64,000 bases of DNA from contig RQSC01000029.1 in the NCBI GenBank assembly GCA_013416795.1, positions 450,250 through 514,249 of the forward strand. The letters run 5' to 3'. Position 1 is the first letter of the stretch. The number at the start of each line of letters is the position of its first letter. The notes beneath the pieces were generated by a model. That model was given only the letters and a program-made list of their open reading frames with translations, searched no databases and was not told the DNA's origin. A program made the translations under genes and the position numbers. The DNA is from Prasinococcaceae sp. CCMP 1430. Lineage: Eukaryota; Plantae; Prasinodermophyta. This document shows positions 1-64,000 of this stretch, piece after piece.

Positions 1-1371
1 CGGCGGCGGCGCGTGCGCGTGCGGCGCGCGCGAGAGCACCACCACACGTCGCGGCGCGCGCGCGCTTTCGGCGCGCGCGGCCGTCGGAAAACGCGGACGG
101 AGCGGCGCCGCGACGCGCGTACCTGAGCGTCTCTCACTGCGCCCTTCCGCGTGCGTCCACACGAAAGACATTCAGAAACATCGCAAGGAATGGCAATTTG
201 ATTGAAAGAATGAGGCGCAGGGGGGAAGCCGCCTCAGACCCCTCCTTCTCGCCCCTCGCCCCTCGCCCCTCGACGCGGCCGACAAGAAACACGCGATTTG
301 CCGTCCCTTTTTATGTATCTGAGTGTATCACAAAGACGCCCTCTCCCATGCGTCCACAGCGCTCCTTCCGCAACACATTCAGAAACATTACGAGATAGGC
401 CACTTTAAATTCATCATATCCCTCTCCTCCATCCCCGCCCGCGCCGCGCGCCCCGCCCCTCCCTCCAGTATTAGGGTTCGCACTCGAGCTCGCGCCTCAT
501 GGCACGACAGGAGACATGCCCACGGGAGACTCGTATTGCGCATCAGCACATCAGTTTGAAAGCGAAACCTTGTGAGTGCCAGGGGGAATGACGGCAGCAC
601 CAGCACCATGTGGGTGCGTGTGCGTGTGTGAGTGCGTGCCCCACACAGCGCGCGCCGCGCACACACGCGCCCGCGCCCGCGCAGGCAGGCGCACGCGCGC
701 CTGGGCGCACGCGTGCGTGGGTGCGCGTGCACAAACACGCGAGCGCGCGCGGCCTCGCCCCCCCAACCCGGTCTATTTTGCGTAGGCCTGGGTCAAAGCT
801 TAGTTTTCAGGTTTTAAAGGGTTTCAACCCCTTCACCGTAAGATGTGACTTTAAAGGCAACACGAGACCCCCTCNNNNNNNNNNNNNNNNNNNNNNNNNN
901 NNNNNNNNNNNNNNNNNNNNNNNNNNNNNNNNNNNNNNNNNNNNNNNNNNNNNNNNNNNNNNNNNNNNNNNNNNNNNNNNNNNNNNNNNNNNNNNNNNNN
1001 NNNNNNNNNNNNNNNNNNNNNNNNNNNNNNNNNNNNNNNNNNNNNNNNNNNNNNNNNNNNNNNNNNNNNNNNNNNNNNNNNNNNNNNNNNNNNNNNNNNN
1101 NNNNNNNNNNNNNNNNNNNNNNNNNNNNNNNNNNNNNNNNNNNNNNNNNNNNNNNNNNNNNNNNNNNNNNNNNNNNNNNNNNNNNNNNNNNNNNNNNNNN
1201 NNNNNNNNNNNNNNNNNNNNNNNNNNNNNNNNNNNNNNNNNNNNNNNNNNNNNNNNNNNNNNNNNNNNNNNNNNNNNNNNNNNNNNNNNNNNNNNNNNNN
1301 NNNNNNNNNNNNNNNNNNNNNNNNNNNNNNNNNNNNNNNNNNNNNNNNNNNNNNNNNNNNNNNNNNNNNNN

Positions 1372-3883
1372 NCGGCCGGCGCGGCGCCGCGCGGTGCCCG
1401 CGGCGGTGGCGACCGAGCCCGAGTCGGAGCTGTCGGACTCGGACACGCCGAGCGCAGTGAAGGCCGCGGCGAACGGCAGCGCGGTGAACGGCGGCGCGCT
1501 CAACGGCAGCGCGCTCAACGGCAGCGCCAGCACGCCCAGCGCCCCGAAGAGCGCGGCGTACGGCATGGGGAAGAAGGGCGCGGCGACGACGAACGGCGCG
1601 GCGCCCGGCGCTCGCGCCCACGACCTGCGCGCGGCGGCCGACAGGCTCGCGGCGCTGCAGCAGGACCTGGAGGCCGAGCTCAACAAGCGCAAGGCGCTGG
1701 TCGACGAGGACGGCGGCGCGCCCGCCGCACACAGCTCGAGCATGAAGAAGAAGGGCGTCGCCGATGCGGTGGGCAAGACCGCCGCGGCGGCGGCAGGGGC
1801 GGCGGCGAAGGCGAGGATGCAGGCCAAGGCCGCCAAGAAGGCGGCCGCCCAGGCGCGGGCGCGGGCGGCCGAGACCGCGGCCAAGGCCGCCGCGGTGGAG
1901 GCGGCCAACCTCGCCATGCCCACGCCGCGCAAGCCCGACCCCCCGCCGCCGACCATCCCCGCCATCCCAGCCATGCCCACGGCGCCGGTGAACGCGGCGC
2001 CCCCGCCGAGGCCGAAGGCGCTGTCGCCGTCTCAGCTTTCGCGGGCAATGCCTCCGCAGGGGATGCCCCCGCCGGGGATGCCCGCGTCGACGGGGGCGCC
2101 GGCGTGGTCGATGCCTCCGCCGCCGAACACGGCCCCGCCGCCGGCCCAGCCGGCGCACAAGCCCGGCGCGAAGCTGATCATTCCCGGGCGGGGACCGGCC
2201 AACGCAGCACCCGCGCCCGCCGCGCAGGCCATGCCGCCGCCCGCGCAGGCCATNCGTACCGTGCCCGGGGTGCCGACGCCCCCGGCGGCGGCGCCCGTGG
2301 CGCCCGTGACGCCCATGCCCGTGGCGCCCACGGCGACGCTGAGCGGCACCGCCGCGCCAGCGGCGCCGTTGGCGCCGGCGGAGCCGCCAAAGAACCTGAA
2401 TGCCATGAACATCATCTTCGTCTCGTCGGAGTGCGCTCCGTGGTCCAAGACGGGCGGCCTCGGCGACGTCGCCGGCGCGCTGCCGCAAGGGCTTTCCAAG
2501 CGCGACCACCGCGTGATGGTGGTGACGCCGCGCTACTCAGACTACGCCGAGGCCGAGGACACGGGCGTGCTGGCGCGCTTCCCGCTCGCCGGGGGGGAGA
2601 TGGAGGTGCGCTACTTCCACGGGTACATCAACGGCGTGGACTACGTGTTCGTCGACTCGCCCGTGTTTTCCAACCTCAGCGACAACATTTACTCGGGCGG
2701 CCGCGAGGACGTCATGATGCGCAACGCGCTGCTGTGCCGAGCGGCGATCGAGGCGCCGTGGCTCGTGCCGTGCGGGGGCGTGCCCTACGGCGACAACAGG
2801 CTGATGTTCCTGTGCAACGACTGGCACACGGCGTTGCTGCCGGTGTTCTTGCAGGAGTGCTACAGGGAGTACGGCAAGCTCGAGTACGCGCGCTCCACCA
2901 TGATCCTGCACAACATGGCGTACCAAGGCAGAGGTCCGATGACCGACCTCAACATGTTCCACCTGCCGGAGCACTGCCACGTCAGGTTCTGCCTGGACGA
3001 CCCCGTCGGCGGCATCCACATGAACATCTTGATGGCGGGCATCAGGTACAGCCAGCGGCTGGTGGCGGTCAGCCCGGGGTACGCGTGGGAGTGCAAGACA
3101 CAGGAGGGTGGCTGGGGTCTGGACGAAGAGATGCGCGAGGCCGAATGGAAGCTCGCCGGCATCGTCAACGGCGTGAACACGGAGGAGTGGTCGCCGGACG
3201 TCGACCCGTGCCTCAAGTCGGACGGCTACACCAACTACTGGCTGGACGACCTGAAGGAGGGCAAGGCCAAGAACAAGCTCGCCCTGCAGAAGGAGCTCGG
3301 GCTGCCTGAGCGAGCGGACGTGCCGCTGGTGGGATTCATCGGCCGCCTCGACTACCAGAAGGGCGTCGACGTGATCGAGGAGACCTTGCCGTGGATGATG
3401 GGTCAGGACGTGCAGCTCGTCATGCTGGGCTCGGGGCGCGAGGACCTGGAGGCCTTCCTGCGGAGGGCTGAGCAGGACAACTCCGACCGCGTGCGTGGCT
3501 GGGTTGGATTTTCGGTGAAGACCGCGCATCGCATCACCGCCGGGTGCGACATGCTGCTCATGCCCTCGCGCTTCGAGCCCTGCGGCCTCAACCAGCTGTA
3601 CGCCATGCGCTACGGCACCGCGCCGGTCGTGCACGCCGTGGGCGGACTGCGCGACACCGTCCCGCCCTTCAACCCCTTCGAGGACACTGGCTACGGCTGG
3701 ACCTTCGACCGGTGCGAGGCGAGCGGCCTCAAGGAGGCCATGGGCAACGCGCTGGAGACTTACAGGAACCACCCCGACAGCTTTGAGAAAATGCAGAGGC
3801 GCATGATGACGCAGGACATGAGCTGGGACAACGCCGCGGAGATGTACGAAGGCGTGCTCGTCGATGCCCTCAACCAGTGGTAG
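1372..3883 (+). CDS. SS2: Soluble starch synthase II (GT5) with long Ala/Pro-rich N-terminal extension; 5' end lies in the assembly gap
   Basis: Motifs [37 protein letters not shown] and [19 protein letters not shown]; C-terminal ..NQW is typical of SSII; stop TAG at 3881-3883. Confidence 0.9.
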
Positions 3884-4078
3884 GTGATAAAAAATTCTCA
3901 CGTCGCGCGCCATGCTCGCGAGCGACAATGTAACGTAACTTGCGGGAACGCCACGTCCTGCGTCAGTGCTCGCGCATCGCCGGGTGACGTCATTATACGG
4001 CAGTGCGGCTGCTGCGGCTGGGAAGGGGGCGCCCCGGTCGGCGCGCAGCGGCGAGCGCGGCGGCGAAGGCGCCTTCTT

Positions 4079-5922
4079 TCACCCAAACTCGACGAAGAGC
4101 GACTCCGCGATGGCCTCCATGGAGGAGATGGCGGCGAGGACCTCCCGGCTGGGCAGCGAGTCGACGCCAATCGCCATCACCGCCTCGCCGACGACGGAGC
4201 CGCTCTTGATGCGCCCGACGGCCATGTGGTTCACGTTGACGCTTTCGGCGCCCAGCAGCGAGCCCACCGCGCCGATCATGCCCGGCTGGTCGCGCTGGCG
4301 GCAGAACAGCACGCTGCCCTCGAGCCTGATGGACACGGGGAAGTCGCCCATGCGCGTAAGCTGCGGCGCGCCGTCGGCGACCTTGCCCTCCAGCGCAATG
4401 GCGGTGGAGTCCTGGCCGTCCAGCGCGGAGCCGAACGCCGCGGCCGACATGCCCGACGCGCGCACGCGGATGGAGCTCACCGGGCCATTGTCGCCCCCCC
4501 CCGAGGGGACCACCGTCTCTGACACGCGCATGCCGCGCTGCTCCGCGGTGAGGTCGGCGTTGACGAGGTTTATCACGCGGTTGGACACGGGCTCGACCAT
4601 GCCCTTGATGACCATCGCGCGCAGCATGCGCGTCTCGAGCGCGTCCGAGGCCTTGCTCGCTCGGTACTCGATGGACACGTCGGTGATGCCCCCCACCGCG
4701 ATCCGCGTGAGCATCTTGCCGAGGGAGTACGCGAGCACCGTGTACGGGGCGAGCTCGCGCATGTCCTCCGGGCGCATCGTGGGCGTGTTGACGGCGGTGG
4801 CGCACTGCTGCCCGCGGAGCGTCCGGAGCACCGCCTCGGCGATCTCGGCGGCGACGCCCTCCTGCGCCTCGGCGGTGGAGCCGCCGAGGCGCGGCGTGAC
4901 GATGACGTCCTCGCGCCCCACGAGGGGGTGGTCGGGCGGCGGCGGCTCCTCCACGAAGACGTCCAGGGCCGCCCCCGCCACGGCGCCGCTGTCGAGCGCG
5001 CGCGCCAGCGCGCGCTCATCCAGCACGCCGCCGCGCGACACGTTGACGATGCGCGCCCCCGGCTTCATGCGCGCGAAGGCCTCGTCGCCGAAGAGGCGCT
5101 CCGTGGTCTGCGTGAGCGGCATGTGCAGCGACACGAAGTCGGCGCGCGCGAGCGCCTCCTCGAACTCCACCTGCTCCACTCCGAGGCTCGCCACGCGCTC
5201 CTGCGAGCAGTACGGGTCGTACACCACCACGCGCATGCCGAGGCCCTTGAGCCTACGCGCCACCTCGTAGCCAACGCGGCCGAAGCCCATGATGGCGGCT
5301 GTCTTCTCGTTGAGGCTGACGCCCACGTACGCGCTGCGCGCCCACTCGCCGCGGCGCATGGAGGCGTCCGCCTGCGGCACCTTGCGCGCGAGCGCGCACA
5401 GCAGCGCGACGGCGTGCTCGGCGGCGGCGACCGTGTTGGCGGTGGGCGCGTTGACCACGACGACGCCGTGCTCCGACGCGGCCTGCAGGTCAATGTTGTC
5501 GACGCCCACGCCCGCGCGCCCCACCACGCGCAGCCGCCCCTTGGACGCCTCGAAGATGTCGCGCGTGACGCGCGTCGAGCTGCGCACGACGAGCGCGTCG
5601 CACAGCGAGATCTTCGAGCGCAGCTCCTCGGGCGTGAGGCCGAACGACACGTCCACGTTGCCGCCGGACTCGAGGATGGCCACGCCCGCGTCGCCCAGCT
5701 TCTCCGTCACGAGGATGTTGGGCGCGGTCGACTCCGTCGTCGCCATCAGCCGCTGCACGCGCCGCTCGGTCTCCTCCGCCATCGCCGCCGCCTCGGCGTC
5801 CGCGGAGAGCGGCTGCGTCTTCTGCGACGACGACGACGAGCGCGACACGCGCGCCGCGCGGCGCAGGGGCGCGCGCGCGCGCCCCTCGCGGCCGCGCGCG
5901 CGGCCGCCGCCGCACCCGCCAT
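4079..5922 (-). CDS. PGDH: D-3-phosphoglycerate dehydrogenase, plant type with C-terminal ASB/ACT domains; start uncertain; catalytic His replaced by Arg
   Basis: Motifs RAGVGVDNID, GFGRVG, VNVSRGG, DVFVEEP, TP(R)LGGST and ACT DQPGMIG. In-frame ATG at 5782; a likely transit-peptide ATG at 5922 is out of frame by one (GC) unit. Confidence 0.9.
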
Positions 5923-6407
5923 CGCCTCGCCCGGAGACCTCCCCGCCGGGAAAGGAAGGAGGGTGGGTGGGTGGGTGAGTGGGCGGGAAGGGCGTCGGCT
6001 GTGGCACACGCGTCACACGCGCACGCGCAGACGTACACACGCACGCACACGCACACACACGCACACACGCACACACACTAAACACACACACTAAACACAC
6101 ACACGCACGCACGCACGCACGCAGGCGCGCAGCATACGCATGCGCATTACAGTAAGTCAATCGAAGAAGCCTCTTACTCTATGTACATGTACATGCACGT
6201 GTTTTCGCGCCTTGATGGACCCTAACCCCAATATTCGCATTTGTGCTGCAAACGGCGCATCTTTGCTGCATTCGACGACCCCACCCCAAACCGTCGCGCC
6301 CCTCCGCGCGGGCACGCCAAAAAAAAAAAAAAAAAGGCGGCCGCGGCCGCGCCGGCCGCGAAGGCCGAGCGGACTTGGAAAAAAAAAACCGCAGCTGCGC
6401 GAATCTG

Positions 6408-6560
6408 TCTTCCATCCGCGTGCGGGTCAGGTCAAACGACGCCATGAAAAAGCCCTCCGTCCGTCCTTCGTCGTACAGCGTGCGCATCTTCCATCCGCGT
6501 GCGTGCGGGTAAAAAAAAGTAAAAAGCGCTCCGGACAAGCGTGCGAATCTTGGATCCGCA
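6408..6560. promoter_or_regulatory. Direct repeats in the A-tract-rich PGDH/AGPase divergent intergenic region
   Basis: TCTTCCATCCGCGTGCG is exact at 6408-6424 and 6487-6503; a degenerate third copy lies at about 6543-6560. Confidence 0.4.
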
Positions 6561-7334
6561 GGCCGGTAAAAAGTTAAAAAAAAAAAACTTAAGAATCGGC
6601 GCGGGGTTCAGAGCTGAGCCAGATATGGATTCGGGCTGATATTTTCTCGCGCCGACCGAAAAATCAAAAAAATCGGCGCGCGCGCGCGAGCGGCGCGGCG
6701 CCCGAGCGCATCGCCCACGGGAGAGCACCCTGATGGCGGGTCGTCCCATCGGATCGCACAGAAGGCCGCCGCGCGGCCGCGCGCGCGAGGGCGGGGGCCG
6801 CGGCCGCGATCGGATAAAGACGAGCTCGAAAAAAAAAAAAGAGTTCCCGTCAGACGCGGCGTTCGGTCAGATGCACCCCTCCGCACCGCACCCAACACGC
6901 GCGCCAAAAAAAAAAAAGGAAAAAAAGTTCTCAGAGGCGCACAGACTTCAGAAAAAGCATTGGTGCGCACCATTCGCGCGCACGACACGTCAAACAAAAA
7001 GGCGGCACCGACCGACCAACAAAAAAAAATAAAAACGGACATCTGCGCGTTACCCCAACGGATTGGATGGAGATTCGCGCCGTCCTCCCACGCGCCTGAG
7101 AATCTCGAACCCCGATAAAAATCGGCCTTTGTGGCGGTTGCGGGATCGGATTCGGTGCGCGCTTTTTGGGAGGACGTCGCCCGCGTGGCGGCGGGCGCCG
7201 CGGCGGTGGGCTTCGGGGCCGCGGCGGCGCCGAGGGGGGGCGCGGGCGCGGGCGCGGAGGAGACGAGGGAGGCGGNNNNNNNNNNNNNNNNNNNNNNNNN
7301 NNNNNNNNNNNNNNNNNNNNNNNNNNNNNNNNNN

Positions 7335-8928
7335 GCGCGCGGCGCGCGGGGCCGCGCGGGGCGGCGACCTTCGAGGCCGTGGAGGCGGCGTGCGACGGCG
7401 ACGAGGCGTGCCTCGAGGCCGCACTGCTGCAGCTCGAGGAGCTTGGGCAGCTCGAGGAACCGGCGCCGGCTGCGCAGTCGATCGACACGCGCACGGTGGT
7501 CGGGGTGGTGCTCGGCGGGGGTGCGGGCACGCGCCTCTATCCGCTCACGCGGCAGCGCGCGAAGCCCGCGGTGCCCGTGGGCGGCTCGTACAGGCTGATC
7601 GACGTGCCGCTTTCCAACTGCCTCAACAGCGGCATCGGCCGCGTGTACGTCCTGACGCAGTTCAACTCGGCCTCTCTCAACCGCCACGTGAGCCGCACGT
7701 ACGGCGGCGAGTTCGCCAGCTTCGGCTCGGAAGGCTTCGTGGAGGTGCTCGCCGCCACCATGACCGCGGCCGAGAACTCGGGCGGCGACTGGTTCCGGGG
7801 CACGGCTGACGCCGTGCGCCAGTACCTGTGGCTCTTCTCAGACCCCAAGAACAAGGGGTGCGAGGACGTCATGATCCTGTCCGGCGATCACCTCTACAGG
7901 ATGGACTACACGCAGTTCATCGCCGCGCATCGCCAGAAGGGCGCCGACGTCACGGTCGCGTGTCTGCCCGTGGACAAGTCGCGCGCCTCGGACTTCGGGC
8001 TGATGAGGATCGACGACGAGGGCCGCGTGTGCGAGTTCGCTGAGAAGCCCAAAGGGGACGCGCTCGCCGCTATGGAGGTGGACACCACCGTGCTGGGCCT
8101 CTCTCGCGAGGAGGCCGAGCGCACTCCGTACATCGCGAGCATGGGCATCTACGTGTTCCGCAAGTCGGTGCTCATCGATCTGCTGGCGGAGAGCTTGCCG
8201 TGCGCGATGGACTTCGGTTCGGAGGTCATCCCCCAGGCGAAGGATGGATACCACATACAGGCGTTCCTTTTTACGGGATACTGGGAGGACATCGGAACCA
8301 TGCGCAGCTTCTACGACGCCAACCTGGCGTTGACCGACAGCCCGCCCGACTTCGCCTTCTACGATGCCGCGGCTCCCATCTACACGTCGCCGCGCTTTCT
8401 GCCGCCGAGCAACATCTTCAACTCCGAGGTGTGCGACTCAATCGTGTCCCACGGCAGCGACCTGAACAGCTGCCGCGTGAGGCACTCGTTGGTGGGCCTC
8501 CGTTCGCGCATTGCCGAGGGCGCGCTGCTGCAGGACACGCTCATGATGGGCGCGGATTACTACGAGACGGAGGCGGAGCAAGCGGCACTGCACATGGCCG
8601 GACAAATTCCAATGGGCATCGGTGCGTGCGCGAGCGCTCGCCCCTGCGCGTCCGAGCAGCGACGAGCGCCTCCTGACCCTAATGCCGTGCGCGCGCGCGC
8701 GCACGCGCGCACGCGCACGCCCTGCGTCACCACCGCTGCGCTGCAGGGGCAAACACTGTCGTCAAAGGCTGCATCATCGATAAGAACGCGCGCATCGGGG
8801 CAAATTGCCGCATAACCAACGCGCAGGGCATCGTGGAGGCGCGGCGCGAGGAGCACGGATACTGCATCCGTGACGGCATTCTTACGGTGCTCAGGAACGG
8901 TACTATCGCCGACAACACCATCATATAG
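7335..8928 (+). CDS. APL: ADP-glucose pyrophosphorylase large subunit; intron 8622-8746; start at or before the 7276-7334 gap
   Basis: Motifs [49 protein letters not shown] and [17 protein letters not shown]. The spliced last exon reads [18 protein letters not shown]...DNTII*. Confidence 0.92.
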
Positions 8929-9573
8929 CTAGAGCTCGCTGGTCAGAGTGGGCGGTGGTTCTACCCGGCTCGCCATGTACACTAACTACACGATCTTGTT
9001 GCCTAACGCCCCCACCTGGCACCGCGGTGCCCACGCGTGCGAGCGCGTCTCGCTCTCGCGTGCGCACACGCCGCTCGCCAGCCTGCGCGCCCGTTCGGCA
9101 CGTGAGGCGCCCCTTTCCGTCCAATGTGCCGCCCACTGCTGGGTTGGCCGCCATGATGTCGCGTGTGGCACAGTCGCCACGAAGGTGGCATGCGTAGATT
9201 GCTTCCAGGTGCGCTCGCTTGGCGCCTGCGCGTGCCGCGGGAGAAAGGGAGACAGGCAGGAAAGGAAGGGGGGGGGGGGGGGAAGGTCACCCTGCAGGCG
9301 AATTGACGGCTCCCTTTTTTTTCGCGCCAAAAGACAGGGCCGAAGACGGCCCCATTCCCCCGTATCAATTCGCATGGGTTCCGACGGTGCCGGAGGAATT
9401 CCGCGCGCCGCGCGCGCGCAGTGAGGGGAGCGGCGGGAGAGCGCTGCGCGCCGGCGGCGGCGTGGCTGCTGCCACACGTGGGGCGTGGGGGCGCCCTGGG
9501 CGCAGCAGGGCACTCGGCAGCGCACAGCGTGGACAGAGGAGGGGGGAGCGGGGAGGGGGGGAACCGACAGGTG

Positions 9574-11131
9574 TCAGCCGGCTGAGTGAGAGTGTTGGGC
9601 AAGGTGGGCAGCGATTGGCTGTGCTCGATCCCACAGGCATCGGCGCACGACCGGCAGCGCGCGGTGTGAGGCTCTCACGCAGTACCCATAGCCGCCGCTG
9701 TACTCACAGTGGTAGTTCACGTGCACGCTCGCCAGGCTGTCGGCCAGACCACCACTTGACGCCATGCGAAAGTACGCCCTGGAGGCGCAGAACACATCGA
9801 GAGGCACCACGCGCACGCTCAGCCCGGCGCTCCCTGCCATTACCATTGCGTGGTCGCTGAGGCCAGCACTGCCATAGGACTGCCCACCAGGGGCCACGAG
9901 CGCAGGCGCGTGCAGCTCCTCGTTGAGCACCAGCTGGTCCCAAGCAGGCGCCATCGCCAGCCTCGCCGCGACTGCCGCCATCGCCGCCGCGGTGCGAATT
10001 CCAGCCCGTACCCAGAAGAAGCCCGCATTCACGTGCGCTCGCTGCAGATGCACGCCACCCCAGGAGTTCACGCCGAGTGAACCGCGCACCGTCTCGTCGT
10101 CCCAGCCGTCGCTTGCCCCTTCCACGTCGCAGTCCCGCACGAGCACGGCGAATGGGTCCCGCAGCACGGCCACTACGTGCGCGTGCGCGTGCGCGCGGTC
10201 AGCTCGCGCGTGGCTCCCATGTTGTGCGCGCTGCTTTGCGCTGCGAACACGCACGCGCGCGCGCATGCTCACCGTCAAGGTCGCACACGAGCGTGGCGTA
10301 CCCCAGAGCGAGCGCTGCGGACACCACCCCGTACTTGAGAGCGGAGACCACCTCACCGCGCCTGGCTGCCCCCCTGCTCGCCGGCAGCGCACCGTAAGCG
10401 CCCGAGGATGCGTTGATCGCATGCACCGCCCAGCCGCGCCGGGCGGCCTCCGCCGTCGCATCGGCATCGAGCGCCACGACGAGAAAGTTGCGAGCGCCGG
10501 CCGCGTCCATCGCCGCGCCCCAAAGGCCGAGCATGCCCCCGTCGCCTCCAGCGCCGCCGCCGCCTGCGTCGTCGCTGCCCGCCACCCCTGCATCCGCGAG
10601 CACCACTGCAACCTCCCTGGCCGGACGCCCAGCCCCCGAGCGTCGCGTAACTGCCCAGTCCAGCGCACGGCGCAGCGATGCGAGCTCGCGCGCGGCTGCG
10701 GCGCGTGCAGCGCGGTCGGGAGGAGAGAGCTGCGGCTGCTGCAAACCGAGGTAGGCCCCCTCCTCGGATGCCTCCCGACGGCGTTGCCGGCCAGCTCCGA
10801 CCGTGGGGAGTCGCTGCGAGGAAGGCGCCTCTACTTTCGCGCCAATGCCCCCCGGCCATGCAGTGGCTTTTCCCCGTGCTGCCAGCAGCGGCGGCAGCGC
10901 CAGCAGCGCCAGCAGCGCCAACGACGCCAACAGCAACGCTGGCAACGCCCGCGCCGCCAGCAGCGCCGCCCGCGCCCGCCGGCCGCGAGACGAAAGTCCG
11001 CCTCTGCTATCGTCTTCGTCGTCGCCACCGTCGACCCCGACCAGTCGCTCTACAGCGCGAGTGGCCTCGGTGACCGCGCTGCGCACGCTCGCGACGCGGT
11101 CATATCGAGCGCCTTCCAACGCGCTTCGCGC
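9574..11131 (-). CDS. GT77 nucleotide-diphospho-sugar transferase (RRA-like arabinosyltransferase), type II membrane protein; intron 10173-10272; both ends uncertain
   Basis: N-terminal TM segment, NFLVVALD, LVCDLD|VAVLRDPF (DxD motif), DVEGASDG, NAGFFWVR, WDQLVLNE and VHVNYH. Confidence 0.7.
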
Positions 11132-11235
11132 NCTCGGAGGCGGGTGCGACCCCTCGCCGCGTTCGCGAGCGCGCGCGCCCGGCCGCGCCGCTCTCCCGGG
11201 GGGGGCGGGGGCGGCGCGCACCTCCAGGGCGCACC

Positions 11236-12624
11236 ATGAGCCTATCGCACTACAAGAAGCTGGTGCTCGCCACGGCGAGCGCGCTCTATGCGGGGCCCGT
11301 GCCCAACTCCGCGGGCGGTTCGGAGAAGCACGACACCACTGGGGTGATGGTCGTCGTGCTGTCGTCTCTCACGCGGCGGGTGTGGGTCAAGGAGATCGAG
11401 CTGGCCGCCGACCTCAAGCTCGGGCAAAAGCTGGTGCGCCGCGCGCTGAAGCAGCTGGAGAACGACCAGCTCATCGTGCGCGAGGTGCGGAAGGACACCA
11501 AGAAGGGGCTGTCGAAGGAGGTCGCCGACGCGGCGGCCGCCTCGGCAGCCGCCGCCAAGGCCAAGATGCTCGAGAGCGCGGGTGTCACGGCAGAAGAGGC
11601 GGGCAAGGCCGCCGCGACGGGTGCCGCAGGCGCCGAGTGCCACGAAGAGCGCGACACCGCGCGAGAGAACGAAAAGTCGTCCAAGAACGGCGTCTTCCAG
11701 TGGATCTCTCTCGACTACGGCCACTTTGCAGACGTGGTGCGGCTCAAACTGCACCGGCTGCGCTCCAAGATCTCCGCGCAGCTCGACCAGAAGCTCCCTG
11801 ACCCCGACCTGGTTTGCCAGGGTTGCGGGAACCGCAAGACGCAGCTGGACGCCTTCGCGGATGGACTTATGAACCCCGAGACCATGATCTTCGAGTGCGA
11901 CCTCTGCGGCGGGCCGCTGCTGCCGGAGGGCACCAAAGGCGATGCACAGGACGCGCACCGCGAGCGCGCCGAGGCTCTGCGTGCGGCCCTGGCGTCCATC
12001 GACAAGCATCTCGCACCTGTGATCGCGTGTTTGGCGCGCGTGCGCACGCTGCAGGCACCTATCTTCCGCTCGCTGGACGAGTGGCGGCGAATGGAAGCGG
12101 CGAAGCGCGGCGTCGCGCAGACCGGGGGTGCGGGCTTCGCACGGCCGCTCGAGGAAGGCGGGTCAGGACTCGGAGACATCAACATCGAGGTCGATCTCGG
12201 GGACGGCCCGGGCGACGACGGCAGGCTTGGTGGGCCAAAGCGGCCAAAGCGTGCCCTGCCGGCATTCTTCAATCAGGATCACAGCATCAAACGCGCAAGG
12301 GTCAACGGAGCCGGTGGAGAGGGTGGTAAAGCCCAGGTCGCGGGCGCCCCCGGCGCAGCTGCTGCGGGCGAGCCGCCGGCGAGCGTCACCGCTGCCGCCA
12401 CCGCCGCCGCTGCGGTCTCCAAGGCCGAGGCGGACGCGCTGGATAGCTTCTACCAGAGTGCGCAAGCAGGACAGGAGCAGACCCTTGGCGGAGAAGGCGC
12501 CGCAGACGCTGCCGCTGGCGGCGCTGGCGGCACCACCGACGAAGCGGCGCAGGACGGGGCAGCCGCCGCCGCCGCCGCTGCCGACGATAGCGACTCAGAC
12601 AGCGATGGGTGGGAAGAGGCGTGA
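11236..12624 (+). CDS. GTF2E1: Transcription factor TFIIE alpha subunit
   Basis: Winged-helix region (VWVKEIELAADLKLGQKLVRRAL), LDYGHFADVVRLKL, zinc ribbon CQGC...CDLC and an acidic tail DGWEEA. Confidence 0.8.
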   Translation: MSLSHYKKLVLATASALYAGPVPNSAGGSEKHDTTGVMVVVLSSLTRRVWVKEIELAADLKLGQKLVRRALKQLENDQLIVREVRKDTKKGLSKEVADAAAASAAAAKAKMLESAGVTAEEAGKAAATGAAGAECHEERDTARENEKSSKNGVFQWISLDYGHFADVVRLKLHRLRSKISAQLDQKLPDPDLVCQGCGNRKTQLDAFADGLMNPETMIFECDLCGGPLLPEGTKGDAQDAHRERAEALRAALASIDKHLAPVIACLARVRTLQAPIFRSLDEWRRMEAAKRGVAQTGGAGFARPLEEGGSGLGDINIEVDLGDGPGDDGRLGGPKRPKRALPAFFNQDHSIKRARVNGAGGEGGKAQVAGAPGAAAAGEPPASVTAAATAAAAVSKAEADALDSFYQSAQAGQEQTLGGEGAADAAAGGAGGTTDEAAQDGAAAAAAAADDSDSDSDGWEEA

Positions 12625-12844
12625 GTCCGGAACTTGTAATCATAATCTGCGATTTTGTACCTCCGGCGCGCGCCTGCGCCTGGCGCGCACGCGCTCGAGC
12701 ATTTCCAGGCAAGGGTACTGCTGTACCACAAGCAGTCGATTCTAGCTAGCTACATATAGCTGGCTACGTACTAGAGGGGGCCTGTCTGCCCGGTGAAGAG
12801 GGGCGAATGTTTGCGCAGCATGACTAGCATCGGTACGAGGCCCA

Positions 12845-14629
12845 TCAGCAGACAGCGTTAGGGCCGCTGAGCACCGCTGACTCGCCGCCGTGCCCAACCT
12901 CAAGGACGACGGGACCGCTGTCCAGCCGCTGCAACCAGGGCTCGCCGTCGATCTGCATGGCCATCGCACGGTCCAACGGGCCGCGCGCGCCGCCTGCGTG
13001 CGGCAGCACCTCCAAGCGCACCTCCGACACCTGCGCGAGGCGCGTGGCGCCCGAGAGATGGGTCATGACGCCAGCGAGGTGGGCGCCGCCGCGGAGCGCG
13101 ACAACCTCTACCAAACCGTCTGCCATCGACATGTGGTCGCTGCAGTTGATCGGGGCATCACCGTGTCAGCGCGAGCGGGTCGGCGCAGTGAGCGCTACAT
13201 CGAGGAACGCAGACACGCTTGAGAACAGACGCGATCGCGCGAACGCGAGCGCACTCACCTGCACCCAGGAGGGCTGCCGCTCCCCTCTCCATGGGCAGCG
13301 CCACCAGCGCTCCAACCCCACCGCTGCCTCCACAAGTCACGCCCGCCGGCAAATGAGTTGACGTTGAGAATGACTACGCCAGTCGTGCCCTCAGGGAGTC
13401 TGATGTAGCGCCAAGAATTGGGGTCGCGCTCACATTCGTCGTCTGGAGTGCCCGCATCCCTGCCACCACGCACCCGCAGCACGACCCTGCCGCAGAGGCT
13501 CGCCTTTTGGCCGCAGCAGCCGCGCGTCAGGCCGCACGCCCAGCCCTGCCAAAACGCGGTGAGCACGTAGAGGAGCTTGTTGCTCATCCGTCGCCGCGAG
13601 CCTAGCTTGGAGCGCACAGACGCGCGGCGGCTTTGGTGGAAACCGTAAGCAATCTGCGCGTCCATGCCTGCGCCGCGCGTGCGCGGGCGCGGCCGGCGCC
13701 GCATGCAAGAAGCGCGCCGGGCGTCAGCGGGCGCACGGACGGGCAGACGCATGGGCGCGCGCGGGGCGGTGTGGGGATCGGGGAGCTCGCGCGCGCGCGC
13801 ACCGATGGACAGGTAGTTGAAGAACCTGCCGGTGGCTTCAGGCGCGTTGTGTTCGCACGAAAACGCGGGGGGAAGTCCGCCGCCCGCCAGCGCCGCGGCA
13901 GCCGCTCCCGCCCCCGGTCCGCCTGCTTTGAGACGCAGCGAGACCCGCCACCGGTCTAGGCGCACGATGGGCGCGCATGCGATTGCGTGCAGACGCGCGA
14001 GCAGCCTCTGCTTCAGCGGCGCGCGGCTAATAAGACCGCCGAAGCCGAGCCAGCCGGTGGCTCGTGCCATGTCATTGCCCGTCCCAAGCGGCAGGATGGC
14101 GACGGGCGTAATGGAGGGGTCCAAGCCGGCGTCGGCGAGCGCACCGAGCACCCAAGCAGCACTTCCGTCGCCTCCGGCCACGACGACCCGCACGCCGCGC
14201 CCACTGCGCCCAGCAGCCGACAGTCAGTGTCGCACACCAGCATTATTGCACTCACGCGCGCGCGCGCTCGCCCGTGCGACGTGCGTCGTACCTGCTTGCC
14301 ACTGCCACGAGCTCGGCTATGCGCGCCCCCGGTTCGGTCTCGTTCTGCAGGTCGAACACCTGCTTCGGCCCCAGCAGGTCGGCGAGCGCTGCGTGCACGC
14401 TCCTGCCGAGCAGCTCTCCGGACTGGCAGTTGACGAGCGCGACGCACGGCACGCGGCGCGCCGCGAGCGGCGAGTCGACCGGCGGCGCGCGCAGGTCGCC
14501 CACGTCCAGTGCTTGAAGCGAGCGCGAGGACAGGCGCAACGCATCGGCGCCTCCCAGCGATTTGCGCGCGGCAAGCGCGGACCCCCTGCCCGCGTCGCCA
14601 TGCCGGCCACCAGCCGCCAGCAGGCCCGC
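12845..14629 (-). CDS. DGK: Diacylglycerol kinase; introns 14204-14291, 13668-13802 and 13140-13258; native ATG apparently displaced to 16836-16838 by the mitochondrial insertion
   Basis: Motifs VALVNCQSG, RVVVAGGDGS, LPLGTGND, FFNYLSIG|MDAQIAYGFH, ADGLVEVV and MQIDGEPW. All three GT-AG introns preserve the frame. Confidence 0.85.
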
Positions 14630-14630
14630 C

Positions 14631-14861
14631 CTCTCAACCATGGACTCGGTGAAATTGAAGTCCCCGTGAAGATGCGGGGTACTCACGGTAAGGCGAGAAG
14701 ACCCCGTGGACCTTTACTCAAGCCCTGCATTGAGTGTCGGGACCTGTGTGCGCAGACTAGGTAGGAGCGGTATCCATAGGTTGCGGCCTAGAGGACACGC
14801 ATCAGTGAGAGACTACCCACACACACCGGCGCTCTCACCCTGTGGACAGTGCATGGTGGAG

Positions 14862-14901
<40 letters not shown>

Positions 14902-15123
14902 TGTATGCAAGGTAGGCTCACCCCGGACGGCAACCGGGCGAGTGGGGAGAATGCCCTATGCCTGCTTGACTGTAAGATGGGCACATCGAGCAGAGACGAA
15001 AGTCGATCATACTGAACCGGAGTTTCCTTGTGGAAGGGGCTTCGCTCAACGGATCAAAGGTACCCCGGGGATAACAGGCTTATACTTCCCGAGAGCTCGA
15101 ATCGACGGAAGTGTTTGGCACCT
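14631..15123 (+). rRNA. rnl: Mitochondrial large-subunit rRNA fragment (domain V, about E. coli 23S 1985-2500), within the NUMT
   Basis: Conserved tracts GACTCGGTGAAATTG, AAGACCCCGTG, TTTGACTGGGGCGGT, GGGGATAACAGGC and TTTGGCACCT. Confidence 0.92.
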
Positions 15124-15330
15124 CACACATCGGGGCAAAGAAGAAACCTTCTTTGATGAAGGCAGAATGCGGGAACCTTCAGAACGAACAATCCGCAGGA
15201 AAGAGTGGTCTTTCCTCAACGACTCAACGCCTTCCTTTCTTTGAAGTGGGGTGACCCACACACAAAGAGAGAAGAGAGAGTCTTTCTTTTCTTGAAAAAG
15301 AAAAACGGTCGTCGACCCAAAGACGAACGC
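15124..15330 (+). ncRNA. Group I intron core at rnl position 2500, lacking the 3' splice site and exon
   Basis: Begins after U2500. Elements: P10 guide ACATCG (15127-32, complementary to the expected exon CGATGT), P3 GAAGGC/GCCTTC, P AATGCGGGAA (15166), Q AATCCGCAG (15190), R CTCAACGACTC (15215), S AAGAGAGAGTC (15272), and P8, P9 and P9.1 hairpins. Confidence 0.85.
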
Positions 15331-15343
15331 ACACAGAAAAAAC

Positions 15344-15391
15344 ATCCTTTCAAAAAAAAGACTTTTTTCCCTGTCTTTTCCTTTGAAGGAT
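15344..15391. terminator. Stem-loop between the convergent rnl/intron and cob units
   Basis: ATCCTTTCAAA pairs imperfectly with TTTGAAGGAT; an inner AAAAGAC/GTCTTTT stem is present. Confidence 0.3.
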
Positions 15392-15422
15392 AAATAAAAA
15401 ATATATCTACTACCTTTCTTTT

Positions 15423-16580
15423 TCATTGAACCTTCCATCGAAGAAGGAGGTTTTCAAGGCGTCCAAGGACCGGGGTCAGCACAAGGAAGTAGAAAAAGAA
15501 GTAAAAGGTCAAAATTTGACCGATTTCAAGGTAGGGGGACTCGACAGGCATCGCACCAATCCATCCAAGAAGAAGGGCGGTGGCCACAAAGGACCAGTAC
15601 GCCATTGCTGCCAATGGTCGGAAGGCGTTTGATCGAACAGATGCTGTATGAAGCCAAGGCATGAGTCCGAGGCAGACAAAGGTTGCAATCATTGCCACAA
15701 CCCCAAGAAGTTTGTCTGGAATAGACCGAAGAACAGCGTAAAAAGGAAGGACGTAGAACTCTGGAACAATGTGTGCAGGGGTACTCAAAGGGTTTGCTGG
15801 AATGTAGTTATCCGCATGCCCCAAATAGTTGGGTGCATAATGGACAAAGCAAGAGAAAATAATTGCAAAGACCAACCAGGCCACAAGGTCTTTCACATAG
15901 AAAAGAGGGTACAAAGGATGCTTGTCTGTGTGTGAGGGAACTCCCACAGGGTTGTTTGACCCATACTGGTGAAGGGCTGCAATGTGAAGGATAGAAAGTC
16001 CAGCAATCACAAAGGGAAGAAGGTAGTGAAGGCTAAAGAATCGGTTCAAGGTTGCGTTATCCACGGAAAACCCTCCCCACAGCCAGACAACAACGTCATT
16101 TCCTACAATTGGAATAACGGATGCAAGGCTGGTAATCACCGTTGCTCCCCACAGAGACATCTGCCCCCAAGGCAAGACATACCCAATAAAGGCTGTCAAA
16201 ATCATCAAAAGAAGGAGGACAACCCCAAGAACCCACACGAGTTCTCGTGGACTTGTGTAAGACCCATAATAGAGTCCTCGAAGAATATGAATATAGACGA
16301 CGATGAAAAACATTCCGGCTCCATTTGCGTGAAGATACCGGAGGAACCACCCTCCTTCAACATCTCGCATAATATGCTCAACGCTCGAAAAGGCAAGGTC
16401 CACGTGGGGAGTATAATGCATTGCAAGGAAGATTCCACTTGCAATTTGGATCCCAAGGCAGATTCCTGCAAGAGATCCGAATCCCCACATATAGGTCAAA
16501 TTCGAAGGGGTCGGGTAATCACTCACGTGATCATTCACCACACTCAAGACTGGTTGAGTGATCAAGGCTGATCGACGCAT
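15423..16580 (-). CDS. cob: Apocytochrome b (385 aa, standard code), intact within the NUMT; ORF extends 57 codons upstream to ATG 16751
   Basis: Motifs [37 protein letters not shown] and SLHYLLP; all four heme His residues are present; no frameshift or internal stop. Confidence 0.97.
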
Positions 16581-17041
16581 GAAAGGAGTCGGTCGGTGGT
16601 TTTCAGTCATCGGTCCGAAGGCTCCTTTTCCAAAGGCTTCTGTGTCTTGGATGGGTGCATCCCACAAAGGGGCCATTGAAAGGGGTGCGGTAGACGCAGG
16701 AAGAAGGGTTGTTTTGTTCCGTGTTCCTGAAAGTTTCACAAAGGTTGACATAAATCATGAAAAGAATGGAAAGATCATCCCAAGAGATCTCTTTTTTTCT
16801 TCTTTTTTTGAAAGATAGAGAGACTTTTTTTTTTCCATCGCGCGCCCGCTGCCGCCCGCCGCAGCGCCCGCCGCACGCCGCTACGTGCCAGGCGCACGCC
16901 CCGCACCCCTTGTGCCACCTGTGGGCGCCCGAGCTGCAGCCCTCCCCCCACCCCACCCCACCCCATCTCAAGCACGCCGCACCAGGCAGCGCACACGGTG
17001 CACACGATTTGCACTTTTCGGAATTTCCCGCCGTTTACCCG

Positions 17042-17061
17042 AACCCTAACCTAACCCTAAA
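17042..17061. promoter_or_regulatory. Telo-box-like interstitial telomere motif
   Basis: AACCCTAACCTAACCCTAAA lies upstream of PrmA. Confidence 0.5.
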
Positions 17062-17095
17062 GGGCGCTGTGTCAAACCTTAACCTTTGTGGAGCG

Positions 17096-18107
17096 ATGAG
17101 GCCGCGACGTGCAGCTGAGCCCTGCCACGGGGGGGAAGGAGGGGAGGGGGAGGGGGGGGAGGGTCACTCTGCTCTGCGGCGTCGGCGTCCGCCCGCGCGG
17201 CCGGCGGGGCCGGCGAGGGCGACGAGGGCGACGGGGACGCCGTCCTCGGGCAGGACGAAGGCATCGGGGGCGATGGGTCGACCCCTGTGATCGACGCGCA
17301 GGCGCAATGGCTGAGCGCCTTCTGCGGGTCGGAGGAGGAGGACTGGGTGGCCGCCATCAAGAGGGCGAGCTATGTGCCGACTGAGGCTGCGCCCGGGGTG
17401 TGGCTCGTGCCCGATTGGAGCGATGGGGCCGTGCCAGACGAGCAGCAGTCGGCCTCATTTGAGCCGCCTACGGGTGCAGTCAAGGTGGCGCTGCAGCCAG
17501 GGGTGGCGTTCGGCACTGGCGAGCACCCGACGACGCGCCTCTGCCTCGGGGCGTTGGCGCCGGGCGGCCGCGCTGCCGTGCGACCCGGCGATGAGGTGTT
17601 GGACTATGGCGCGGGCAGCGGGGTGCTGGCGCTCTTGGCGTTGAAACTCGGCGCGGCGCGCGCGGTCGGGGTCGATAGTGACGCCTCGGCGGTGTCCTCC
17701 GCCGAGACCAACGCTGCGCTCAATGGGTATGACGAGACGAGCTTCCGCTGCTATGAGGTGGACCCGGAGGACGACGCGGCTCGGCCACTCGCGGCCGAGG
17801 TTGACGAGACCTTTGACGTGGTCGTGGCCAACATTTTGCAGGTACGTGCGCGCATAGTCGGTGGCGGCTGGTAGGCATGCGCCCAAGTACTGACCATCGA
17901 ACGCCTCCCTCGGCACAGGGACCGCTGATTGAATTGGAACCGAGGCTGGCGCGCGCGTCGCGGCCCGGGGCGCGATTGGTGCTCAGCGGCGTGCTGGCGG
18001 GCGAGCAAGCGACGGCCGCGGTGGCAAAGTACGGTGAGCATTTCGAGGACTTGCGCGTCGCAGAGGAAGATGGATGGGCGTGCGTGACCGGTGTGCGAAA
18101 GCGATAG
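17096..18107 (+). CDS. prmA: Ribosomal protein L11 methyltransferase; intron 17842-17918; 5' end uncertain
   Basis: Motifs AFGTGEHPTTRLCL, VLDYGAGSGVLA, DVVVANIL|GPL and LVLSGVL. Confidence 0.85.
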
Positions 18108-18176
18108 CAGAGTGCCCAGCGTCCCAGCGAATCGTTATATTCAACCTGCATGCGCCGCGCAATTGCCCCGTGCCTC

Positions 18177-21100
18177 TCACGCGCCTACTCGGGCCTTCTC
18201 GCGCATCGCATCCTCGGCCTCGGCGACCTTCGTCGCCAGCTCGTCCAGGCGCGCGTAGCGCTCGGTGCCGCCGAAGGCTTCCTTGCCCTGTTTGACTACG
18301 CCGCGCAGCTGCATGCGCACCGAGGCGAGGTCCTTCGCAGCCTGGGCGCAGCTGTAGCCGATTGCGGCAGCGCCCTCCTCGGCCGGCGGTGGCTCTGGCG
18401 TCGCCTCCTGCGCGGCGTTGAGGCGGATGACGGCGAGGTCGCAGCACGCGGCCGCGAGCTGCTCGAACGCATTGCCATCGGAGCGCCACTTCGTGCCGGC
18501 CTGCAGCGCCCGCAAGCGGCGCATGGTGAATTCGGTAGCGCCCGCGTGGTCGCCGCCGGTGAGGCGCAGGCGCGCCTGCAGCGACCACACCGCGCCCATC
18601 AGCCCCGTCGACGAGGCGCTCTCGTCCGCGTCGCCGCGGCGCGCGAGCGGCGTGCCATCCGCCTTGTACATTTCGCGCCCGTCGGGCGACGCCTTGGAGG
18701 CGTCCGCGAGTGCCGCCTGAACATCAGCCACCAGCCGCCCCATCTCGCGCTCCGTGTACGTCGGCAGAGGCTCCTTGGCAAAGGCAGCCTCCGCCGCCAT
18801 GCCGACGATGTCCTCGCCTCCGTAAGCCGAGTCGTCGGCGTCGACGTCGGCCTCTTCCTCCCCGGCTGCGTTGAGGCCGATGTCGTCGAGCGACGCCATC
18901 AGGGCTTCCTCAGCAGCGCCCTCGCGCGCCTCGCGCCTGGCCGCCTCGCGCGCGGCGCGCGCCGCCGCCTCTGGACCGCCGGTGACGGCCTCGGGGTCGC
19001 GCACCACGCGCTCCACCTCGGCCACGCATGCTGCCAGTGCGCGAATGTTGACACGCGCTCCCTTTGTAAGCTCCATCAGCCGACGAGCGGCGTTTGCTGC
19101 TTGTCTGAAGCGCCGCACTTCGGTGGCCACCGTCGCCAGGTTGTCCCACGCGTGCCAACTGTGCTCGCGCACGCGTACGCACTCGGACAGCGCGACGTGC
19201 GCCGCGCGCGTGCGCTTGGCCTTCATGTGCAGTGCCGCTAGATTGTTCCACGCCTCACCCGCGCGCATCTCGAGTTGCACCGTGCGCGAGAAGGCGCGCG
19301 CGGCCTCCTCGTCGCGCTCAAGCTTGAGCGCCGCATAGCCGAGAGCAAACCAGCCGTTGGTGTAGAGCGTGCTCGCACGCTGCGCGTCACGCCAGTGCGC
19401 AAGGGCCGCCTCGTGGTCCTCGCGAGCGGCCGCCCGCCTGGCAAGCGCACGCTTTGCACCGGCGAACTTGCCGCCTGACACCTCCCACGAGTGCTCCATG
19501 AGCGCCTCATTGCCTTCGAGCTCACCGAGAACCAGCCAGGCGCGCGCATCGCCCTCGTCCACCGCCAGCCGCTTGCGTACCGCGGCAACCGCCGCCGGGA
19601 CCTTGTCCAGCGCCTTGTAACACGCCGCCAGCGATTCCCACACCTCGAGAGCCTCCAGCAGCGGCAGCGCCGAGCCTACCATTCCATTGGCCACCAGCTG
19701 CTCGGCGAGTTCTTTGCGCACCCCGCCAGCGAGCGGCATAGGCGTTGCGAAGACGCCGAGCGTACGGGACGCACTCAGCGATGCAAACCTGTCCGCCTCC
19801 GTCGCGGCCGAGGCGGCGCGCAGCGCTGCGGCTGCAGCAGGCGCCTCGCCGATGGCGAGACGCTGCGAGCGCACCAGGGCGGTGATGCGCGCAAGTGCAC
19901 GCGAGCGCGTGCGCGTACGCGTGCGCTCGTGGCGCGCCTGTTCCAGAGCCGCAGCAAGCGCCACCGCGAACGGCGCAGCGGGCTGCGCGGCGACACAGTC
20001 GACGTATGGCGCGGCCTCCCATGGCGAAAGCTCATCCTCCGTTCGGCACTTGCGCAAGACGTGCGCCTGTGCCATAACGAGGCACAGTTCCACGCTTGAC
20101 ATCGCGGGCGGGGCAGCCTGCACCATGTGCGAAGCCGAGTAGAACGTGCGCGTGGTGTAAGGCAGTGCATTTGGCCCGTGTGGCAGCGCCAACAACCGTC
20201 AGCATCGACGCGCGCGCAGCATGCTCTCTTTCTCTTTCTCTTCGGCGCGTGTGCGCGAGTGGGGGAATCAGACAGCTGCGCACTCTCATCGCGAGAGAGG
20301 ATCGACGCAGGTGGCTCGATTTGACACGCGGGCCACCCGCGAAGCGCTCGATTGTGTGCGGGGCTTAATCCGCTTGCGCAATGTGTCATCATATCCCCTC
20401 CACAGCCAGCGCCGGCGCGCGCGGGCTGGCGCGCGCACCTCTGTCTGCCCCTCGACCTCCACGAGTCTGGGCCTCTCGAGAATGTCACAATTCGCCGCAT
20501 CGTCTATGACCCCCTGCTCCTCCGCACGCTCGACCTCGCCGCGAGCCGCGGCGGCCGCCTCGCCGAGCGCCGCGTCGGCACCAGGCGCGCCGGCCTCGCC
20601 CGCCATAGCCGCGCGTTCGGCCGCCTCGGCAGCAGCCGCTGCCTCGTCCTCGGCTGCGCGCGCACCCACGCGCGCTACACGCGCGACAAGCTGCGCCTTT
20701 GGGTCCTGCTGGTGCCGCGTGCGGTAGCCCATCGCGCCGACAACGCCGACGCGCACGCCTAGCAACTGCTCCGCAGCTTCGAGCTTGCGTGCGGCTGCCG
20801 CCGGCCGCGAGTAGTACGCGTCCGCCAGCGCGTCCTCCAGCTCGATCGCCGCTCGCGCGGCGCGAGGCAACCAGATCTGGCCATCGCCCTCGCCGGCGCC
20901 CTGGTCGCCGCCTCCGAGCAGAGCGCGCGCGGCGCCGAAGCGCGCGCGGCACTCGTCGCGCAGCTCGCGTGCGGCGCCCGTGAGTGCGCGCTGGTGCATG
21001 AGCAGCGCACGCGCGAGCCACCAATGGGCGGTGTCGAGTCGGTCCTGCCGAAGGCACGCGTCGTTGCTGGTGCCCTCTGCAGCTGCGCTGTCCCCGGCCC

Positions 21101-21641
21101 CATCCTCGGGCTTTGGCGCGGGGAGCGGCCCAGCGGCCACGCGCAGCAGCGCCTCGGCCAGAAGCAGATACTGCGCCGCACCGCACGCGAACGCCGGCTG
21201 CTCACCGCCGCGGGCCATCGCCCGCTGCGCCGCGCGGCACCATGGGCCGCGCTCTCGCGCGCTCGCGCGCGCGCCCACCGCTGAGCTCCCATCCTCGCCT
21301 TCGCCCTCGTCGCTATCGCTCATTCCCATGTCTCCCATGCCGTCATCGAGCGCGTCGAGTGCATCCAAAACGCCACCCGCCTCATCCGCCTCGTCCGCGG
21401 CGGCGCCAGCGCCGGCAGTGGCGCCACCCTCGGCCGCGACCGCGGTCGTAGCTGCCCCGCTGAAGACCGCCTCGACAATGTTGTCCTCCAACGGCGGCTC
21501 GGGCCCGCAGACGTTGCACTGTGCGAAGACCATGAGCGCGGCCACGCCGGCGACGAGGGCATCGGCGCGCTGTGCTGCGGTGCGCGGCGCCGCGCTGCGC
21601 GCAGGGGCGCGCCCAGCAGCGGGCCGACGCCGCCCCACCAT
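18177..21641 (-). CDS. TTC27: TTC27/Emw1-like TPR protein; intron 20118-20438
   Basis: FAQCNVCGP, GAMGYRTRHQQ..QLV and a TPR array (WFALGYAA, AWNNLAALHM, WDNLATVA). Confidence 0.75.
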
Positions 21642-21993
21642 ACCATTTCATTGCCGAAAACCCGCGCATTCCACGGAAGTGATGCGAATTCGGGAGGACG
21701 GACCGACGCCTCGCGGTGCTTTCGAGCGACCCACGGCATCGAATTTCATCGCCGAAGGGTCGTCGCGAACGGGGGCCGCGGGCGAGCGGCGCCGGGCGAC
21801 GCCCGGGCGAGGCGCGCACACGCACACCGGGGGTGAGGGGTGAGGGGAGAGAAAGCAGGACGGGGCGTCCTCACTTCGCTCCTCGCGCCCTCCCCCTTCT
21901 CCCCCGCCTCCCTCCTCTACCCCGACCAACCTTCCTGACTGGTGCCGGTAGCGCACACGCACAAAGAGCGTGCTGGCGGGGGCGGCGGGGGGG

Positions 21994-24534
21994 ATGGCGA
22001 TGGCGCCGCCGACGCCTGCGGTGCCACAGTCAACCGTAGATAGGGCGGCCCGGCGCGCGGCGGAGGCTTTCGGCCTCGCCGGCGACGCCGGCGGGGGGCT
22101 GGTGGGTGCGCACACATGCAAGCTGCGCTCCGTTGATGACGCGGCGGCGGCGGTGGCAGCTGCGGCGGACGGCAGAGGCGCGCTCGCGAAGCAATCAATC
22201 TCCGGGGGACTGCTGAGCGCGGGCAAGCTGTATGTGTTCGCGGGGGGGCACCTCTGCTACAAGGGAGGGCTCGGAAGTTCCACGCGCACAGTGATCGCTG
22301 TCGCCGACCTGGAGGACGTGCTTCTGGACGACGAGTGCAACGACATGATGCTCGTCGCCGCGGGCGTGTGCTACGCGCTGCACTTCTCGCCGCCGGGTGG
22401 TAGGGCGCGCCGCGACTCCGCGCGCCGCAGCGTCATGGCAGTGTGGAGCGCGCAACTGGCGAGCGTGAGGAGCAGGAGGCAGAGCGACGCGGACCCAGAG
22501 GCCGCCGCGACTGCCGTCAGAAACGTGGCTGCCGAGCTCACTGAGGTCGCCAGCGCGCTCAGCGACGACAGCAGGGGTAACAGAGGGGCCGCGCAGCAGC
22601 CCAGCCCCGCTGAGGCCTGCGGCGGCACTGACGGTGGCGGCAGCGGAAGCAACGGCGTGAGCGAGACAGCCGCGAGGGGCGGCCATGTTGGCGACTCCCC
22701 AAACACCCCGCGCCGAGCCAACGGCGCGGGCGGCACAGCCAGGGAGAGTGGGCACGTGGGTGACCTCCCGAACAGCCCGCGCACCTCTCGCACGCCTGAG
22801 GCGGGGGGCACACCGCGCAAGGAGTTCCACCACGCCCGCGTGCCCTCGAATCTCAGCGCACTGACGCTGGAGTCGATGGATGACTTCCGCATGAGCGTCT
22901 CGTCGATGCCATTGGATCGCAAGAGCACCTGCGGGTCTGATGCCGGAGATGCTACGGGCGCAGGCGGTGGCGAGGACGCGACTAGGGAGGGCGAGGGTGC
23001 TGTCGCCAACGGCGAGGAACGAACGGGGCGGGGAGGGGAGGAGCGCGAGCTCCCGGTGCAGCGATCCGAAGAGGCTGAGCAGCCAAGCCTGTACGCCCAG
23101 AACGACGACATTGACGCGAGCGACGAGGAGGTGGATCCGCGCGTCGGCGAGGCGCTTGAAGCGCTTAATGAGGCCACCGACGAGGTGAATCGGCTCGAGA
23201 ATGATCTGAGCGGCGCGCGTCGCTCGTACGCGCGCGTCAAGCGCGCGGGCGCCTCGCGCGTCAACGACCTGGTCTCCAAGCTCGAGCCCCATATCCGAGC
23301 GGCGGCACCATACTACAACGCGCTTGAGCTGGTGCGTGAGCGGCGAGAGCGAGCTGCGAAGGCCGCCACACGGTTCACCGATGCCCTTGCTGCACATGAG
23401 GAGGCTCGTGCCGAGCTGCACAAGGTCGAGAGCGCGCTCGAATCGGGCGCGGCGTTCGACCCGTACATGCAAGACCGAATGGGCCGCTGCGGCGAGGCTG
23501 TCACACGTTCTGCAGCTGCTCGCGAAGTCGCGGACGTCGACCACGTGCGCGCCGCGGACGAATGCGAGGCCGCGCTCGCGCAATTGGACGCCTTCTCGAG
23601 ACGTGTCAAAAAGCATGCGCTGCTCGCGAAGCCCTACTTCGATGCCCGCGCTGCCGTCGAGGTCGAGTGCGCCAATGGGCTCAAGCATTGCGAAGGTCTC
23701 GCCGAGCAGGTTGAAGCAGCGAAGGCGCGCGTGGGCGACGCGCTGCAGATGCTCGACACCATCAGCCGGGATGTGCATGCAAAGCGCAGCGGAGAGATCT
23801 TGGAGGTGCCAGGCGGCGCACAGAACGGCGACGGCGATGGCAGCTCCAACGGCAAGGACGTGATGTGTGAGGCCGAGGCAGCGCTGGAGCGTTACAAGAT
23901 CCTCACGCTGCCGGTGATTGAGAGGCGCAAGAGTATCATTGCCGCAGCTAAAGAGGCGGTTGCGCTCGTGGCAGCAGCAGATGCAGAGGACGACGCCGAC
24001 CTGCCCCCAATCGTGAGCATCGAGCAAATGCTTGGAAAGAAGCTGAGCTTGGTCGTCGAGGAAACAGGCGACTTGGAAACGCCTGACACGCCCGCTAGCG
24101 CTGGTAGCGACCACATTGGGGCCGAGCGGACGCTGGCCACCGAGGATGGCGCGGGTGTGCCCTCGAAGACGAGCGAGGACCAAATAGCATCGAGTGCAGA
24201 CATGGCAGCCGAGGCAGACGAGGATGAAGCGGATGAAGGCGATTTACCGGAGCAAACGACGGGAGCAGACGCCAGCTCGGGGGTGTTGACGGAAAGAGAA
24301 GCCGCCGATACCGATGACGTCTCCAAGATTGACTTCGCGGAGCCGGCGACCTCGCCGGTGAGCGAAGAGCACGATGCTGCTGAGACTTGCGAAGGCACCG
24401 ATACGGGGGGCGCGATGGAGCCCGTGGCCAACAGTACCAACGACAGCGCAGATGCCACAGAGGCGATGGAGGAGACCGAGGACACGGCAGAGACTGCTGC
24501 CAACGCTGTTGAAGGGACCCCGCAAGCGCCCTGA
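21994..24534 (+). CDS. GRAM/PH-like domain plus SH3BP5 (Rab11-GEF-type) coiled-coil domain protein
   Basis: N-terminal GKLYVFAGGHLCYKG...TRTVIAVADLEDV (GRAM-like). Region 23125-23787 reads EEVDPRVGEALEALNEATDEVNRLE...APYY...KPYFD...LDTISRDVHAKR, paralleling SH3BP5. Confidence 0.75.
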   Translation: MAMAPPTPAVPQSTVDRAARRAAEAFGLAGDAGGGLVGAHTCKLRSVDDAAAAVAAAADGRGALAKQSISGGLLSAGKLYVFAGGHLCYKGGLGSSTRTVIAVADLEDVLLDDECNDMMLVAAGVCYALHFSPPGGRARRDSARRSVMAVWSAQLASVRSRRQSDADPEAAATAVRNVAAELTEVASALSDDSRGNRGAAQQPSPAEACGGTDGGGSGSNGVSETAARGGHVGDSPNTPRRANGAGGTARESGHVGDLPNSPRTSRTPEAGGTPRKEFHHARVPSNLSALTLESMDDFRMSVSSMPLDRKSTCGSDAGDATGAGGGEDATREGEGAVANGEERTGRGGEERELPVQRSEEAEQPSLYAQNDDIDASDEEVDPRVGEALEALNEATDEVNRLENDLSGARRSYARVKRAGASRVNDLVSKLEPHIRAAAPYYNALELVRERRERAAKAATRFTDALAAHEEARAELHKVESALESGAAFDPYMQDRMGRCGEAVTRSAAAREVADVDHVRAADECEAALAQLDAFSRRVKKHALLAKPYFDARAAVEVECANGLKHCEGLAEQVEAAKARVGDALQMLDTISRDVHAKRSGEILEVPGGAQNGDGDGSSNGKDVMCEAEAALERYKILTLPVIERRKSIIAAAKEAVALVAAADAEDDADLPPIVSIEQMLGKKLSLVVEETGDLETPDTPASAGSDHIGAERTLATEDGAGVPSKTSEDQIASSADMAAEADEDEADEGDLPEQTTGADASSGVLTEREAADTDDVSKIDFAEPATSPVSEEHDAAETCEGTDTGGAMEPVANSTNDSADATEAMEETEDTAETAANAVEGTPQAP

Positions 24535-24781
24535 GCAAGCTTCAGCTCCGGTGGGGAATGAATTGAGCCGGGGCAGCACGGGCACCGCCGCGTGCCTACT
24601 GCTGTGCGGGGTGGACGCGAGGCGGGCACGGCATCTGGCGAAGGCGTGGATTGCAGCGAGTGGTGAGGGGGATAATAGATAATAGTCGGCGCGCGCCCCA
24701 CCACCCGAGCATGCACTTGCCCTGCGCTGGGGCCGCTCGCAGCGCTCTTGAGACCAGTGTGCACAGAACCTCATTAATAGC

Positions 24782-26117
24782 CTACAGTTCGTACGCGTCG
24801 GATTTCACCGCCAGCCGCTGCATGGCGAGCTCCGCCTTGACGCGCCGAGCGGTGTCGGTGGCGACGCCGACCAAAATGAGCACGGACGTACCCGCGAATC
24901 CGCGGAAGGCGGTGAGATTGGTCGCCTGCTCCACTGCCGAGGGCGCCACGGCGAGCGCACCGAGGAAGATGCTCCCCAGCACCGACAGGTTGCCGAGCAT
25001 ATCCGAGAGGTAGTTGGCAGTCTGCTTGCCCGGGCGCACTCCTGCGATGGACGCGCCACCGCGCTTGAGCTGCTCGGACACGTCCTTGGGGTCGAGCTGC
25101 AGGAAAGTGTAGAAGTAGTTGAAGAAGACGATGAGGCCCACGTTGATAGGCACGTAATACGCGCCGCCTGGAAAGAGGCTCTGACCGAGCGCGGCGAGCG
25201 CCTCCGAGCCCGTAAAGCGTGCGAGCGTCGAGGGCAGCGCGAGCACGCTCGAGCTGAAGATGACGGGCATCACGCCAGTGGAGTTCACCTTGAAGGGGAG
25301 GTAAGAGGATGAGTCGAGCCCGCGCGCGCGCGCCTTGTAGCGCGAGGCGTAATTAATTGGGATCTTGCGCTCGGCCTCCTGCACGTAGATGATGCCGACC
25401 GTGGAGGCCAAGAACGCAGCGAAGAACAGCGAAAGCGCCTCAGGGGTCACGCCCTCGCCCCCCGACGCAATGGTCGCCCCGATGGACGCGGGCAGCGAGC
25501 TCAGGATGTTGGTAAAGATGAGCAGCGACGTGCCGTTGCCCAGCTTCAGCTCGGAGATCTTCTCGCCGATGTACATGAGCACCATCGCGCCCGCTACCAA
25601 CGTGAGGCTCGAGCCCGCGAGGTACGTGAGGTCGAAGTCGTACACGAATGGCCGCACATACAGCACCTGCCCCACCGCCTGCACGCTGGCGAACGCCAGC
25701 GCGCCGTAGCGCATGTACTGATTGAATTGGCGGCGGCCGGCCTCGCCCTCCTCGCGCTGCAGCTTCTTGAGCTCCGGGGAGAAGGAGGCGAGCAGCTGAA
25801 AGACAATTGAGCTGTTGATGTACGGGATGATGCCGAGCGAGAACACGCCGAGCTTAGAGATGCCGCCGCCCGCCAAGTTGTCCACGTACGCCAGCAGGCC
25901 GTTGTTGCCGATGGCCGCCTCGAACGCCGCGCGGTCGACGCCTGGCAGCGGGATGTACACACCCACGCGCGAAACGACGAGAAGGCCGAGCAGCGCGGCG
26001 AGCTTGCCCGGAAGATCCCCCTGCAGGAAGAGCTCCAGCTGCGACGCCTCGGGCGGCGGAGCGCCGCCGCCGCGCCCCGACTGGGCTGCCAGCGGCGTGC
26101 CGCGCGCAGTGCGTGCC
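24782..26117 (-). CDS. SCY1: Thylakoid SecY translocase subunit; 5' end in the gap
   Basis: Motifs SRVGVYIPLPG, FSLGIIPYINSSIVFQLL, GNGTSLLIF, KVNSTGVMPVIF and GTSVLILVGV. Confidence 0.95.
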
Positions 26118-26432
26118 NNNNNNNNNNNNNNNNNNNNNNNNNNNNNNNNNNNNNNNNNNNNNNNNNNNNNNNNNNNNNNNNNNNNNNNNNNNNNNNNNNN
26201 NNNNNNNNNNNNNNNNNNNNNNNNNNNNNNNNNNNNNNNNNNNNNNNNNNNNNNNNNNNNNCGCGGATGGGCGCGCGCCGCGCCCGCGCGCGGCCGCCGC
26301 GCGCGCGCCCGAAACCCTACCGGATCCCTACCGAATCGCGATCGCGATGGCAATCGGCCGGCCGGCCGGTGCTCTCGCACCCATCCATCGCATGCCGTCG
26401 ACGTGAAAGAAGGGAGCGGTCCTCCCACCCAC

Positions 26433-26528
26433 CCGACCGACCGAGCCCTGCCGGACACTCCACCCTGCCGGCACCCCGACTGACTGACGGTCGGTCGGAA
26501 GTTTGCTCCGCCCACCGCTTCAGTCAGT
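26433..26528. repeat. Two interleaved inverted repeats
   Basis: CCGACCGACCG (26433-43) pairs with CGGTCGGTCGG (26488-98); ACTGACTGA (26479-87) pairs with TCAGTCAGT (26520-28). Confidence 0.7.
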
Positions 26529-26612
26529 ACGACCGATTGCGGCACGCCAATTGGATGAGGGCGCGGCTGCGCATGGATGCTTCGAGAGTGGATCGAGGGC
26601 CGCATGCGACCG

Positions 26613-27846
26613 ATGGCTGCGGCTGCGTGCGCGTGCCGCTGCCGCTGCGCTGCTGCGAGCGGGCGCTGTGGCGCGCACAGGCGGCGGCGGCGGCGGCGGG
26701 AGGAGGTGGGCGCGCGCCGCGCGGCCGCGGCGCGCTACGCTGGCGACGCGCGCCGCCGGAGAGGGAAAGGCGGTGACGACCGCGGCGGCGGACGGCGACG
26801 AGGCTGGGGGCGAGGCCGTGGACGAGGGCAAGGCCGACGGTGGCCGCACGTGGGACGTCAACGAGGGCCCCGCACTGTACGCACCTGCCACATTCGAGGA
26901 GCTCATGGACGACGTGTGCGGTGCCGTGGATCGCTGCGTTGCCGCGGGCGAGAAGCGCATCGAGGTCGACTTCCCGCCGCTGCCATCCTCCATCAACTCG
27001 TACGCGGGTGCGAGCGACGACTTCATTGACGCCAACTTTCAGCTTGCGCTGCAGCTCGCGCGCAACCTGGTCGCCTCGGGCCGCCGCCCGCGCATTGTTG
27101 TGCCCGACAAGATCGAGCTCGCACGCGTGCTCCAGCGTTACGAGAAGAGCCTGGAGCTGTCCGAGGGCGTGAGCGTGGGTAGCCTGGAGGAAGGGTCCGA
27201 CGCGCGCGGCATTACCAACCTGTCGCCCGTGCAAATTGCACGGCGCGCGGCCGACGCCTGGCGCAACGTCGAGGTCGCGCTGCAGGACCTTCCCTCGAAC
27301 GCCGAGCTCGTCGCGCAGGCGCGCGCCGCCGACGTGCACCTGGTGCTCAACATCTCCACGGTGGACCTACCGGCTGTGCGCACGTATACGGAGACCTTCG
27401 AGCCGCAGAGTGAGAACTGCGCCACCGTACTGTTCAACACTGAGCTCGAGACGCTGCGCGGAGACCTGGGGCAGGTCACCTTCCCGCCCAAGGCCATGCA
27501 CTACGAATTCCTGAGCACTTTCCTCCCCGCGTACTTCCTGCGCCGCCGCGACTACTCCAAGACGGTGAGCGTGCAGCCCTTCATCATCAACTACTCGGGA
27601 GCGCTGCTGCGTATCTATCCTGCGCCGTGGCAGTGCATGCTGCAGCAGGACGACAAGTCGTACGCGTGCGTCGCCGAGGCGGAGGACCGCTACACTCTGC
27701 AGCAGTTCAAGGAGGAGCTGCTCATCGCGCTCGGGCTCGACGAGGAGGAGGGCTCCTTCCTGGAGGTCGCTCGCCGCGGCTTCTTCAAGGGCACGTGGTG
27801 GGAGGTCGACACCGAGGAGGAGGTGTCCTCCAAGTGGCGCCGGTAG
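26613..27846 (+). CDS. LPA3: LPA3 / DUF1995 chloroplast protein; the likely ATG is out of frame by one dinucleotide
   Basis: EVDFPPLP..SYAGASDDFIDANFQLAL, LFNTELETLRGDLG, NYSGALLRIYPAPWQ and C-terminal GTWWE...SKWR. Confidence 0.8.
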
Positions 27847-27864
27847 GGAGGATGCCCGCGTGCG

Positions 27865-27915
<51 letters not shown>

Positions 27916-27916
27916 T
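27865..27916. repeat. Poly-C homopolymer (52 nt)
   Basis: Uninterrupted C run 3' of LPA3. Confidence 0.9.
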
Positions 27917-28269
27917 TTGGCCATCACCCCGTCGCCCGGCTGCGGCAGCTGCTGCCCCGCGCCGATGATGTACTAGTAGCATAGCAGTGTGTCAAACCCT
28001 TGCCGCAAAAGAGCCATAATAGTGCGCGCGATGGCCATTTTCAAAATGCATCCCCAAAGAGCTACGACAGAAGCGCTGGGGCACGGCGCGCGCGTACTCG
28101 CGAGCACTGGAGAATGAATCCGCACAATCTTAATTCCGCCGAGTGTGTGCCGAAACGAACGCGGGCCGTGCCACCGCCCGCAGCCACCAGTCAGGCCGAA
28201 ACAGTCCTCCTCGGGCGCTGTGTGTTGGGTGTGTTTGTTGTCCTCCTCCCTAGCTCCCTAGCTAGCCGC

Positions 28270-30132
28270 CTAGTCATCGGCGTCCACGAAGTAGAATTCC
28301 CCCGCCTCCTTCTGTTCTCTGTCCTTGAGCGACTCGAGCTTGTTGATGCGGGGGCGATAATTTGTGGGATCCCGGCGGAAGGTGATGTCCAGGTTGCGCA
28401 GGAACTGGTTCATGCCCGAGATGAGGCCCTGCGGCTGCGTCGCGGTGGCCTTCACACTGGGCTCACCCTCATACACGATCACGCGGTCCGCCAGGTAGGT
28501 CGCCATGATGAAGTCGTGTTCCACAATGAAGGCCGTCTTCTTGGCGTGCATGATGTAGCGCTTGATCACCTTTGCGGCGTGGATGCGCTGCTCAGAGTCC
28601 AGGTACGCTGAAGGCTCGTCGATGAGGTAGATATCAGCGGGCGTGCCAAGCGCGAGCGTGATGGCCACGCGCTGCAGCTCGCCGCCACTCAGGTGCTTCA
28701 CCTCTTGGTCCATCAGCTCCTCCACGCGCATGGGCTTGAGCACATCAGTGTTGAATTGAGGGTGCACAACCATCTTGGGGATCTTCTTGTACAGCAGCTG
28801 CTGCACCGTGCCGGGGAACTTGGGCGAGATCTTCTGCGGCTTGTACGAGATGTTGTACTCGGGAAGCTCGACCGCGAGGCCGTCCTCGTCCGCATCTGGT
28901 GGGATCATTCCGGCGATCATGCGGATGAAGGTGGTCTTGCCCGTACCGTTCTCGCCAAGCATGACGATGATCTCCGAGTCGGTGAACGAGCCCGCCTCCA
29001 CGGTGAGCTGGAAGCTGCCCTGCGTGCGCTTCATCTCCGGGTAGGAGTACTTCATGCCCTTCACATCTGCACCCTGCTCGAGCGTGTCCTGGTCGGCGAC
29101 CTTGAAGGTGAGCGCCTCCTCGCGGAAGCGCAGGTTCTCCGTGGGCACGAAACCCGCGAGGAAGATGTTGATGCCCTCGCGCACGCTGAAGGGCAGCGTC
29201 ACCACGCCGTAGCCGCCTGGCTGGCCGTAGAGGCAGCACACGAAGTCCGAGAGGTAGTCGAGCACCGACAGGTCGTGCTCGACGACAATAATGTACGACT
29301 TGATGTCGAGAAGACCGCGGATGACGCGCGCGGCCTTGAGGCGCTGCTTGACGTCGAGGTACGACGAGGGCTCGTCGAACATCCAGCAGTCCGCCTGTTG
29401 TGCTGCGACGACGGCGATCGCGAAGCGCTGCAGCTCGCCGCCCGACAGGTCGCCCACCGAGCGGTCCATCACGGGCTCGAGGTCGAGCAAGTCGACGATG
29501 AGGTCCTTGTTGTCGCGCTCCATCTTCTGGTCGATCACCTCCTCGACGTTGCCGCGCACGGCCTTGGGGATGTGGTCGACGTACTGCGGCTTGATGACCG
29601 CCTTGAGGTCGTCCTCGAGGATGCGCGTGAAGTAATTCTGCAGCTCAGAGCCTCGGAAGTACGTCAGGATCTCCTGCCAGTCAGGGGGGTTCTCAAACTT
29701 GCCGAGGTTGGGCTTCATCTTGCCCGCCAGGATCTTGAGCGCGGTCGACTTGCCGATGCCGTTGGTGCCCACCAGCCCGAGCACCTGGCCCGGGCGCGGC
29801 ATGGGCAGCCTGTGCAGTTTGAACGAGTTTGCGCTGTAGCGGTGCGTGGTCTCCTTGCCGAGGTTCTTGGGGAGATTGATGATCTGGATGGCCTCGAAGG
29901 GGCACTTCTTCACGCAGATGCCGCAGCCGATGCACAGCTCCTCGGACAGCCACGCGATTTTGTCCTTGGGGCCCACCTCGATGCATAGCTTTCCCACCTT
30001 GACCACGGGGCACGAGCGCTTGCACTCCTGGCGGCACTTCTTCGGCTTGCACTTGTCGCTCGAGACGATGGCAATGCGCGTCAGGCGGTCCTCGGGGTTG
30101 TCCTCGTCCGCCTTCTTGCCCTTCTTGCCCAT
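28270..30132 (-). CDS. ABCE1: ABCE1/RLI ribosome recycling ATPase
   Basis: Fe-S motifs [15 protein letters not shown] and [13 protein letters not shown], plus two ABC domains (GTNGIGKST and GENGTGKTT; LSGGELQR twice). Confidence 0.97.
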
Positions 30133-30325
30133 GGCGGCCGGCGGGGGCTGGGGCGGAGGCGGGGGCTGGAAAGAGCGCGCGCACGCTCGTGTCGCGCCGC
30201 CGTCGTGCGCGGGGTCGTCCGCCGGCGGGGCGCGGTGCGCGTGCGCCACCGGCCGCCCCGCGCACGCCCCCATCCGCAACCCAGCCGCCGCCCCGCCGCG
30301 GCCCCGGCCCCAGCCATTCGTTCTG

Positions 30326-30334
30326 TTAGGGTTT
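30326..30334. promoter_or_regulatory. Telo-box upstream of ABCE1
   Basis: TTAGGGTTT lies about 195 bp upstream of the ABCE1 ATG. Confidence 0.45.
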
Positions 30335-30972
30335 ACACATCAGCTCAGCCTTAGGCCGCGCCGCGCGTCGCCGAGGAACACTTTTCAAATCTGCAATCCT
30401 CTGCGTGCCGTCGGCCCATCCAATTCCAACCAAGCCGGCCCGGCACCCACCCACCCAATCCAGAACACCCTGGCTGGCTGGTGGAAGACGCGACGCGACA
30501 AGATATGATCCTTCTCAGCAAGGCTGTGGCTGCGGCTGCGGCTTCGGCCTGACTGATGACTCTGATGGCACGCGTTCTCGCGCGGCGCCGCCCAGGCCGA
30601 ATTCGAAACGCGCACCCTCGCGCAGACCCGCCCTCGCGCGGGCGGGGCGGCCCCGCGGCGAAGCGCGTCACATTCGCATGCAGATGCATTGATTCTGGTG
30701 CAGATTGCTGGGGTCGGGCGCGGGCGCCACCACAGCGCGCGCTCGCGCGCACCTGGGGGGGCGCGGGGGGGTAGGTTGGGGAGAGAGGGGAAGGGGGGGC
30801 GCGGACAGGTGCAGGCTCGAAGGAGTTGAGCGCAGGTGGAAAGGAGCGACCTCAAGGGGCAAGGGGGGTGGGCGGCGGGCGCTGCTCCACGCGACGGCGG
30901 GTAGTTGCCGCGGCCTACCGCGGCAGCTGCGTGCAAGGGCGCGCCCCAGCGCCCATCCCGGGGGCCGTCGCC

Positions 30973-31389
30973 ATGTTGAGCGACCGGCAGAAGATCGGCG
31001 TGGGCCTAACAGCCTTCGGCACGCTCTTCTTCTTTCTGGGCGTGATGTTCTTCTTCGACAGCGGGCTGCTCGCCATGGGCAACGTGCTCTTCCTGTCAGG
31101 CGTGTCGCTGACCATCGGCCCGATGCGCGCGGGGCGCTTCTTCATCCGCCCGAAGAACGCCAAGGGCAGCGCGGCCTTCGTGGGCGGCTTGCTGCTGGTG
31201 ATCGTGCTGCGCTGGTGCATCGTGGGCATGCTCCTCGAGGCGTATGGCTTCGTCATGCTCTTCGCGGACTTCTTCCCGACCGTGCTCATGTTCCTCAAGA
31301 ACGTGCCCATCATCGGGCCCATGCTCAACTCGCCGCGCGTCAAGGCGGCGCTGAACAAGATAGCGCCTGTCCAGACGCTGCCCGTGTAG
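30973..31389 (+). CDS. GOT1: Got1/Sft2-family Golgi transport protein
   Basis: MLSDRQKIGVGLTAFG..FFD.GLLAMGNVLFLSG followed by four hydrophobic segments. Confidence 0.9.
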   Translation: MLSDRQKIGVGLTAFGTLFFFLGVMFFFDSGLLAMGNVLFLSGVSLTIGPMRAGRFFIRPKNAKGSAAFVGGLLLVIVLRWCIVGMLLEAYGFVMLFADFFPTVLMFLKNVPIIGPMLNSPRVKAALNKIAPVQTLPV

Positions 31390-31567
31390 CGACCGCTCCA
31401 ACCCACCCCGGAAAGTCCCCTGCGCCCTTCCGGCCATGGGCGGCGCGAAGCTCGAGCCTCGTCTCAAGCGCGGGGTGGCGCGCGGCTGTAGTATGGAATA
31501 GTAGTAGAGTAATCATTTCGGCGAGCAGCGCGGCGCGGCGCGGTCGCACGCGGCCGCGCGCGACGCC

Positions 31568-32770
31568 TCACAGCGCGTGTGTCGCCTTAGCCTTGGCGAT
31601 GGCGTCGGCGACGCGCTCGTCCGGCTCGTCATACAGATACATCTCCTGAGTGGCCCTGAAGGGATCCTCGGATGGCACGCCCAGCACGCCCCTCCATGTG
31701 TCGGCGACGCTCGCTCCGAGCGCGTCGAGGTCGTACCCACCCTCAAGGAAGAAAACAAGCCGCCCGCCGCACAGCTCGTCCGCGAGCTCCCTGATGCCCT
31801 CGCCCAGCGCGTGGTACGCGGACGTCGTGAACTGCAGGCCCGCGAGTTTGTCGCGCCAGTGCGCGTCGTAGCCGGCGCTCACGAGGATAATGTCGGGCTT
31901 GAAACGCTGCGCGGCAGGCGCCACTATGGCGTCGAACGCGAGGCGTGCTGCCATGGCACCTGCGCCACCGGGAAGCGGCAGATTGATGTTGGCGCCCTCG
32001 CCGGCGCCCTCGCCCACTTCATTGGCCGCCCCCGTGCCTGGGTATGAGCCGCGCTGGTGCGTTGACACGAAGAGCACGTCCGGGTCCGAGTAGAAGGCGT
32101 CCTGTGTGCCGTTGCCGTGATGCACATCGAAGTCGTACACGAGTACGCGTTTATACCCGCGCCGCTGCGCGTGACGCGCGGCAACGGCGATGTTGCTCAG
32201 CACGCAGAAGCCCATAGGCCCCTTCGGGACCGCATGGTGGCCGGGTGGGCGGCAGACGCTGAACCCGACGGGCGGCCGCTCTCCCAACGCGTGCGCGTCG
32301 GCGCACGCATCGACAAGCGCCACGCCGGCGCCAGCGGCACGCAGTGCGGCCGCATGCGTCGCCGCGGCGGCGTACGTGGGCCCACCGCCTTCAAGGTCCA
32401 CTGCGGCAGCGCCGCTCTCCATTGCGCCGCAGCGGCGCTCGAGCGCGGGAAGGTACTGACTGTCATGCACAAGCGCGATTTGCTCAGGTGTCGCATCAGC
32501 CCAATCAGCGAGGAGCGCAGCCGCGTCAGTGAGCCCAGCACGCGCGAGCGCGCCCTCGATGGCGGGCACGCGCGCGGCACACTCTGGGTGGCCCTCGCGG
32601 TCATGGCCAGGTGCGCCGCTAACCGTGTAAAGCAGCGGCCGCGTGCTGGTGCCGTCCTCTGCTGCTGCATGCGGCGCCGCCCGCCGCTGGCATCGAGCCA
32701 CGCAGCCGCGCGCCACCGTGCAAAGCGCCGCAGTGCGCCTTGCCGCACGGCTCGCCACAGGCGAGGCCAT
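31568..32770 (-). CDS. HDA14: Class II histone deacetylase family protein, HDA14-like (probably organellar)
   Basis: Motifs HPECAAR, RPPGHHA, GFC, DFDVHHGNGTQD, SAGYDAH and LEGGY; transit-like N-terminus. Confidence 0.88.
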   Translation of the reverse strand: MASPVASRAARRTAALCTVARGCVARCQRRAAPHAAAEDGTSTRPLLYTVSGAPGHDREGHPECAARVPAIEGALARAGLTDAAALLADWADATPEQIALVHDSQYLPALERRCGAMESGAAAVDLEGGGPTYAAAATHAAALRAAGAGVALVDACADAHALGERPPVGFSVCRPPGHHAVPKGPMGFCVLSNIAVAARHAQRRGYKRVLVYDFDVHHGNGTQDAFYSDPDVLFVSTHQRGSYPGTGAANEVGEGAGEGANINLPLPGGAGAMAARLAFDAIVAPAAQRFKPDIILVSAGYDAHWRDKLAGLQFTTSAYHALGEGIRELADELCGGRLVFFLEGGYDLDALGASVADTWRGVLGVPSEDPFRATQEMYLYDEPDERVADAIAKAKATHAL

Positions 32771-32997
32771 CGTGTACGCTGCTAGCCGCGCGCCGTGTGC
32801 CACCTCTGCTGCGCATACGGCGAGAAGTCGGTTCTGAGCGCGTGCAAACTCATGCGTGCACCAGCACGGCACCACAACGCGCGCAGAAGGCGCGCGGCCG
32901 CTCCTCTTTGGAGCCAGTGCGGGGTGAGGTGGGGTGGTGGCGGTGGCGTGTTGTGAGCTGCAGTTGAAGAGGCGGTGGCGTAGCTTCCGCCGTGAGG

Positions 32998-34029
32998 ATG
33001 GTGGTCCGATTGAGGGCCTCGTGCGCTGCTGCTGCTGTTTTGACATTGGTGGTTGCGGCGGGCACCACGCGCGTGGGCGCGGGTGCTGCGCGCATCAGAG
33101 AGCGCGGCGATGCCTTCGTGGGCTACACAGAGCGGCAAGGTGAGTGGATGCGCCTAATGCTCCGATAGCCCGTGACCCGCTCCGCTTGGCTGACGTGCTC
33201 TGTGTTGCCCGCGCACGCGCATGCTCGAGGAGCCTCCGCAGGTGCAGGTGCGGACATTTCCGCTGCGCTGCGTGCAGAGCGCGCATATGGCTGCGTCAGC
33301 GGTGATGGCGCGGGCGAGAAGAAGGAGTGTCAGCATTGGGCGGCCACGGGCGAGTGCGTCACGAACGCCGCGTTCATGTGCGGCACGTGCGCATCGGCGT
33401 GCGCAGAAGTGGGGGAAGGGGAATGCTGTGTGCCTCCTGGCCGTCGCATGGCGAGTGTCCGATGCCTCGCCGGTGGCGTCGGCAATGCTGAGTCGGCGTG
33501 CCGCTATGCATTCATGGAGTTCTCGGTTGGCGGCTCACCTGTTGGGCGGGTAACCTTCGCGCTGTTCAGCGACGTGGTGCCCCTCACGGTGGACAACTTC
33601 GCAGCACTTCTGCCGCGGTACGAGAGCTCGTCCCTGCATCGCGTGATCCCAGGTTTTATGTCGCAGGGCGGTGCGAGCGCTGGACCCTCCATCTACGGCG
33701 CACACTTTGACGACGAGAACTTCGTCGTGAGCTACGACGAGCCCTTCCTGCTCGGGATGGCCAACAGCGGCAAGAACACGAACGGCGCGCAGTGGTTTCT
33801 CACCGTGACACCCACGCACCATTTGGACGGCAAGCACGTCGTCTTCGGAGGCGTGCTTGCAGGCTTTGGTACGGCGATGTCGATCAACGAGGCTGGTTCG
33901 CCGTCTGGGAAACCACAGAAGGAGATCATCGTGACCGCGGCGAAGGAGATCACGCTGGAGCAGGCACAGGCAGCCGTGGACGCGGAGATGCGCCGCGCGC
34001 AAGATGCGACGATGGCGTCTGAGCTGTGA
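32998..34029 (+). CDS. Signal peptide + ShKT domain + cyclophilin PPIase; intron 33140-33241
   Basis: Exon 1 MVVRLRASCAAAAVLTLVVAAG; ShKT CQHWAATGECVTNAAFMCGTCASAC; cyclophilin HRVIPGFMSQGG, MANSGKNTNG and LDGKHVVFG. Confidence 0.85.
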
Positions 34030-34164
34030 TGCGCGGTCACAGCTGAAGCGGGCGGGGCGCGCCTGCCTGTCTGTGCGCCCCGCTCGTACCGATGGTGAAG
34101 AGAAAGACATACTGTACATACATACATGAGCGTCGCCTATGCGCGCTTCGCAAGAGCGCACACA

Positions 34165-35220
34165 TTAGACAACGAGGACCCCCGCCTCCGCATTGGACTT
34201 GTCGGCTGCCTCGACCGTGCCCGGGAGGCCCACGCTCCGCGTGGCGTTTCTCACAAGTGCCACGCTTTCAAGCCCGGCTACCTCGATCGCATCGACGGCT
34301 GTGTACGTGACGCAGAAGTCGTAGGCCAGGCCCACGCAAACCGCGCGCCGCACACCGAGCTCGCGTAGAGCGTCGGCGAGCCCCGTCCCGCTGCGGTGAT
34401 CGTTGTCGCGGAAGGCACTGTAGGAGTCAATCGATTGACGGAACCCCTTTCGCACCACCGTCGCTTCTGCGGGGACCTTGAGGTCGGGGTGGAAGCGAGC
34501 GCCCTCGCTGCCCTGGGTGTGCGTGCGGCGCCAAAACGAGAGCGTAAGAAGTGACAGGCGGGCGTCCAGGGCAGTGAGCGCACGGGCGTCAGCGCTGGCG
34601 AGCTTCTCGCGAGACAGCGCATGCCCAGGCCCCAGCTGCGGTATTTGCGCTACGCACGGCGCTGCGCTCACCTGCACGCAGTGGTCCGGCCAAAGCGTCT
34701 GCTCGCCGTAATGTGCCTCGTAGGAGCCGTAGGGCTCCTTGCCTTCGTGCGAGCTCGCGAACGAGTCGTGCCCCTGCGTGTGCCAGTCCTGCGCGTACAC
34801 GACGTGCTCGAAGCGAGCGGCAAGTGCGTTGCACAGCGGCACGATGTCGTCGCCGCCCGCGACGTGCAAAGCGCCGCCCTCGCAGAAGTCGTTGAGCACA
34901 TCGACGATGATGAGCGCGTCGGAGGGGCCGCCTACCTCTTCGAAGCCCAGTGCCGCCATGGAGGCGAGCGCTGCGTCCGCGGCCGCCTCGGCGGCCGCAG
35001 TGGCTGGCGCCCCCGGCTGTGCCACGCCCAGCTCGCCTGCGGCGCCGAGCGTCGCGGGCGCGCCCATCGCGGCCGGCCGCGCCACGCCCGACGAGAGCAC
35101 CGCGCGCTCCTCACGCGGTAGCCTGTGTGGCCCGTCGGCGAAGCCGTTGGGCGGCGTCGCGAGGTAGAGCGCCGCCGCGAGGGCGGCGAGGGCGGCGAGC
35201 TTTGCGGCGATTCCCGCCAT
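34165..35220 (-). CDS. pncA: Nicotinamidase/pyrazinamidase with hydrophobic N-terminal signal; intron 34513-34671
   Basis: Motifs LIIVDVLNDF, QDWH, WPDHCVQ|GSEGA, RKG...DSYSAF and GLAYDFCV. Confidence 0.9.
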   Translation of the reverse strand: MAGIAAKLAALAALAAALYLATPPNGFADGPHRLPREERAVLSSGVARPAAMGAPATLGAAGELGVAQPGAPATAAAEAAADAALASMAALGFEEVGGPSDALIIVDVLNDFCEGGALHVAGGDDIVPLCNALAARFEHVVYAQDWHTQGHDSFASSHEGKEPYGSYEAHYGEQTLWPDHCVQVSAAPCVAQIPQLGPGHALSREKLASADARALTALDARLSLLTLSFWRRTHTQGSEGARFHPDLKVPAEATVVRKGFRQSIDSYSAFRDNDHRSGTGLADALRELGVRRAVCVGLAYDFCVTYTAVDAIEVAGLESVALVRNATRSVGLPGTVEAADKSNAEAGVLVV

Positions 35221-35900
35221 CTTTGAGCCCCGCGTCGCCCGCTACCCCGTCCCCCTCACACTTCACACCCCACCCCACACTCCGCCCGCGCCGAAGCCGA
35301 AGCCGCGCAGGTGCCACGCTCTGTGGCCCCTCACCCCGCCGTGCACGGTGTTGCGTCGAGACTCCTCCCCCGTCCCGTCCTCTCCCTCTCCTCGCCCGCC
35401 CGCCCGCTCGCGGTGTGGCCCCCCTCCGCCCGCCCGGCGGCCGCCCCGCTGCAGCCGCCGGAGCGCGCGCAATTCGAGGCGAGCTGCACAGTGTACAGTC
35501 CAGCGCAGTAGCGATGGTATCGCGATGGCGCTCGTCGCGCGCACGCGCGCACGGAGAGACGCCTCGCAACCGACCAATCGTTTGTTTGTTCTCCGCCGCG
35601 AGTCCCGAAGGAAGTCGCGAAAGTCGCAACACGCGCGAAAGCCGCGAACGCCGCGAAGGTCCCGCGAGTCAAGCGCGAGTGCGGGGGAGGAAACGGGAGG
35701 CGCGAGAGGGAGACGTCGCCGCTCGCGCGACGCGACGAGCGCGATTCCGGGCCGGAGGGGGGAACGGATCGCGGACCGGACGGGATGGCGGGGCGGGCCG
35801 CGCTGGGCTCGCGCCCCTCCGATTGATTGAAAGAAAAAAACAATGCGGTGTACTCTCTCCCGTGGTGAAATTTGATGGTATAATGTGGGAAGAAACGGAA

Positions 35901-35939
35901 ACGGGAGCGGGAAAACGGGAGCGGGAGAACGGGTGCGGG
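35901..35939 (+). repeat. Three copies of ACGGG(A/T)GCGGG, giving six G3 tracts
   Basis: Copies start at 35901, 35915 and 35929. Confidence 0.7.
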
Positions 35940-36371
35940 AGCGGATCGACGCAGATTCCGACGATTCCGATTCCGCCCCGGCGCCGCGCATGGCGGATCC
36001 CACCGGCCGAACCGAGGACCGAACCATCCGTTCGATGGGGGGCCCGGCGGCTCAGCGCGCAGAGCAGGCAGGCACACACAGAGGCAGACGGACACATCGG
36101 ACGGGCATTCGTTCGACAGGCAGAGCAGACGCCATCGTTCAGTCAGAACAGGTTCAGATCAGGTCTGGACGTTGCGGGCGGAGGGTGAGCATCAATTCGG
36201 TCGGCATCTGCGTGTGTGTGTCTGTGTGCGCTGCGAAACGGAGCACCTTTTTCGCGCGCGCGCGCAGAGGCGCAGACGCGGGAGGGCGGTGGGCGCGGGC
36301 GGTGGGCGCGGCGCGCGAGCTGGTGGGAGGGGGGAGGGGGGAGGGGGAGGGGGGAGGCGTGCGCGCGCGCA

Positions 36372-37321
36372 ATGCCGCGTGCGCGTGCAGTGGGGGGCGT
36401 GCACCGGTGGGCGGCCGCCTCCGTGCTCGCTGCGCTCACTGCGCTCACCGTGCGCACCTCCGCGCAGGCGCAGCTGGACCAAGTTCTGCTCGGAGGCACG
36501 GATGACACTGGCAGCACTTTCGGTGTCGTCACCGCAGAAGCTGAGGCGCAAGTACAGGCGGCCGGGGAAGGCAACGAGAGCGCGGACGAGAGGGGTAGGG
36601 AGTACATATGCCCATACGAGTGCGTGCAGCCAGACAAGGTGAGGGGTCATTGCACCGCGCTGCTGGTGAGCGAGCGCTCTATGTCTCTCCCCAGGTTCCT
36701 CCTTAGACACACGCGCACTCCTCTCAGGCTCAGTGGCGGCGCTGACGCCGCGCCATGCCGTGACGCCAGCTCGTTTGGTGTAGCGACGCCGTGACGTATC
36801 CATACTGCAATCGCGTGGTCGACACCGACGGCCAGGGCGACCAGTTCCGCAGCAATCTGTACATGGAGGACGCGGCCATGAGGGCGTACCGCGCGGTGCT
36901 CAAGGAGATACCTGGTGGCGAGATGAAGGACGCCTGCAAGAGCGCCCTGCGAGCATGGATGTGCTACTCTTTTTTCAACAAGTGCGCAAACGACCTCGTC
37001 AGGTACTACCCGGTGAGTCACAGGCACGGCTGGGCATGCGTGCGTGCGAGCGAGCGCATGCGAGCGGTGCGCGAAGAGGCGGTGCGCGCGCTGACCTTTC
37101 CACTGCATTGGTAGGTGTGCATGTCTGCCTGCGAAAACGCCAAGGCCGCATGTGGCGGTGTGGTGTGGATGAACTGCCAGGAGGGGGTAGAAGAGGGCGA
37201 TCCCGTCTTCGAGGCGGATGAATTGGTGTGCACGGGCGCGGCGCCCACGTCAGGCAGCTCGCATGCGGCATGGCTCGCAGCGACAGCCGCTGCAGTCGGA
37301 GCCGTGCGTAGAATCTATTAA
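36372..37321 (+). CDS. Secreted, probably GPI-anchored Frizzled-like cysteine-rich protein resembling Mid1/FAM155; introns 36639-36769 and 37013-37114
   Basis: Signal peptide; CKSALRAWMCYSFFNKC...YYP|VCMSACENAKAAC...VCTG; hydrophobic C-terminal tail. Confidence 0.6.
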
Positions 37322-37330
37322 TATTGCTAC

Positions 37331-37377
37331 AGTAGTACTAGTACTAGTACTACTAATAGCTACATGTAGCTAGCTAG
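37331..37377. terminator. Palindromic CTAG/GTAC tract between convergent 3' ends (candidate 3'-end signal)
   Basis: Perfect 24-bp palindrome at 37331-37354 and 16-bp palindrome at 37357-37372. Confidence 0.45.
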
Positions 37378-38185
37378 AGTTCTTGCAGTATTGGACTTCC
37401 TGTTCGGCGTCAGCAGCCTCTGCATCCGCGATGAGGTCGAGCAATGTGCCATCCAAACCTACGGCAGCACCACCTGCGGAGCCCACCCCACTGTGCGCTT
37501 GCGCGTGCACTCGGACCTTCTCCACGTGCTGTCCCTGTGTTGCGATCGCGCGTCGCGTGCCTTCGAGCGAGCGCTGCTGCAATGTGAGGCGTTCCTCCCA
37601 GGCTCTGAGCCGCGATTCCCACGCAGCCAGCTGCGCCTCTTTCTCCTCGAACGCCCGAGCGCGCGCGCGTGTGGCCTCTGCAAGTTGATGCAACCTCTCG
37701 TCGAGGACCTCTTCTGAGGCATCGCGTTCGGCGAGCTCGGCGGACAGCGCGCTAATGCGACGTTCATATTCGGCCGCGGAGGAGGGGCGCACCGGTGATG
37801 TGGCAGTCGTGGCAAGGGCGAACGTGCGCAAGGGACTGACCTCCTCCGGCGCGTATGGTGTGAGTCCGCTCAGAGAGCGTGCAGCGGCGTGCGCGCTCCA
37901 GATTGAGCCGAGGGTGCTGCTGCTGGCGGCGCCTGCGCCTCCGGGTGCCCCTTGCCCGACGCCTTCACCGCTTTGCTTCCCCTTGGTGGACACTTCGAGG
38001 ACATTGCTAGTGGAACGCGTAGGGGAGGGGGGGTTTGATGAGGCCACGAGGGCTGCGGCAGAGCGTGCTGCGGCTGCGCCCGCTGCTGCAGCGGCTCGGC
38101 GCTCCGCAATGAGCCCTCCCTCCTCTGCCGTCGCAGAGCGCGGGGTGAGCGCCCCATCAACAGCGCGCGCCTGAAGCGGCGACAT
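37370..38185 (-). CDS. Hypothetical coiled-coil protein; 5' part uncertain near the gap
   Basis: Open frame with an E/R/A-rich heptad region (YERRISALSAEL...EEKEAQLAAWE). Confidence 0.4.
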   Translation of the reverse strand: MSPLQARAVDGALTPRSATAEEGGLIAERRAAAAAGAAAARSAAALVASSNPPSPTRSTSNVLEVSTKGKQSGEGVGQGAPGGAGAASSSTLGSIWSAHAAARSLSGLTPYAPEEVSPLRTFALATTATSPVRPSSAAEYERRISALSAELAERDASEEVLDERLHQLAEATRARARAFEEKEAQLAAWESRLRAWEERLTLQQRSLEGTRRAIATQGQHVEKVRVHAQAHSGVGSAGGAAVGLDGTLLDLIADAEAADAEQEVQYCKNSS

Positions 38186-38886
38186 CTATGCGCAGCCGGG
38201 CGCGTGGCCGGGCGCGCCAGGCCAGGCGCCCGGCTTCGGGTTGGCGCCGCTGCGACGTGCGCGGCGCGTGTGGGCGCACGCGCGCAGCGGGCGGGGGGGG
38301 GGGGGGGGGGGGGGGGNNNNNNNNNNNNNNNNNNNNNNNNNNNNNGGGGGGCGCTTCACCGCGGCGGAGCTCGTCGGCCGGCGGTGGACCTCCTCTCTTC
38401 CGCCTGTGGCGTTCGCATTCGCTCTCCCGCTCTCTGGCTGCCTGGCCTCGCTCGATCCGTTGGGGCGCAGGCGGGCGCGCGCGGGCGCCGGCCGCGGGCG
38501 CGCGCACACGCCAGGAAATGGATGGAGATTTTCGCGCCGGGCTGCGCCGCACGCCGCCCGTCCGTCCCACCGCACATCGGGGATCAGATCGAGCGCTACA
38601 CCCTCGCCTGCTTCCATTTTCTGCTTTCAATTCAAAGGGTCGTTTTCTTTCTGTCCTTCAAAAACAGGGCAAAGAGGCGGCGGCGCAGCGCCGCGCGGCC
38701 GGCGGCCGGCGGCGTGCGGCGGCGGCGGCGGCGGCGGTGCGGTGTGCGCGGTGTGACGACGCCACAGTCGCGCCAGCTCGCGCTGCTGCCGACCCCCCCC
38801 CGACGTTCAAGGTGCGAGATGGGAGAGGAGGAGCTGGGGGTGTCGTGCGGGGGGCGCGGGCGTGGACATCTGCGCGGCCGCCCACG

Positions 38887-39438
38887 ATGATCATCCCCGT
38901 GCGCTGCTTCACGTGCGGAAAGGTGAGGGGGAAGGGGTGGGGGAGAGGGGACGCGGCGCGGGGCGCGGGCGCTTGGACGAACAGCTGCAACCCTAGGGAA
39001 GCCGCCAGCGCAGGGCAGGGGCGCAGGGGGCGAGGGGGCGGGGGTGAGGAAGGGGATGACAAGGGGGTGCCGAGCCGCGAGCTTGTGTGGAGGAGCGAAT
39101 CTTATTGCGCCGTGCGTGCGGCGAGCTAGCCCTGCCCCCGGGCGCTGCTGCTGCATGCGCACTGCCCTGAGCGCGCCTCCGCGCCAACGTGCGAGCATCG
39201 CAACGGCAAGTGGTGCTGACACGCAGACGTGCGATACGCCCTGTCTGCCGCGCAGGTGATCGGCGACAAGTGGGAGCAGTATTTGGAACTCCTCCAGGCA
39301 GACTATCCCGAGGGCGACGCGCTTGATAAGCTCAACCTCAACCGCTACTGCTGCCGCCGCATGCTCATGACGCACGTCGACCTCATCGAGAAGCTGCTCA
39401 ACTACAACACGCTTGCGCGCGCCGACGGCGCCAACTGA
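38887..39438 (+). CDS. RPB10: RNA polymerases I/II/III subunit RPB10; intron 38923-39255
   Basis: [12 protein letters not shown]|[10 protein letters not shown]...[21 protein letters not shown]. Confidence 0.97.
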
Positions 39439-39993
39439 GGCAGCCGCACGCTCGCGAAGGACCGCTGGCCATGACGCGTTGCGTGTGCCGCATGGTGCAT
39501 GGCCTAGACAGCGCCCCGGCCGAGGTGGTGTCGTCGCCCCAGCTGCGCCATTGCTTCCGTGCCTTGTCGTATACCTGTACACTAGAGACTAGAGAGACTA
39601 TGACTAGCTACGTAGCATTATGATTCAGTTCAACCGCGCAGCGCGCTCATGTGCGCGGCGACCGCACTGCTGCCCAGCTGCGCGGCGAGCAGTAGGCCGA
39701 GGCTTCCCGAGGCGTCACCATCCGCGCGCGCAAAGCCCCCTTCCACCTTCCCCCCCAACCGCCAACCCAACCCTCTCCCTCCTGCCAACCATGCATCCGC
39801 CACCCCCACCATCGGCGCATTTCGCAAGTCTCAGCGCCAGGTCAAACGATGGAACACAACGCGCACTCGCCGCAGTGCCCCCCGCCCAGCGCGGAGCAGC
39901 GCAGCGGGTTCACGCGCACGCGCTCTGGGGCGTGCATGCGCCTTCACGGGGGCGCGCGGGCACAGGCGCGACAGGAATACGCGCCCGGCGTAG

Positions 39994-41361
39994 ATGGTCA
40001 AGTACGCTAAGAGCCTGCTGTCGGCGCAGGCCGCCATCGGCGCGGCGGCGCCCGCCGGCGCTGCCGATTCGCCACCGCTGCCATGGGTCCCGTACAAGCA
40101 GCTGAAGAAGGCGCTCAAGCGTGGCGCGCCCAGCACCGAGCTTTTAGACACGCTGCGAATCGCGGTTGCGCGCGTAGAGGAGGCGTTTCAGCGCGAGGCG
40201 CGCAAAACGCTCGAGCGTTACCATTTGTGGGCGCCGGGGGGCGACCACGGCCACGGCTGCGGATTGCAGCTGCGGAAGCTCTGCTGCGGGGGTGGTCTTG
40301 CAGAGGTCGGTGACGACGATTGGAGCACGCAGGCAGCAGAGGTGGCCACCGCCGCGCGTTGCGTGCGGTTGTATGCGGCTGCCAACGCCACCGCGGTGCG
40401 CAAGTTTCTCAAGAAGACGGTCAAGCAGCGGCCGGCGATGCGGCGCGCTCTGATTTTCGAGAGCGAGGTCATGCACGGTACCGAGCACAGCGGCACGGGG
40501 CCAGGTTGTTTATATGATAGCGACGGCCATGAGGAGGGCCTAGCACCGCAATCGGCAATGGAAGAGGCTGAGGCCGAAGCGGATGCGGGCGACAGGCTTG
40601 CACCGCCGGGGGGTGAGGCCTTGCTGAGGGGGGGGGAGGGTGCGTCCGCACGTACATCCAGTGAGGCTGCGGGCGCTAGTTGGGAGGAGAGTGCTTCGGC
40701 CGCAGGGGGCACTTCTCCGCCTGTGGAGCGCCCCACGGTGCGTCGCTGTAGCTTTCTTCACTCGCCGCTGCTGGTGGACCTCTGGGCGCTCGAAGAGCGC
40801 GCCATGCGGGGCCCGGCCGGGCAGTCTGTGGCCCCTGCCGAAACTGAGCGGCAGTCGCTGAGCGAGCGCGACCTGGGCGTCCTGTCGGTACCGGCGCTGG
40901 CGGCGCTCGAGCGCAGCTTCGGCAGCACACCTGGCAGCATATCGCGGCTTTTGCCCATCAGTACGGCCAGTCGCGTCGACGAGGCGGAGGAGGACTTGGC
41001 GGACACGCTCGGATGCGCCGTCTGTCTAGACGTGGTGCACAACGCGTTCGGGCTGGCGTGCGGGCACTACTGCTGCGCACGCTGCCTGCAGCAGATCGCG
41101 CGGCTCCCACCGGGCGGTGACTTGCAGCAAGCGCCGGCGAGTCGGCGATGCCCACAGTGCCGCCAGCCGGGCGTCTTCAAGGAGGCCATGCCGCTGCCTC
41201 AGCTCAACACGCTGGTGCGCCGCCGCTTGGGGGAGAAGGCGTACAGACAGCGCAAGCAGCGTGAGAAGCGCGAGCTGCAGGAGGCGCGTGACGAGCACGA
41301 CCTGCAGACCAACCCGATGAACGCACTGCTGGCGTTGTACGCCGGCGGCCGCTCCCAGTAG
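39994..41361 (+). CDS. SPX-RING E3 ubiquitin ligase (NLA/BAH1-like)
   Basis: SPX motifs MVKYAK, YKQLKK and NATAVRKFLKK; RING CAVC..LACGHYCCARC...CPQCR. Confidence 0.85.
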   Translation: MVKYAKSLLSAQAAIGAAAPAGAADSPPLPWVPYKQLKKALKRGAPSTELLDTLRIAVARVEEAFQREARKTLERYHLWAPGGDHGHGCGLQLRKLCCGGGLAEVGDDDWSTQAAEVATAARCVRLYAAANATAVRKFLKKTVKQRPAMRRALIFESEVMHGTEHSGTGPGCLYDSDGHEEGLAPQSAMEEAEAEADAGDRLAPPGGEALLRGGEGASARTSSEAAGASWEESASAAGGTSPPVERPTVRRCSFLHSPLLVDLWALEERAMRGPAGQSVAPAETERQSLSERDLGVLSVPALAALERSFGSTPGSISRLLPISTASRVDEAEEDLADTLGCAVCLDVVHNAFGLACGHYCCARCLQQIARLPPGGDLQQAPASRRCPQCRQPGVFKEAMPLPQLNTLVRRRLGEKAYRQRKQREKRELQEARDEHDLQTNPMNALLALYAGGRSQ

Positions 41362-42383
41362 CTAGTCTAGCTAGAGCTCATCGCAGAAGACGCCTGCTCC
41401 GACGGGGCCGCGCGCTGCACCCCGCGCACGCGCACTTCAAAATCCGAGCAGCGGCAATTCGGAGGCTCCCGCAGAGGATGATATGAATGCACGCCGCAGT
41501 ACGCCGCAATCCCTCGATACGAGTTGGCGTCTGTGTGCTCTGATCTCCCGTGTGTAATCAATATATCTTTTTCTGTTACAAACCTGCTGAAAAAGAAACC
41601 GATGGCCGCCAGCGCCTGCCTGCGCCGCGGCACGAGCGCCAAAAGTCGCCGGCACTCACTGCGCGCTCCTGTGTGCGGGCCCGGGGCGGCTGCCGCGCCG
41701 CAGCAAGCGTGCGGAGGGCGCCGGCACGCTGCGCGGCGCGGCAGAGAGCGCGCGGAGGGCAGCGCAGCCGCGGCCACAGCAGGCGTGGGCGGGGTGGGAA
41801 GGAGGTGTGCGGAAGCGGGGAGTGAGTGGGGGCCGGAAGCGGGAGGGGAAGACGTTGCGACGAGGCAGTGGTGCCGCGCAAACGGCGGCGGCCGCGTGAG
41901 GCCGCGGGTGAGGCGGGTGGCGCACGTCGCTCACCACGGCTGCGGCGCCCGCCGCTCTGCGCGGCGCCCCCTTCCCGCCGCGCAACTCCCTGCGTGCGGC
42001 CGTGTGTGGAGGCGCCTGCCGCCTGCGCTGCACGCGTCGCCTGACCTGCGCCTTGGAGCGGGGGCAGGAGCGGGTGTGGGCCGTGTGGGCTACGGCGGTG
42101 CGGTTGCGCAGTGGGGCTGCGCGCGGGCCACGCAGGCTCTGGCTGGTTGGCGTGCGCAATCGCGAGCCGGGCCCGGAAAGCACACACACACACACTGTGC
42201 TTCTCCCCGCGATTCTCGTCCCAGCATCCGTGCCGCGCGCACTGTGCAGAGCGTCCCCCCTCCCCCACCCCCACCGTTGCAACAACACACACCGCACTCA
42301 TCCTAAGGTGTCAGGGTACGCGCGGACGCGATTCACACAGGGCATCGCCAGGCGTGCCAGACACAGCCCCAGCTGGGCAGGCG

Positions 42384-43793
42384 ATGGCGTCCTCATCCGA
42401 CAGTGACATCATCATTATAACGTCGTCTTCGTCCGAGTCCGAAGAGGAGAACGACGGCACAGCTGCGGCCGACACCGGCACTCAGCACGTGGAAAGCGTG
42501 GCAGCGCCCGCGGAAGCTGCAGGCTGCGCGAAGGCGGGCAAGCCCGAAAAGTCCGCAGCCGCAGCAGCCGCAATGGCGTGGGACATCGCCCCGCCCAACA
42601 GAAGCGCCAGGTCGGAGGACGAGGCCGAGCGCGTGGGCGAGGATGAGGTCGCTGTCGAGGCCGAGGGCGACGCCGAGGGCGACGCCGACCGCGACGCCGA
42701 GGGCGACGCCGACGGCGACGCCGAGGGCGACGCCGATGGCGACGCCGAGAGGGGAGATGCGGAACGGGGCGGTGACGCTTGCAACCCGGCGGTAGCGCCC
42801 CTGTCTGATGCTGCTCTCACCGACGCGGCCGGGCCGAGTGGCACCGGCGCAGAACGAGGCCGAGCTGGCCTCGGTGGTGCTGATGGCGGCAGGAGCCCTC
42901 AGGGTGGCGCAAGCGGGTCGGACTCGCCGAGTGCGCCTGAGGACCACGCGGGGACGGTCACAATCGAACCAAACGGCGTCTTGCGCTTCGACCCCGCCCA
43001 GGGCGACCCATGGCTTGTGCGCCCCAGGACTTTCGTGCGCGTCAGGGCGGACGACGAAAGCCCCATTATGTGGCTCGCGCAGGTACGGAAGGTGTTCAAC
43101 AACGAGGATGACGAGGTCATCGTGGCAATTCATTGGCTTTACTCACCTCTTGACGCAATGGAGGAAGTGAAGCCCGCCTTCCACGACCTCCTGCGTCGTA
43201 TGCAGCCGGGCCAAGACTACTTGTATTCCTTCCATCAGGACGAGATCCAGGCTGGGGCGATCGAGGGGCCCGTCGACGTGCTTTTCCGGTGCGCGGGAGA
43301 GTTCGTGCCCCCGGCCTGGAACGGGCCCGTCGTGAAGCACGTGCTGGATTCGGAAGACAAGGAGGTTGCGAGCCTTGGCAACAAAGACTTCATCCAGAGC
43401 CTGCTCGACCACCGGCAGAAAAACATTAGCTCGCTGCTACGCATGGGAGAAAAGCTCACGCAGCAGCTACGCGATGGCAAGTACGTGCCTAACGCCGCGG
43501 CGCAGCTCGAAACGGCCGCTGATTTGGCGCGGAAACGCGCAGAGAGCGGCAGAGGCGCGCACGCAACGGGCGGCGACATCTCGGGCAAGAGCAAGGCGCT
43601 CGCAAGCACTACAGGGGAGGGCACAAGGAAAGTGGCGAATGTGATTGCAGCGCCGGTGAAGAGGCGGAGGCTGACTGCGCAGCAAGCACCAGAGGAGAAG
43701 ACGCAACGCCTGCGCGAAAAGCTCGCTCTAGACGAGCCGCCGCCTGTGAGGGCAGTTCCGGCCGCGAGGAGACAGCTGCCAATTTTGACGTAA
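42384..43793 (+). CDS. BAH-domain protein with acidic low-complexity N-terminus; 3' end may continue through a donor site GTAAGT at about 43791
   Basis: FVRVRADDESPIMWLAQVRKVF...VAIHWLY...YLYSFHQDEI..GAIEGPVDV resembles a BAH domain. Confidence 0.6.
   Translation: MASSSDSDIIIITSSSSESEEENDGTAAADTGTQHVESVAAPAEAAGCAKAGKPEKSAAAAAAMAWDIAPPNRSARSEDEAERVGEDEVAVEAEGDAEGDADRDAEGDADGDAEGDADGDAERGDAERGGDACNPAVAPLSDAALTDAAGPSGTGAERGRAGLGGADGGRSPQGGASGSDSPSAPEDHAGTVTIEPNGVLRFDPAQGDPWLVRPRTFVRVRADDESPIMWLAQVRKVFNNEDDEVIVAIHWLYSPLDAMEEVKPAFHDLLRRMQPGQDYLYSFHQDEIQAGAIEGPVDVLFRCAGEFVPPAWNGPVVKHVLDSEDKEVASLGNKDFIQSLLDHRQKNISSLLRMGEKLTQQLRDGKYVPNAAAQLETAADLARKRAESGRGAHATGGDISGKSKALASTTGEGTRKVANVIAAPVKRRRLTAQQAPEEKTQRLREKLALDEPPPVRAVPAARRQLPILT
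42657..42752 (+). repeat. 12-bp coding tandem repeat (about 8 units, DAEG/DADG)
   Basis: GACGCCGAGGGC units and close variants. Confidence 0.85.
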
Positions 43794-43979
43794 GTTCCAA
43801 GCACAAACAGCCCCAGCGCCCAGGCGCCACCCACATGGCAGCGCTGCGGGTGGCGGCCGACCACCGCTGCGGCGCCTCCCCAACCCCTGCGCAGGGCGTG
43901 TAACTGGGATGCCGGCATCCGCTGGCGCGGCACCCTCGACCCGAGCGACCACCTCCAGGCGCCTGGGGGGCGCATGACT

Positions 43980-45099
43980 CTACGAGATGACCCGTTCGTT
44001 GCTGTCGTTACCAGCGACGAAGAACGATGTCGGGCCGCCGTACAGGAGGCGCACGTAAGGCAGGAGCTCCGGCAGGTCACGTTTGACCGCGTCGAAAGTC
44101 TTGGTGCGGTGCGGGCGGAGTCTGGAACGCGTTAGCCGCGTCCGCAGTGTGAAGCACACGCGTGGACTCCGCAGCCGAGATAGCGTCGGCGTCCCCGAGG
44201 TCCCCGTGGGATCCACTCGCTTGTCCCGCTTGGTGAAGAGGTGAGCGATGTCGCCCACGGTGGACTTGTGCGCACGGCCCAGGGTGTCGAACGCCAGCGG
44301 GTGGAACTGGATCGTGTGGTGCGCGCAGATGTGCGCGTAGCGCTGGACGTGGGCCTTGTAGATGGGCGACGGCAACCAGTCCTAGGAACGCTAGATCTAC
44401 CACGCTGGTCCGAGCAGCACACCTCAAGCTGGGCCACCCGTGGTGGACCAGTAGTGTAGGGTGCGATTACAGTATGAGAAGACGCAAGCGCAAGGTTGCG
44501 TAGCGCGCGTGTGTAAGATCTAGGTGCATGTGTGAGAGCGAGCTATCCTGTGCGCACAGCCCAGGGTGTCAAACGCCAGCGGGTGGAACTGGATGGTGTG
44601 GTGCGCGCAGATGTGTGCGTAGCGCTGGACGTGGGCCTTGTAGAGGCGCTCCAGGCCCGCCGACGTGGACGGGTTCGCGCCTGCCATGTTGACCGTGGCT
44701 GACGGGTCCGTGAAGGTGACGTCCAGGCAGTGTCTGTGTCCTGTCTTGGTGTCGGTGATGACTAGGTCCGAGCGCAGGTCAGTGGGCTGGCCATGTTCGT
44801 CAGTAGTGTAGGGTGCGATAACAATACGAGAAGACGCAAGCGTCAGTACCGAACGAGTACTCGAACGAGTTGTGGGAGCTGGAGCCTTGGGTGTGCACGT
44901 GATAGCCAGTGCGGCGAGCGACCTTCGCCACGTTGCGCACGAAGCGGTTGTGGCGGTAGGTGCGCTCTCCAGCTGTTGACGTGCAAGACAGTCAGCAACG
45001 CTTCGAGGAGCAGCGCTGCAAGGACGTGGCATCGGCTCATCGTTGCTTACACATCCTTGCGCTTGCGTCTTCTCGTCCTGTAATCGCACCCTTCACTAC
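43980..45099 (-). mobile_element. Degenerate, rearranged RLE-type non-LTR retrotransposon relic
   Basis: Fragments SCTSTAGERTYRHNRFVRNVAKVARRTG (post-zinc-knuckle RHN), RSDLVITD..LDVT..F.PLAFDTLG (RLE) and DLPELLPYVRLLYG (RT-like), with frameshifts and internal duplications. Confidence 0.75.
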
Positions 45100-45250
45100 A
45101 CATCGCTCCGCGGGGCCTTCGCGCTTGTCCAAGGGCCCACCGGGCGTGCCGCAAAAGTCGTCGCGCTCGCCAAGACCCAGCAGCGCAAGCTGCGCATGCA
45201 CCTCCACCCCGATATGCGCTGATGTGCGTCAAAAGGTTGCAGAAACAAAA

Positions 45251-48200
45251 TTACAGCTTTGTGCCCGCGCGCACGACAGCAGCCGCTCTAGCGGCGAGTT
45301 CCACAGACGAAGCCATCGGAGGGAGCGGGAGCAGTGCCTGCGCGGCGGCAGTGGCGATCGAGCTCGCAACGATGTCGTTCCGAGCTTCTGCAAGTGCCAC
45401 CACCTGCTTCCGCAGCCTAACCATCTCTGTTGCCATGCTGAACGCCTTCGCAAGGTCCCTGTTAGGCGCGTGCGTCTCCATGCCCTTCTTCGTCGGCATA
45501 TGGTCGGGCAAACGCGACAGGAAAGTCCTCCCGCGAACAGTGCCGACGGCAGCGGCGCTGTTGATGGCGTGCACGAGGTCACCATGTTCCAAATCGACCT
45601 CATCGACAGCTGATGTCCAAGCCAGGTTCGCGCTGTCACGCCACGCGTTGAACGCAGCGCACATCAGCCGGGATCGAAAATGGGCGCGAGCTGCGCCATC
45701 TTTGGCCGCGCACGCTCGTTCTGTCTGAGCCATTGCATGGACGCGCTTGAACCCTTCAATCCCTGCGCTCATCCGGCCGAAGTCAGCCTCGGCGCTCGAG
45801 CATGTGGCTGCACAACGCGCCTCCCAAAGTGCCTCTGCCCGCCCGAATACTCGCCGGAGTAATCGGCGCTTAGCCGCGCGATCTCGAAGCCAGGACAGCG
45901 AGCGCCGTAGCAGCTGTTGCCGGGCGACGTGCTCGCCCTGCTGTCGAAGGAGATCGAGCAGGGCATCGTTCGCAGTCACGTTGCGCCATGCGAGCAGCAG
46001 CTTCTGTGCCCGTCCTCTACGTGCCATGCGAACGTAACGCTCGTGAGCAACGCTCCTCGCGACCACCCCGCGATAGGTTGCCAGTGCGCTCCGAAGAGTT
46101 TTGCGCCTGTCATGAGCGACCGCCGCGTCGATAGCTGTGCGCATGCGCATCGACGCAGTCGTTGCTGATCTCCACATGTCCATTGCCTGTGCGAGCGCCT
46201 TCGCAGTGAAGTGCTTCGTCGCAGTCCACTCCGCCGCGCGACCGGTCCGAGCTTCACGCGCGGCGCGATGCCAGCGTGCCATGTAGGTCCGGGCCATGAT
46301 CACATCGCTGGCAATGGCTGCGTCACGCAGCGAGGAACGCTCCACAGCGGCGCCGGCCCATGATCGTAGCACCGTTCGCAGTCGATGTAACCGCGCGCGT
46401 CCCAAGTTTGCAGCCGCCCGGGCCCGATCACTGCAGTACGTGCAGATTCAACGCAAGCAAGCCGCATGAGAGCGCTCTCACACGGGCATGCTCAACGGCG
46501 AGCGTCTCCATCTCCCTTTGGCGTGCTTGCTCGACGACGTTGCGATGGAATGCGAGGAGCCCAGCTGACTTAGTCCGGTACTCTGCGTGCTTCTTGGCCA
46601 GCGCGCGGAGGCGTGATTGTTGCGCACGCGCGACAGCGTTGAGGGCGAAGCAGTGCAACGCCAGCCCCATCGCCCTGCGAGCGGCGTGTTTGTGGGCCTT
46701 GACATGCAGCTCCCTCTTCCGCGCCTGTGCAGCCATGTTGTTCCAGAGACCCGTGAGCGCAGCGTCAATAGTCCTGCCCCTCGCGTACCCCTCCGCCGCG
46801 CTAATAGCGTCTCTCTTAGCCCTGCGCTCCTCTACGTTGCATCCAAATGCGAAGAGGCCTGCACGCAGCGCCCTCGATGCCGCGTGTGCTCTCGCGCGCT
46901 CTGTCGCGGCACATTCTGTCTCGATTGCGAGGTCGCCTCCAGCGAGGACAGCGCCAGCCTCGTCAGTGTGCTCGCCCGATGACGCCTCCGTCGGGCTACT
47001 GAGCAACACCTCCGCGAGATCACATGTGCCCGATTCGTCCTTCTCCTGCTGATCGCTGCCACTTTCAAGTGTGGCAAGTTCTGACGACGCCTCTTTTGCC
47101 CTCTTCGCCTTCGCGCGCATTGCCTCCCTCAGCGACTGCAGGACGCCCCTCCTCTCCACGTCGTGTTGTGGCGAGGGCATGGGCGAAATACCGACGATGA
47201 TCCGTGTCTCAATCCTGAAACGCCTGCGCCTGCGCGCTTGGTCGAGCGTGCGTTGCGCGGCCCGCGCGTGCGACATGGATTTGGCGTACGCACGGAGGCT
47301 CGCCTGGATCTGCACGGGCACGGGCGCATCGATGCGACTCGCCCCACCTGTGGGCAAAGCACGCTCTGATACGCTTCTCCAACCACGAAGAGTCACCCAT
47401 GCGAGCCGCACACGACGCCAAGCAGTGCTGCCCACAAGAAATGTGCGCACCACGAGCTTCCACAGCCAAAGCGACTCCCAGTGCGCAAAGGCGGCTGCAT
47501 AGACCGCCCGGGAGTGGTGCATGCGTGCAACCTCAAGCCTCTGCCTGACTGCTCGCGCCAAGCGGAGCCCCACGGCCCAGGACGACATGGCGCGACCAAG
47601 GATTTGCTTTTCGACGAATTTTTGCATGCGTCTCCTGCCCGCCAAGCGAGCCTCGCACGCGCCTCGCCACGCATGCAGGGTTGTGCATGCCGAATCCCTC
47701 GCCGCGCGACCGCGAGCCCTCGAAACAAGCGCGTTCAGCTGTGCCCGCCTGTCTGCGTGACAGCGCAGCGCGAGCATGCCCAGCTTCATCATGTGGCGCT
47801 GGTACAGCTCGCTGAGCAAGGTTGCCCTGAAAACCGATCCGCTGCAGCTGGTCGGCGCGTCGTGTGAGGAGGTGCCCACCGTACGGGAGCACGATGCGCG
47901 CGCCTGCCCACCGCATCCAACGCCGCCGCAGCTCTTGCCGCTGCTGAAGCCACCGCCGCCCTGCCGCCGCGCCTTCCCCATCGCCATACGCGCGCTTGCA
48001 TCCGCCTCCTCTTCAGCTATCTGTCGCCGAATCTCGCGAGCGCGCGTTGCGTGCTGTCGCTGAGCATCTGCATGTATGTGGAGGCGTTCCGCCAGCAGAG
48101 TGCGCACCGCTCTCAGCCGTCGGACAGCGTCAGACAGGGGAGGAGGGGAACTTGGGGGTGCAGGTGGCCCGAGGATTGCCTCCGCCGCTTGGACTTCGGC

Positions 48201-49943
48201 GATGGCCACAGTGGACGACCTCAGCCATTCGCCATTCGCACGCGCGAGCTCATTCACCAAAGTGTTGCGCGGTGCTGCCGAGTGCCCGTCGGCGGCAGCG
48301 ATGCCTTCAGATGGAATCAGGTCCCCCTTCAGCTGAAAGCCTGCAGATTGCCGGTGCTGCGGGGCTCGAGTCGACAGTGACCCACCCTCTGCCCTGGCGG
48401 CCCTCACGCCCGCGTGGTATCCCTCCTCGGCCCTCCTGCGAGCGGCTCTCAGCATTGCCAGCGGCGGGCGCCGAAGGACGAGTGCCATCTTTGTCTGCGT
48501 ACTTCCATCGCGCGAGGCACGATGCAGTCGACCAGGCCCACCCGATGAACCGACTACCGCCGAGGTCCTCGCAGGATCGTCCTCAATTACCTCTCGGGGT
48601 GTGTTGCGCTCGACTGTGAGCGGGTCTGTACTTTGAGCCTCGCACACTGCTATCGTCGGCAGCTCTGCGCGCGGACTCTCGGCCGCATCGAGGAAGCTAT
48701 CTGAGTGAGGCGCAGCGGCGGAAGGCATAGGTGCGAGATGCTCCACCACGGGTATGGATGGGGACAGCGGCAGGCGGGGCGGGGCTCCATCTGCAGGGCC
48801 ATACGCGCCGGCGTGAGCATGCCCGACGAACTGGACGGCGCGCAGCTTCAATGCGTCGTCCAGGACAGCATGCAGCCGCAGTGTCTCATCCTGCACGACG
48901 TGCCGGTACGGTGCAGCGTCTGCCAGCCGTGAGGGCTTCCCCTTCTCATCGCGCCCCGAAACCTCAACGCCTTCGATCAGAGTCGAGCTCCCCAGCAGTG
49001 CTTCCCGCGGCTCCTCCTCAAAGAGCTCATCCTCGTATCGCGCGATCTGCGCGCCAGCACTGGCTGGGTGCAGCTTGGCACAGTGCGGGGCCGAGGGTGG
49101 TGAGGCTCGCACTTCACCAGGCACGAGCGCCCCAGCGGCGAGCGGACCAGCGCCTTGGAGGTCACACGCGTGCCCTCCCGTGGCCCTACCAGCCGTCTGT
49201 GGGGCCGACTCATTTCCACCTACAGCGAATTGCGGCCTCGCGGCCGGGCCAGTACGCGCGGCTGGCTCCCCCGTGCACACGTTCGCCCCATTCGGCGGCC
49301 CCGACTGCTCCGCACTTTCAGCACCGATGCTCTCAGCTGAGGCTGCGCCGTCCTCGCCGCCGCCGTCTGACTGGATATCGCCCACGCCGATGATTCTCCC
49401 CGGCTCGCTGGCTCCGTTGTCCTCCTCGCTCGCGGGCTCGACCCCTTTCTCGCCCTCGTCCTCGTCCTCGTCAGGCTCAAGCATAGGTCCGCACTTATCT
49501 ATGCCCGCCTGCACGAGCTGTGCGGCTGCACGCACTGCCGCATCGGCGCGCCCGCGGAAGGGGAGGTCGGCGCCACGGCCTTCACGCGGCGCGCCTGCGC
49601 CCACGCTGGTACACACGCCGCCCCTGTCTCCCGCTCGCAGTCGGAGCTCTCCCTTCATATCCCCGAGGTGCGCCGCACGAAGTTGCGCCTCATGCTCAAT
49701 TTTGCCGCGCAAGTGCTCGAGCTCGAAGGCGGCGCCCCCGAGCGGATGCGCTCCGAGTTCGTGCGGGTCCACGACAGCCAGGGCCGCCGCTGCCGCGCGG
49801 GCGGCGCCGGTCTCCGAGCGCGCGCGCGCGTGCGCATGCGCTTGCTTGAGTATGGGGCGCTGCATGGAGCGCGGGGAGAGACGACCCGCCTCGCGCGACG
49901 CTTCGAGCTGCGCCGCGAAGCGCACCGACTTGGCGACGTCCAT
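45251..49943 (-). CDS. Sfi1-like centrin-binding repeat protein; 1-nt frameshift at about 46430
   Basis: Repeated A..H...LL...F..W-type units (RAHFRSRLMCAAFNAW, RMHHSRAVYAAAFAHW, QILGRAMSSW) spread over two overlapping frames. Confidence 0.6.
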
Positions 49944-50364
49944 TGAGCGTGCGCACGCCAACGCCGCGGCCCCGCCAGCGTCGGCAGGCGCCCTGGCGGG
50001 CGCCGGAGCCGGAGCCCGCGCGTGCGAAGCCCCCTCCCTCCTACGGGAGGAGGTGCGCAAACGGGCGCGCGCGCCGCGCCGTCCCCACCCCCACCGCGCC
50101 TTCCCGCCGCACGCGCGCGCGAATTCGGCGGTCGCGCGGAGCGAAGGGAACTAACTGAACGCGCGCACGGGGAGACCCGCGGCGGACCGCGCAGCGATAC
50201 CAGGTGCGATCCGTTTCAAATTCGACCACGCGAGCAGCATCGCGTGCGAAACGGCGCGGCGCAAACCCGGCCGTCGCGCCATCAAATCGCACTGCGACCT
50301 CCGAACATCCGGTCCGAGCGGGCGCGCCGCGGCGCCCGCGGCCGACGCGGCGCGGGGGGGCGCG

Positions 50365-51380
50365 GTGGCGTGCTGCGCACGACGCGGGGCGTCGAACACG
50401 AGCTCGCACGCGTGCGCGCACGGCCGGCGGCCGGTGGCACGCCCACCCCGCGTGTCGTGTGCGTGCCCGGCAATCCCGGCTGCGCCGAGTGGTACGACAC
50501 ATTTATCGTTGAGCTGCACTCGCTGCTCGGCGGGCGCGCCGAGGTGACGACCCTCGGGTACGCTGGCCACGGCGTGCGCGAGCGTGACGGTGGCGCAGTG
50601 TACTCGTTCTCGGAGCAGAGCGCGCACCTGGAGGCCGCGCTGCGCCACTTGGCGGATGGCGAGGGCGGTACAGGGGGGGACGGGCAGGCGAGCACCGCGG
50701 GTGCCGATGCCCCGCTCATCCTCATCGGCCATTCCATCGGCGGCTATTTCTGCCTCGAGGCTGCCCGGGAGGCGCAGCTGGGCTCCCGCGTCGACGCCGT
50801 GGTCGGGCTGACACCGTTCCTGGAGATGTACGACCACGCGTCTCCACAACAGCGCCGGATGCGCCTTGCCGCGGGTACACCGGCGCTGCGCGCGCTCGCG
50901 TCGAGCCTGGTGGAGCTCGTGCGGCTGATGCCCCGCTTTCTCCAGCGCATCGCCATCGGAGCGATCGCTGGCCTGAGCGGGCGCGCAGCCGACATCGCGC
51001 TCGACTCGCTCGTCCGCCGCGGCCACTTCGCGGCTGGTTTCAGGAACTACGTGTACATGGGCACGGGAGAGATGGAGGGGTTCGCTGCGCGCGGCGAGTA
51101 CGATCACAATCACCTGCGGGACGTGGCGCGCCGTACGGCGCTGCTGTACACCGACGACGACTTCTGGGCGCCGCACGCGCATCGCGATGCATTTGCAGCC
51201 GCGGCCGGCGAGCTCACGGTCATCGACGCCGAGGGCTTCACCGACCACGCATTTCCCGTTTGCGACGCGCAGAGCGCTGGCGCGGCGCGCGACGCTGCGG
51301 CTGCGCTCGCGCAGCTCGTGCCCGAGCTCGCACAGCCCCCCGCCGTGGGCGGCCAGGCCCTCGTTGAGCTGTCGGCCTGA
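50365..51380 (+). CDS. LDAH: Lipid droplet-associated hydrolase (LDAH/DUF2305) alpha/beta hydrolase; start not resolved
   Basis: Motifs VCVPGNPG..WYDTF, LIGHSIGGY, DDFWAP and HAF. Confidence 0.75.
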
Positions 51381-51456
51381 TCATGACTCCACCCTCACAG
51401 TAATATATATATTTTGCTTTCGCTTTCGAAGTTTCGAACTGTGTTGACTGTGCCTT

Positions 51457-52917
51457 TTGGACATCGCCTCCCGAAACCCTCAGCACAGAGCACGGCGCCC
51501 GTGTGTCGCGCGTGCGTCATACGCTGCTGCTTCCGCGGCGGCGGTCGCGGCGGCCATGCTATTGGGCGCGCGTGGCGGCGTCACGTTCGCGCCTCGCTCG
51601 CTGCCGCTCGTGCACGCGCGCGCGGGGCAGCCGGTAACCGCGCGGGGCGCCCGCTCACCCGCCCGCGCGGCCGATGCCGACGCCGGCGCCGTCTCCCTTG
51701 CCGACTCAGGGCAGGAGGGCCACCACAGGCAGCGCACGCCCGAGGAACGTCGGGCACACCGGCGGCGGCACAAGCAGCGCCGCGCGGCGGCGCGGCGCGC
51801 GGCGCAAGCCGACGCACTACGAGCTGCGCGCGCTGCATGCCCACTGCGGTGGAGTGAGGACGCTGCGCTCGGCGACGAGCTGCCAGTCGACGCGCTCTGG
51901 GCGAGCGTTGAGTCGCGATGGACGGCCCCAGAGTCCACGCATCAGCCGGGGCCGCACCAGCCTGAGGGCGAGGACGGGGACGAGCAGGAAGGAGGGCAGA
52001 GTGACGTGGAGCGCTCTCTGCTTGCATTGGGCGCACTCGAGTGGGGTGCGCTACCCGCCGCAGCCGACCTGTCACGCGGGGGCGGGCTGCGGGACTCGCG
52101 CAAGGGCTCACGAGCGCGGCGCAAGTCTGCGCAGGTCGAGTCCGTGCGTGCCGCTCTGCGCCTGATGGGCTGCCTCGAGCCTGGATGCGTGGTAGTGGAC
52201 TTTGGTTGTGGCAGCGGCAATTTGTGCCTCGCGCTCGGTGCAGCACACCCGCTCGTGACGTTCGTTGGCGTCGATGGCAATGCACGCGCCGCGACCCTGC
52301 TTGCTGAGCGCGCGGCTGACGCGCAATTGAGCAATGTTGTGAGCGTGGCTGGCCGCATCGAACGCTTCTTCGACTCGGCTGCCGGACGGGACTTAGCGCG
52401 CGTGGACGCCTGTGTTGCACTCCACGTGTGCGGTGCAGGCACCGACCACTCCTTGCTCGAGGCAATTAAGAGGCAGGCGGCGTTCGTCGCACTTCCGTGC
52501 TGTGTGGGGAAGGTCACTGCCGCCAGTCCAAACAAACTCGTTGACGTCGAGAGCGGGCGAGCGGCAGCGGGTGCCGGCGGTCGTGGCCTTCGGGACGTGT
52601 CACTTAACTACCCGCGCAGCTCGTGGCTTGCCACTGCGATCGATGCCGAGGCTTACGCATCGCTGTGCGCAGCAGCAGACTTCGCAGGTCATGACGGTCT
52701 CTCGGGGTACGACAGCGAATCCGAAGAGGGCGTGGTGCCACGAGCGGCCGTGCGCGCACTCGGTGCTGACCGCCTCCACCCGGCGAGCGAGGCAGGATAC
52801 GACGTCTGGCTGGCACCAATGCCTGCAGCGAACGCGGATGTGCGTGGCACGCTGCTTCTGGGCGTGCCACAGAGAGAGGAGGCTGCGGCTTCGCGGCTGC
52901 ACGAGTGGCTCAAGTGA
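51457..52917 (+). CDS. SAM-dependent methyltransferase resembling the GSTCD C-terminal domain
   Basis: Motifs RKSAQVE, VVDFGCGSGNL, VALHVCGAGTD, LPCCVG and YPRS. Confidence 0.7.
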   Translation: MDIASRNPQHRARRPCVARASYAAASAAAVAAAMLLGARGGVTFAPRSLPLVHARAGQPVTARGARSPARAADADAGAVSLADSGQEGHHRQRTPEERRAHRRRHKQRRAAARRAAQADALRAARAACPLRWSEDAALGDELPVDALWASVESRWTAPESTHQPGPHQPEGEDGDEQEGGQSDVERSLLALGALEWGALPAAADLSRGGGLRDSRKGSRARRKSAQVESVRAALRLMGCLEPGCVVVDFGCGSGNLCLALGAAHPLVTFVGVDGNARAATLLAERAADAQLSNVVSVAGRIERFFDSAAGRDLARVDACVALHVCGAGTDHSLLEAIKRQAAFVALPCCVGKVTAASPNKLVDVESGRAAAGAGGRGLRDVSLNYPRSSWLATAIDAEAYASLCAAADFAGHDGLSGYDSESEEGVVPRAAVRALGADRLHPASEAGYDVWLAPMPAANADVRGTLLLGVPQREEAAASRLHEWLK

Positions 52918-53022
52918 TCGTCGCGTTCAATGCTGTGTACACAATGTAAATCTGTGAAAGTACTTGCCATAAACCTGGGAGGAACGCCGCACACTATCCA
53001 CACATCGCGTAAGTTCATGCGC

Positions 53023-55130
53023 TTACTCCGGCTCGTCTTCGGGGTACACCGCTAGCAACTGCACAACCGGGGACTGCAGCACCTCGCCCTCGTCGTTGAC
53101 GCTGCCGTCCTCCACTGTCCAGGCCTCCAGTATGTCGTCCGTGAGCACATCGCGCGCCACCCACACGTGGCCGACAAAGGATGAGCTCTGGCGAGTCTGC
53201 CCCGCCTCCAGCGTGAAATAGGAGCGCTCCACGCCTTGGAAGTCGACCCAAAGGATGCGGCAAGGCTCAGTGCGCCAATTCATGACAACGATTTCCTGGG
53301 ACTTGCCGCCCACCTGCGACTTGGCGTTCTCCAGGTCGGGCCGCACGTGGCCATCGGCGGGGGGGTCAAGTGTCCGGCCCTTGCCCTTCGAAAAATGCAC
53401 GACAGCAGGCACACGGGTCAGCAGCTGTCCACACGCAGCGCCGCAGCGCAGCGCCGAGAGTCACGCTCCGGCGCGTCAGTAGCTCGAGGCCACGATGACA
53501 AATGCACCCACGAGAGCATACGCACCTCCACACTAGTGCGCGCCTTATTGAAGGAACCTAAGCTCTCCGCCACCTCCTTTGACCCGCCCTTGAGCGCCGC
53601 GCGCCAAGCAGCGGTCATTACGCGCTCGTTTGCGGGGATTTTCCCCACCAGGCAGTGCTGCACGCGCGTCGGTGAGCCATCCGACTCGGCGTCAGAGGCC
53701 TCCTGCCTCTTCAGTAGGTCGGACAGATGCACGGTGTGCTCGTGCTGCACGGGCAGTTCGATGAGCCCCGCGGCCGCCGCCACGTCCAGGGCGAAAGCCA
53801 CGATGTCATCAGCCGACCACTCGTATTCGTCGAAGCCCTTCTCCCGCACATCGCTGTCTCTGCCGTGGAGCCCCTGCTCCTGGGCCAGCCGGTTGACCAG
53901 CCTCGCGCAAGACTTCAGCCACGAGGCCTCGAGCGCGGAGCGTTGAGCGACGAAACCTTGTGGGTAGTAGCGCACGAAGGGAAGCAGGTCGGCCGCCAGG
54001 GGGCGCGTGGCAATGTCCGCTGACTCCTTGCCACCGCCCCCGGATGCGCTCGATGCTTTCCCACCCGCCTCGCCCCCCACGCCAGAAACCTCCTCGTGCC
54101 TCAGCTGCTCAATTTCCTCCAGCGCGCGTACCTCCTCGGCATCGATCGTCCCTCCGGGCTCGACCGTGCTCTCCTGACGTTGCGAGACTCCCTCTTCGGC
54201 GCACACCTCCTCACTAGTAGCGCTGCCTCCGCCATCGCGCGCGAGCCCCGCGGCGCTCTCCCGCGGGAAGAAAAAGCGGATGTCAGGCATCTGCGTCACG
54301 CCCGCCGACTCGCATATGCTCTGGTGCTTGGCGCAGTTGATAGCGAAAGTGCGTAGCCCGTGCCCACTAAGCAGCATCCCAGCGGCCTCGACGATCGCAT
54401 CGTGCGCTTGCACGCAGTGCAGACACTCGGGCGAGTAGTACATGACGAGCATGCCGCCCCGGTTGATGCCCGCCTCGGCGTCTGCCGCGTCAGCGTCCTT
54501 TAGCACCTTGGCACTCGCACCGCCTCTCTCGCCGTCCACCGCGCCCGCCGCCGTCTCCACCTGCCGCTGTAGCCTCTGCCAATGTATTGAGGTCCGCACC
54601 TCCTCGATCCGATCCACCGCGTGCACGAAGCGCAGCTGCGCACTGGATGCGAGCAGGCCGAGGAAGGTCGCCGCTGCCGCTGCGCGCCCGACCTCCGTGC
54701 GCGTGTCGAGCGTGAGCACGTTAACGACGTTCGTCTCGTCGCTGGCCGAGTCGGCGCCGATGTCCGACGCCGCGTACACCCTGAATACCTGCCCCCCCTC
54801 CTCGAACGCGCCGCTCTGCCCAGCGCGTGCGGTCGCGTCCAGCTCCGCCCATCGGTTCCCACCGCGCCCCAGGCATGCGGGCCCAGAGAGCGACGTACAC
54901 AGCGCGTCGTCGCTTATGGCATGCTCGAGCGCGTTGGATGCGTGGCGCGTGAGACGTGCGGCCGGGAAGGGCAGCGCGGACGCTGACAGCCTGAGCGCCG
55001 CCTGCTCAGGGGGCACGGGCGCGCCCACCGTGCCGTCCGCTGCCGGGCCGCCTGCCGCGCCCGCCGCGCACAGCGCCGCGCACAGCGCTGGCGGCGCCGG
55101 CCCCCGCGGGCACGCGGCGCCGCGTGGCCG
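53023..55130 (-). CDS. Thioredoxin-fold (CLHC) protein with a C-terminal VHL beta domain; intron 53425-53525; start uncertain
   Basis: YYSPECLHC...AINCAKHQSIC...MPDIRFF. A phase-0 GT-AG intron joins it to NWRTEPCRILWVDFQGVERSYFTL...SFVGHVWVARD. Confidence 0.72.
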
Positions 55131-55523
55131 ACCGCACCACCACCCACCCCAACCCGACCTCGCCACCCCGGGCACGAACCCCAGGACCGCCCCCGCCGCG
55201 CCGTGTGTCCCCCGCCCCCACACACTGTCTTCCCCATCCGCGCATCCCAACACCCTCCTCGCTTCCCCCCACCCTTGGTGTTGGTGGGAGCCTCTTGGAA
55301 GGCCGTTTGATGAGCCTTTGTTTCAAAACCGAGCTCGCCACGCGGGCGGGCGGGGGCGCGCGCATCCCGCGCGCCACTGCGGCGGCGGGGCGCGTGCGGC
55401 AGCTGGCGGCGGAAGGAGGGGGAGGACGAGGGAGGAGGGGGGTCTGAGAGCGCGGGCGCGTAAGGGCGAAAGGGAGCTGTGTTGCCAGGGTGGGAGAGAG
55501 CGGGGGATTGGGCGGCGGCGGCG

Positions 55524-56801
55524 ATGCAAGAGCATGCCGCGCTGCTGCTCGCCTTCCTCGCCGCGGCGGGCAACAACGTCGGCAAGGCGCTGCAGAAGGA
55601 GGGCACGCTCACGCTGCCGCGGCTCTCGCTCGACCGGAGGGTGCTTGTCGAGTACGCACGCAGCACGCGCTGGCTGGCCGGTTTCCTCGCGGACATCGGG
55701 GGGGCGCTGCTGATGGTCGTCGCCGTGGCGAACGCGCCCGTCTCGCTCGTGCAGCCCATCGCAGGCTCGGGGCTCGCCGTGCTCGCGCTCTACGCGCACC
55801 TGCGCCTTGATGAGCGGCTGTCGCCTGCCGACTGGACGGCGGTAGGCTGCGTCATTGCGGGGACCTTCCTCGAGGGCCTCACGGCCGACGAGGCCGCCGA
55901 CGTCGAGCCTCCACTCCCGAGTGCTGCGCAGCTGGCCGCGTGCGCCGCGCTGGTGCTTGCGCTGCTCTATGGGTGCCATCTGTGGCTCGACGCGCCTGCG
56001 GGGTGGACGGGAGTACCGGGGGCCATCACCTCCATCGTAAAGCGCCTCGGCGGCCTCGGCAGCGGCACTGGTAGCGGTGGCGGCGATGGCGACGAGCAAA
56101 AGGTGCATGCGCGCCCCACGGGCGTCGTGCGGCGCCTAGCATTTGCCGTTGGCGACCAGGCGCGTGGCGAGCTGGACGACCTGGTGGCAGGCGCGCGGGC
56201 GGGCGCACTCTTCGGCGTATCGGCGTGCGCCACGCGGCTAGGATTCACCGCCTCCGACAGCGGCGGCGGGGCGTTGTGCGCGGCGCTTGGGATAGCGTGC
56301 AGCGTGGGGCTCTCGGCGGGGGGCTTCTACTACCAGACGCGCGCCTTCAAGGACGGCCGGGCGGTGTCTGTAGCGACGGCCGCGTCCGTGTCATCAATGC
56401 TCACTGGCGTCGTGGTGGGGCTGGCGGCGCTAGGAGAGCGCATGCCTGCAGCAATGTCCAAAAGCGTGCTCAGGCTGCTGGCGTGGGCGCTCCTCGTGGT
56501 GGGCATCGGTACGACACGCAGCTGCAGCGCATCACCTGGCTGTGCGAACACGCAAGCAGGCGCACGGGCCCGCTCCTCGCGCACGTGCATCGCGCGTTGA
56601 GTGGCTTCTGACACACGTGCACGCCGCTCCCCGCTTTACGAAGGTGTCAACGCGCGTGGCGCGAGTGCGACTGCGCTCGCGCAGGACAAGGCTTCGACCG
56701 AGGCCATGCTCGAGGGCAAGCACGTTCAACGACGCGTCAGCGGCGCGCACACGCCCGGAAAGACACCAGGGAAGGGTCTCAAGCTCGCCACGGCCGTCTG
56801 A
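55524..56801 (+). CDS. NIPA/DMT-superfamily membrane transporter; intron 56509-56643
   Basis: NVGKALQKEG, RWLAGF, APVSLVQPI, L.ERL and about 9 TM segments. Confidence 0.7.
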
Positions 56802-56945
56802 GTAGGGCCATTAATATGTGACAGACGCGCGCGTAGTCGCGCGTGCACAGGCCGGCGCGACGCAGCGGCGCGGCCCGGTAATTAATCGTCAAAAAGAGGG
56901 CATCGCGTGTACATGCATGCGCGCGCCGCGTCAGCTCTGCGTGTG

Positions 56946-57534
56946 CTACGCCGCCCCGCCACCCCCTGTGCCGCCCCCACCGCCCGGCTTGTTCATCTTG
57001 TGTATCTCATGTGTCACATCCTCCATGCCCTTCTTCATCTCCTGCCGTGCGCGTGAGCGACGACGAGCAGTGTGTGTGTGTGTGTGTGCAGCCGCCCGGC
57101 AGCTGTGTGAGCACATGGGCAGCACGTTACGCGCTCGCGGCGGCGGCGAGGTCGAGGCCTCGCGCAGGGTAGTTCCTAGGGCGTGGCGCGCGCGGGCGCG
57201 GCCGCTCACCTCTCGAAACACTTTTGTGAACTCCTGTGCCTTCTGTTGGTACTCGGCGGCGCCTTCCTGCATAAGCTTGTCAGTGCGAATGGCGAAGCGC
57301 TGGAACCAGCGCGAGTTCGCCAGGCCATCGACCATCACCTGCGGGGCGAAGATGCCGAGGGGAGGGAAGGTCAAGGTGAGGGGGGAGGGAGGGACGCTGG
57401 CGTCAGGAAAGCACAGACTGTCCTCGCGCAGGATATGCAAGCAACGCTCTAGCAGCGGCGCTCTCGCCGCGGCTGCCTGCCTGCCGGCGCACCTGGTTCA
57501 TCCAGTACGACACGAGCCTCTGGAAGAACGACAT
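56946..57534 (-). CDS. Small conserved protein (88 aa) resembling the plant/NCBP2-AS2-like family; introns 57339-57492 and 57042-57209
   Basis: MSFFQRLVSYWMNQ|VMVDGLANSRWFQRFAIRT...FRE|EMKKG; both introns are phase 0 and GT-AG. Confidence 0.7.
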
Positions 57535-58277
57535 GCCGCCGAGCAAGCGCTTCTTTCCCCCACCCGCCCGGCGCGCGTGCGAGCTCGCGCCGCGGCCCGC
57601 CGGCGCCCCCCACGCGCGCGCCCAAAGGAACGCCTCGGCCCCTCCCCCTCCCTCTCCCCCTTCCCTTCCCCTCTTCCAGCCCGTCGCCCGCCCACGCCTG
57701 CGCGCGTCCCTCGGCGCCGCCCTTCGATGCCCTCGCGCCGGTGCCGCCGAGCGTTTCCGCGGCGAAGACCCCAAAGTGCTCATCAACGTGCGGTTCGGCC
57801 ACCGGCCGCGGCTGCCGCAGCGCGCGCCCGCTCGCGGTCAGGAGCTTCCAGAGACTGGCGCGCGCCCTCGCCGCCGGCAGGACGGATTCGCGACCTTTCA
57901 GAGCGACGCGGCGATGGATTCCTTTGAACCCAATGGCTCCGCGATACAACAGCAAAAACACGCCGCGATGGATTCCATGCGATGACGAAGGAGTCGCCCG
58001 TGGGTCAGATCCCGCGTTGCTGCGTATCAGCCGACCCCCACGCACACGAGGCCGAAAGGCCGGGGCGGGGGGATCGGGACCGTCCCCGGCGTGGGAAACA
58101 AAAACAAAAACAAAAACAAAAACAAAAAGAGGGCCAACAGCCGCTCGCGCGCGCGTGCGCGTCTTTTTTTGCGCGGCGCCGGGCAGAGGTAGGCACAGCG
58201 CGCGCCCAGGGCGGCGCGCGCCTGCCACCCTTCACCACCACCACCACGACACACGTACACGCGCACACGCTCCCGCG

Positions 58278-59939
58278 ATGGCGGGGGTGCGCGCGGCGGC
58301 GGCGGCGGCGGCGGCGGCCGGGGTGCTCAGTACATCGAGGCGCTGTTGCTGCGCGCAGCGGGAGGCCGCGCTCGCCGGCGGCGGCGCAGGCGCGCGCGAG
58401 CGCGTCGGCCCTGTCGGCTTCGTGCGCGACACACGGGGCCTGGTACGCGACGTGCGCGCGCTGCTGCTGCTGCTCGATGACCGGGGCCTGCTCCCAAAGC
58501 GAGGTGGAGGTGAGGAGACGGCGTCGACCTCATCGTCGCAGAGCGCCATGCTCGCCGTGCGCGACCTCCTCGGCGAGGTGAACGCGACTCTTGACAAGGC
58601 GAGCGGCCTGCTCAGCCAGGCGCCGGTCGAGCGCGTCACCAAGATCGTCGCGGGCGAGGTGAAGTTCGCACCACGGCCGCCGGGGATGCCCACAGGCTTC
58701 GAGCGAACGCGCATGCTGGTCGAGGACGCGCGCAAGGCCGTCGAGGGCTGCAACGCGGCGCTCGAGATACGCGGCGTGCGCGCGTGCTTCCCGGGGGAGC
58801 GGGAAAGACTGCTTGGCGGGGAGGCGGGGGGCAGCGGCAGCGGCGTCGAGTCTGGTGCGGGCTCGCCAACGAAAGCAGCGGGCAGTAGACCACGCGACTC
58901 GCTCAAGGAGGAGCCGCGCAACCCCATCTTCTCGCGGCGCCGTCGCAAGAGCTCGAAGACGACCGAGCTCGCTCGGCCAGCGACGCAGCCAGCGCTCAAC
59001 CGTGTGGGAAAGATCTGCTCGGACACAAAGGACGCGGTGAAGACGGCGAAGGAGCTGCTCGAACTCGATCACGTGCGGCAGAAGATGGGTTCCTCTGCGG
59101 CACAGGTGGATGCAGGCGGCAATGGCTCGTTTACGGGTGGCGTAGGCAGCGCTGCCAACAGCCCGTCGGGCGGGTTTGGCCTGCCGCGCGTCGGCAGCGG
59201 CGGCAGCCTCGTGGGGCTCGCGGCGGGAGCGATGGCGGGCGAAGGGAGCGCAGGGGTGCTGCTGGGCGCGGGCGGCGCGGCTCCCGGGATCGTGGACACA
59301 CCCTCTACTCGTCGCAAGGGCCTCGGTCCCTTTTCACACTCGCAGCTCGACGCGCACGCGCTCGGCGGCCCGGGCAGCGTGGCGCAGCTCCGTGCGCTCG
59401 AAAACATCACGCGCAACACAAATGTGGCCATGCAGGCGCTCGAGAAAAATGTGCGTACGCTGTCCAACCCGAACGTGCGCCGCGAGTGGCGGCACTTCGT
59501 TTACAAACTGCTCTTGGCGACCTTCGTATTCTTCGCGGCGAGTCTGTCGTACGTCGCGCAGTGCTGCGCCGCGCACATGCACCTTCTGCGCTGTGATGCG
59601 CCGCCCCGCACTCCGCCGTGCCTCGCGGCGCCACCTCCCCCCCTCTGTGTACTGACGTCGGCGGCTGGCGCTCCGTTGGAACGCAGGTGGGTGTGGTGGC
59701 TGCGCTCGCTCGATGCCGACCAAGACGGACGCATCACCATCCATGAGCTGTGCGAGGGATTCCCGGCAGCTGCTGGCATCGACTGCAAGGCGACCGTCAG
59801 GGACATGTTTGACACAACGCACACACACTCGTATGAGGATGAGCATCAGGATGACTACTGGGCCAGTGGAGCGGCCAGTGGCGCGCGGTCAAGGCTCGAC
59901 GGCCACCCAACAGAGCTCGATGCGGTGGCCGGGTACTAG
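58278..59939 (+). CDS. Uncharacterised protein: organelle-targeting-like N-terminus, coiled coils, one TM segment and an EF-hand; intron 59549-59686
   Basis: YKLLLATFVFFAASLS|WVWWL (TM segment), then DADQDGRITIHE (canonical EF-hand loop). Confidence 0.5.
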   Translation: MAGVRAAAAAAAAAGVLSTSRRCCCAQREAALAGGGAGARERVGPVGFVRDTRGLVRDVRALLLLLDDRGLLPKRGGGEETASTSSSQSAMLAVRDLLGEVNATLDKASGLLSQAPVERVTKIVAGEVKFAPRPPGMPTGFERTRMLVEDARKAVEGCNAALEIRGVRACFPGERERLLGGEAGGSGSGVESGAGSPTKAAGSRPRDSLKEEPRNPIFSRRRRKSSKTTELARPATQPALNRVGKICSDTKDAVKTAKELLELDHVRQKMGSSAAQVDAGGNGSFTGGVGSAANSPSGGFGLPRVGSGGSLVGLAAGAMAGEGSAGVLLGAGGAAPGIVDTPSTRRKGLGPFSHSQLDAHALGGPGSVAQLRALENITRNTNVAMQALEKNVRTLSNPNVRREWRHFVYKLLLATFVFFAASLSYVAQCCAAHMHLLRCDAPPRTPPCLAAPPPPLCVLTSAAGAPLERRWVWWLRSLDADQDGRITIHELCEGFPAAAGIDCKATVRDMFDTTHTHSYEDEHQDDYWASGAASGARSRLDGHPTELDAVAGY

Positions 59940-60476
59940 GGAGTAGACACTAGCTAATGAAGTACAGTAGACTACTATGTACAGTAATAGCATAGAGGCG
60001 ACACGTCTCCTCTGCCGAGGTTTGGGGTGAGGAACTTTTTCCTTGCGCCTTTTTCTCGGTATTTTCGCACAAATTCATCCAAAAATCCACTGAGCAAAAT
60101 CCGACGCGCCCTGAGGCGACCACGTCAGCGCCCGACGGCCGACGAGGGGCTCGCGGCCGACGGAGGCCCTCGGGCGCCCCCTTCCCACCTCCCACCGTGC
60201 GGGCCGTAGCGTGGTGGCAGGAGCGGAGGGTCTGCGCGTCAGCGAGCGGCGTTGGGGTTCGTGGGAGCTCGGAGGTGAGGGGTGAGCTGCGGGGCGGGCG
60301 CTCAGGCTCGAGTTGGGCCGTTTGGGGTACGGCCGGTGCGGTGGCCGCCAGGCGCTTGGGCGCGCCGGTGGCGATAAGGCGCCGCGCGCACGCGACTGCG
60401 GGAACTTCCCCCTCCCGCCACACGCCGCGCGCGGCGCGAGGCTGTGCGCGTGCGGGGTGGGAACCGGGGAGCGCAG

Positions 60477-62846
60477 ATGGCGGCAGCATGCGTGCCGACG
60501 GCGGCACGCGCCGCGCCGCTGCGGAGTGCGGGCGACCGCGTGTGTGCGTCCGCGGCGCGCGGCGTGCGCGTGTGCGCTAAGGGGCGCGGCAAAGGCAAGG
60601 GCAACGGCGGCGGCGAGCGCGCGCAGCCCGACGTGCAGTGGGACGGCGAGGAGTACGGGGATGAGTATGACGAGGAGTACGGCGAGGAGTACGGCGACGC
60701 GGACACGATAATGCCCGAAATGATGAGCGAGGCGGAGGAGCTCGCCGCGCTGGCGGGCGAGGCCTACGAAGTGGACGCAGCCGACGCCGGCCCCTCCGCC
60801 GCCTTGGAGGCTGAGCCTGCTGACGCGGACGAAGTGGAGGAGTATGCCGACGTCGCGGATGCGTATGCGGTCGACAACGACGAGTACGAGGATGAAGAAG
60901 GTGAAGCTGTTGACTACGCCGCAGCCGCCGTGGCCGCCGAGATGGCGGAGGACGCCGCGGCCATGAGCGAGCAGCAGCCCTCACCCGGGACTCCTGTTTC
61001 CGACGCCGAGGCCCGTGACGCCGCACGCGAGCGCGCAGCTGCACGCCGCGTGCGCTCCCGCGAAAAGCGCGTGTGGAACGCCAAGCGCAACGCGCGTATC
61101 CGGCAGATCGAGAAGCAGCGCGCGGAGGCGCGCGACACGGGCGTGCGTGAGAGCCGCGCGGAGGAGGCCCCCCGCGCGCTGTCAGGCATCGCCGGTGTGA
61201 TCTCCGACGCGGTGGAGGGAGTCGCGCGCTCAGTGGGCGAGGATGCGGTGGAGTCATTCAACGCCAACGTCAACCCTGTGAGCGCAGGCAAGCGCGCGAG
61301 AGAGGTGATTGGCGGCGCATGGGCGTCCCTCACGGGCTCGGCGAGGCTCGCGCAGGAGCTGCAGTATGAGCGCTCCAGGTGGACGCGCATGCCCGAGGCG
61401 ACCCTGGACGACTTCCGCGCGCCACAGGCAGCGTATACCAAGGTGCTGGTCGTTGGCGCCACTGGCCGTGTTGGGCGAGTGCTCGTGCGCAAGTTGCTGC
61501 TGCGTGGCTACGAGGTGCGCTGTATGGTGCGCGAGCTGCCGCGCGGCATCGAAACGCTGCCTGGCCTCCCCGCGAGCGTGGAGCTCGTCAAGGGTGACCT
61601 TCGCGACCCCGTGAGTGTTGGCCGCGCGGTGCGCGGCTGCAGCAAGGTCATCTGCTGCGCGCGCGCGGCCACGCCTGTGCGGGCGGACCTCGAGGCGGTG
61701 GACGCGTACGGCCCGCAATACCTCTGCTCGGCGCTGCTCAACGAGTACGTGCTGGAGAGTCAGCGCAGGCGCGGCACCAACAGGCGCTCCAAGTACACCT
61801 TGCACAACTTTGAGAGGCGCGGGCGGGACGACATGTCCGCGTGGAAGGTACGCACCGAGGCGGCCGAGACCTTCAATGCGCTGAACGAGGACTTCCTCGA
61901 GAAGTATCGCTCGCAGCTCGCCGGGTCGAGCCAGGCCGAGTGCGGCCCGCTGGGCGATGAGTGGGGGCGCTCCCACATGCTGCGCTTCAACGGACGCATC
62001 GCTCCGACTGGCGGCGCCGCTGAGATGAGTGCGCCGCTCGTGGGACCCACGTTCGACGTGGAGGGATCGAAGAGCCACCGCTTGGGCGAGCAACTGGCAT
62101 CCCTCGAGGGGCTCCAGATGCGCGTTTCAAGCGACCGCAGCAAGATGTACTCGCTGGTGCTTGAAGACACGGAGGGTGCGCGCTATGCGGCGAGGTTCTA
62201 CACGAAGCGCGGCTTTGCGACTGTGCGTATGCCAATGAGCGCGTTCAGACCCATGGACGACGCCGACGGCAACGATGTGCCCCCGCTCGGTAGCCGCCCG
62301 CTGGCGCGCATCGCGCTGCGTTACGAGGCCACGGCTCGCCCCGGGACTCGCGGTGGTGTTGCACGCGAGGCGGCGCTGTCGGCGAGCTCCGACGAGCAGC
62401 TGTACTTCGGGCTCAGCCTCCACTTTATCAAGGCTATGCCAGCGGTGGAGGAGCCTGACATCGTGCTTGTGTCATGCGCTGGGGCGGGCGTGGACGAGGA
62501 GTCGCGTGAGGCGGTGGTCGCCGCCAAACAGATGGGCGAGGAATTCGTCAAGTCGAGCGGGCTGTGCTACACTGTGGTGAGGCCAGGGAAGCTCATCGAA
62601 GAGCCCGGCAGCAACAAGGCTCTCATCTTCGACCAGGGCGACCGCGTTGACCAGCCCATCAGCTGCGCGGACGTCGCAGATGTTTGCCTCCGTGCTATGC
62701 ACGACCCCGCCGCGGCTAACAAGGCGTTCGACGTTTCTTACGAGCGCGAGGAGTCCGACTCGGCGTATGAGCTGGTCGCTCATGTGCCGAGTACGAGCTC
62801 GAGCTATCTCTCGACTGCACTCGGACCTCTGAAGAAGAACTACTAG
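60477..62846 (+). CDS. HCF173: High Chlorophyll Fluorescence 173 (atypical SDR with CIA30 insert)
   Basis: VLVVGATGRVG, CIA30-like middle region, YTVVRPG, LIFDQG, ISCADVADVC and C-terminal YL..AL..L.KN. Confidence 0.88.
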   Translation: MAAACVPTAARAAPLRSAGDRVCASAARGVRVCAKGRGKGKGNGGGERAQPDVQWDGEEYGDEYDEEYGEEYGDADTIMPEMMSEAEELAALAGEAYEVDAADAGPSAALEAEPADADEVEEYADVADAYAVDNDEYEDEEGEAVDYAAAAVAAEMAEDAAAMSEQQPSPGTPVSDAEARDAARERAAARRVRSREKRVWNAKRNARIRQIEKQRAEARDTGVRESRAEEAPRALSGIAGVISDAVEGVARSVGEDAVESFNANVNPVSAGKRAREVIGGAWASLTGSARLAQELQYERSRWTRMPEATLDDFRAPQAAYTKVLVVGATGRVGRVLVRKLLLRGYEVRCMVRELPRGIETLPGLPASVELVKGDLRDPVSVGRAVRGCSKVICCARAATPVRADLEAVDAYGPQYLCSALLNEYVLESQRRRGTNRRSKYTLHNFERRGRDDMSAWKVRTEAAETFNALNEDFLEKYRSQLAGSSQAECGPLGDEWGRSHMLRFNGRIAPTGGAAEMSAPLVGPTFDVEGSKSHRLGEQLASLEGLQMRVSSDRSKMYSLVLEDTEGARYAARFYTKRGFATVRMPMSAFRPMDDADGNDVPPLGSRPLARIALRYEATARPGTRGGVAREAALSASSDEQLYFGLSLHFIKAMPAVEEPDIVLVSCAGAGVDEESREAVVAAKQMGEEFVKSSGLCYTVVRPGKLIEEPGSNKALIFDQGDRVDQPISCADVADVCLRAMHDPAAANKAFDVSYEREESDSAYELVAHVPSTSSSYLSTALGPLKKNY

Positions 62847-63107
62847 AGCCAGCCGTGCGAGCATCATGTAAGGTCTCTATGCGCCCATTTTGCAGGTCCA
62901 GACCCCCGCCCAGTACAGCACCTCGCGCTGCTTGGAGGCTCCGAAGCGCTGTTCCAGACGCCCCGCGAGCGCGGCGTCCCTCCCTGATCTGAGTCGAGCC
63001 TTTTTTTTTTTTTCCTTCTCTCGGTTTTTTTCAACAAAGGCCGGGACCGCGTGGTCTCCTGCGCCACACAGCGCTCGGCGGGCACCGCCCTCGACGCTGG
63101 TGCCCCG

Positions 63108-64000
63108 ATGGTGGCCCTGCGCAAGCTTCCCGGTCGCTCGCTCCTCTCTGTGACTGGCAGCGACGCGCGCGCGCTGCTGCGCGGCGTGCTTACTTGCGAC
63201 GTCGACCGGCTCGCCGGCGGCGATTCTAGTCCCGCCGAGGTGAACCGAGTTGAGTATGGTGCGCTTCTGAACAGCGCGGGGCGCGTGCTGTACGACGTCT
63301 TCCTGCACGGAGGGACGAAGGAGGTGGAAAAAGAGGCGGGTATGGGCGGCGTCATCGTCGAGTGTTCCGCCAACGCCGTGGACAGCCTCGCGGATGCGCT
63401 CAGGTGTGGAGCGCATTGCGAGCGCGAGAGTGCAGGGCGGAGGGTTTGGTTGCGCATCGCTCGGCGCTGACTGGCGCGGCGCGGCACACGCTCGCAGGCG
63501 CCGTACGATGCTTGCGGACGTGACTATCAAGTCCGTGCCCGCACGCCGGCTCGCCGTGGCCGCATCGTTTGCCTCTGATGGCGGAGATCCGGGTTTTAGC
63601 GATGTGCTGTGCAACGACCCCCGTGCAGCGGGCAGCGCCAGGCGCGGCGTTGTGCCAGCAGCGGCGGTCGATTACGCTGAGAGCTTCATGGACGGGGAAG
63701 GCTATCGCGCGTGGAGGTACGGACATGGCATGCCCTGCGGCCCGAGTGAGCTCCCCCCCGGTGTCCTCGGCGCTTTTGAGGTCAACTTGGACGCGCTTGG
63801 TGGGCTGCGCGCGTCGGGCGGCTTCGTGGGTGCCGACTACCTGCGTGAGCGCTCCTCGCGCAAGGGCGGCCGCGTCAAGCGCCGAGTGATGCCGGTGGTG
63901 ATTGAGGGTGAGGGCGCCGCCAAAGCTGCGGCAGGCGACGAGGTGGTTGTGGCAAGGCACGGGGGATTCGAGGGGGGGAACGGCGTAGGTCGGCTACTTG
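63108..64000 (+). CDS. IBA57/YgfZ-like folate-binding-fold protein lacking the KGCYxGQE motif; intron 63404-63497; runs off the window
   Basis: RSLLSVTGSDARALLRG, LLNSAGRVLYD, DPR, YRAWRYGHGMP..ELPPG..FEVNLD and KRRVMPV. Confidence 0.75.

Follow-up and report, generated by a model that had tools for sequence, protein, structure and literature searches.

The closest described counterparts of the insertion analysed here are the lineage-specific nuclear insertions of mitochondrial DNA (NUMTs) that arose by end joining in primates (Hazkani-Covo and Covo 2008, PMC2567098). These are single collinear fragments without target-site duplication, joined through short microhomology, and relatives possess an empty orthologous site. 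Microhomology together with a small target deletion lies inside their end-joining spectrum, and 54% of the events show no deletion (PMC2567098). In humans, recent polymorphic NUMTs are known that lie in a gene, occur in some individuals only and are expected to cause loss of function (Hazkani-Covo et al. 2010, PMC2820518; Wei et al. 2022, PMC9630118). In draft assemblies, organelle/nuclear chimeras likewise bring organelle sequence of near-100% identity into a scaffolded nuclear assembly. [quoted passage not shown] 2013, PMC3873408), including the trans-spliced group I intron Pr.rnl.2, whose insertion site follows E. coli 23S position 2500. No paper mentioning NUMTs in Prasinoderma was found.

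In the window, i.e. the whole stretch of 64,000 nucleotides that was analysed, a block of mitochondrial DNA of about 2.2 kb interrupts a gene for a diacylglycerol kinase (DGK) of this Prasinoderma-like green alga. It has in common with the primate NUMTs a single collinear fragment, the lack of a target-site duplication, short microhomology and an empty site in relatives. It differs from them by the loss of 50 bp of the target and by its host, a GC-rich picoplanktonic alga of the green lineage; it is also still polymorphic and shows essentially no decay. Like the human gene-disrupting cases it is recent, lies in a gene and is restricted to some individuals, but it strikes the start codon region itself, and its effect on the gene is predicted from sequence. 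The insertion is probably a textbook young NUMT and not a new kind of element.

Mitochondrial DNA within the DGK locus

The bases of exclusively mitochondrial origin, the NUMT proper, extend over 2,199 bp (14636..16834, minus strand) and give a near-ungapped collinear match to natural mitochondrial contigs. Over 25 natural mitochondrial contigs of Prasinoderma are collinear with the block, and 17 natural contigs align with it from end to end. The nearest donor haplotypes are the wild contigs L043 (2 differences in 1,962 bases) and L045 (2 in 1,858), each covering about 1.9 kb of the block; identity to living mitochondrial haplotypes amounts to about 99.9%. GC content is 36–55% inside the insert and about 70% outside. 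Both flanks belong to one nuclear locus: the DGK/PrmA intergenic region adjoins the insert at one end, DGK exons 1–4 at the other. Judged by these alignments, the block is mitochondrial DNA within a nuclear locus, collinear with the alga's mitochondrial genome. Other low-GC spots of the window were considered as organellar DNA and rejected, positions 1001–2000 being an N gap and 6001–7000 a CA-rich simple repeat.

Genes in the insert follow the order of natural Prasinoderma mtDNA (rps12, rnl c, cob, intron half, rnl b, rns, rnl a), in agreement with the published P. coloniale genome, to which it also corresponds in the intron half after 23S position 2500 and in the long cob ORF (PMC3873408). 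On the minus strand, the insert begins with the spacer upstream of cob (16752..16834), which separates rnl c and cob in real mtDNA. The cob ORF follows (15423..16751, minus strand), recognized both as an ORF and by sequence comparison; it is intact, with 442 codons plus a stop, and its conserved core starts at the ATG at 16580. The N-terminal extension of 57 residues ahead of this core is native to Prasinoderma mtDNA, and nine wild mitochondrial contigs encode an exact copy of the protein. The published cob protein of P. coloniale CCMP1220, in contrast, is only 95% identical to the copy in the insert; the donor haplotype instead resembles L043 and L045. On the plus strand lie the 5' piece of Pr.rnl.2 (15124..15304; Rfam Intron_gpI match at 15071–15304, with the LSU alignment stopping at GGCACCU) and a truncated rnl b exon of the mitochondrial LSU rRNA (14632..15123), which corresponds to about E. 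coli 2030–2500 (Rfam LSU_rRNA_bacteria, 339 bits). This rnl b piece also occurs in the mitochondrial contig L022 at 7595–8090.

The empty allele and the junctions

An empty allele in other individuals, which the sequence-only reading had proposed to look for, is present in 12 wild metagenome contigs (L027–L038), and P0157, the DGK protein annotated in P. coloniale, represents it as well. The ATG at 16836..16838 (minus strand) is the native DGK start codon, as that reading had supposed: the same ATG opens the reference protein P0157 as well as the 145-aa ORFs on all 12 empty-allele contigs. On the minus strand of the window, the upstream flank GCGCG-ATGG terminates at 16835, one base past this ATG, and GGCGGGCCTG reads from 14630 downward. 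These flanks stand as they had been read around 14629–16838; the limits first given to the insertion, 14631–16834, were slightly off, and comparison with the mitochondrial contigs and the empty alleles sets them at 16834..14636.

The structure of the empty allele is ATGG + 50 bp + GAGAGG. In 12 of 12 cases, 50 extra bases stand between ATGG and GAGAGGGCGGGCC (264–313 in L027), and homology to the window breaks at exactly 16835 and 14635. The 50 bp, sought across the window, are absent from all of it. They comprise the last two bases of DGK codon 2 and codons 3–18, and their GC content is about 92%. As far as these alleles tell, the event is an insertion combined with a 50-bp deletion. The initial picture of a clean empty site with a 2-bp (GG) duplication thus gives way to a coding deletion with microhomology of 2 and 4 bp, and the empty site then reconstructed, ATG GCG GGC CTG CTG, does not exist, since all 12 empty alleles carry the 50 further bases; that the reconstructed junction was in frame is a coincidence. 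Simple excision, giving ATG GGG GCG GGC, is likewise in frame yet wrong, because the real empty alleles are 50 bases longer.

The microhomologies were read from a three-way comparison of the window, the empty alleles and the mitochondrial contigs. At the upstream junction, GG (16835..16836, minus strand) is common to nuclear ATGG and mitochondrial ...CCCAGG|AAAA; at the downstream junction, GAGA (14632..14635, minus strand) is common to mitochondrial ...GGTTGAGA|C and nuclear ...TCG|GAGAGG. According to our own calculation with equal base frequencies, microhomology of at least 4 bp would arise by chance at one junction with a probability of roughly 1–2%. Taken together, GG and GAGA, the 50-bp target deletion and the lack of long homology fit the pattern of end-joined NUMTs.

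From 16839 upstream, the flank aligns collinearly with the corresponding parts of the empty alleles (89–100%). The nuclear flank of the window differs from L030 at 5 positions in 2.49 kb, and the empty alleles differ among themselves at 1–26. Because the window's nuclear flank nests within this wild empty-allele diversity, the insertion is the derived state.

DGK in the filled allele

The gene encodes a plant-type, C1-less diacylglycerol kinase with the Pfam domains DAGK_cat and DAGK_acc. Spliced mapping of P0157 places residues 19–500 at 12845..14635 on the minus strand (exons 14635–14292, 14203–13803, 13667–13259 and 13139–12845); this part is intact and 100% identical to the reference protein. 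Its real introns measure 88–135 nt, with the donors GTACGA, GTGCGC or GTGAGT. On the other side of the insert, collinearity with the empty alleles delimits the DGK/PrmA intergenic region (16839..17286), presumably a shared promoter together with the DGK 5' leader; a PrmA-like ORF begins at 17287 on the plus strand.

It had been proposed that the insertion merely separates DGK from its promoter, but the gene is also deprived of its start codon and of 17 codons. When translated from the native ATG, the filled allele yields a 27-codon dead-end ORF with the stop TGA at 16757–16755. Transcripts from the native promoter would now be translated into this dead-end peptide, and the DGK allele is predicted to be null or strongly weakened. 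The remaining DGK product, if any, would start at an in-frame ATG that the insert itself carries in antisense rnl sequence (tccATGg, 14639..14641, minus strand), with M-V followed by DGK residues 19–500 as the predicted protein; this would require transcription to be initiated anew within the insert.

Age and origin of the insertion

Between the cob gene of the insert and the wild haplotypes, nearly all differences are at third positions, and only one or two substitutions of the insert are private to the window. None of the candidates for nuclear decay was retained: 15762 is synonymous, 14801 falls on a weakly conserved unpaired rRNA position, and 15342 is shared with L042, L043 and L045. On the evidence of these alignments, decay is nearly absent. 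Because cob is intact, differences are at third positions, private changes are few and DGK residues 19–500 equal the reference, the insertion appears to be very young; the earlier view that recent mitochondrial DNA lies here in nuclear DNA is supported by the collinear mitochondrial contigs and the scarcity of private changes.

The sequences make it probable, in our judgement, that the insert is a very young, polymorphic NUMT that originated by end-joining capture of the alga's own mtDNA. According to this model, a chromosome break would have occurred just 3' of the DGK start codon, and during its repair by end joining a linear piece of the alga's own mtDNA, 2.2 kb long, would have been captured. 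One end of this piece lies in the spacer that precedes cob, the other halfway through the rnl b exon. The joins would have used the GG (2 bp) and GAGA (4 bp) microhomologies, with the target losing 50 bp. We infer that the event took place in vivo.

A competing explanation is an artefact of the library or the assembly, in which two template-switch or ligation chimeras linked the nuclear flanks with mitochondrial DNA, which is abundant, an assembler or gap closer threaded the 2.2 kb between them, and the cells would in fact carry the empty allele. The assembly is indeed scaffolded; its N gaps are odd-sized and variable, and one at least, at 11132, is collapsed; the missing 50 bp are extremely GC-rich; and microhomology is also used by template switching in vitro. 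In addition, the window's DGK protein otherwise equals the one annotated in the reference strain, where the allele is the empty one; if both assemblies derive from the same strain, they disagree at DGK. An artefact, however, needs two independent chimeras that lie 2.2 kb apart on one mitochondrial strand and return to a point 50 bp from the departure. The 2 and 4 bp of shared sequence are far too short for a graph or k-mer misjoin, the 60 bp immediately preceding the ATG are equally GC-rich and assembled normally, and 12 low-coverage Illumina metagenome contigs traverse the 50-bp block without difficulty. There is no N gap within 3 kb of either junction, the nearest being at 11132 and 26118. 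Unlike in draft-assembly chimeras, the two flanks are separated by 50 bp on each of 12 independent empty alleles, and neither join lies at a shared repeat or k-mer or beside a scaffold gap. Two further searches bear on the junctions. When JGI metagenome contigs were scanned for exact matches to the downstream junction, there were none; this is uninformative, because a nuclear-flank control gave none either and the collection thus lacks the locus. An exact look-up of two junction-spanning ORFs also returned none, which is equally uninformative, since the outcome depends on gene calling. On balance, we consider an artefact unlikely. The reverse polarity, with the filled allele ancestral and the empty alleles produced by deletion of the mitochondrial block, is a formal possibility only and hardly credible: 50 coding bases of the empty alleles are missing from the window, the block is nearly identical to living mitochondrial haplotypes, and the window's flank is nested in empty-allele diversity.

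It could also be asked whether the insertion is functional or becoming so, either as a transfer of cob to the nucleus under the DGK promoter or as a new intron or new promoter for DGK. The intact cob shares its reading frame with the native DGK ATG, the insert offers the in-frame ATG at 14641, and splicing between a GT at 16824 and the AG at 14632–14631 would in principle restore the frame. Against this, the in-frame TGA at 16757–16755 stands between the nuclear ATG and cob, the 57-residue extension is native to mtDNA and not an acquired presequence, and youth alone predicts an intact cob. The ORF is thus not joined to a nuclear start, and no targeting sequence has been acquired. No eukaryote is known to have a functional nuclear copy of cytochrome b. 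After the native ATG, 39 others precede the one at 14641. An intron is improbable too, given the poor donor GTCTCT and a span of 2.2 kb, about 20 times that of the gene's real introns. A functional role is, in our view, very improbable.

A young end-joined NUMT at this locus also serves as a quality check on the assembly. It presents an insertion near its moment of origin, for which the donor haplotype, the allele before insertion and the two junctions are all directly readable, in a host that belongs to one of the earliest-branching green lineages. The host cell presumably holds one plastid and one mitochondrion. For such a cell, the limited-transfer-window idea (PMC3101015) predicts few transfers from organelle to nucleus. 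The DGK locus contributes to a concrete test of the sites at which a compact and very GC-rich genome takes up organelle DNA. The filled allele is a natural candidate knock-out of DGK. Tentatively, the insertion may be one of a set in which breaks at gene starts are repeatedly patched with fresh organelle DNA, although we regard this as rather doubtful; if true, the set would amount to a natural insertional mutagenesis aimed at start codons.

Mitochondrial origin and age of the block

At about 14.6-16.8 kb, the GC content of the window is 36-55%, compared with about 65-74% in the rest, the latter in agreement with the 69.8% of Prasinoderma coloniale (PMC11884799). On the minus strand, the nuclear sequence ...GCGCGATGG stops at 16835 and is followed by ten consecutive A, while ...CCATGGTTGAGAGGGCGGGCCTG spans 14632; these are the letters quoted in the sequence-only reading. 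The block contains an uninterrupted cytochrome b (cob) ORF of 442 codons on the minus strand (16751..15423), with the N- and C-terminal Pfam Cytochrome_B domains, and on the plus strand a bacterial-type LSU rRNA match (about positions 2030-2500; 339 bits) and a group I intron match (15071-15304). Among named cob proteins, those of P. coloniale and its relatives are the nearest.

In P. coloniale mtDNA, one strand carries rnl a, rns and rnl b, and the opposite strand carries rnl c, between cob and rps12 (Pombert et al., PMC3873408). Mitochondrial contigs from natural marine metagenomes show exactly this published arrangement: rps12, rnl c, cob, antisense intron half, rnl b, rns, rnl a. Hence, the rRNA piece and the half intron without a 3' exon represent the native mitochondrial order, and a mosaic origin of this odd-looking content is rejected. 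The block aligns in one piece to 17 mitochondrial contigs, from window 16831-16836 down to 14623, so that the segment is mitochondrial, as proposed earlier.

The exact cob protein of the window occurs on eight further contigs, all in mitochondrial context. The closest two, L043 and L045, each differ at 2 positions (15798, 15762) over 1,962 and 1,858 gapless bases, respectively; with cob intact, this upholds the earlier view of a recent insertion. Across all haplotypes, the sole window-private position is 15762, where the third base of a cob codon is changed without effect on the amino acid; an unpaired and weakly conserved position within the rRNA piece (14801) is perhaps private too, but lies outside the span of the closest contigs. 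Nearly all cob differences from wild haplotypes fall on third codon positions, and they read as variation among living mitochondria, not as decay in the nucleus. The nuclear copy would thus be of essentially zero age.

Marine metagenomes contain many close Prasinoderma mitochondrial haplotypes (L010-L026, L040-L047), 98-99.9% identical across these 2.2 kb, one class of which differs by an indel, about 50 bp long, downstream of cob. Prasinoderma mitochondrial cob also has an N-terminal extension of 57 residues (16581-16751; alignment A1), open in all haplotypes and fast-evolving next to a nearly invariant core; the published CCMP1220 protein (95% identity overall) deviates mostly within it. The extension is native to Prasinoderma mtDNA, and its interpretation as an acquired presequence is rejected.

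Empty alleles and junctions

A search with exon 1 of the diacylglycerol kinase gene (DGK) retrieved a cluster comprising the annotated P. coloniale protein PRCOL_00002791 (P0157; 500 aa, DAGK_cat and DAGK_acc) and 145-aa ORFs of wild contigs, all with the N-terminus MGGAAAAPAGSP...SERAGLL. Alleles without the insert, sought in other individuals, are thus present in this protein and on 12 wild contigs (L027-L038). On all 12, the match to the upstream flank ends exactly at 16835 and restarts exactly at 14635, with 50 intervening bases (L027:264-313) that are absent from the window. These breakpoints establish ATG 16838-16836 as the true DGK start codon, with the upstream junction one base after it; P0157 and the wild ORFs match the start assigned earlier. 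The empty site reconstructed at that time was wrong, as it lacked the 50 bases. Relative to the empty alleles, the window has lost the final two bases of codon 2 together with codons 3-18. The nuclear flank differs from empty allele L030 at 5 of 2,490 bases, compared with 1-26 differences among the empty alleles themselves, which places the filled allele, as the derived state, inside ordinary species diversity.

At the upstream end, the mtDNA sequence is ...CCCAGG/AAAAAAAAA, set against ATGG/GCGG... in the nuclear empty site; the corresponding sequences for the downstream end are ...GGTTGAGA/CAGCTGG and ...GTCG/GAGAGG. Both partners therefore have GG in common at the upstream join and GAGA at the downstream join; the GG proposed as a duplication or microhomology is shared sequence, and 50 bp of target were lost. 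By our own calculation, assuming equal base frequencies, microhomology of at least 4 bp arises by chance at about 1-2% of single random joins. End-joining capture of mtDNA at chromosome breaks is characterized by short microhomology, small target deletions and no duplication (PMC2567098). We propose that a mitochondrial fragment was captured in this way at a break in DGK.

In one 708-bp metagenome contig (L039, 1.2x coverage), the part of DGK exon 1 that runs downward from window position 14399 is fused to 206 bp of unrelated 50% GC DNA (L039:1-206); the contig may be chimeric or come from a diverged lineage.

Consequences for DGK

Residues 19-500 are still encoded in four exons (introns of 88, 135 and 119 nt), with zero changes from the reference protein. 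The lost 18 N-terminal residues are of low complexity and variable among wild alleles; their MGG start is a possible myristoylation signal. The native ATG now opens a reading frame of 27 codons that terminates at TGA 16757-16755; two codons further on, and in frame with it, comes the ATG of cob. Given this in-frame stop between the nuclear ATG and cob, and the mitochondrial nature of the long N-terminal extension, functional transfer of cob is rejected. Between the native start and the remaining DGK lie 39 ATGs, which make read-through translation very unlikely. An in-frame ATG from the insert (14641-14639, tccATGg) would give M-V plus residues 19-500, presumably usable only if transcription started inside the insert. 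In the intergenic region shared with the PrmA-like ORF, a TTAGGG-type, telomere-like or telo-box-like run (17040-17075; L027:38-60) is kept in empty alleles and is thus native promoter sequence outside the insertion.

Insertion or assembly artefact

We consider a real in vivo insertion quite probable, and a library or assembly artefact unlikely. An artefact would be in keeping with the scaffolded, gap-closed assembly indicated by N gaps of irregular length (875-1372, 2254, 7276-7334, 11132, 26118-26261, 38317-38345). The 1-N gap at 11132, where the window has about 133 bp and L028 about 438 bp, is probably a collapsed gap closure. Furthermore, the empty allele is the one found in the reference annotation, from which the window's DGK does not otherwise differ, and our searches, whose blanks are uninformative, returned no second filled allele. 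However, the insert is one collinear fragment with two junctions, and on 12 independent empty alleles its flanking sequences are separated by 50 bp; sequence common to both partners at the joins is limited to 2 and 4 bp, and the window sequence has no N gap nearby. Moreover, assembly was normal in the 60 bp of equally high GC content that precede the ATG, and low-coverage Illumina metagenome assemblies readily crossed the 50-bp block. Elsewhere, two poly-C tracts enclose a GC-rich intergenic segment of about 270 bp (9279-9550) that is missing in L028 (5504-5514), a non-organellar indel polymorphism.

As far as sequence alone can tell, the insert behaves like nuclear insertions of mitochondrial DNA (NUMTs) introduced by end joining in each testable respect. 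It is a further case of this known phenomenon; our literature search found no published mention of NUMTs in Prasinoderma. Its main value is that of a cleanly documented fresh insertion, and it also provides a lead on whether organelle DNA repeatedly enters at gene starts in this genome.

What the first reader, a model, noticed from the sequence alone, without database searches (positions are those of the whole stretch)
15423..16838. Intact cob under a nuclear promoter with a presequence-like extension: gene transfer caught in the act?
Seen: cob is co-oriented with DGK and lies just downstream of the displaced DGK ATG. That ATG (16838) is in frame with cob and separated only by one TGA (16757-16755). 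The next ATG (16751) opens a 57-aa extension whose first 30 residues ([30 protein letters not shown]) are S/T/K/R-rich with no acidic residue. Established: cob is retained in essentially all respiring mitochondrial genomes. Inference: the nuclear copy could be transcribed; functional import is unlikely and codon usage is still mitochondrial.
Basis: partly seen in the sequence, partly recalled or inferred. Interest (0 to 1): 0.7.

Follow-up and report, generated by a model that had tools for sequence, protein, structure and literature searches.

The report
Young unfixed mitochondrial DNA insert carrying cob
A 2.2-kb piece of the alga's own mitochondrial DNA, with an intact cytochrome b gene, sits inside the start of a nuclear lipid-kinase gene, but the "import signal" is part of the mitochondrial gene itself, every other dataset lacks the insert, and so this is an ordinary very recent mitochondrial insertion (or an assembly error).

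Summary
Window 15423-16751 (-) is an intact 442-codon cob. The ATG at 16838 is in frame with it, and one TGA (16757-16755) lies between.

The interpretation does not hold. The whole low-GC block, about 14632-16836, is one collinear piece of Prasinoderma mtDNA: part of rnl exon b, the 5' half of the trans-spliced group I intron, a spacer and cob. It is 98.5-99% identical to environmental mitochondrial contigs.

The 57-residue "presequence-like" extension is native to mitochondrial cob. The same 442-codon ORF stands on at least 24 mitochondrial contigs, and strain CCMP1220 has a 438-codon version.

Differences from the mitochondrial haplotypes are synonymous in the conserved core. GC3 is 0.47, against 0.77-0.86 in neighbouring nuclear genes.

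The insert is not fixed. Ten Tara and Logan contigs, the P. coloniale gene model PRCOL_00002791, and contigs of two DNA runs with identical flanks all carry an empty site. There, 50 nt encoding DGK codons 2-18 stand in place of the 2,199 nt.

The junctions show GG and GAGA microhomology, which fits end-joining. I found no junction-spanning DNA or RNA anywhere.

Verdict: a zero-age, unfixed NUMT that disrupts DGK, or less likely an assembly artefact. It is not a functional gene transfer. Another first-stage note of this scan (s1-405982) covers the same stretch.

The parts
14632..16836 (-). Mitochondrial insert (NUMT). 2,199 nt are unambiguously mitochondrial (14636-16834); microhomology GAGA (14632-14635) and GG (16835-16836) is shared with the target site.
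   Evidence: blastn to mitochondrial contigs L001-L007 is collinear at 98.5-99%. GC drops from about 0.7 to 0.3-0.5. Junction sequences. Read joint 14635->16835.
15423..16751 (-). Intact cob (apocytochrome b) ORF, 442 codons plus TGA.
   Evidence: About 8 hydrophobic segments, GRAVY 0.61, GC3 0.47.
16581..16751 (-). 57-codon N-terminal extension of cob, native to the mitochondrial gene.
   Evidence: Same extension in P0123-P0134 from mitochondrial contigs and in the CCMP1220 mitochondrial protein P0122. The canonical Met column (M58) is Lys in the related lineages P0002 and P0003.
16755..16838 (-). DGK start codon (16838-16836) now opening a 27-codon ORF that runs through mitochondrial spacer to TGA 16757-16755.
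   Evidence: The same TGA two codons before the cob ATG is present in mtDNA.
15071..15304 (+). 5' fragment of the trans-spliced group I intron Pr.rnl.2 (site 2500 of rnl).
   Evidence: Rfam Intron_gpI 51.4 bits, E 2.6e-11. Layout as described for P. coloniale mtDNA in PMC3873408.
14662..15157 (+). 3' part of mitochondrial rnl exon b.
   Evidence: Rfam LSU_rRNA_bacteria 339 bits. An RNA contig of run X15 runs on from 14632 into mitochondrial, not nuclear, sequence.
14639..14641 (-). Mitochondrion-derived ATG (context CCATGG) in frame with the rest of DGK. It would give MVER-AGLLAAGG... in place of MGGAAAAPAGSPASPAASER-AGLL...
   Evidence: Sequence read directly and compared with P0157 and P0160.
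14294..14631 (-). Remainder of DGK exon 1 (nuclear).
   Evidence: tblastn of P0157 residues 19-132 is 100% identical to 14635-14294.
16837..17290 (.). Nuclear intergenic region between DGK (-) and a PrmA-like methyltransferase gene (+); presumed shared promoter region.
   Evidence: PrmA Pfam hit for ORF 17287-17874. The region is present with the same flanks in empty-site contigs. Promoter activity is inferred, not shown.

Best explanation
A 2.2-kb fragment of the alga's own mitochondrial DNA was captured during end-joining repair of a double-strand break in codon 2 of a nuclear diacylglycerol kinase gene. The alga is Prasinoderma coloniale or a very close relative. The fragment replaced 50 nt of coding sequence. 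The event is so recent that the copy is indistinguishable from mitochondrial sequence, which is why cob is still intact. It is not fixed: all other sampled genomes keep the empty site. The N-terminal extension is the mitochondrial gene's own 5' coding region, not an acquired presequence. The insert has no function as a nuclear cob gene. Its likely effect is to cripple DGK expression, because the DGK ORF now lies 2.2 kb behind its promoter, after a 27-codon ORF and the 442-codon cob ORF. Shown: mitochondrial origin, collinearity, the native extension, the empty-site alleles and the junction microhomology. Inferred: the repair mechanism, the age, and the effect on DGK.
For: The insert is one collinear match to mitochondrial contigs at 98.5-99% identity. 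It contains an rnl exon piece and a group I intron half on the strand opposite to cob, exactly as in the published P. coloniale mtDNA. The same 442-aa cob with the same extension stands on mitochondrial contigs beside rps12, nad and atp genes. Against 7 mitochondrial haplotypes, differences in the cob core are synonymous third-position changes (one exception is private to L001); against L002-L007 the 4 replacements lie in the fast-evolving extension. The 3 window-unique changes are all third-position. GC3 is 0.47 against 0.77-0.86 in nuclear neighbours. The empty site ...GCGATGG[50 nt]GAGAGGGCGG... is found in 10 independent Tara and Logan contigs, in gene model PRCOL_00002791, and in Logan contigs of DNA runs X1 and X3, whose flanks match the window with 0 mismatches over about 1.46 kb. 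Microhomology is GG and GAGA at the two junctions. All 14 runs of organism A hold 0.97 of the sampled 31-mers. The missing 3% is about what the two junctions plus the 17131-17173 length difference would remove. This implies that their mtDNA is essentially identical to the insert (inference).
Against: No read, contig or called protein outside the window's own assembly spans either junction, so the insert's physical existence rests on this assembly alone. The replaced 50 nt are extremely GC-rich, the kind of place where assemblies break. The same assembly also differs from runs X1 and X3 by a 123-nt length change 300 nt away. Contigs cannot show minority alleles, so I cannot say whether the insert-bearing allele co-exists in those runs.
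Confidence: 0.75

Rival explanations
1. Assembly artefact. The true genome has only the 50-nt empty site, and mitochondrial sequence was stitched in by chimeric reads or by gap closing at an extremely GC-rich stretch.
For: Contigs of two DNA runs with flanks identical to the window carry the empty site. Every other source is also empty. No junction was found elsewhere. A second discrepancy lies at 17131-17173.
Against: Both ends return to the same locus, 50 nt apart, in the correct orientation. The insert is a single collinear 2.2-kb mitochondrial piece. Two independent chimeras would land within 2.2 kb of each other and in a compatible orientation in a 54.5-kb mtDNA only about 4% of the time (my estimate). 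The combination of 2-4 nt microhomology and a small target deletion is the classic signature of a real end-joining capture.
Confidence: 0.22
2. Incipient functional transfer. cob is transcribed from the DGK promoter, translated in the cytosol, and imported using the extension as a presequence.
For: cob is co-oriented with DGK, intact, readable with the standard code (it ends in TGA), and lies 87 nt behind the DGK ATG. The first 30 residues are basic and hydroxylated with no acidic residue.
Against: The extension is native mitochondrial sequence, not an acquisition. An upstream 27-codon ORF ends 3 nt before the cob ATG. Codon usage is mitochondrial. Cytochrome b has about 8 strongly hydrophobic segments, and from general knowledge it has not been found functionally relocated to the nucleus. 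The mitochondrial gene is retained in all mitochondrial contigs. The allele is not fixed. RNA contigs on the region are mitochondrial, and one runs on into mtDNA at 14632.
Confidence: 0.01

Closest known systems
NUMTs: nuclear insertions of mitochondrial DNA captured at double-strand breaks by non-homologous or microhomology-mediated end joining (reviewed in PMC2820518; primate cases in PMC2567098)
   Same: A bulk mtDNA fragment containing coding and non-coding parts of both strands. Short junction microhomology (2 and 4 nt). A small target-site deletion (50 nt). Presence/absence polymorphism. Disruption of a gene, as in human disease-causing NUMTs.
   Different: It is essentially zero-age, so a full-length standard-code mitochondrial ORF is still intact. 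It landed exactly in codon 2 of a gene, in the sense orientation. So far it is supported by a single assembly only.
Published Prasinoderma coloniale CCMP1220 mitochondrial genome (KF387569; Pombert et al. 2013, PMC3873408)
   Same: Same local gene layout: cob, then on the opposite strand the 5' half of the trans-spliced intron Pr.rnl.2 and rnl exon b. cob is annotated with a long N-terminal extension (438 aa).
   Different: The window's cob is only 95% identical in protein to CCMP1220, with most changes in the extension. It is 98.5-99% identical in DNA to Tara Oceans mitochondrial haplotypes, so the source was another strain's mtDNA.
Functional mitochondrion-to-nucleus gene relocations (for example plant rps and sdh genes, or cox2 in legumes and chlorophyceans; from general knowledge)
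   Same: The starting material would look like this: an intact organelle ORF placed behind a nuclear promoter.
   Different: Those cases show an acquired presequence or a split gene, ameliorated codon usage, nuclear introns or UTRs, fixation, and decay or loss of the organelle copy. None of these is seen here.

Membership tests
NUMT | Sequence derived from the lineage's mitochondrial genome | tested here: met
   98.5-99% collinear identity to Prasinoderma mitochondrial contigs over 2.2 kb. Rfam LSU and group I intron hits, Pfam cytochrome b.
NUMT | Flanked on both sides by nuclear DNA of one locus | tested here: met
   Both flanks are contiguous in empty-site contigs L008-L017 and in gene model P0157.
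NUMT | End-joining signature at the junctions (microhomology, small target deletion) | tested here: met
   GG and GAGA microhomology and a 50-nt deletion.
NUMT | Junctions confirmed by data independent of the assembly | tested here: not met
   Contigs of runs X1 and X3 carry the empty site. No junction ORF is on record. There was no junction hit in JGI metagenomes, but these lack the locus altogether. Contigs cannot exclude a minority allele.
Functional organelle-to-nucleus gene transfer | Acquired N-terminal targeting sequence that is not part of the organelle gene | tested here: not met
   The extension is present in mitochondrial cob of all Prasinoderma mitochondrial contigs and of CCMP1220.
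Functional organelle-to-nucleus gene transfer | Nuclear-type codon usage or base composition | tested here: not met
   GC3 is 0.47 against 0.77-0.86 in neighbouring nuclear ORFs.
Functional organelle-to-nucleus gene transfer | Fixation of the nuclear copy, with loss or decay of the organelle copy | tested here: not met
   The empty site is found in all other sources. cob is intact on all mitochondrial contigs.
Functional organelle-to-nucleus gene transfer | Nuclear (capped, polyadenylated) transcript of the transferred gene | tested here: inconclusive
   Only metatranscriptome contigs from wild populations were available. They cover mitochondrial sequence only, and one continues into mtDNA at 14632. 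No RNA from an insert-bearing culture was available.

The most novel reading that the evidence does not exclude
The insert is a real allele segregating in a culture. cob, with its native basic and hydroxylated extension, is transcribed from the DGK promoter and translated in the cytosol. That would be a natural first step towards relocating the one gene (with cox1) that is almost never relocated, and it could be used to test the hydrophobicity barrier directly.
Probability: 0.02. Interest if true: 0.8.

Novelty: new member of a known kind. Interest (0 to 1): 0.2.

Why it matters
As a gene-transfer story it does not matter: nothing beyond raw DNA transfer has happened. It has three modest uses. 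First, if real, it is a zero-age NUMT with a known empty site, exact junctions and a disrupted host gene, in a picoalga with a compact genome. That is a clean example of end-joining capture and of NUMT insertional mutagenesis outside animals and yeast. Second, it flags a locus where this assembly disagrees with reads of apparently the same strain, so DGK annotation on this assembly will be wrong. Third, it shows in passing that cytochrome b in this algal group carries a genuine mitochondrially encoded N-terminal extension.

Tried and rejected
I looked for the insert-bearing allele elsewhere by exact look-up of four ORFs that cross the junctions: 16603-16971 (-), 14252-14686 (-), 16757-17290 (+) and 14252-14641 (-). 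None is on record. This is weak evidence, because exact identity and the same gene call are required.

I scanned JGI metagenome contigs for the low-junction 25-mer and found nothing. A control 29-mer common to both alleles also found nothing, so that collection does not hold the locus and the blank is uninformative.

Genome contigs was not used, because it holds only bacteria and archaea.

I considered an RNA-mediated (cDNA) origin and rejected it. The insert carries genes of both strands, a spacer and an unspliced intron half.

I considered several joined mitochondrial fragments and rejected that too. The match to the mitochondrial contigs is collinear; the only interruption is a spacer indel of about 50 nt that mitochondrial contig L001 shares with the window.

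I considered further mitochondrial pieces in the window. The other low-GC stretches at 1001-2000 and 6001-7000 do not match mtDNA.

TargetP and MitoFates are not available. I computed only composition and charge.

Full report
**What is in the sequence**

The window is about 70% GC nuclear DNA. One sharp low-GC block (0.30-0.54) runs from about 14650 to 16835.

On the minus strand, 15423-16751 is an uninterrupted 442-codon ORF with full-length cytochrome b domains: PF00033 at 1.2e-80 and PF00032 at 4.6e-35.

The ATG at 16838-16836 is in frame with it. It opens a 27-codon ORF that stops at TGA 16757-16755, one codon before the cob ATG at 16751.

The first 30 residues of the ORF have three basic residues, no acidic residue and nine S/T.

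Downstream on the same strand lie the ORFs of a diacylglycerol kinase (DAGK_cat and DAGK_acc). Upstream and divergent is a PrmA-like methyltransferase.

**What the block is**

Rfam finds a mitochondrial-type LSU rRNA segment on the plus strand (14662-15157, 339 bits). It also finds a group I intron (15071-15304, 51 bits), that is, on the strand opposite to cob.

The cob protein's closest relatives are Prasinoderma sequences. One cluster holds the P. coloniale mitochondrial protein YP_008999858 (438 aa, 95% identical) and many 442-aa proteins from Tara and Logan assemblies (99-100%).

The contigs that carry those proteins are plainly mitochondrial, with rps12, nad, cox, atp and ribosomal protein genes around cob.

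blastn shows that window 14632-16833 is collinear with these contigs at 98.5-99% identity. The only interruption is a spacer indel of about 50 nt, which the window shares with mitochondrial contig L001.

The layout is that published for P. coloniale CCMP1220 mtDNA: cob, then on the other strand the 5' half of the trans-spliced intron at rnl site 2500 and rnl exon b (PMC3873408).

No other part of the window matches mtDNA.

The block is a single bulk-DNA fragment of mtDNA, that is, a NUMT.

**The "presequence-like extension"**

The 57 extra N-terminal codons are not something the nuclear copy gained.

- The identical ORF with the same N-terminus ([13 protein letters not shown]...) is called on at least 24 mitochondrial contigs.
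- CCMP1220 has a diverged version with in-frame length differences (438 aa).
- More distant relatives have extensions of other lengths (454 and 413 aa).
- The TGA that precedes the ATG is also mitochondrial.
- In two related lineages (P0002, P0003) the column of the canonical start Met (M58 here) is Lys, so there the extension must be translated in the mitochondrion.

**Age**

Against seven mitochondrial haplotypes, cob differs at 9-13 codons.

- In the conserved core the differences are synonymous third-position changes. The one exception is a Leu-to-Phe change private to mitochondrial contig L001.
- Against L002-L007, the four replacements all lie in the fast-evolving extension.
- The three changes unique to the window are all third-position.

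This is the pattern of purifying selection inside mitochondria, not of neutral decay in the nucleus.

GC3 of cob is 0.47, against 0.77-0.86 for four neighbouring nuclear ORFs.

Fourteen DNA runs of the organism each hold 0.97 of the sampled 31-mers of 13900-17600. The missing 3% is about what the two junctions and a length difference at 17131-17173 would remove. By inference, the strain's own mtDNA is essentially identical to the insert.

**The empty site**

A search with the nuclear part of DGK exon 1 found a 145-aa ORF beginning MGGAAAAPAGSPTSPAVSER-AGLLAAGG....

Its cluster holds the P. coloniale gene model PRCOL_00002791 (500 aa), which begins in the same way. Residues 19-132 of that model are 100% identical to window 14635-14294.

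Ten contigs from different Tara samples and two Logan runs carry this allele. Their DNA reads ...GCGCGCGATGG [50 nt] GAGAGGGCGGGCCTG... The window reads ...GCGCGCGATGG [2,199 nt of mtDNA] GAGAGGGCGGGCCTG....

The 50 nt are nowhere in the window.

So ATG 16838 is the real DGK start codon. The insert replaced codons 2-18.

At the junctions the mitochondrial source reads ...CCCAGG|AAAA and ...GGTTGAGA|CAGC. This gives 2-nt (GG) and 4-nt (GAGA) microhomologies with the target. It is the classic end-joining signature of NUMT capture (background in PMC2820518 and PMC2567098; titles and abstracts seen, the rest from general knowledge).

**Reads**

Logan contigs of two DNA runs of the organism (X1, X3) match the window's flanks with no mismatch over about 1.46 kb. 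Tara contigs differ there by 0.3-0.8%, and by more upstream.

Both X1 and X3 jump from 14635 to 16835 with 50 other letters between. That is the empty site.

No contig of these runs lay on the mitochondrial part. The tool warns that such holes prove nothing.

RNA contigs from two metatranscriptomes cover only mitochondrial sequence. The one that reaches 14632 continues with mitochondrial rnl sequence, not DGK. They come from wild populations, which carry the empty site, so they cannot test expression of the insert.

Exact look-ups of four junction-crossing ORFs found nothing. The JGI metagenome collection does not hold the locus at all.

**Interpretation**

The most likely explanation (about 0.75) is a real, extremely recent and unfixed NUMT in the DNA that was assembled.

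The alternative (about 0.22) is an assembly artefact at a very GC-rich 50-nt stretch. Three features argue against it:

- the insert is a single collinear 2.2-kb fragment;
- it returns to the same locus in the right orientation;
- it shows microhomology plus a small deletion.

By my rough estimate, two independent chimeras would fall that close and in a compatible orientation in a 54.5-kb mtDNA only about 4% of the time.

Either way, nothing supports a functional cob transfer (about 0.01):

- no presequence was acquired;
- codon usage is mitochondrial;
- an upstream ORF precedes cob;
- the protein is very hydrophobic, with about 8 hydrophobic segments and GRAVY 0.61;
- the mitochondrial gene is retained;
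- the allele is not fixed.

If the allele is real, its probable phenotype is loss or strong reduction of DGK. The DGK ORF has no Met in the rest of exon 1. It would have to start at a mitochondrion-derived in-frame ATG (14641, context CCATGG, giving MVER-AGLL...), which lies 2.2 kb from the promoter behind the cob ORF. This is inference.

**Comparison and novelty**

This is a new instance of a well-known kind, a NUMT. It is notable only for being zero-age, polymorphic and placed precisely in a start codon region, in a picoalga.

It is not a member of the class of functional organelle-to-nucleus transfers. Three defining features were tested and not met: an acquired presequence, ameliorated codon usage, and fixation with organelle-copy decay. 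One, a nuclear transcript, could not be tested.

Interest is low (0.2).

Noticed in passing
window 17131-17173: Contigs of runs X1 and X3 hold 166 letters where the window has 43, in a C-rich low-complexity stretch of the DGK/PrmA intergenic region. This is either a length polymorphism or a collapsed repeat in this assembly. It is a second disagreement with the reads within 300 nt of the insert.
   Followed up: no
window 16581-16751 and alignment A1: Cytochrome b of Prasinoderma and its relatives carries a mitochondrially encoded N-terminal extension of about 25-70 residues. It evolves fast but stays in frame. In two lineages (P0002, P0003) the canonical start Met is Lys, so the extension must be translated there.
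   Followed up: partly
window 14639-14641 (-): The last bases of the mitochondrial fragment supply an in-frame ATG in a CCATGG context, three codons before the junction. An N-terminally shortened DGK (MVER-AGLL...) remains encodable.
   Followed up: partly
window about 17040-17060: Two telomere-like TTAGGGTT motifs lie in the DGK/PrmA intergenic region. They are also present in four of the six empty-site Tara/Logan contigs checked, so they are unrelated to the insertion. They may be a telo-box-like promoter element.
   Followed up: partly
window 15342-15353: The window and mitochondrial contig L001 both lack a spacer segment of about 50 nt between cob and the intron half that mitochondrial contigs L002-L007 have. 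This marks the mitochondrial haplotype group from which the insert came.
   Followed up: partly
window 1001-2000 and 6001-7000: Two further stretches have lowered GC (0.49, 0.58) and strong AT skew (0.52, 0.36). They do not match the mitochondrial contigs. Their nature was not examined.
   Followed up: no

Follow-up and report, generated by a model that had tools for sequence, protein, structure and literature searches.

Does a green alga possess a Rab11 exchange factor of the SH3BP5 type, and has this exchange factor been joined to a membrane-targeting domain? The question is raised by a gene at positions 21994 to 24534 (plus strand) of the window, by which we mean the whole 64,000-nucleotide stretch of DNA analyzed here, from Prasinococcaceae sp. 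CCMP 1430. In published work, SH3BP5 is described as a metazoan-specific Rab11 GEF (PMC5800803, PMC6138693, and PMC7719173), and its family has been called conserved among metazoans (PMC5154356). Within the scope of our literature search, which excluded most subscription journals, no paper linking SH3BP5 with algae or holozoan protists was found. A sequence-only reading of this locus had nevertheless proposed an SH3BP5-type domain fused to a GRAM domain, an architecture for which it knew of no other example.

The gene consists of a single, intronless open reading frame (ORF) of 846 codons, with its first ATG at 21994 and a stop codon ending at 24534. A SecY gene adjoins it. The length of the ORF is, on its own, little proof of a gene, as the DNA in this region is GC rich (about 62 to 76% GC) and the opposite strand also carries a long, spurious ORF of 662 aa. 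The reality of a single gene in this frame was instead established by three lines of evidence: the GC content at each codon position, the coding constraint relative to a wild allele, and the retention of the frame in a more distant lineage. Codon-position GC keeps one phase along the full ORF (GC3 of 0.66 to 0.87 and GC2 of 0.41 to 0.65), while the flanks differ. The wild allele (P0001), found in Tara Oceans metagenomes, encodes a protein 98% identical to the window protein and differs from the window gene at 38 bases in all. Over aa 1 to 605, these differences comprise 14 synonymous and 6 nonsynonymous changes; from aa 606 on, 5 are synonymous and 13 are nonsynonymous. The more distant sequence (P0002) belongs to a second marine lineage and shares 52% identity with the window protein. 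Despite many indels, it retains in a single frame the SH3BP5 domain together with the N-terminal block, a motif in the linker, and two motifs toward the C terminus. Conservation relative to P0002 is weak in the acidic tail (aa 688 to 846; 24055 to 24531, plus strand). Word-index protein searches, using either the whole protein or the domain region, matched only two close orthologues.

Contigs from RNA libraries show that the gene is expressed. Those of X1, a small culture-type set that we guess to be RNA, cover 22098 to 22597 and 22670 to 25000 and leave the intergenic region upstream of the gene uncovered. Two marine metatranscriptomes provided further contigs, at 95 to 99% identity, on 22689 to 22852, 23595 to 23966, and 24313 to 24764. 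No joints were seen in any of these contigs along the gene, which indicates that the covered parts contain no intron. The 73-base gap from 22597 to 22670 is bridged by no RNA-library contig; we infer that one transcript spans the whole 846-aa ORF.

Since stop codons are rare at 70% GC, a small PH-like gene and a separate SH3BP5 gene might have been read as one ORF. The occurrence of spurious long ORFs at this locus, such as the 662-aa example, and the unbridged 73 bases would both be expected under such an artefact. We consider it very improbable, however, because P0002 stays in the same frame through the linker in spite of several indels, with a conserved motif in the middle of this region. 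In addition, the GC3 phase is continuous, the linker region shows 6 synonymous and only 2 nonsynonymous changes relative to the wild allele, and RNA-library contigs cover the linker to either side of the gap.

The SH3BP5 Rab11-GEF domain itself occupies aa 378 to 601 (23125 to 23796, plus strand) and contains four helical segments, on the evidence of Pfam, the Protein Data Bank (PDB), AlphaFold2 (AF2), and Foldseek. The Pfam SH3BP5 profile (PF05276), which the sequence-only reading had named as a check, gave a significant and nearly full-length match (profile positions 1 to 226 of 231; E of 2.3e-46), with 158.9 bits against a curated cutoff of 25 bits. Crystal chains of human SH3BP5 matched the window protein at E of 1e-20 (PDB entry 6ixv) and 7e-20 (6djl). 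Four family motifs are recognizable in the window protein, namely, EEVDPRVGEALEALNEATDEVNRLE, PYY, KPYF, and LQMLDTISRDVHAKR. Of the motifs listed in that first reading, the EEVDPR-type, PY, and KPYF elements are thus present as described, whereas the last one reads IS..VH.KR and not IS..IH.RR. The helices of the domain were predicted by AF2 with a pLDDT of about 80 to 96, centered around 90, and when the domain model was submitted to Foldseek, the top 11 matches were all SH3BP5 structures (E of 2e-9 to 4e-8). In the model, helices alpha3 and alpha4 form one straight, long helix and the V shape is absent; the TM score relative to the crystal structures is about 0.51, with an rmsd of 15 to 20 Å. 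The profile, crystal-chain, and motif matches go far beyond chance. Taken with the conservation of contact residues described below, they identify this region as a genuine domain of the SH3BP5 family in a green alga.

The residues needed for nucleotide exchange are known for the human protein. Goto-Ito et al. (PMC6419104) identified L49, L52, N53, N60, Y243, L247, S254, and H258, and Jenkins et al. (PMC6138693) found that the LNQ52AAA and LE250AK mutations abolish the activity of human SH3BP5. We mapped human residues onto the window protein through a HMMER alignment and a MAFFT alignment. Seven of the eight exchange-critical residues are identical: L49 (L388 in the window protein), L52 (L391), N53 (N392), N60 (N399), L247 (L584), S254 (S591), and H258 (H595). 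The sole change is at Y243, a residue whose replacement by alanine strongly impairs the human protein; the window protein has V580, which is still hydrophobic. The same Y-to-V change occurs in proteins from Prasinococcus, Capsaspora, Pigoraptor, and Syssomonas. At the sites mutated by Jenkins et al., both the "LN" of LNQ52 and the "L" of LE250 (L250, at L587) are kept, and E251 is conservatively replaced by D588, as is I257, elsewhere in the domain, by V594. The hinge motifs are likewise recognizable, with human PYW corresponding to PYY (aa 439 to 441) and human KPYF to an identical KPYF (aa 546 to 549). Our expectation that the algal protein would act in Rab11/RabA exchange rests mainly on the retention of the Rab11 interface over so deep a divergence, and we put it forward on the strength of the alignment.

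An SH3BP5-fold protein could also have ceased to act on Rab11 and taken on another Rab or a role as a coiled-coil scaffold or adaptor, for which the binding of BTK and JNK by animal SH3BP5/SAB offers an analogy. The replacement of Y243 by V580 is compatible with such a shift, as are the long branch of the window sequence (1.6 changes per column), its atypical letter makeup, and the many lineage-specific motifs of unassigned role. We nevertheless regard a loss of Rab11 activity as unlikely. The exchange-critical residues, with that one exception, and the hinge residues are identical, and their identity after so deep a divergence points to selection for the same Rab11 interface. Moreover, the Y-to-V change also occurs in holozoan protists, and in the tree their proteins group with the Rab11 GEFs of animals. 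No small GTPase gene, as a candidate Rab11 partner, was found in the window or in the other loci that were fetched.

Upstream of the exchange domain, a second domain was delimited at about aa 25 to 166 (22066 to 22491, plus strand) by conservation with P0002, AF2, Foldseek, and protein-language-model features. It comprises FGL...LVGAHTCKL, an Ala-rich loop, the segment GKLYVFAGGHLCYKGG, additional strands, and a long, basic C-terminal helix. The block at aa 73 to 164 is conserved with P0002, and the first strand of the domain matches exon 1 of the P0002 species. This first exon had been missed by the gene caller: an upstream, in-frame stretch beginning MAASGERAALRAAEGFGLSGGGGGLVGAHACTLG matches window aa 14 to 44, and a GT-AG intron of about 462 bases (donor AG/GTGCGT) can join it to the rest of the gene. 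With this exon recovered, the entire N-terminal domain proves to be conserved in both lineages. The Ala-rich loop, which in the window alga is a 26-aa, in-frame segment between strands 1 and 2, lies at the same site as the intron of the P0002 species.

The fold of this domain was assessed by structure prediction and by feature searches. From an alignment of three sequences, AF2 produced a model with six strands and a C-terminal helix at a mean pLDDT of 54 (59 to 71 in the core), and two separate runs gave an identical topology. Nearly all of the structural neighbors listed by Foldseek and VIA are PH-superfold domains. The GRAM-type domain of Lam6 (5yqr) ranked second in Foldseek (E of 0.014) and reached a VIA Z score of 7.5; further neighbors include the CCM2 PTB domain (Z of 8.0), MTMR2 (Z of 6.3), BBS5, TFIIH p62, and the PH domains of BRAG2 and LARG. 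All of these Foldseek E values exceed 0.01, and Z scores of 6 to 8 fall in a range that is common for unrelated models. In three protein-language-model feature searches, which covered two species, GRAM clusters came first with scores of 0.87 to 0.88, below the tool's bar of 0.9. Each of these searches placed 9 or 10 of its 10 best named matches in one clan.

Pfam, including the GRAM profile PF02893, gave no match to aa 1 to 200, to aa 14 to 170, or to the two orthologues at E values up to 10, and a profile built from the N-terminal alignment likewise found nothing among PDB sequences at E of 10. A scan of JGI metagenomes with the domain alignment matched 600 pattern sites, none of which was confirmed. 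The low pLDDT, the marginal Foldseek and VIA scores, the feature scores below the bar, and the empty Pfam and PDB searches are what one would expect if the region adopted a different small fold or were largely disordered, with the PH-like appearance arising as an artefact of a shallow alignment. We judge this somewhat unlikely in view of the agreement of the two AF2 runs, the near uniformity of the structural neighbors, and the convergence of the feature searches on one clan in two species. The domain also contains a G-K-L-Y-V-F...L-C-Y pattern, which we take to be typical of GRAM-like domains. We therefore describe the domain, with low confidence and on the basis of the model, as probably PH-like and as GRAM-like in character. 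The GRAM domain of the sequence-only reading survives in part: the predicted fold, the pattern, and the nearest feature neighbors all lean toward GRAM, but its proposed PF02893 search returned no match even at E of 10, and membership in the GRAM family is unproven.

The remainder of the protein carries motifs of its own. Within an otherwise variable, low-complexity linker lies the sequence RVPSNLSALTLESMDDFRMS (aa 282 to 301; 22837 to 22896, plus strand), which the window protein and P0002 share almost without change; a similar sequence, LSLDDFLTFR, is found in the protein P0161. Directly before the SH3BP5 domain stands QPSLYAQNDDI (aa 363 to 373; 23080 to 23112, plus strand), a motif of the green clade. 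The corresponding pattern, [LY]xxD[DT]D[IL], is present in all 11 green-type sequences and absent from the holozoan and animal ones. Two motifs conserved with P0002 follow the domain: the first, VM..AE..LERYKILTLPVIERRKS, spans aa 623 to 647 (23860 to 23934, plus strand), and the second, LPPIVSIEQMLGKKLSLV, spans aa 670 to 687 (24001 to 24054, plus strand). Pfam gave no match on the linker and C-terminal pieces.

To place the protein among its relatives, a profile of aa 60 to 691 was searched against 1.84 billion representative proteins, which yielded 389 matches at E values up to 0.001. The best 150 of the 389 all matched through the SH3BP5 domain, and none of these 150 has the N-terminal domain or the linker motif. 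The C-terminal motifs are also absent from these 150, except for a weak echo of motif 1 (YMILVLP; E of 0.012) in the Prasinococcus protein P0005. The fusion of the N-terminal domain with an SH3BP5 domain was thus seen only in the window alga with its wild allele P0001 and in P0002, in agreement with the initial impression of a rare architecture. The SH3BP5 domain itself, on the other hand, is already spread among prasinophyte-type algae.

Source names were looked up for 30 representative relatives. Animals were represented by Hydra and a tardigrade, and several further matches look vertebrate by sequence. Choanoflagellate relatives came from Monosiga and two Salpingoeca species, and those from other unicellular holozoans came from Capsaspora, Pigoraptor, Syssomonas, Chromosphaera, and one EukProt entry with the prefix "Clim," which is presumably Corallochytrium. 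Green algal relatives were found in Prasinococcus capsulatus (P0005) and Cymbomonas tetramitiformis (KAK3234736, annotated as a "hypothetical protein"). Environmental relatives reside on compact, gene-dense contigs, one of which carries a gene for a light-harvesting protein and two of which share CNNM and DnaJ genes beside the SH3BP5 homologue; these contigs fit picoalgal genomes. Each of the 10 green-type proteins tested was matched by PF05276 in full. The statement in the sequence-only reading that the family is known from animals is therefore too narrow, given homologues in six groups of unicellular holozoans and in Prasinococcus and Cymbomonas.

We used IQ-TREE to build an unrooted tree of 47 SH3BP5 domains, in which the window branch is long. 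An 11-member green-type clade, of which only three members are tied to a green alga (the window sequence and two by source name), was recovered with 99/97 support outside all holozoan sequences. All other sequences are holozoan, and their branching agrees with the species tree, choanoflagellates being placed next to animals (98/97). By path through the tree, Prasinococcus P0005 is the closest named green algal sequence to the window protein, which lies 1.6 changes per column from its pair and has a letter makeup unlike that of the remaining sequences. The separation of the green-type clade argues against a recent transfer from animals. The topology fits both ancient vertical descent with many losses and an old transfer.

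The description of the family as metazoan specific might still suggest that the gene is a contaminant or was recently acquired horizontally from an animal or another holozoan. This is the least probable of the explanations considered, and in our view it can scarcely be maintained. The GC content of the gene equals that of the surrounding DNA, the neighboring gene encodes SecY, and wild Tara contigs carry a gene of similar length at the equivalent position on the opposite strand. Furthermore, the sequence groups with Prasinococcus, Cymbomonas, and the compact, picoalga-like contigs and not with the holozoans.

The reading that we favor, and consider fairly likely, is that the gene encodes a Rab11/RabA exchange factor of a green algal SH3BP5 branch to which an N-terminal targeting or gating domain has been added. 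The helical domain at aa 378 to 601 would bind the GDP form of an algal Rab11/RabA through helices alpha1 and alpha4 and would then pull switch I out, so that GDP is released, as solved for human SH3BP5. The PH-like, GRAM-like domain would have been gained at the N terminus in the Prasinoderma lineage and may bind a lipid or a protein and so bring the exchange factor to a particular membrane or gate it there, a targeting role that we infer from its predicted fold. A broader and more speculative scenario, which we consider less likely than not, is that the SH3BP5 family arose early in eukaryotes, persisted in Holozoa and in early-branching green algae, and disappeared from land plants and most other lineages, and that the Prasinoderma copy gained a GRAM-like lipid sensor and became a lipid-gated Rab11 activator. 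If true, such an activator would be without a described counterpart.

Judging from the sequences assembled here, the SH3BP5 family is older and wider than the literature states and extends beyond Metazoa. By the same comparison, some green algae probably have a second route of Rab11/RabA activation beside TRAPPII. As the green algal and holozoan homologues can already be seen in public databases, where they go unnamed, nonanimal members are better called undescribed in the papers searched than unknown. For this reason, and because our evidence comes from computation, the results amount to a useful correction and a lead and do not define a system of a new kind. The discussion in PMC6138693 leaves open how the animal SH3BP5 protein reaches its membrane, and the built-in PH-like domain of the algal protein would offer a simple, natural system for studying the membrane targeting of SH3BP5-class GEFs.

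The nearest known systems are the animal proteins human SH3BP5/SH3BP5L, Caenorhabditis elegans REI-1/2, and Drosophila Parcas (6djl and 6ixv), which align with the algal protein across the entire Pfam domain at about 26% identity. Animal SH3BP5 proteins start with a short acidic stretch right before the domain, whereas the algal protein is extended at its N terminus by 360 aa, including the PH-like domain; similarly, the animal tails contain parts that bind BTK, JNK, and tankyrase, whereas the algal protein has its own linker and C-terminal motifs. Closer in lineage is P. capsulatus P0005 (EukProt EP00958_P004021, an MMETSP transcript), which shares the SLY..DDDI motif before the domain and the Y243-to-V change. 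In its transcript, the complete ORF opens 8 residues ahead of this motif, so that an N-terminal PH-like domain is absent. GRAM-type domains (Lam6/GRAMD1, 5yqr; MTMR2, 1lw3) resemble the algal N-terminal domain in its predicted strand order and predicted C-terminal helix and in the G-K-L-Y-V-F...L-C-Y pattern, but the algal domain has no significant PF02893 match and carries its 26-aa Ala-rich loop after strand 1. The closest parallels in design are the Sec7-PH proteins (cytohesin and BRAG2) and the Dbl-type DH-PH RhoGEFs, which follow a similar logic in combining an exchange domain with a PH module that places or gates it on a membrane. These GEFs have unrelated catalytic domains and act on other GTPase families, and their PH module comes after the catalytic part, whereas in the algal protein the PH-like domain comes before it.

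In the gene of P0002, the orthologue from a second marine lineage, the metagenome gene caller overlooked the first exon along with the GT-AG intron of ∼462 bases that follows it (L001:56-641); at the position of this intron, the protein of the window alga contains a loop rich in Ala, encoded in frame (aa 46 to 72). Three basophilic kinase-type sites are invariant between the two species: RRDS142 (window 22408-22419), RRQS164 (22474-22485), and RRKS647 (23923-23934). Lying around the helix of the PH-like domain and within C-terminal motif 1, these sequence matches represent possible phosphoregulation sites. A 662-aa open reading frame (ORF) was also listed on the minus strand opposite the SH3BP5 gene (22195-24183), which is better explained as a by-product of high GC content than as a gene.

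Downstream, the SH3BP5 gene is convergent with a minus-strand gene for the SecY translocon subunit (24782-26605; PF00344, E value of 1.8e-95), the 5′ part of which is broken by an assembly gap (Ns at 26118-26261). RNA-set contigs (one such set, the culture-type X1, is only guessed to be RNA) extend from the 3′ end of the SH3BP5 gene into the SecY gene. Upstream lies a 451-aa, Ala-rich ORF (20286-21641, minus strand) that gave zero matches in a Pfam search; positions 21300-21569 of this ORF are covered by RNA-set contigs.

In two environmental contigs bearing green-type SH3BP5 genes, both compact and intron-poor, genes for CNNM/CorC and DnaJ are found nearby (L006:1660-8759 and L008:6001-13212), which suggests that gene order is conserved in picoalga-like genomes. 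L008 additionally harbors a chlorophyll a/b-binding protein gene.

A further green-type SH3BP5 protein, P0151 (a partial, 277-aa JGI metagenome protein), contains a predicted WW domain immediately N-terminal to the GEF domain (PF00397, E value of 5e-8). This domain is a second N-terminal add-on within the green-type clade, differing from the PH-like one.

Follow-up and report, generated by a model that had tools for sequence, protein, structure and literature searches.

In pVHL, five residues of the beta domain contact hydroxyproline, and two of them, S111 and H115, hydrogen-bond the 4-hydroxyl. The human VHL-like protein (VLP/VHLL), which arose recently as a retrogene-type copy, is a short cytosolic VHL paralogue made up of the beta domain only. 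To our knowledge, VHL beta domains are also widespread outside animals, with a function that is not known, and we know of no HIF in green algae. Hydroxyproline is abundant in the secretory pathway of green algae. Animal collagen prolyl 4-hydroxylase is an alpha2-beta2 enzyme whose beta subunit is PDI.

Here, we analyzed a locus of Prasinococcaceae sp. CCMP 1430 lying within a stretch of 64,000 nucleotides, hereafter referred to as the window. An earlier note, made from the letters of the window, had described this locus as a thioredoxin domain spliced to a VHL beta domain with a fully conserved hydroxyproline pocket.

One two-exon gene with a C-terminal VHL beta domain

The locus constitutes one two-exon gene on the minus strand, with a product of approximately 660 amino acids. 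Its features, given in window positions, are as follows.

53023..53025, minus strand: stop codon TAA (ORF list; transcript contigs continue unjoined through the stop to at least 52964)
53026..53385, minus strand: last coding exon, 120 aa (joint in the X1 and X2 contigs; translation; Pfam PF01847)
53056..53301, minus strand: VHL beta-sandwich core (model strands, exon-product residues 29-110)
53161..53250, minus strand: equivalents of the five hydroxyproline-contacting pVHL residues (alignment to pVHL; codons read directly), with W88 at 53248-53250, Y98 at 53218-53220, S111 at 53179-53181, H115 at 53167-53169 and W117 at 53161-53163
53386..53525, minus strand: intron of 140 nt, phase 0, GTGCGT…AAG (GT-AG on the minus strand), skipped in the X1 and X2 contigs
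53526..55088, minus strand: first coding exon as in the window, 521 codons, residues 20-540 of the 660-aa protein
53526..54245, minus strand: acidic/Gly-rich low-complexity segment (approximately residues 300-380), then a helical region (approximately residues 380-540)
54246..54533, minus strand: PDI-type (a-type) thioredoxin domain (PF00085 and PDB matches)
54873..54899, minus strand: Cys-loop C-T-S-L-S-G-P-A-C, the family hallmark (motif search)
55047..55088, minus strand: remaining signal-peptide-like hydrophobic core, ALCAALCAAGAAGG (hydropathy; predicted from sequence)
55088..55089, minus strand: site of a 56-nt gap (alignment to Tara scaffold L001; X16 contig)

Marine metatranscriptome contigs mapped to both exons. 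Transcript-like contigs from two studies (X1 and X2) both omitted 140 bases between 53384/5 and 53525/6 and joined 53526 to 53385, which places the two ORFs on one spliced, expressed mRNA, as the earlier note had proposed, and rules out two separate transcripts. Regarding the intron that had been predicted at 53425-53525, the donor at 53525 was borne out, but the acceptor is the AG at 53386 and not at 53425, and the same contigs rule out the 101-nt version. Exon 2 thus starts with GKGRTLDPP and is 13 residues shorter than previously modelled, leaving the frame and the domains unaffected. From 53526 to 55031, the transcript contigs contained no further joint; their coverage ends at 55031, short of the mRNA 5' end. 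A wild Prasinoderma relative, represented by Tara scaffold L001, carries an intron of identical length (140 nt) and shares the neighbouring genes. Its coding sequence differs from that of the window by 16 synonymous and 6 non-synonymous changes, and the comparison reveals a gene under purifying selection.

The last exon encodes a short N-terminal tail, the VHL beta sandwich and an acidic C-terminus (…YPEDEPE). A HMMER search, proposed as a check when the fusion was first noticed, matched the translation of 53026-53424 to PF01847 (VHL beta) with 42.5 bits and an E value of 6.8e-11, well above the gathering score of 21, over positions 53122-53298; no other Pfam family was matched by this exon at E values up to 1. 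Human pVHL chains in the PDB were matched at an E value of 4e-5, and a profile of 141 relatives matched pVHL at 7e-17. In line with these results, an AF2 model of the exon built from 141 sequences showed seven strands, with a pLDDT of 85 overall and of 95 or more in the core, and all 50 Foldseek matches listed from the PDB were pVHL (TM 0.59-0.67). The overlay on pVHL that had likewise been suggested gave a TM of 0.65 and an rmsd of approximately 2 Å. Given the profile match and the structural superposition, a chance resemblance is excluded.

The alignment with pVHL W88-W117 is free of gaps, and W88, Y98, S111, H115 and W117 are all identical, as originally read. Likewise, no VHL alpha domain or elongin box was detected: there was no VHL_C match and the protein stops 45 residues past the W117 equivalent. 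Lacking an alpha domain, it cannot be a cullin-ligase adaptor. The thioredoxin side and the VHL beta side were searched and folded separately, rather than as the joined protein.

The thioredoxin domain and the algal family

The CLHC thioredoxin domain placed upstream of the VHL beta domain by the earlier note was recovered, with CLHC at 54414-54425, and its PDB matches support a PDI-like identity. In phmmer searches of the PDB, the best match was TXNDC5 (1.9e-8), followed by PDI (1e-4) and then ERdj5, P5 and QSOX. The domain also contains a second Cys pair (INC…C) and a cis-Pro-type MPD that aligns to the YPT of PDI. The PF00085 score (23.2 bits) fell just below the gathering score of 23.5, and the NCBIfam model pdi_dom (TIGR01126) gave an E value of 8.7e-5 and 22.8 bits, far under its cut-off of 107.

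Neither the 160-aa spacer nor the N-terminal part matched any Pfam, NCBIfam or PDB sequence. The first part of the helical region may correspond to thioredoxin strand 5 and helix 4, displaced by an insertion: a weak collinear BLAST segment (E 0.14) links the spacer region to helix 4 of the relative L004, and the language-model neighbours of the spacer, which serve as a lead only, were thioredoxin/QSOX-like at 0.90 or less. Those of the N-terminal part, at 0.75, are meaningless, and a single-sequence AF2 model of the exon-1 product (540 aa) was not usable (pLDDT 38.5).

Sequence comparisons placed the gene in a small family that had not been described before and that occurs in uncultured marine and other algae. 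We defined the family by a leader, a C-x-[ST]-x-x-G-P-x-C loop and a single C-terminal VHL beta domain with S-[ST]-F-x-x-H-[VI]-W-x-A. The window protein has the loop at 54873-54899 and the motif SSSFVGHVWVA; loop and motif are common to L002, L004, L010, L011, L013, L025-28, P0138, P0145 and P0159-161. Among the 161 proteins searched, every family member with a known N-terminal part had the Cys-loop, which all other VHL-beta proteins lacked. The combination with thioredoxin also recurs. L004, which stems from a GC-poor metagenome organism, joins a CPHC thioredoxin exon to a VHL beta exon by in-frame splicing (47.6 and 48.4 bits, respectively), and P0145, P0159, P0160 and P0161 combine the Cys-loop and VHL beta with a thioredoxin-like domain. 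The thioredoxin-VHL beta protein is therefore not a one-off. Word-based protein searches with either exon returned only the near-identical Tara copy, and a JGI metagenome scan with the exon-1 product gave no match. Because global alignment with MAFFT placed the thioredoxin domains of family members out of register, we relied on local comparisons.

Some uncultured algal relatives combine a signal peptide, Cys-loop and VHL beta with a thioredoxin-like domain that has no CxxC, or have no thioredoxin domain. What is constant in the family is the leader, together with the Cys-loop and VHL beta, whereas the thioredoxin module varies (redox-active, redox-dead or absent). Since CxxC or the whole domain has been lost in relatives, redox chemistry cannot be the core function of the family.

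Candidate function and site of action

Window base 55089 is the A of an ATG, and the missing 56 nt complete the start codon and encode residues 2-19, that is, an R-rich n-region followed by the first residues of the hydrophobic core in a leader that resembles a signal peptide. These letters are present in the wild Tara relative and in a contig from the same organism (X16), which showed 0 mismatches over 3.2 kb and 56 extra letters exactly between 55088 and 55089. Hydropathy peaks at 2.2 at residues 17-28, and the sole other TM-like segment is a weak one at 444-467. An R-rich n-region with a hydrophobic core was also found in the Tara relative, P0138, P0161 and the L002 ORF. Because three family members, besides the wild relative, have a signal-peptide-like leader, the protein probably works in the secretory pathway, a placement with which the idea of a role in glycoprotein quality control fits better than that of cytosolic oxygen sensing, both raised in the earlier note. 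Many other VHL-beta proteins have typically extracellular partner domains, such as CAP, ricin lectin, cytolysin, astacin, trypsin and PASTA.

Our preferred reading, to which we give a probability of roughly 0.45, is that of an oxidoreductase of the secretory pathway that docks onto clients containing proline or hydroxyproline, with location, ligand and redox role all predicted. The order of the protein is signal-peptide-like leader, Cys-loop (C-x-S-x-x-G-P-x-C), CLHC thioredoxin domain, low-complexity/helical spacer and C-terminal VHL beta, and its site of action would be inside the secretory pathway or outside the cell. There, VHL beta would serve as a peptide-docking module for Pro/Hyp segments of clients, for instance hydroxyproline-rich wall glycoproteins, and docking would bring the PDI-type CxHC domain beside the client, where disulfides would be made or reshuffled. 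Proline-type ligands are suggested by the repeated fusion of VHL beta to DPP IV and prolyl oligopeptidase, which are proline-specific peptidases, in Planctomycetota and Verrucomicrobiota. An apparent extensin fusion among the relatives was discarded as a low-complexity match below the cut-off (48 vs. 105 bits).

The pocket itself says less than it first seemed to. It had been called fully conserved and is indeed present, but other family members have it too: among 141 diverse VHL beta domains, 105 retain W-Y-[S/T]-H-W, many of them in proteins that appear bacterial from the taxa of their atlas clusters. By column, W was found in 140 of the 141 domains, Y in 111, S in 24 and T in 116, H in 136 and W in 138; N78, W88, H115 and W117 are near-invariant across the family. 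As a family-wide signature, the pocket is not independent evidence for hydroxyproline reading. These counts also favour the leading alternative, which we regard as rather unlikely, namely that the fusion is real and VHL beta acts as a beta-sandwich for binding peptides or ligands in general, without discriminating between Hyp and Pro, the five residues being kept to build the conserved cavity of the fold and not to read a hydroxyl. The ligand could then be a different one, e.g., a sugar or another protein. VHL beta is also fused to a wide range of other partners (TIR, SAM, LRR, SH3, calpain, cytolysin and PUB), prokaryotic VHL beta domains have been described as having no known function (PMC7736814), and the algal domain scored closer to microbial domains (43-52 bits) than to human pVHL (27 bits). 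However, the position equivalent to S111 (as S or T) and H115, that is, the pair that bonds the 4-hydroxyl, are retained in nearly all members, and both the peptidase fusions and the hydroxyproline-rich secretory pathway of green algae speak against a binder indifferent to hydroxyproline.

A stronger version of our preferred reading, in which VHL beta is an ancient, pre-HIF reader of hydroxyproline peptides and the algal family its secretory form, targeting a PDI-type oxidoreductase to hydroxyproline-rich wall glycoproteins, appears unlikely. A bolder variant builds on the strict co-occurrence of Cys-loop and VHL beta in the algal family. Here, the Cys-loop, with its invariant G-P, would be hydroxylated by an oxygen-dependent ER prolyl hydroxylase and then bound by the protein's own VHL beta domain, which would result in a self-contained oxygen/redox switch in the secretory pathway.

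The leader itself could be read differently, as an organellar signal instead of an ER signal peptide: either a chloroplast transit peptide or a twin-arginine thylakoid-lumen type (of the T-R-R-P-R-L-R kind, then an Ala-rich core), making the product a thiol-disulfide protein of the plastid, with VHL beta docking onto a partner there. Consistent with this, the leader is Arg/Ala/Gly-rich with an RR pair ahead of the hydrophobic stretch, the Ala-rich cores are weakly hydrophobic (maximum 2.2), and neither KDEL nor HDEL was found at the C-terminus (…EDEPE). Further, the frame of the Tara scaffold stays open for 52 more R/G-rich codons upstream, up to another in-frame ATG, but these codons carry 3 non-synonymous and 1 synonymous differences, like non-coding DNA, vs. 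6 and 16 in the coding part, the numbers being small. In addition, among solved structures, the nearest relatives of the thioredoxin domain are without exception ER enzymes, and the leaders of P0138 and L002 resemble classical signal peptides (hydropathy 2.5-2.7). We therefore consider an organellar protein distinctly improbable. Least likely of all is a gene that is dead or N-terminally truncated in the window's genome, with a source strain making no signal peptide and perhaps no protein, since, although the 56-nt loss removes the start codon, shifts the upstream frame and leaves the window without an ATG (the next in-frame one not coming before the middle of the thioredoxin domain), the otherwise identical X16 contig carries the letters, the stretch is of the extremely GC-rich kind in which assemblies often drop bases, and the remaining gene is intact, transcribed and spliced.

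Significance and comparison with known systems

The protein presents VHL beta in a testable setting, as a single copy with an intact pocket and no ligase half, next to a leader and a PDI-type neighbour, in a lineage, the green algae, with abundant secretory hydroxyproline and no HIF known to us. Should the domain bind hydroxyproline, the reading of this residue would predate animal oxygen sensing and extend beyond it, and the protein would be the first candidate reader for plant- or algal-type hydroxyproline-rich glycoproteins as well as a source of a small natural Hyp-binding module for tools. If it does not, the domain architecture would still be clean and new, and the small protein family would be new as well. 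In the Prasinoderma genome paper, none of the usual polysaccharide synthases was found (PMC7455551), which makes a glycoprotein cell wall plausible in this genus.

Compared with pVHL, the algal protein shares the seven-stranded beta-sandwich, the gap-free stretch from W88 to W117 and the five identical pocket residues. This contrasts with an overall identity of approximately 25%, a better score against microbial VHL beta domains, the fusion to thioredoxin, and the absence of an alpha domain with its BC box, and hence of elongin C/cullin 2 recruitment. A pVHL orthologue would be a CRL2 substrate receptor; here, there is no BC/cullin-box alpha domain, and the sequence predicts a signal-peptide-like leader as opposed to a cytosolic/nuclear protein. 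With VLP/VHLL it has in common a VHL beta domain without the alpha domain, i.e., a putative reader without ligase function, but it is a multidomain protein of 660 aa with a leader peptide.

The microbial VHL beta proteins share the domain family, the pocket signature and the use of VHL beta as an accessory to an enzymatic or effector domain, in tandem repeats and in fusions with DPP IV/prolyl oligopeptidase, TIR, trypsin, LRR, SH3 and PUB. They mostly contain at least two tandem copies, whereas the algal protein has one. A canonical thioredoxin domain was found in none of the 149 other representatives listed, that of the family member P0145 being degenerate and devoid of CxxC, and, among the proteins searched, the Cys-loop motif was found in no VHL beta protein outside the algal family.

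As regards the ER PDI family (TXNDC5/ERp46, the PDIA1 a-domain, P5, ERdj5 and QSOX Trx1), CxHC, a cis-Pro-type motif and an N-terminal leader are held in common, and TXNDC5-type domains also share the extra Cys pair ('…NC…C…' ahead of the cis-Pro). The algal protein differs in having one catalytic domain, scoring just below the Pfam cut-off, with no recognisable b/b' and no KDEL, and in carrying a low-complexity insertion of approximately 80 aa and the C-terminal VHL beta domain. A functional analogy is collagen prolyl 4-hydroxylase, in which a PDI-type module is likewise physically attached to one that recognises secretory substrates rich in proline. There, the partner is a hydroxylase with a peptide-substrate-binding domain, held non-covalently, whereas the algal gene encodes no hydroxylase domain and instead fuses the PDI-type module covalently to a putative reader of the hydroxylated product.

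Gene structure, transcription and neighbours

The fusion gene, its sequence elements and its two flanking genes are placed as follows.

53418-55253, minus strand: open frame of 611 codons
53023-53412, minus strand: open frame of 129 codons, in a different frame from the first
53026-53385, minus strand: exon 2 (120 aa, starting GKGRTLDPP), from the transcript joint and translation
54414-54425, minus strand: CLHC motif, in the upstream frame
55479-56600, plus strand: NIPA-type magnesium-transporter-like membrane protein, divergent neighbour
51457-52917, plus strand: class I methyltransferase-like protein, convergent neighbour (Methyltransf_32/31 in the Tara copy)

Contigs of two transcript-like assemblies of the organism, from different studies (X1 and X2), both connect 53384/5 to 53525/6, skipping 140 bases with GT…AG ends on the minus strand, and continue beyond the stop, reaching at least 52964. 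Since they bridge both open frames, these lie on one mRNA, and the alternative of two separate transcripts, which the earlier note had named as a refutation of its fusion, fails. The intron predicted there at 53425-53525 was correct in its donor (GTGCGT at 53525) but not in its acceptor, as the AG at 53386 is used instead. The exon junction is in phase 0, and no further joint was seen in the X1 and X2 contigs between 53526 and 55031. Contigs of a marine metatranscriptome (X3) also lie on both exons.

The window offers no in-frame ATG until halfway through the thioredoxin domain. A single close relative was found in the databases, P0001, on the Tara Oceans metagenome scaffold L001, and it is 99% identical. 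Aligned with the window, L001 has 56 additional bases between 55089 and 55088; they finish an ATG, the A of which is base 55089 of the window, and encode MRTRRPRLRAGGGAAAALS, so the 56 nt absent from the window include the start codon's TG. Since a contig of the same organism (X16), otherwise without mismatch over 3.2 kb, carries 56 additional letters exactly at 55088|55089, the gap most likely arose when the assembly dropped bases from very GC-rich sequence, a strain-specific deletion being the less likely explanation.

With these bases restored, the protein has 660 aa and begins with a signal-peptide-like leader, in which an Arg-rich n-region precedes an uncharged Ala/Leu/Cys core (hydropathy maximum 2.2). 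When the window is compared with the Tara relative, three non-synonymous changes and one synonymous change fall in the 52 in-frame codons preceding the ATG, small numbers whose pattern would fit a 5' UTR. The coding sequence differs by 16 synonymous and six non-synonymous changes, a ratio which indicates purifying selection.

Only ~440 nt separate the start codons of the NIPA-like and thioredoxin-VHL beta genes, so the two may share a bidirectional promoter; this divergent arrangement recurs on the Tara scaffold. On the other side, the 3' ends of the fusion and methyltransferase-like genes are about 100 nt apart, and one X2 contig covers both. L001 has the same two flanking genes, one on each side, and its GC content of 69% agrees with the 69.8% of the P. 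coloniale genome (PMC7455551); VHL, disulfide isomerases and hydroxylases all go unmentioned in the paper describing that genome, which leaves wall chemistry open.

The thioredoxin and VHL beta domains

The CLHC thioredoxin domain that the earlier note had placed upstream of VHL beta was recovered, although its score on PF00085 (23.2 bits) is just under the cut-off of 23.5. In a phmmer search of the PDB, its best solved relatives were all ER oxidoreductases, namely TXNDC5 (1.9e-8) and PDI (1e-4), followed by PDIL2-3, ERdj5, PDIA3, P5 and QSOX. An acidic/Gly-rich insertion of 80 residues (window 54008-54245, residues ~300-380) seems to interrupt the fold between strands 4 and 5, because the helix after it gives a weak collinear match (E 0.14) to helix 4 of the thioredoxin domain on L004, a contig carrying a relative.

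The downstream frame matched the Pfam VHL beta family PF01847 (E 6.8e-11, 42.5 bits vs. a gathering score of 21) and no other Pfam family at E up to 1, and its PDB matches were pVHL chains only (E ~4e-5). The stretch from W88 to W117 aligns with pVHL without gaps, and W88, Y98, S111, H115 and W117 are all identical. The protein ends 45 residues past the W117 equivalent and is therefore without an alpha domain or BC box, as the earlier note had proposed. An AlphaFold model built with 141 domain segments, taken from the matches of the representative search described below, had seven strands and a pLDDT of 85 (95 or more in the core); overlaid by Foldseek on the PDB, all 50 matches listed were pVHL (TM 0.59-0.67, rmsd ~2-3 Å). 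The profile of these segments matched pVHL at E 7e-17. Taken together, we regard gene structure and domain identities as practically certain.

The VHL beta family and its algal branch

A phmmer search of 1.84 billion representatives returned 318 proteins with E-values no higher than 0.001, none above 44% identity apart from the Tara copy. Named relatives were from a chytrid, a basidiomycete, Paulinella and Actinoplanes, and atlas clusters were mostly from Verrucomicrobiota, Planctomycetota and Actinomycetota. Most relatives have two VHL beta domains in tandem and some up to twelve, with calpain, trypsin, astacin, thiol-activated cytolysin, CAP, ricin lectin, PASTA, LRR or SH3 as partners. VHL beta was also repeatedly joined to a DPP IV N-terminal region with an S9 prolyl oligopeptidase (Planctomycetota, Verrucomicrobiota; ESM Atlas clusters) and, in diatoms, to a PUB domain; ESM Atlas clusters, P0125 and P0129 are the entries listed with these fusions. 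Further relatives combine it with TIR (SAM-TIR in Paulinella): P0020, a Paulinella chromatophora transcript, and P0097 have, respectively, SAM-TIR ahead of three VHL beta domains and TIR ahead of a low-complexity region and two VHL beta domains. In these two, VHL beta could possibly serve as the sensing part next to a TIR effector of immune type.

Over the 141 aligned domains, the pocket columns hold W (140), Y (111), T (116) or S (24), H (136) and W (138), and the set is complete in 105. W-Y-[S/T]-H-W is therefore a family signature, which argues for a cavity that is probably functional throughout and leaves no case for a HIF-type reader specially preserved in the alga; the "fully conserved pocket" of the earlier note is real in its residues but not distinctive. 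In the literature searched, no VHL beta protein native to plants or algae was described, and prokaryotic VHL beta domains are stated to have no known function (PMC7736814).

The closest single-domain matches were short ORF fragments on eukaryote-like contigs. On L004, L005 and L006 (GC 45%), a C-S-S-L-L-G-P-I-C loop precedes a CPHC thioredoxin exon (PF00085, 47.6 bits), which is followed after 450 nt, on the same strand, by a VHL beta exon (48.4 bits); GT-AG introns leave a single open frame with a terminal stop. Four proteins (P0145, P0159, P0160 and P0161, the last with a leader) and contig L010 have the Cys-loop, a thioredoxin-like domain in which CxxC is lost but the second Cys pair and the cis-Pro region are retained, and then VHL beta. 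A second subfamily has leader, loop and VHL beta without a thioredoxin domain (P0138/L011, P0139, P0058/L002, L013, L025-L028). In L002, L013, L025-L028 and L011/P0138 the loop reads C-T-S-x-x-G-P-x-C and VHL beta is single. This subfamily comes from other uncultured algae; its contigs reach 166 kb and derive from Antarctic-lake-type and Tara samples. P0138, on a 92-kb contig, adjoins a PAP-fibrillin gene and is therefore from a photosynthetic eukaryote.

Among 161 proteins searched, the loop was restricted to this algal family, and no canonical thioredoxin domain was found among the other VHL beta matches. All four available N-termini look like signal peptides. Leader, Cys-loop and VHL beta form the constant core, and the thioredoxin module is accessory, apparently of active type in Prasinoderma (CLHC) and L004 (CPHC). 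The fusion belongs to a family and is not a one-off; the architecture and the small family are new, both component domains being known.

Proposed mechanism

The gene encodes one protein, which is expressed and under purifying selection. It couples a PDI-type domain to an intact VHL beta fold and carries no ligase half, and leaders occur across the family. The observation of the earlier note is confirmed, with a corrected acceptor site, and its interpretation is partly supported. The protein would act in the ER, further along the secretory pathway or in the wall, and a secretory location is fairly probable. VHL beta would dock on a proline- or hydroxyproline-containing peptide, and the CLHC domain would work on disulfides of the docked client. 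A proline-type ligand is suggested because the S/T and H positions, which in pVHL bond the hydroxyl (S111 and H115), are both kept, because VHL beta is repeatedly joined to proline-specific peptidases, and because hydroxyproline is plentiful in algal secretory proteins. Against this count the many relatives that appear bacterial and a redox module that is dispensable in relatives, and we hold the full mechanism as tentative, at a probability of roughly 0.45.

The protein gives experiments a direct way into the role of VHL beta domains outside animals. Compared with pVHL, the algal domain keeps all five pocket residues, while the protein lacks the alpha domain and BC box.
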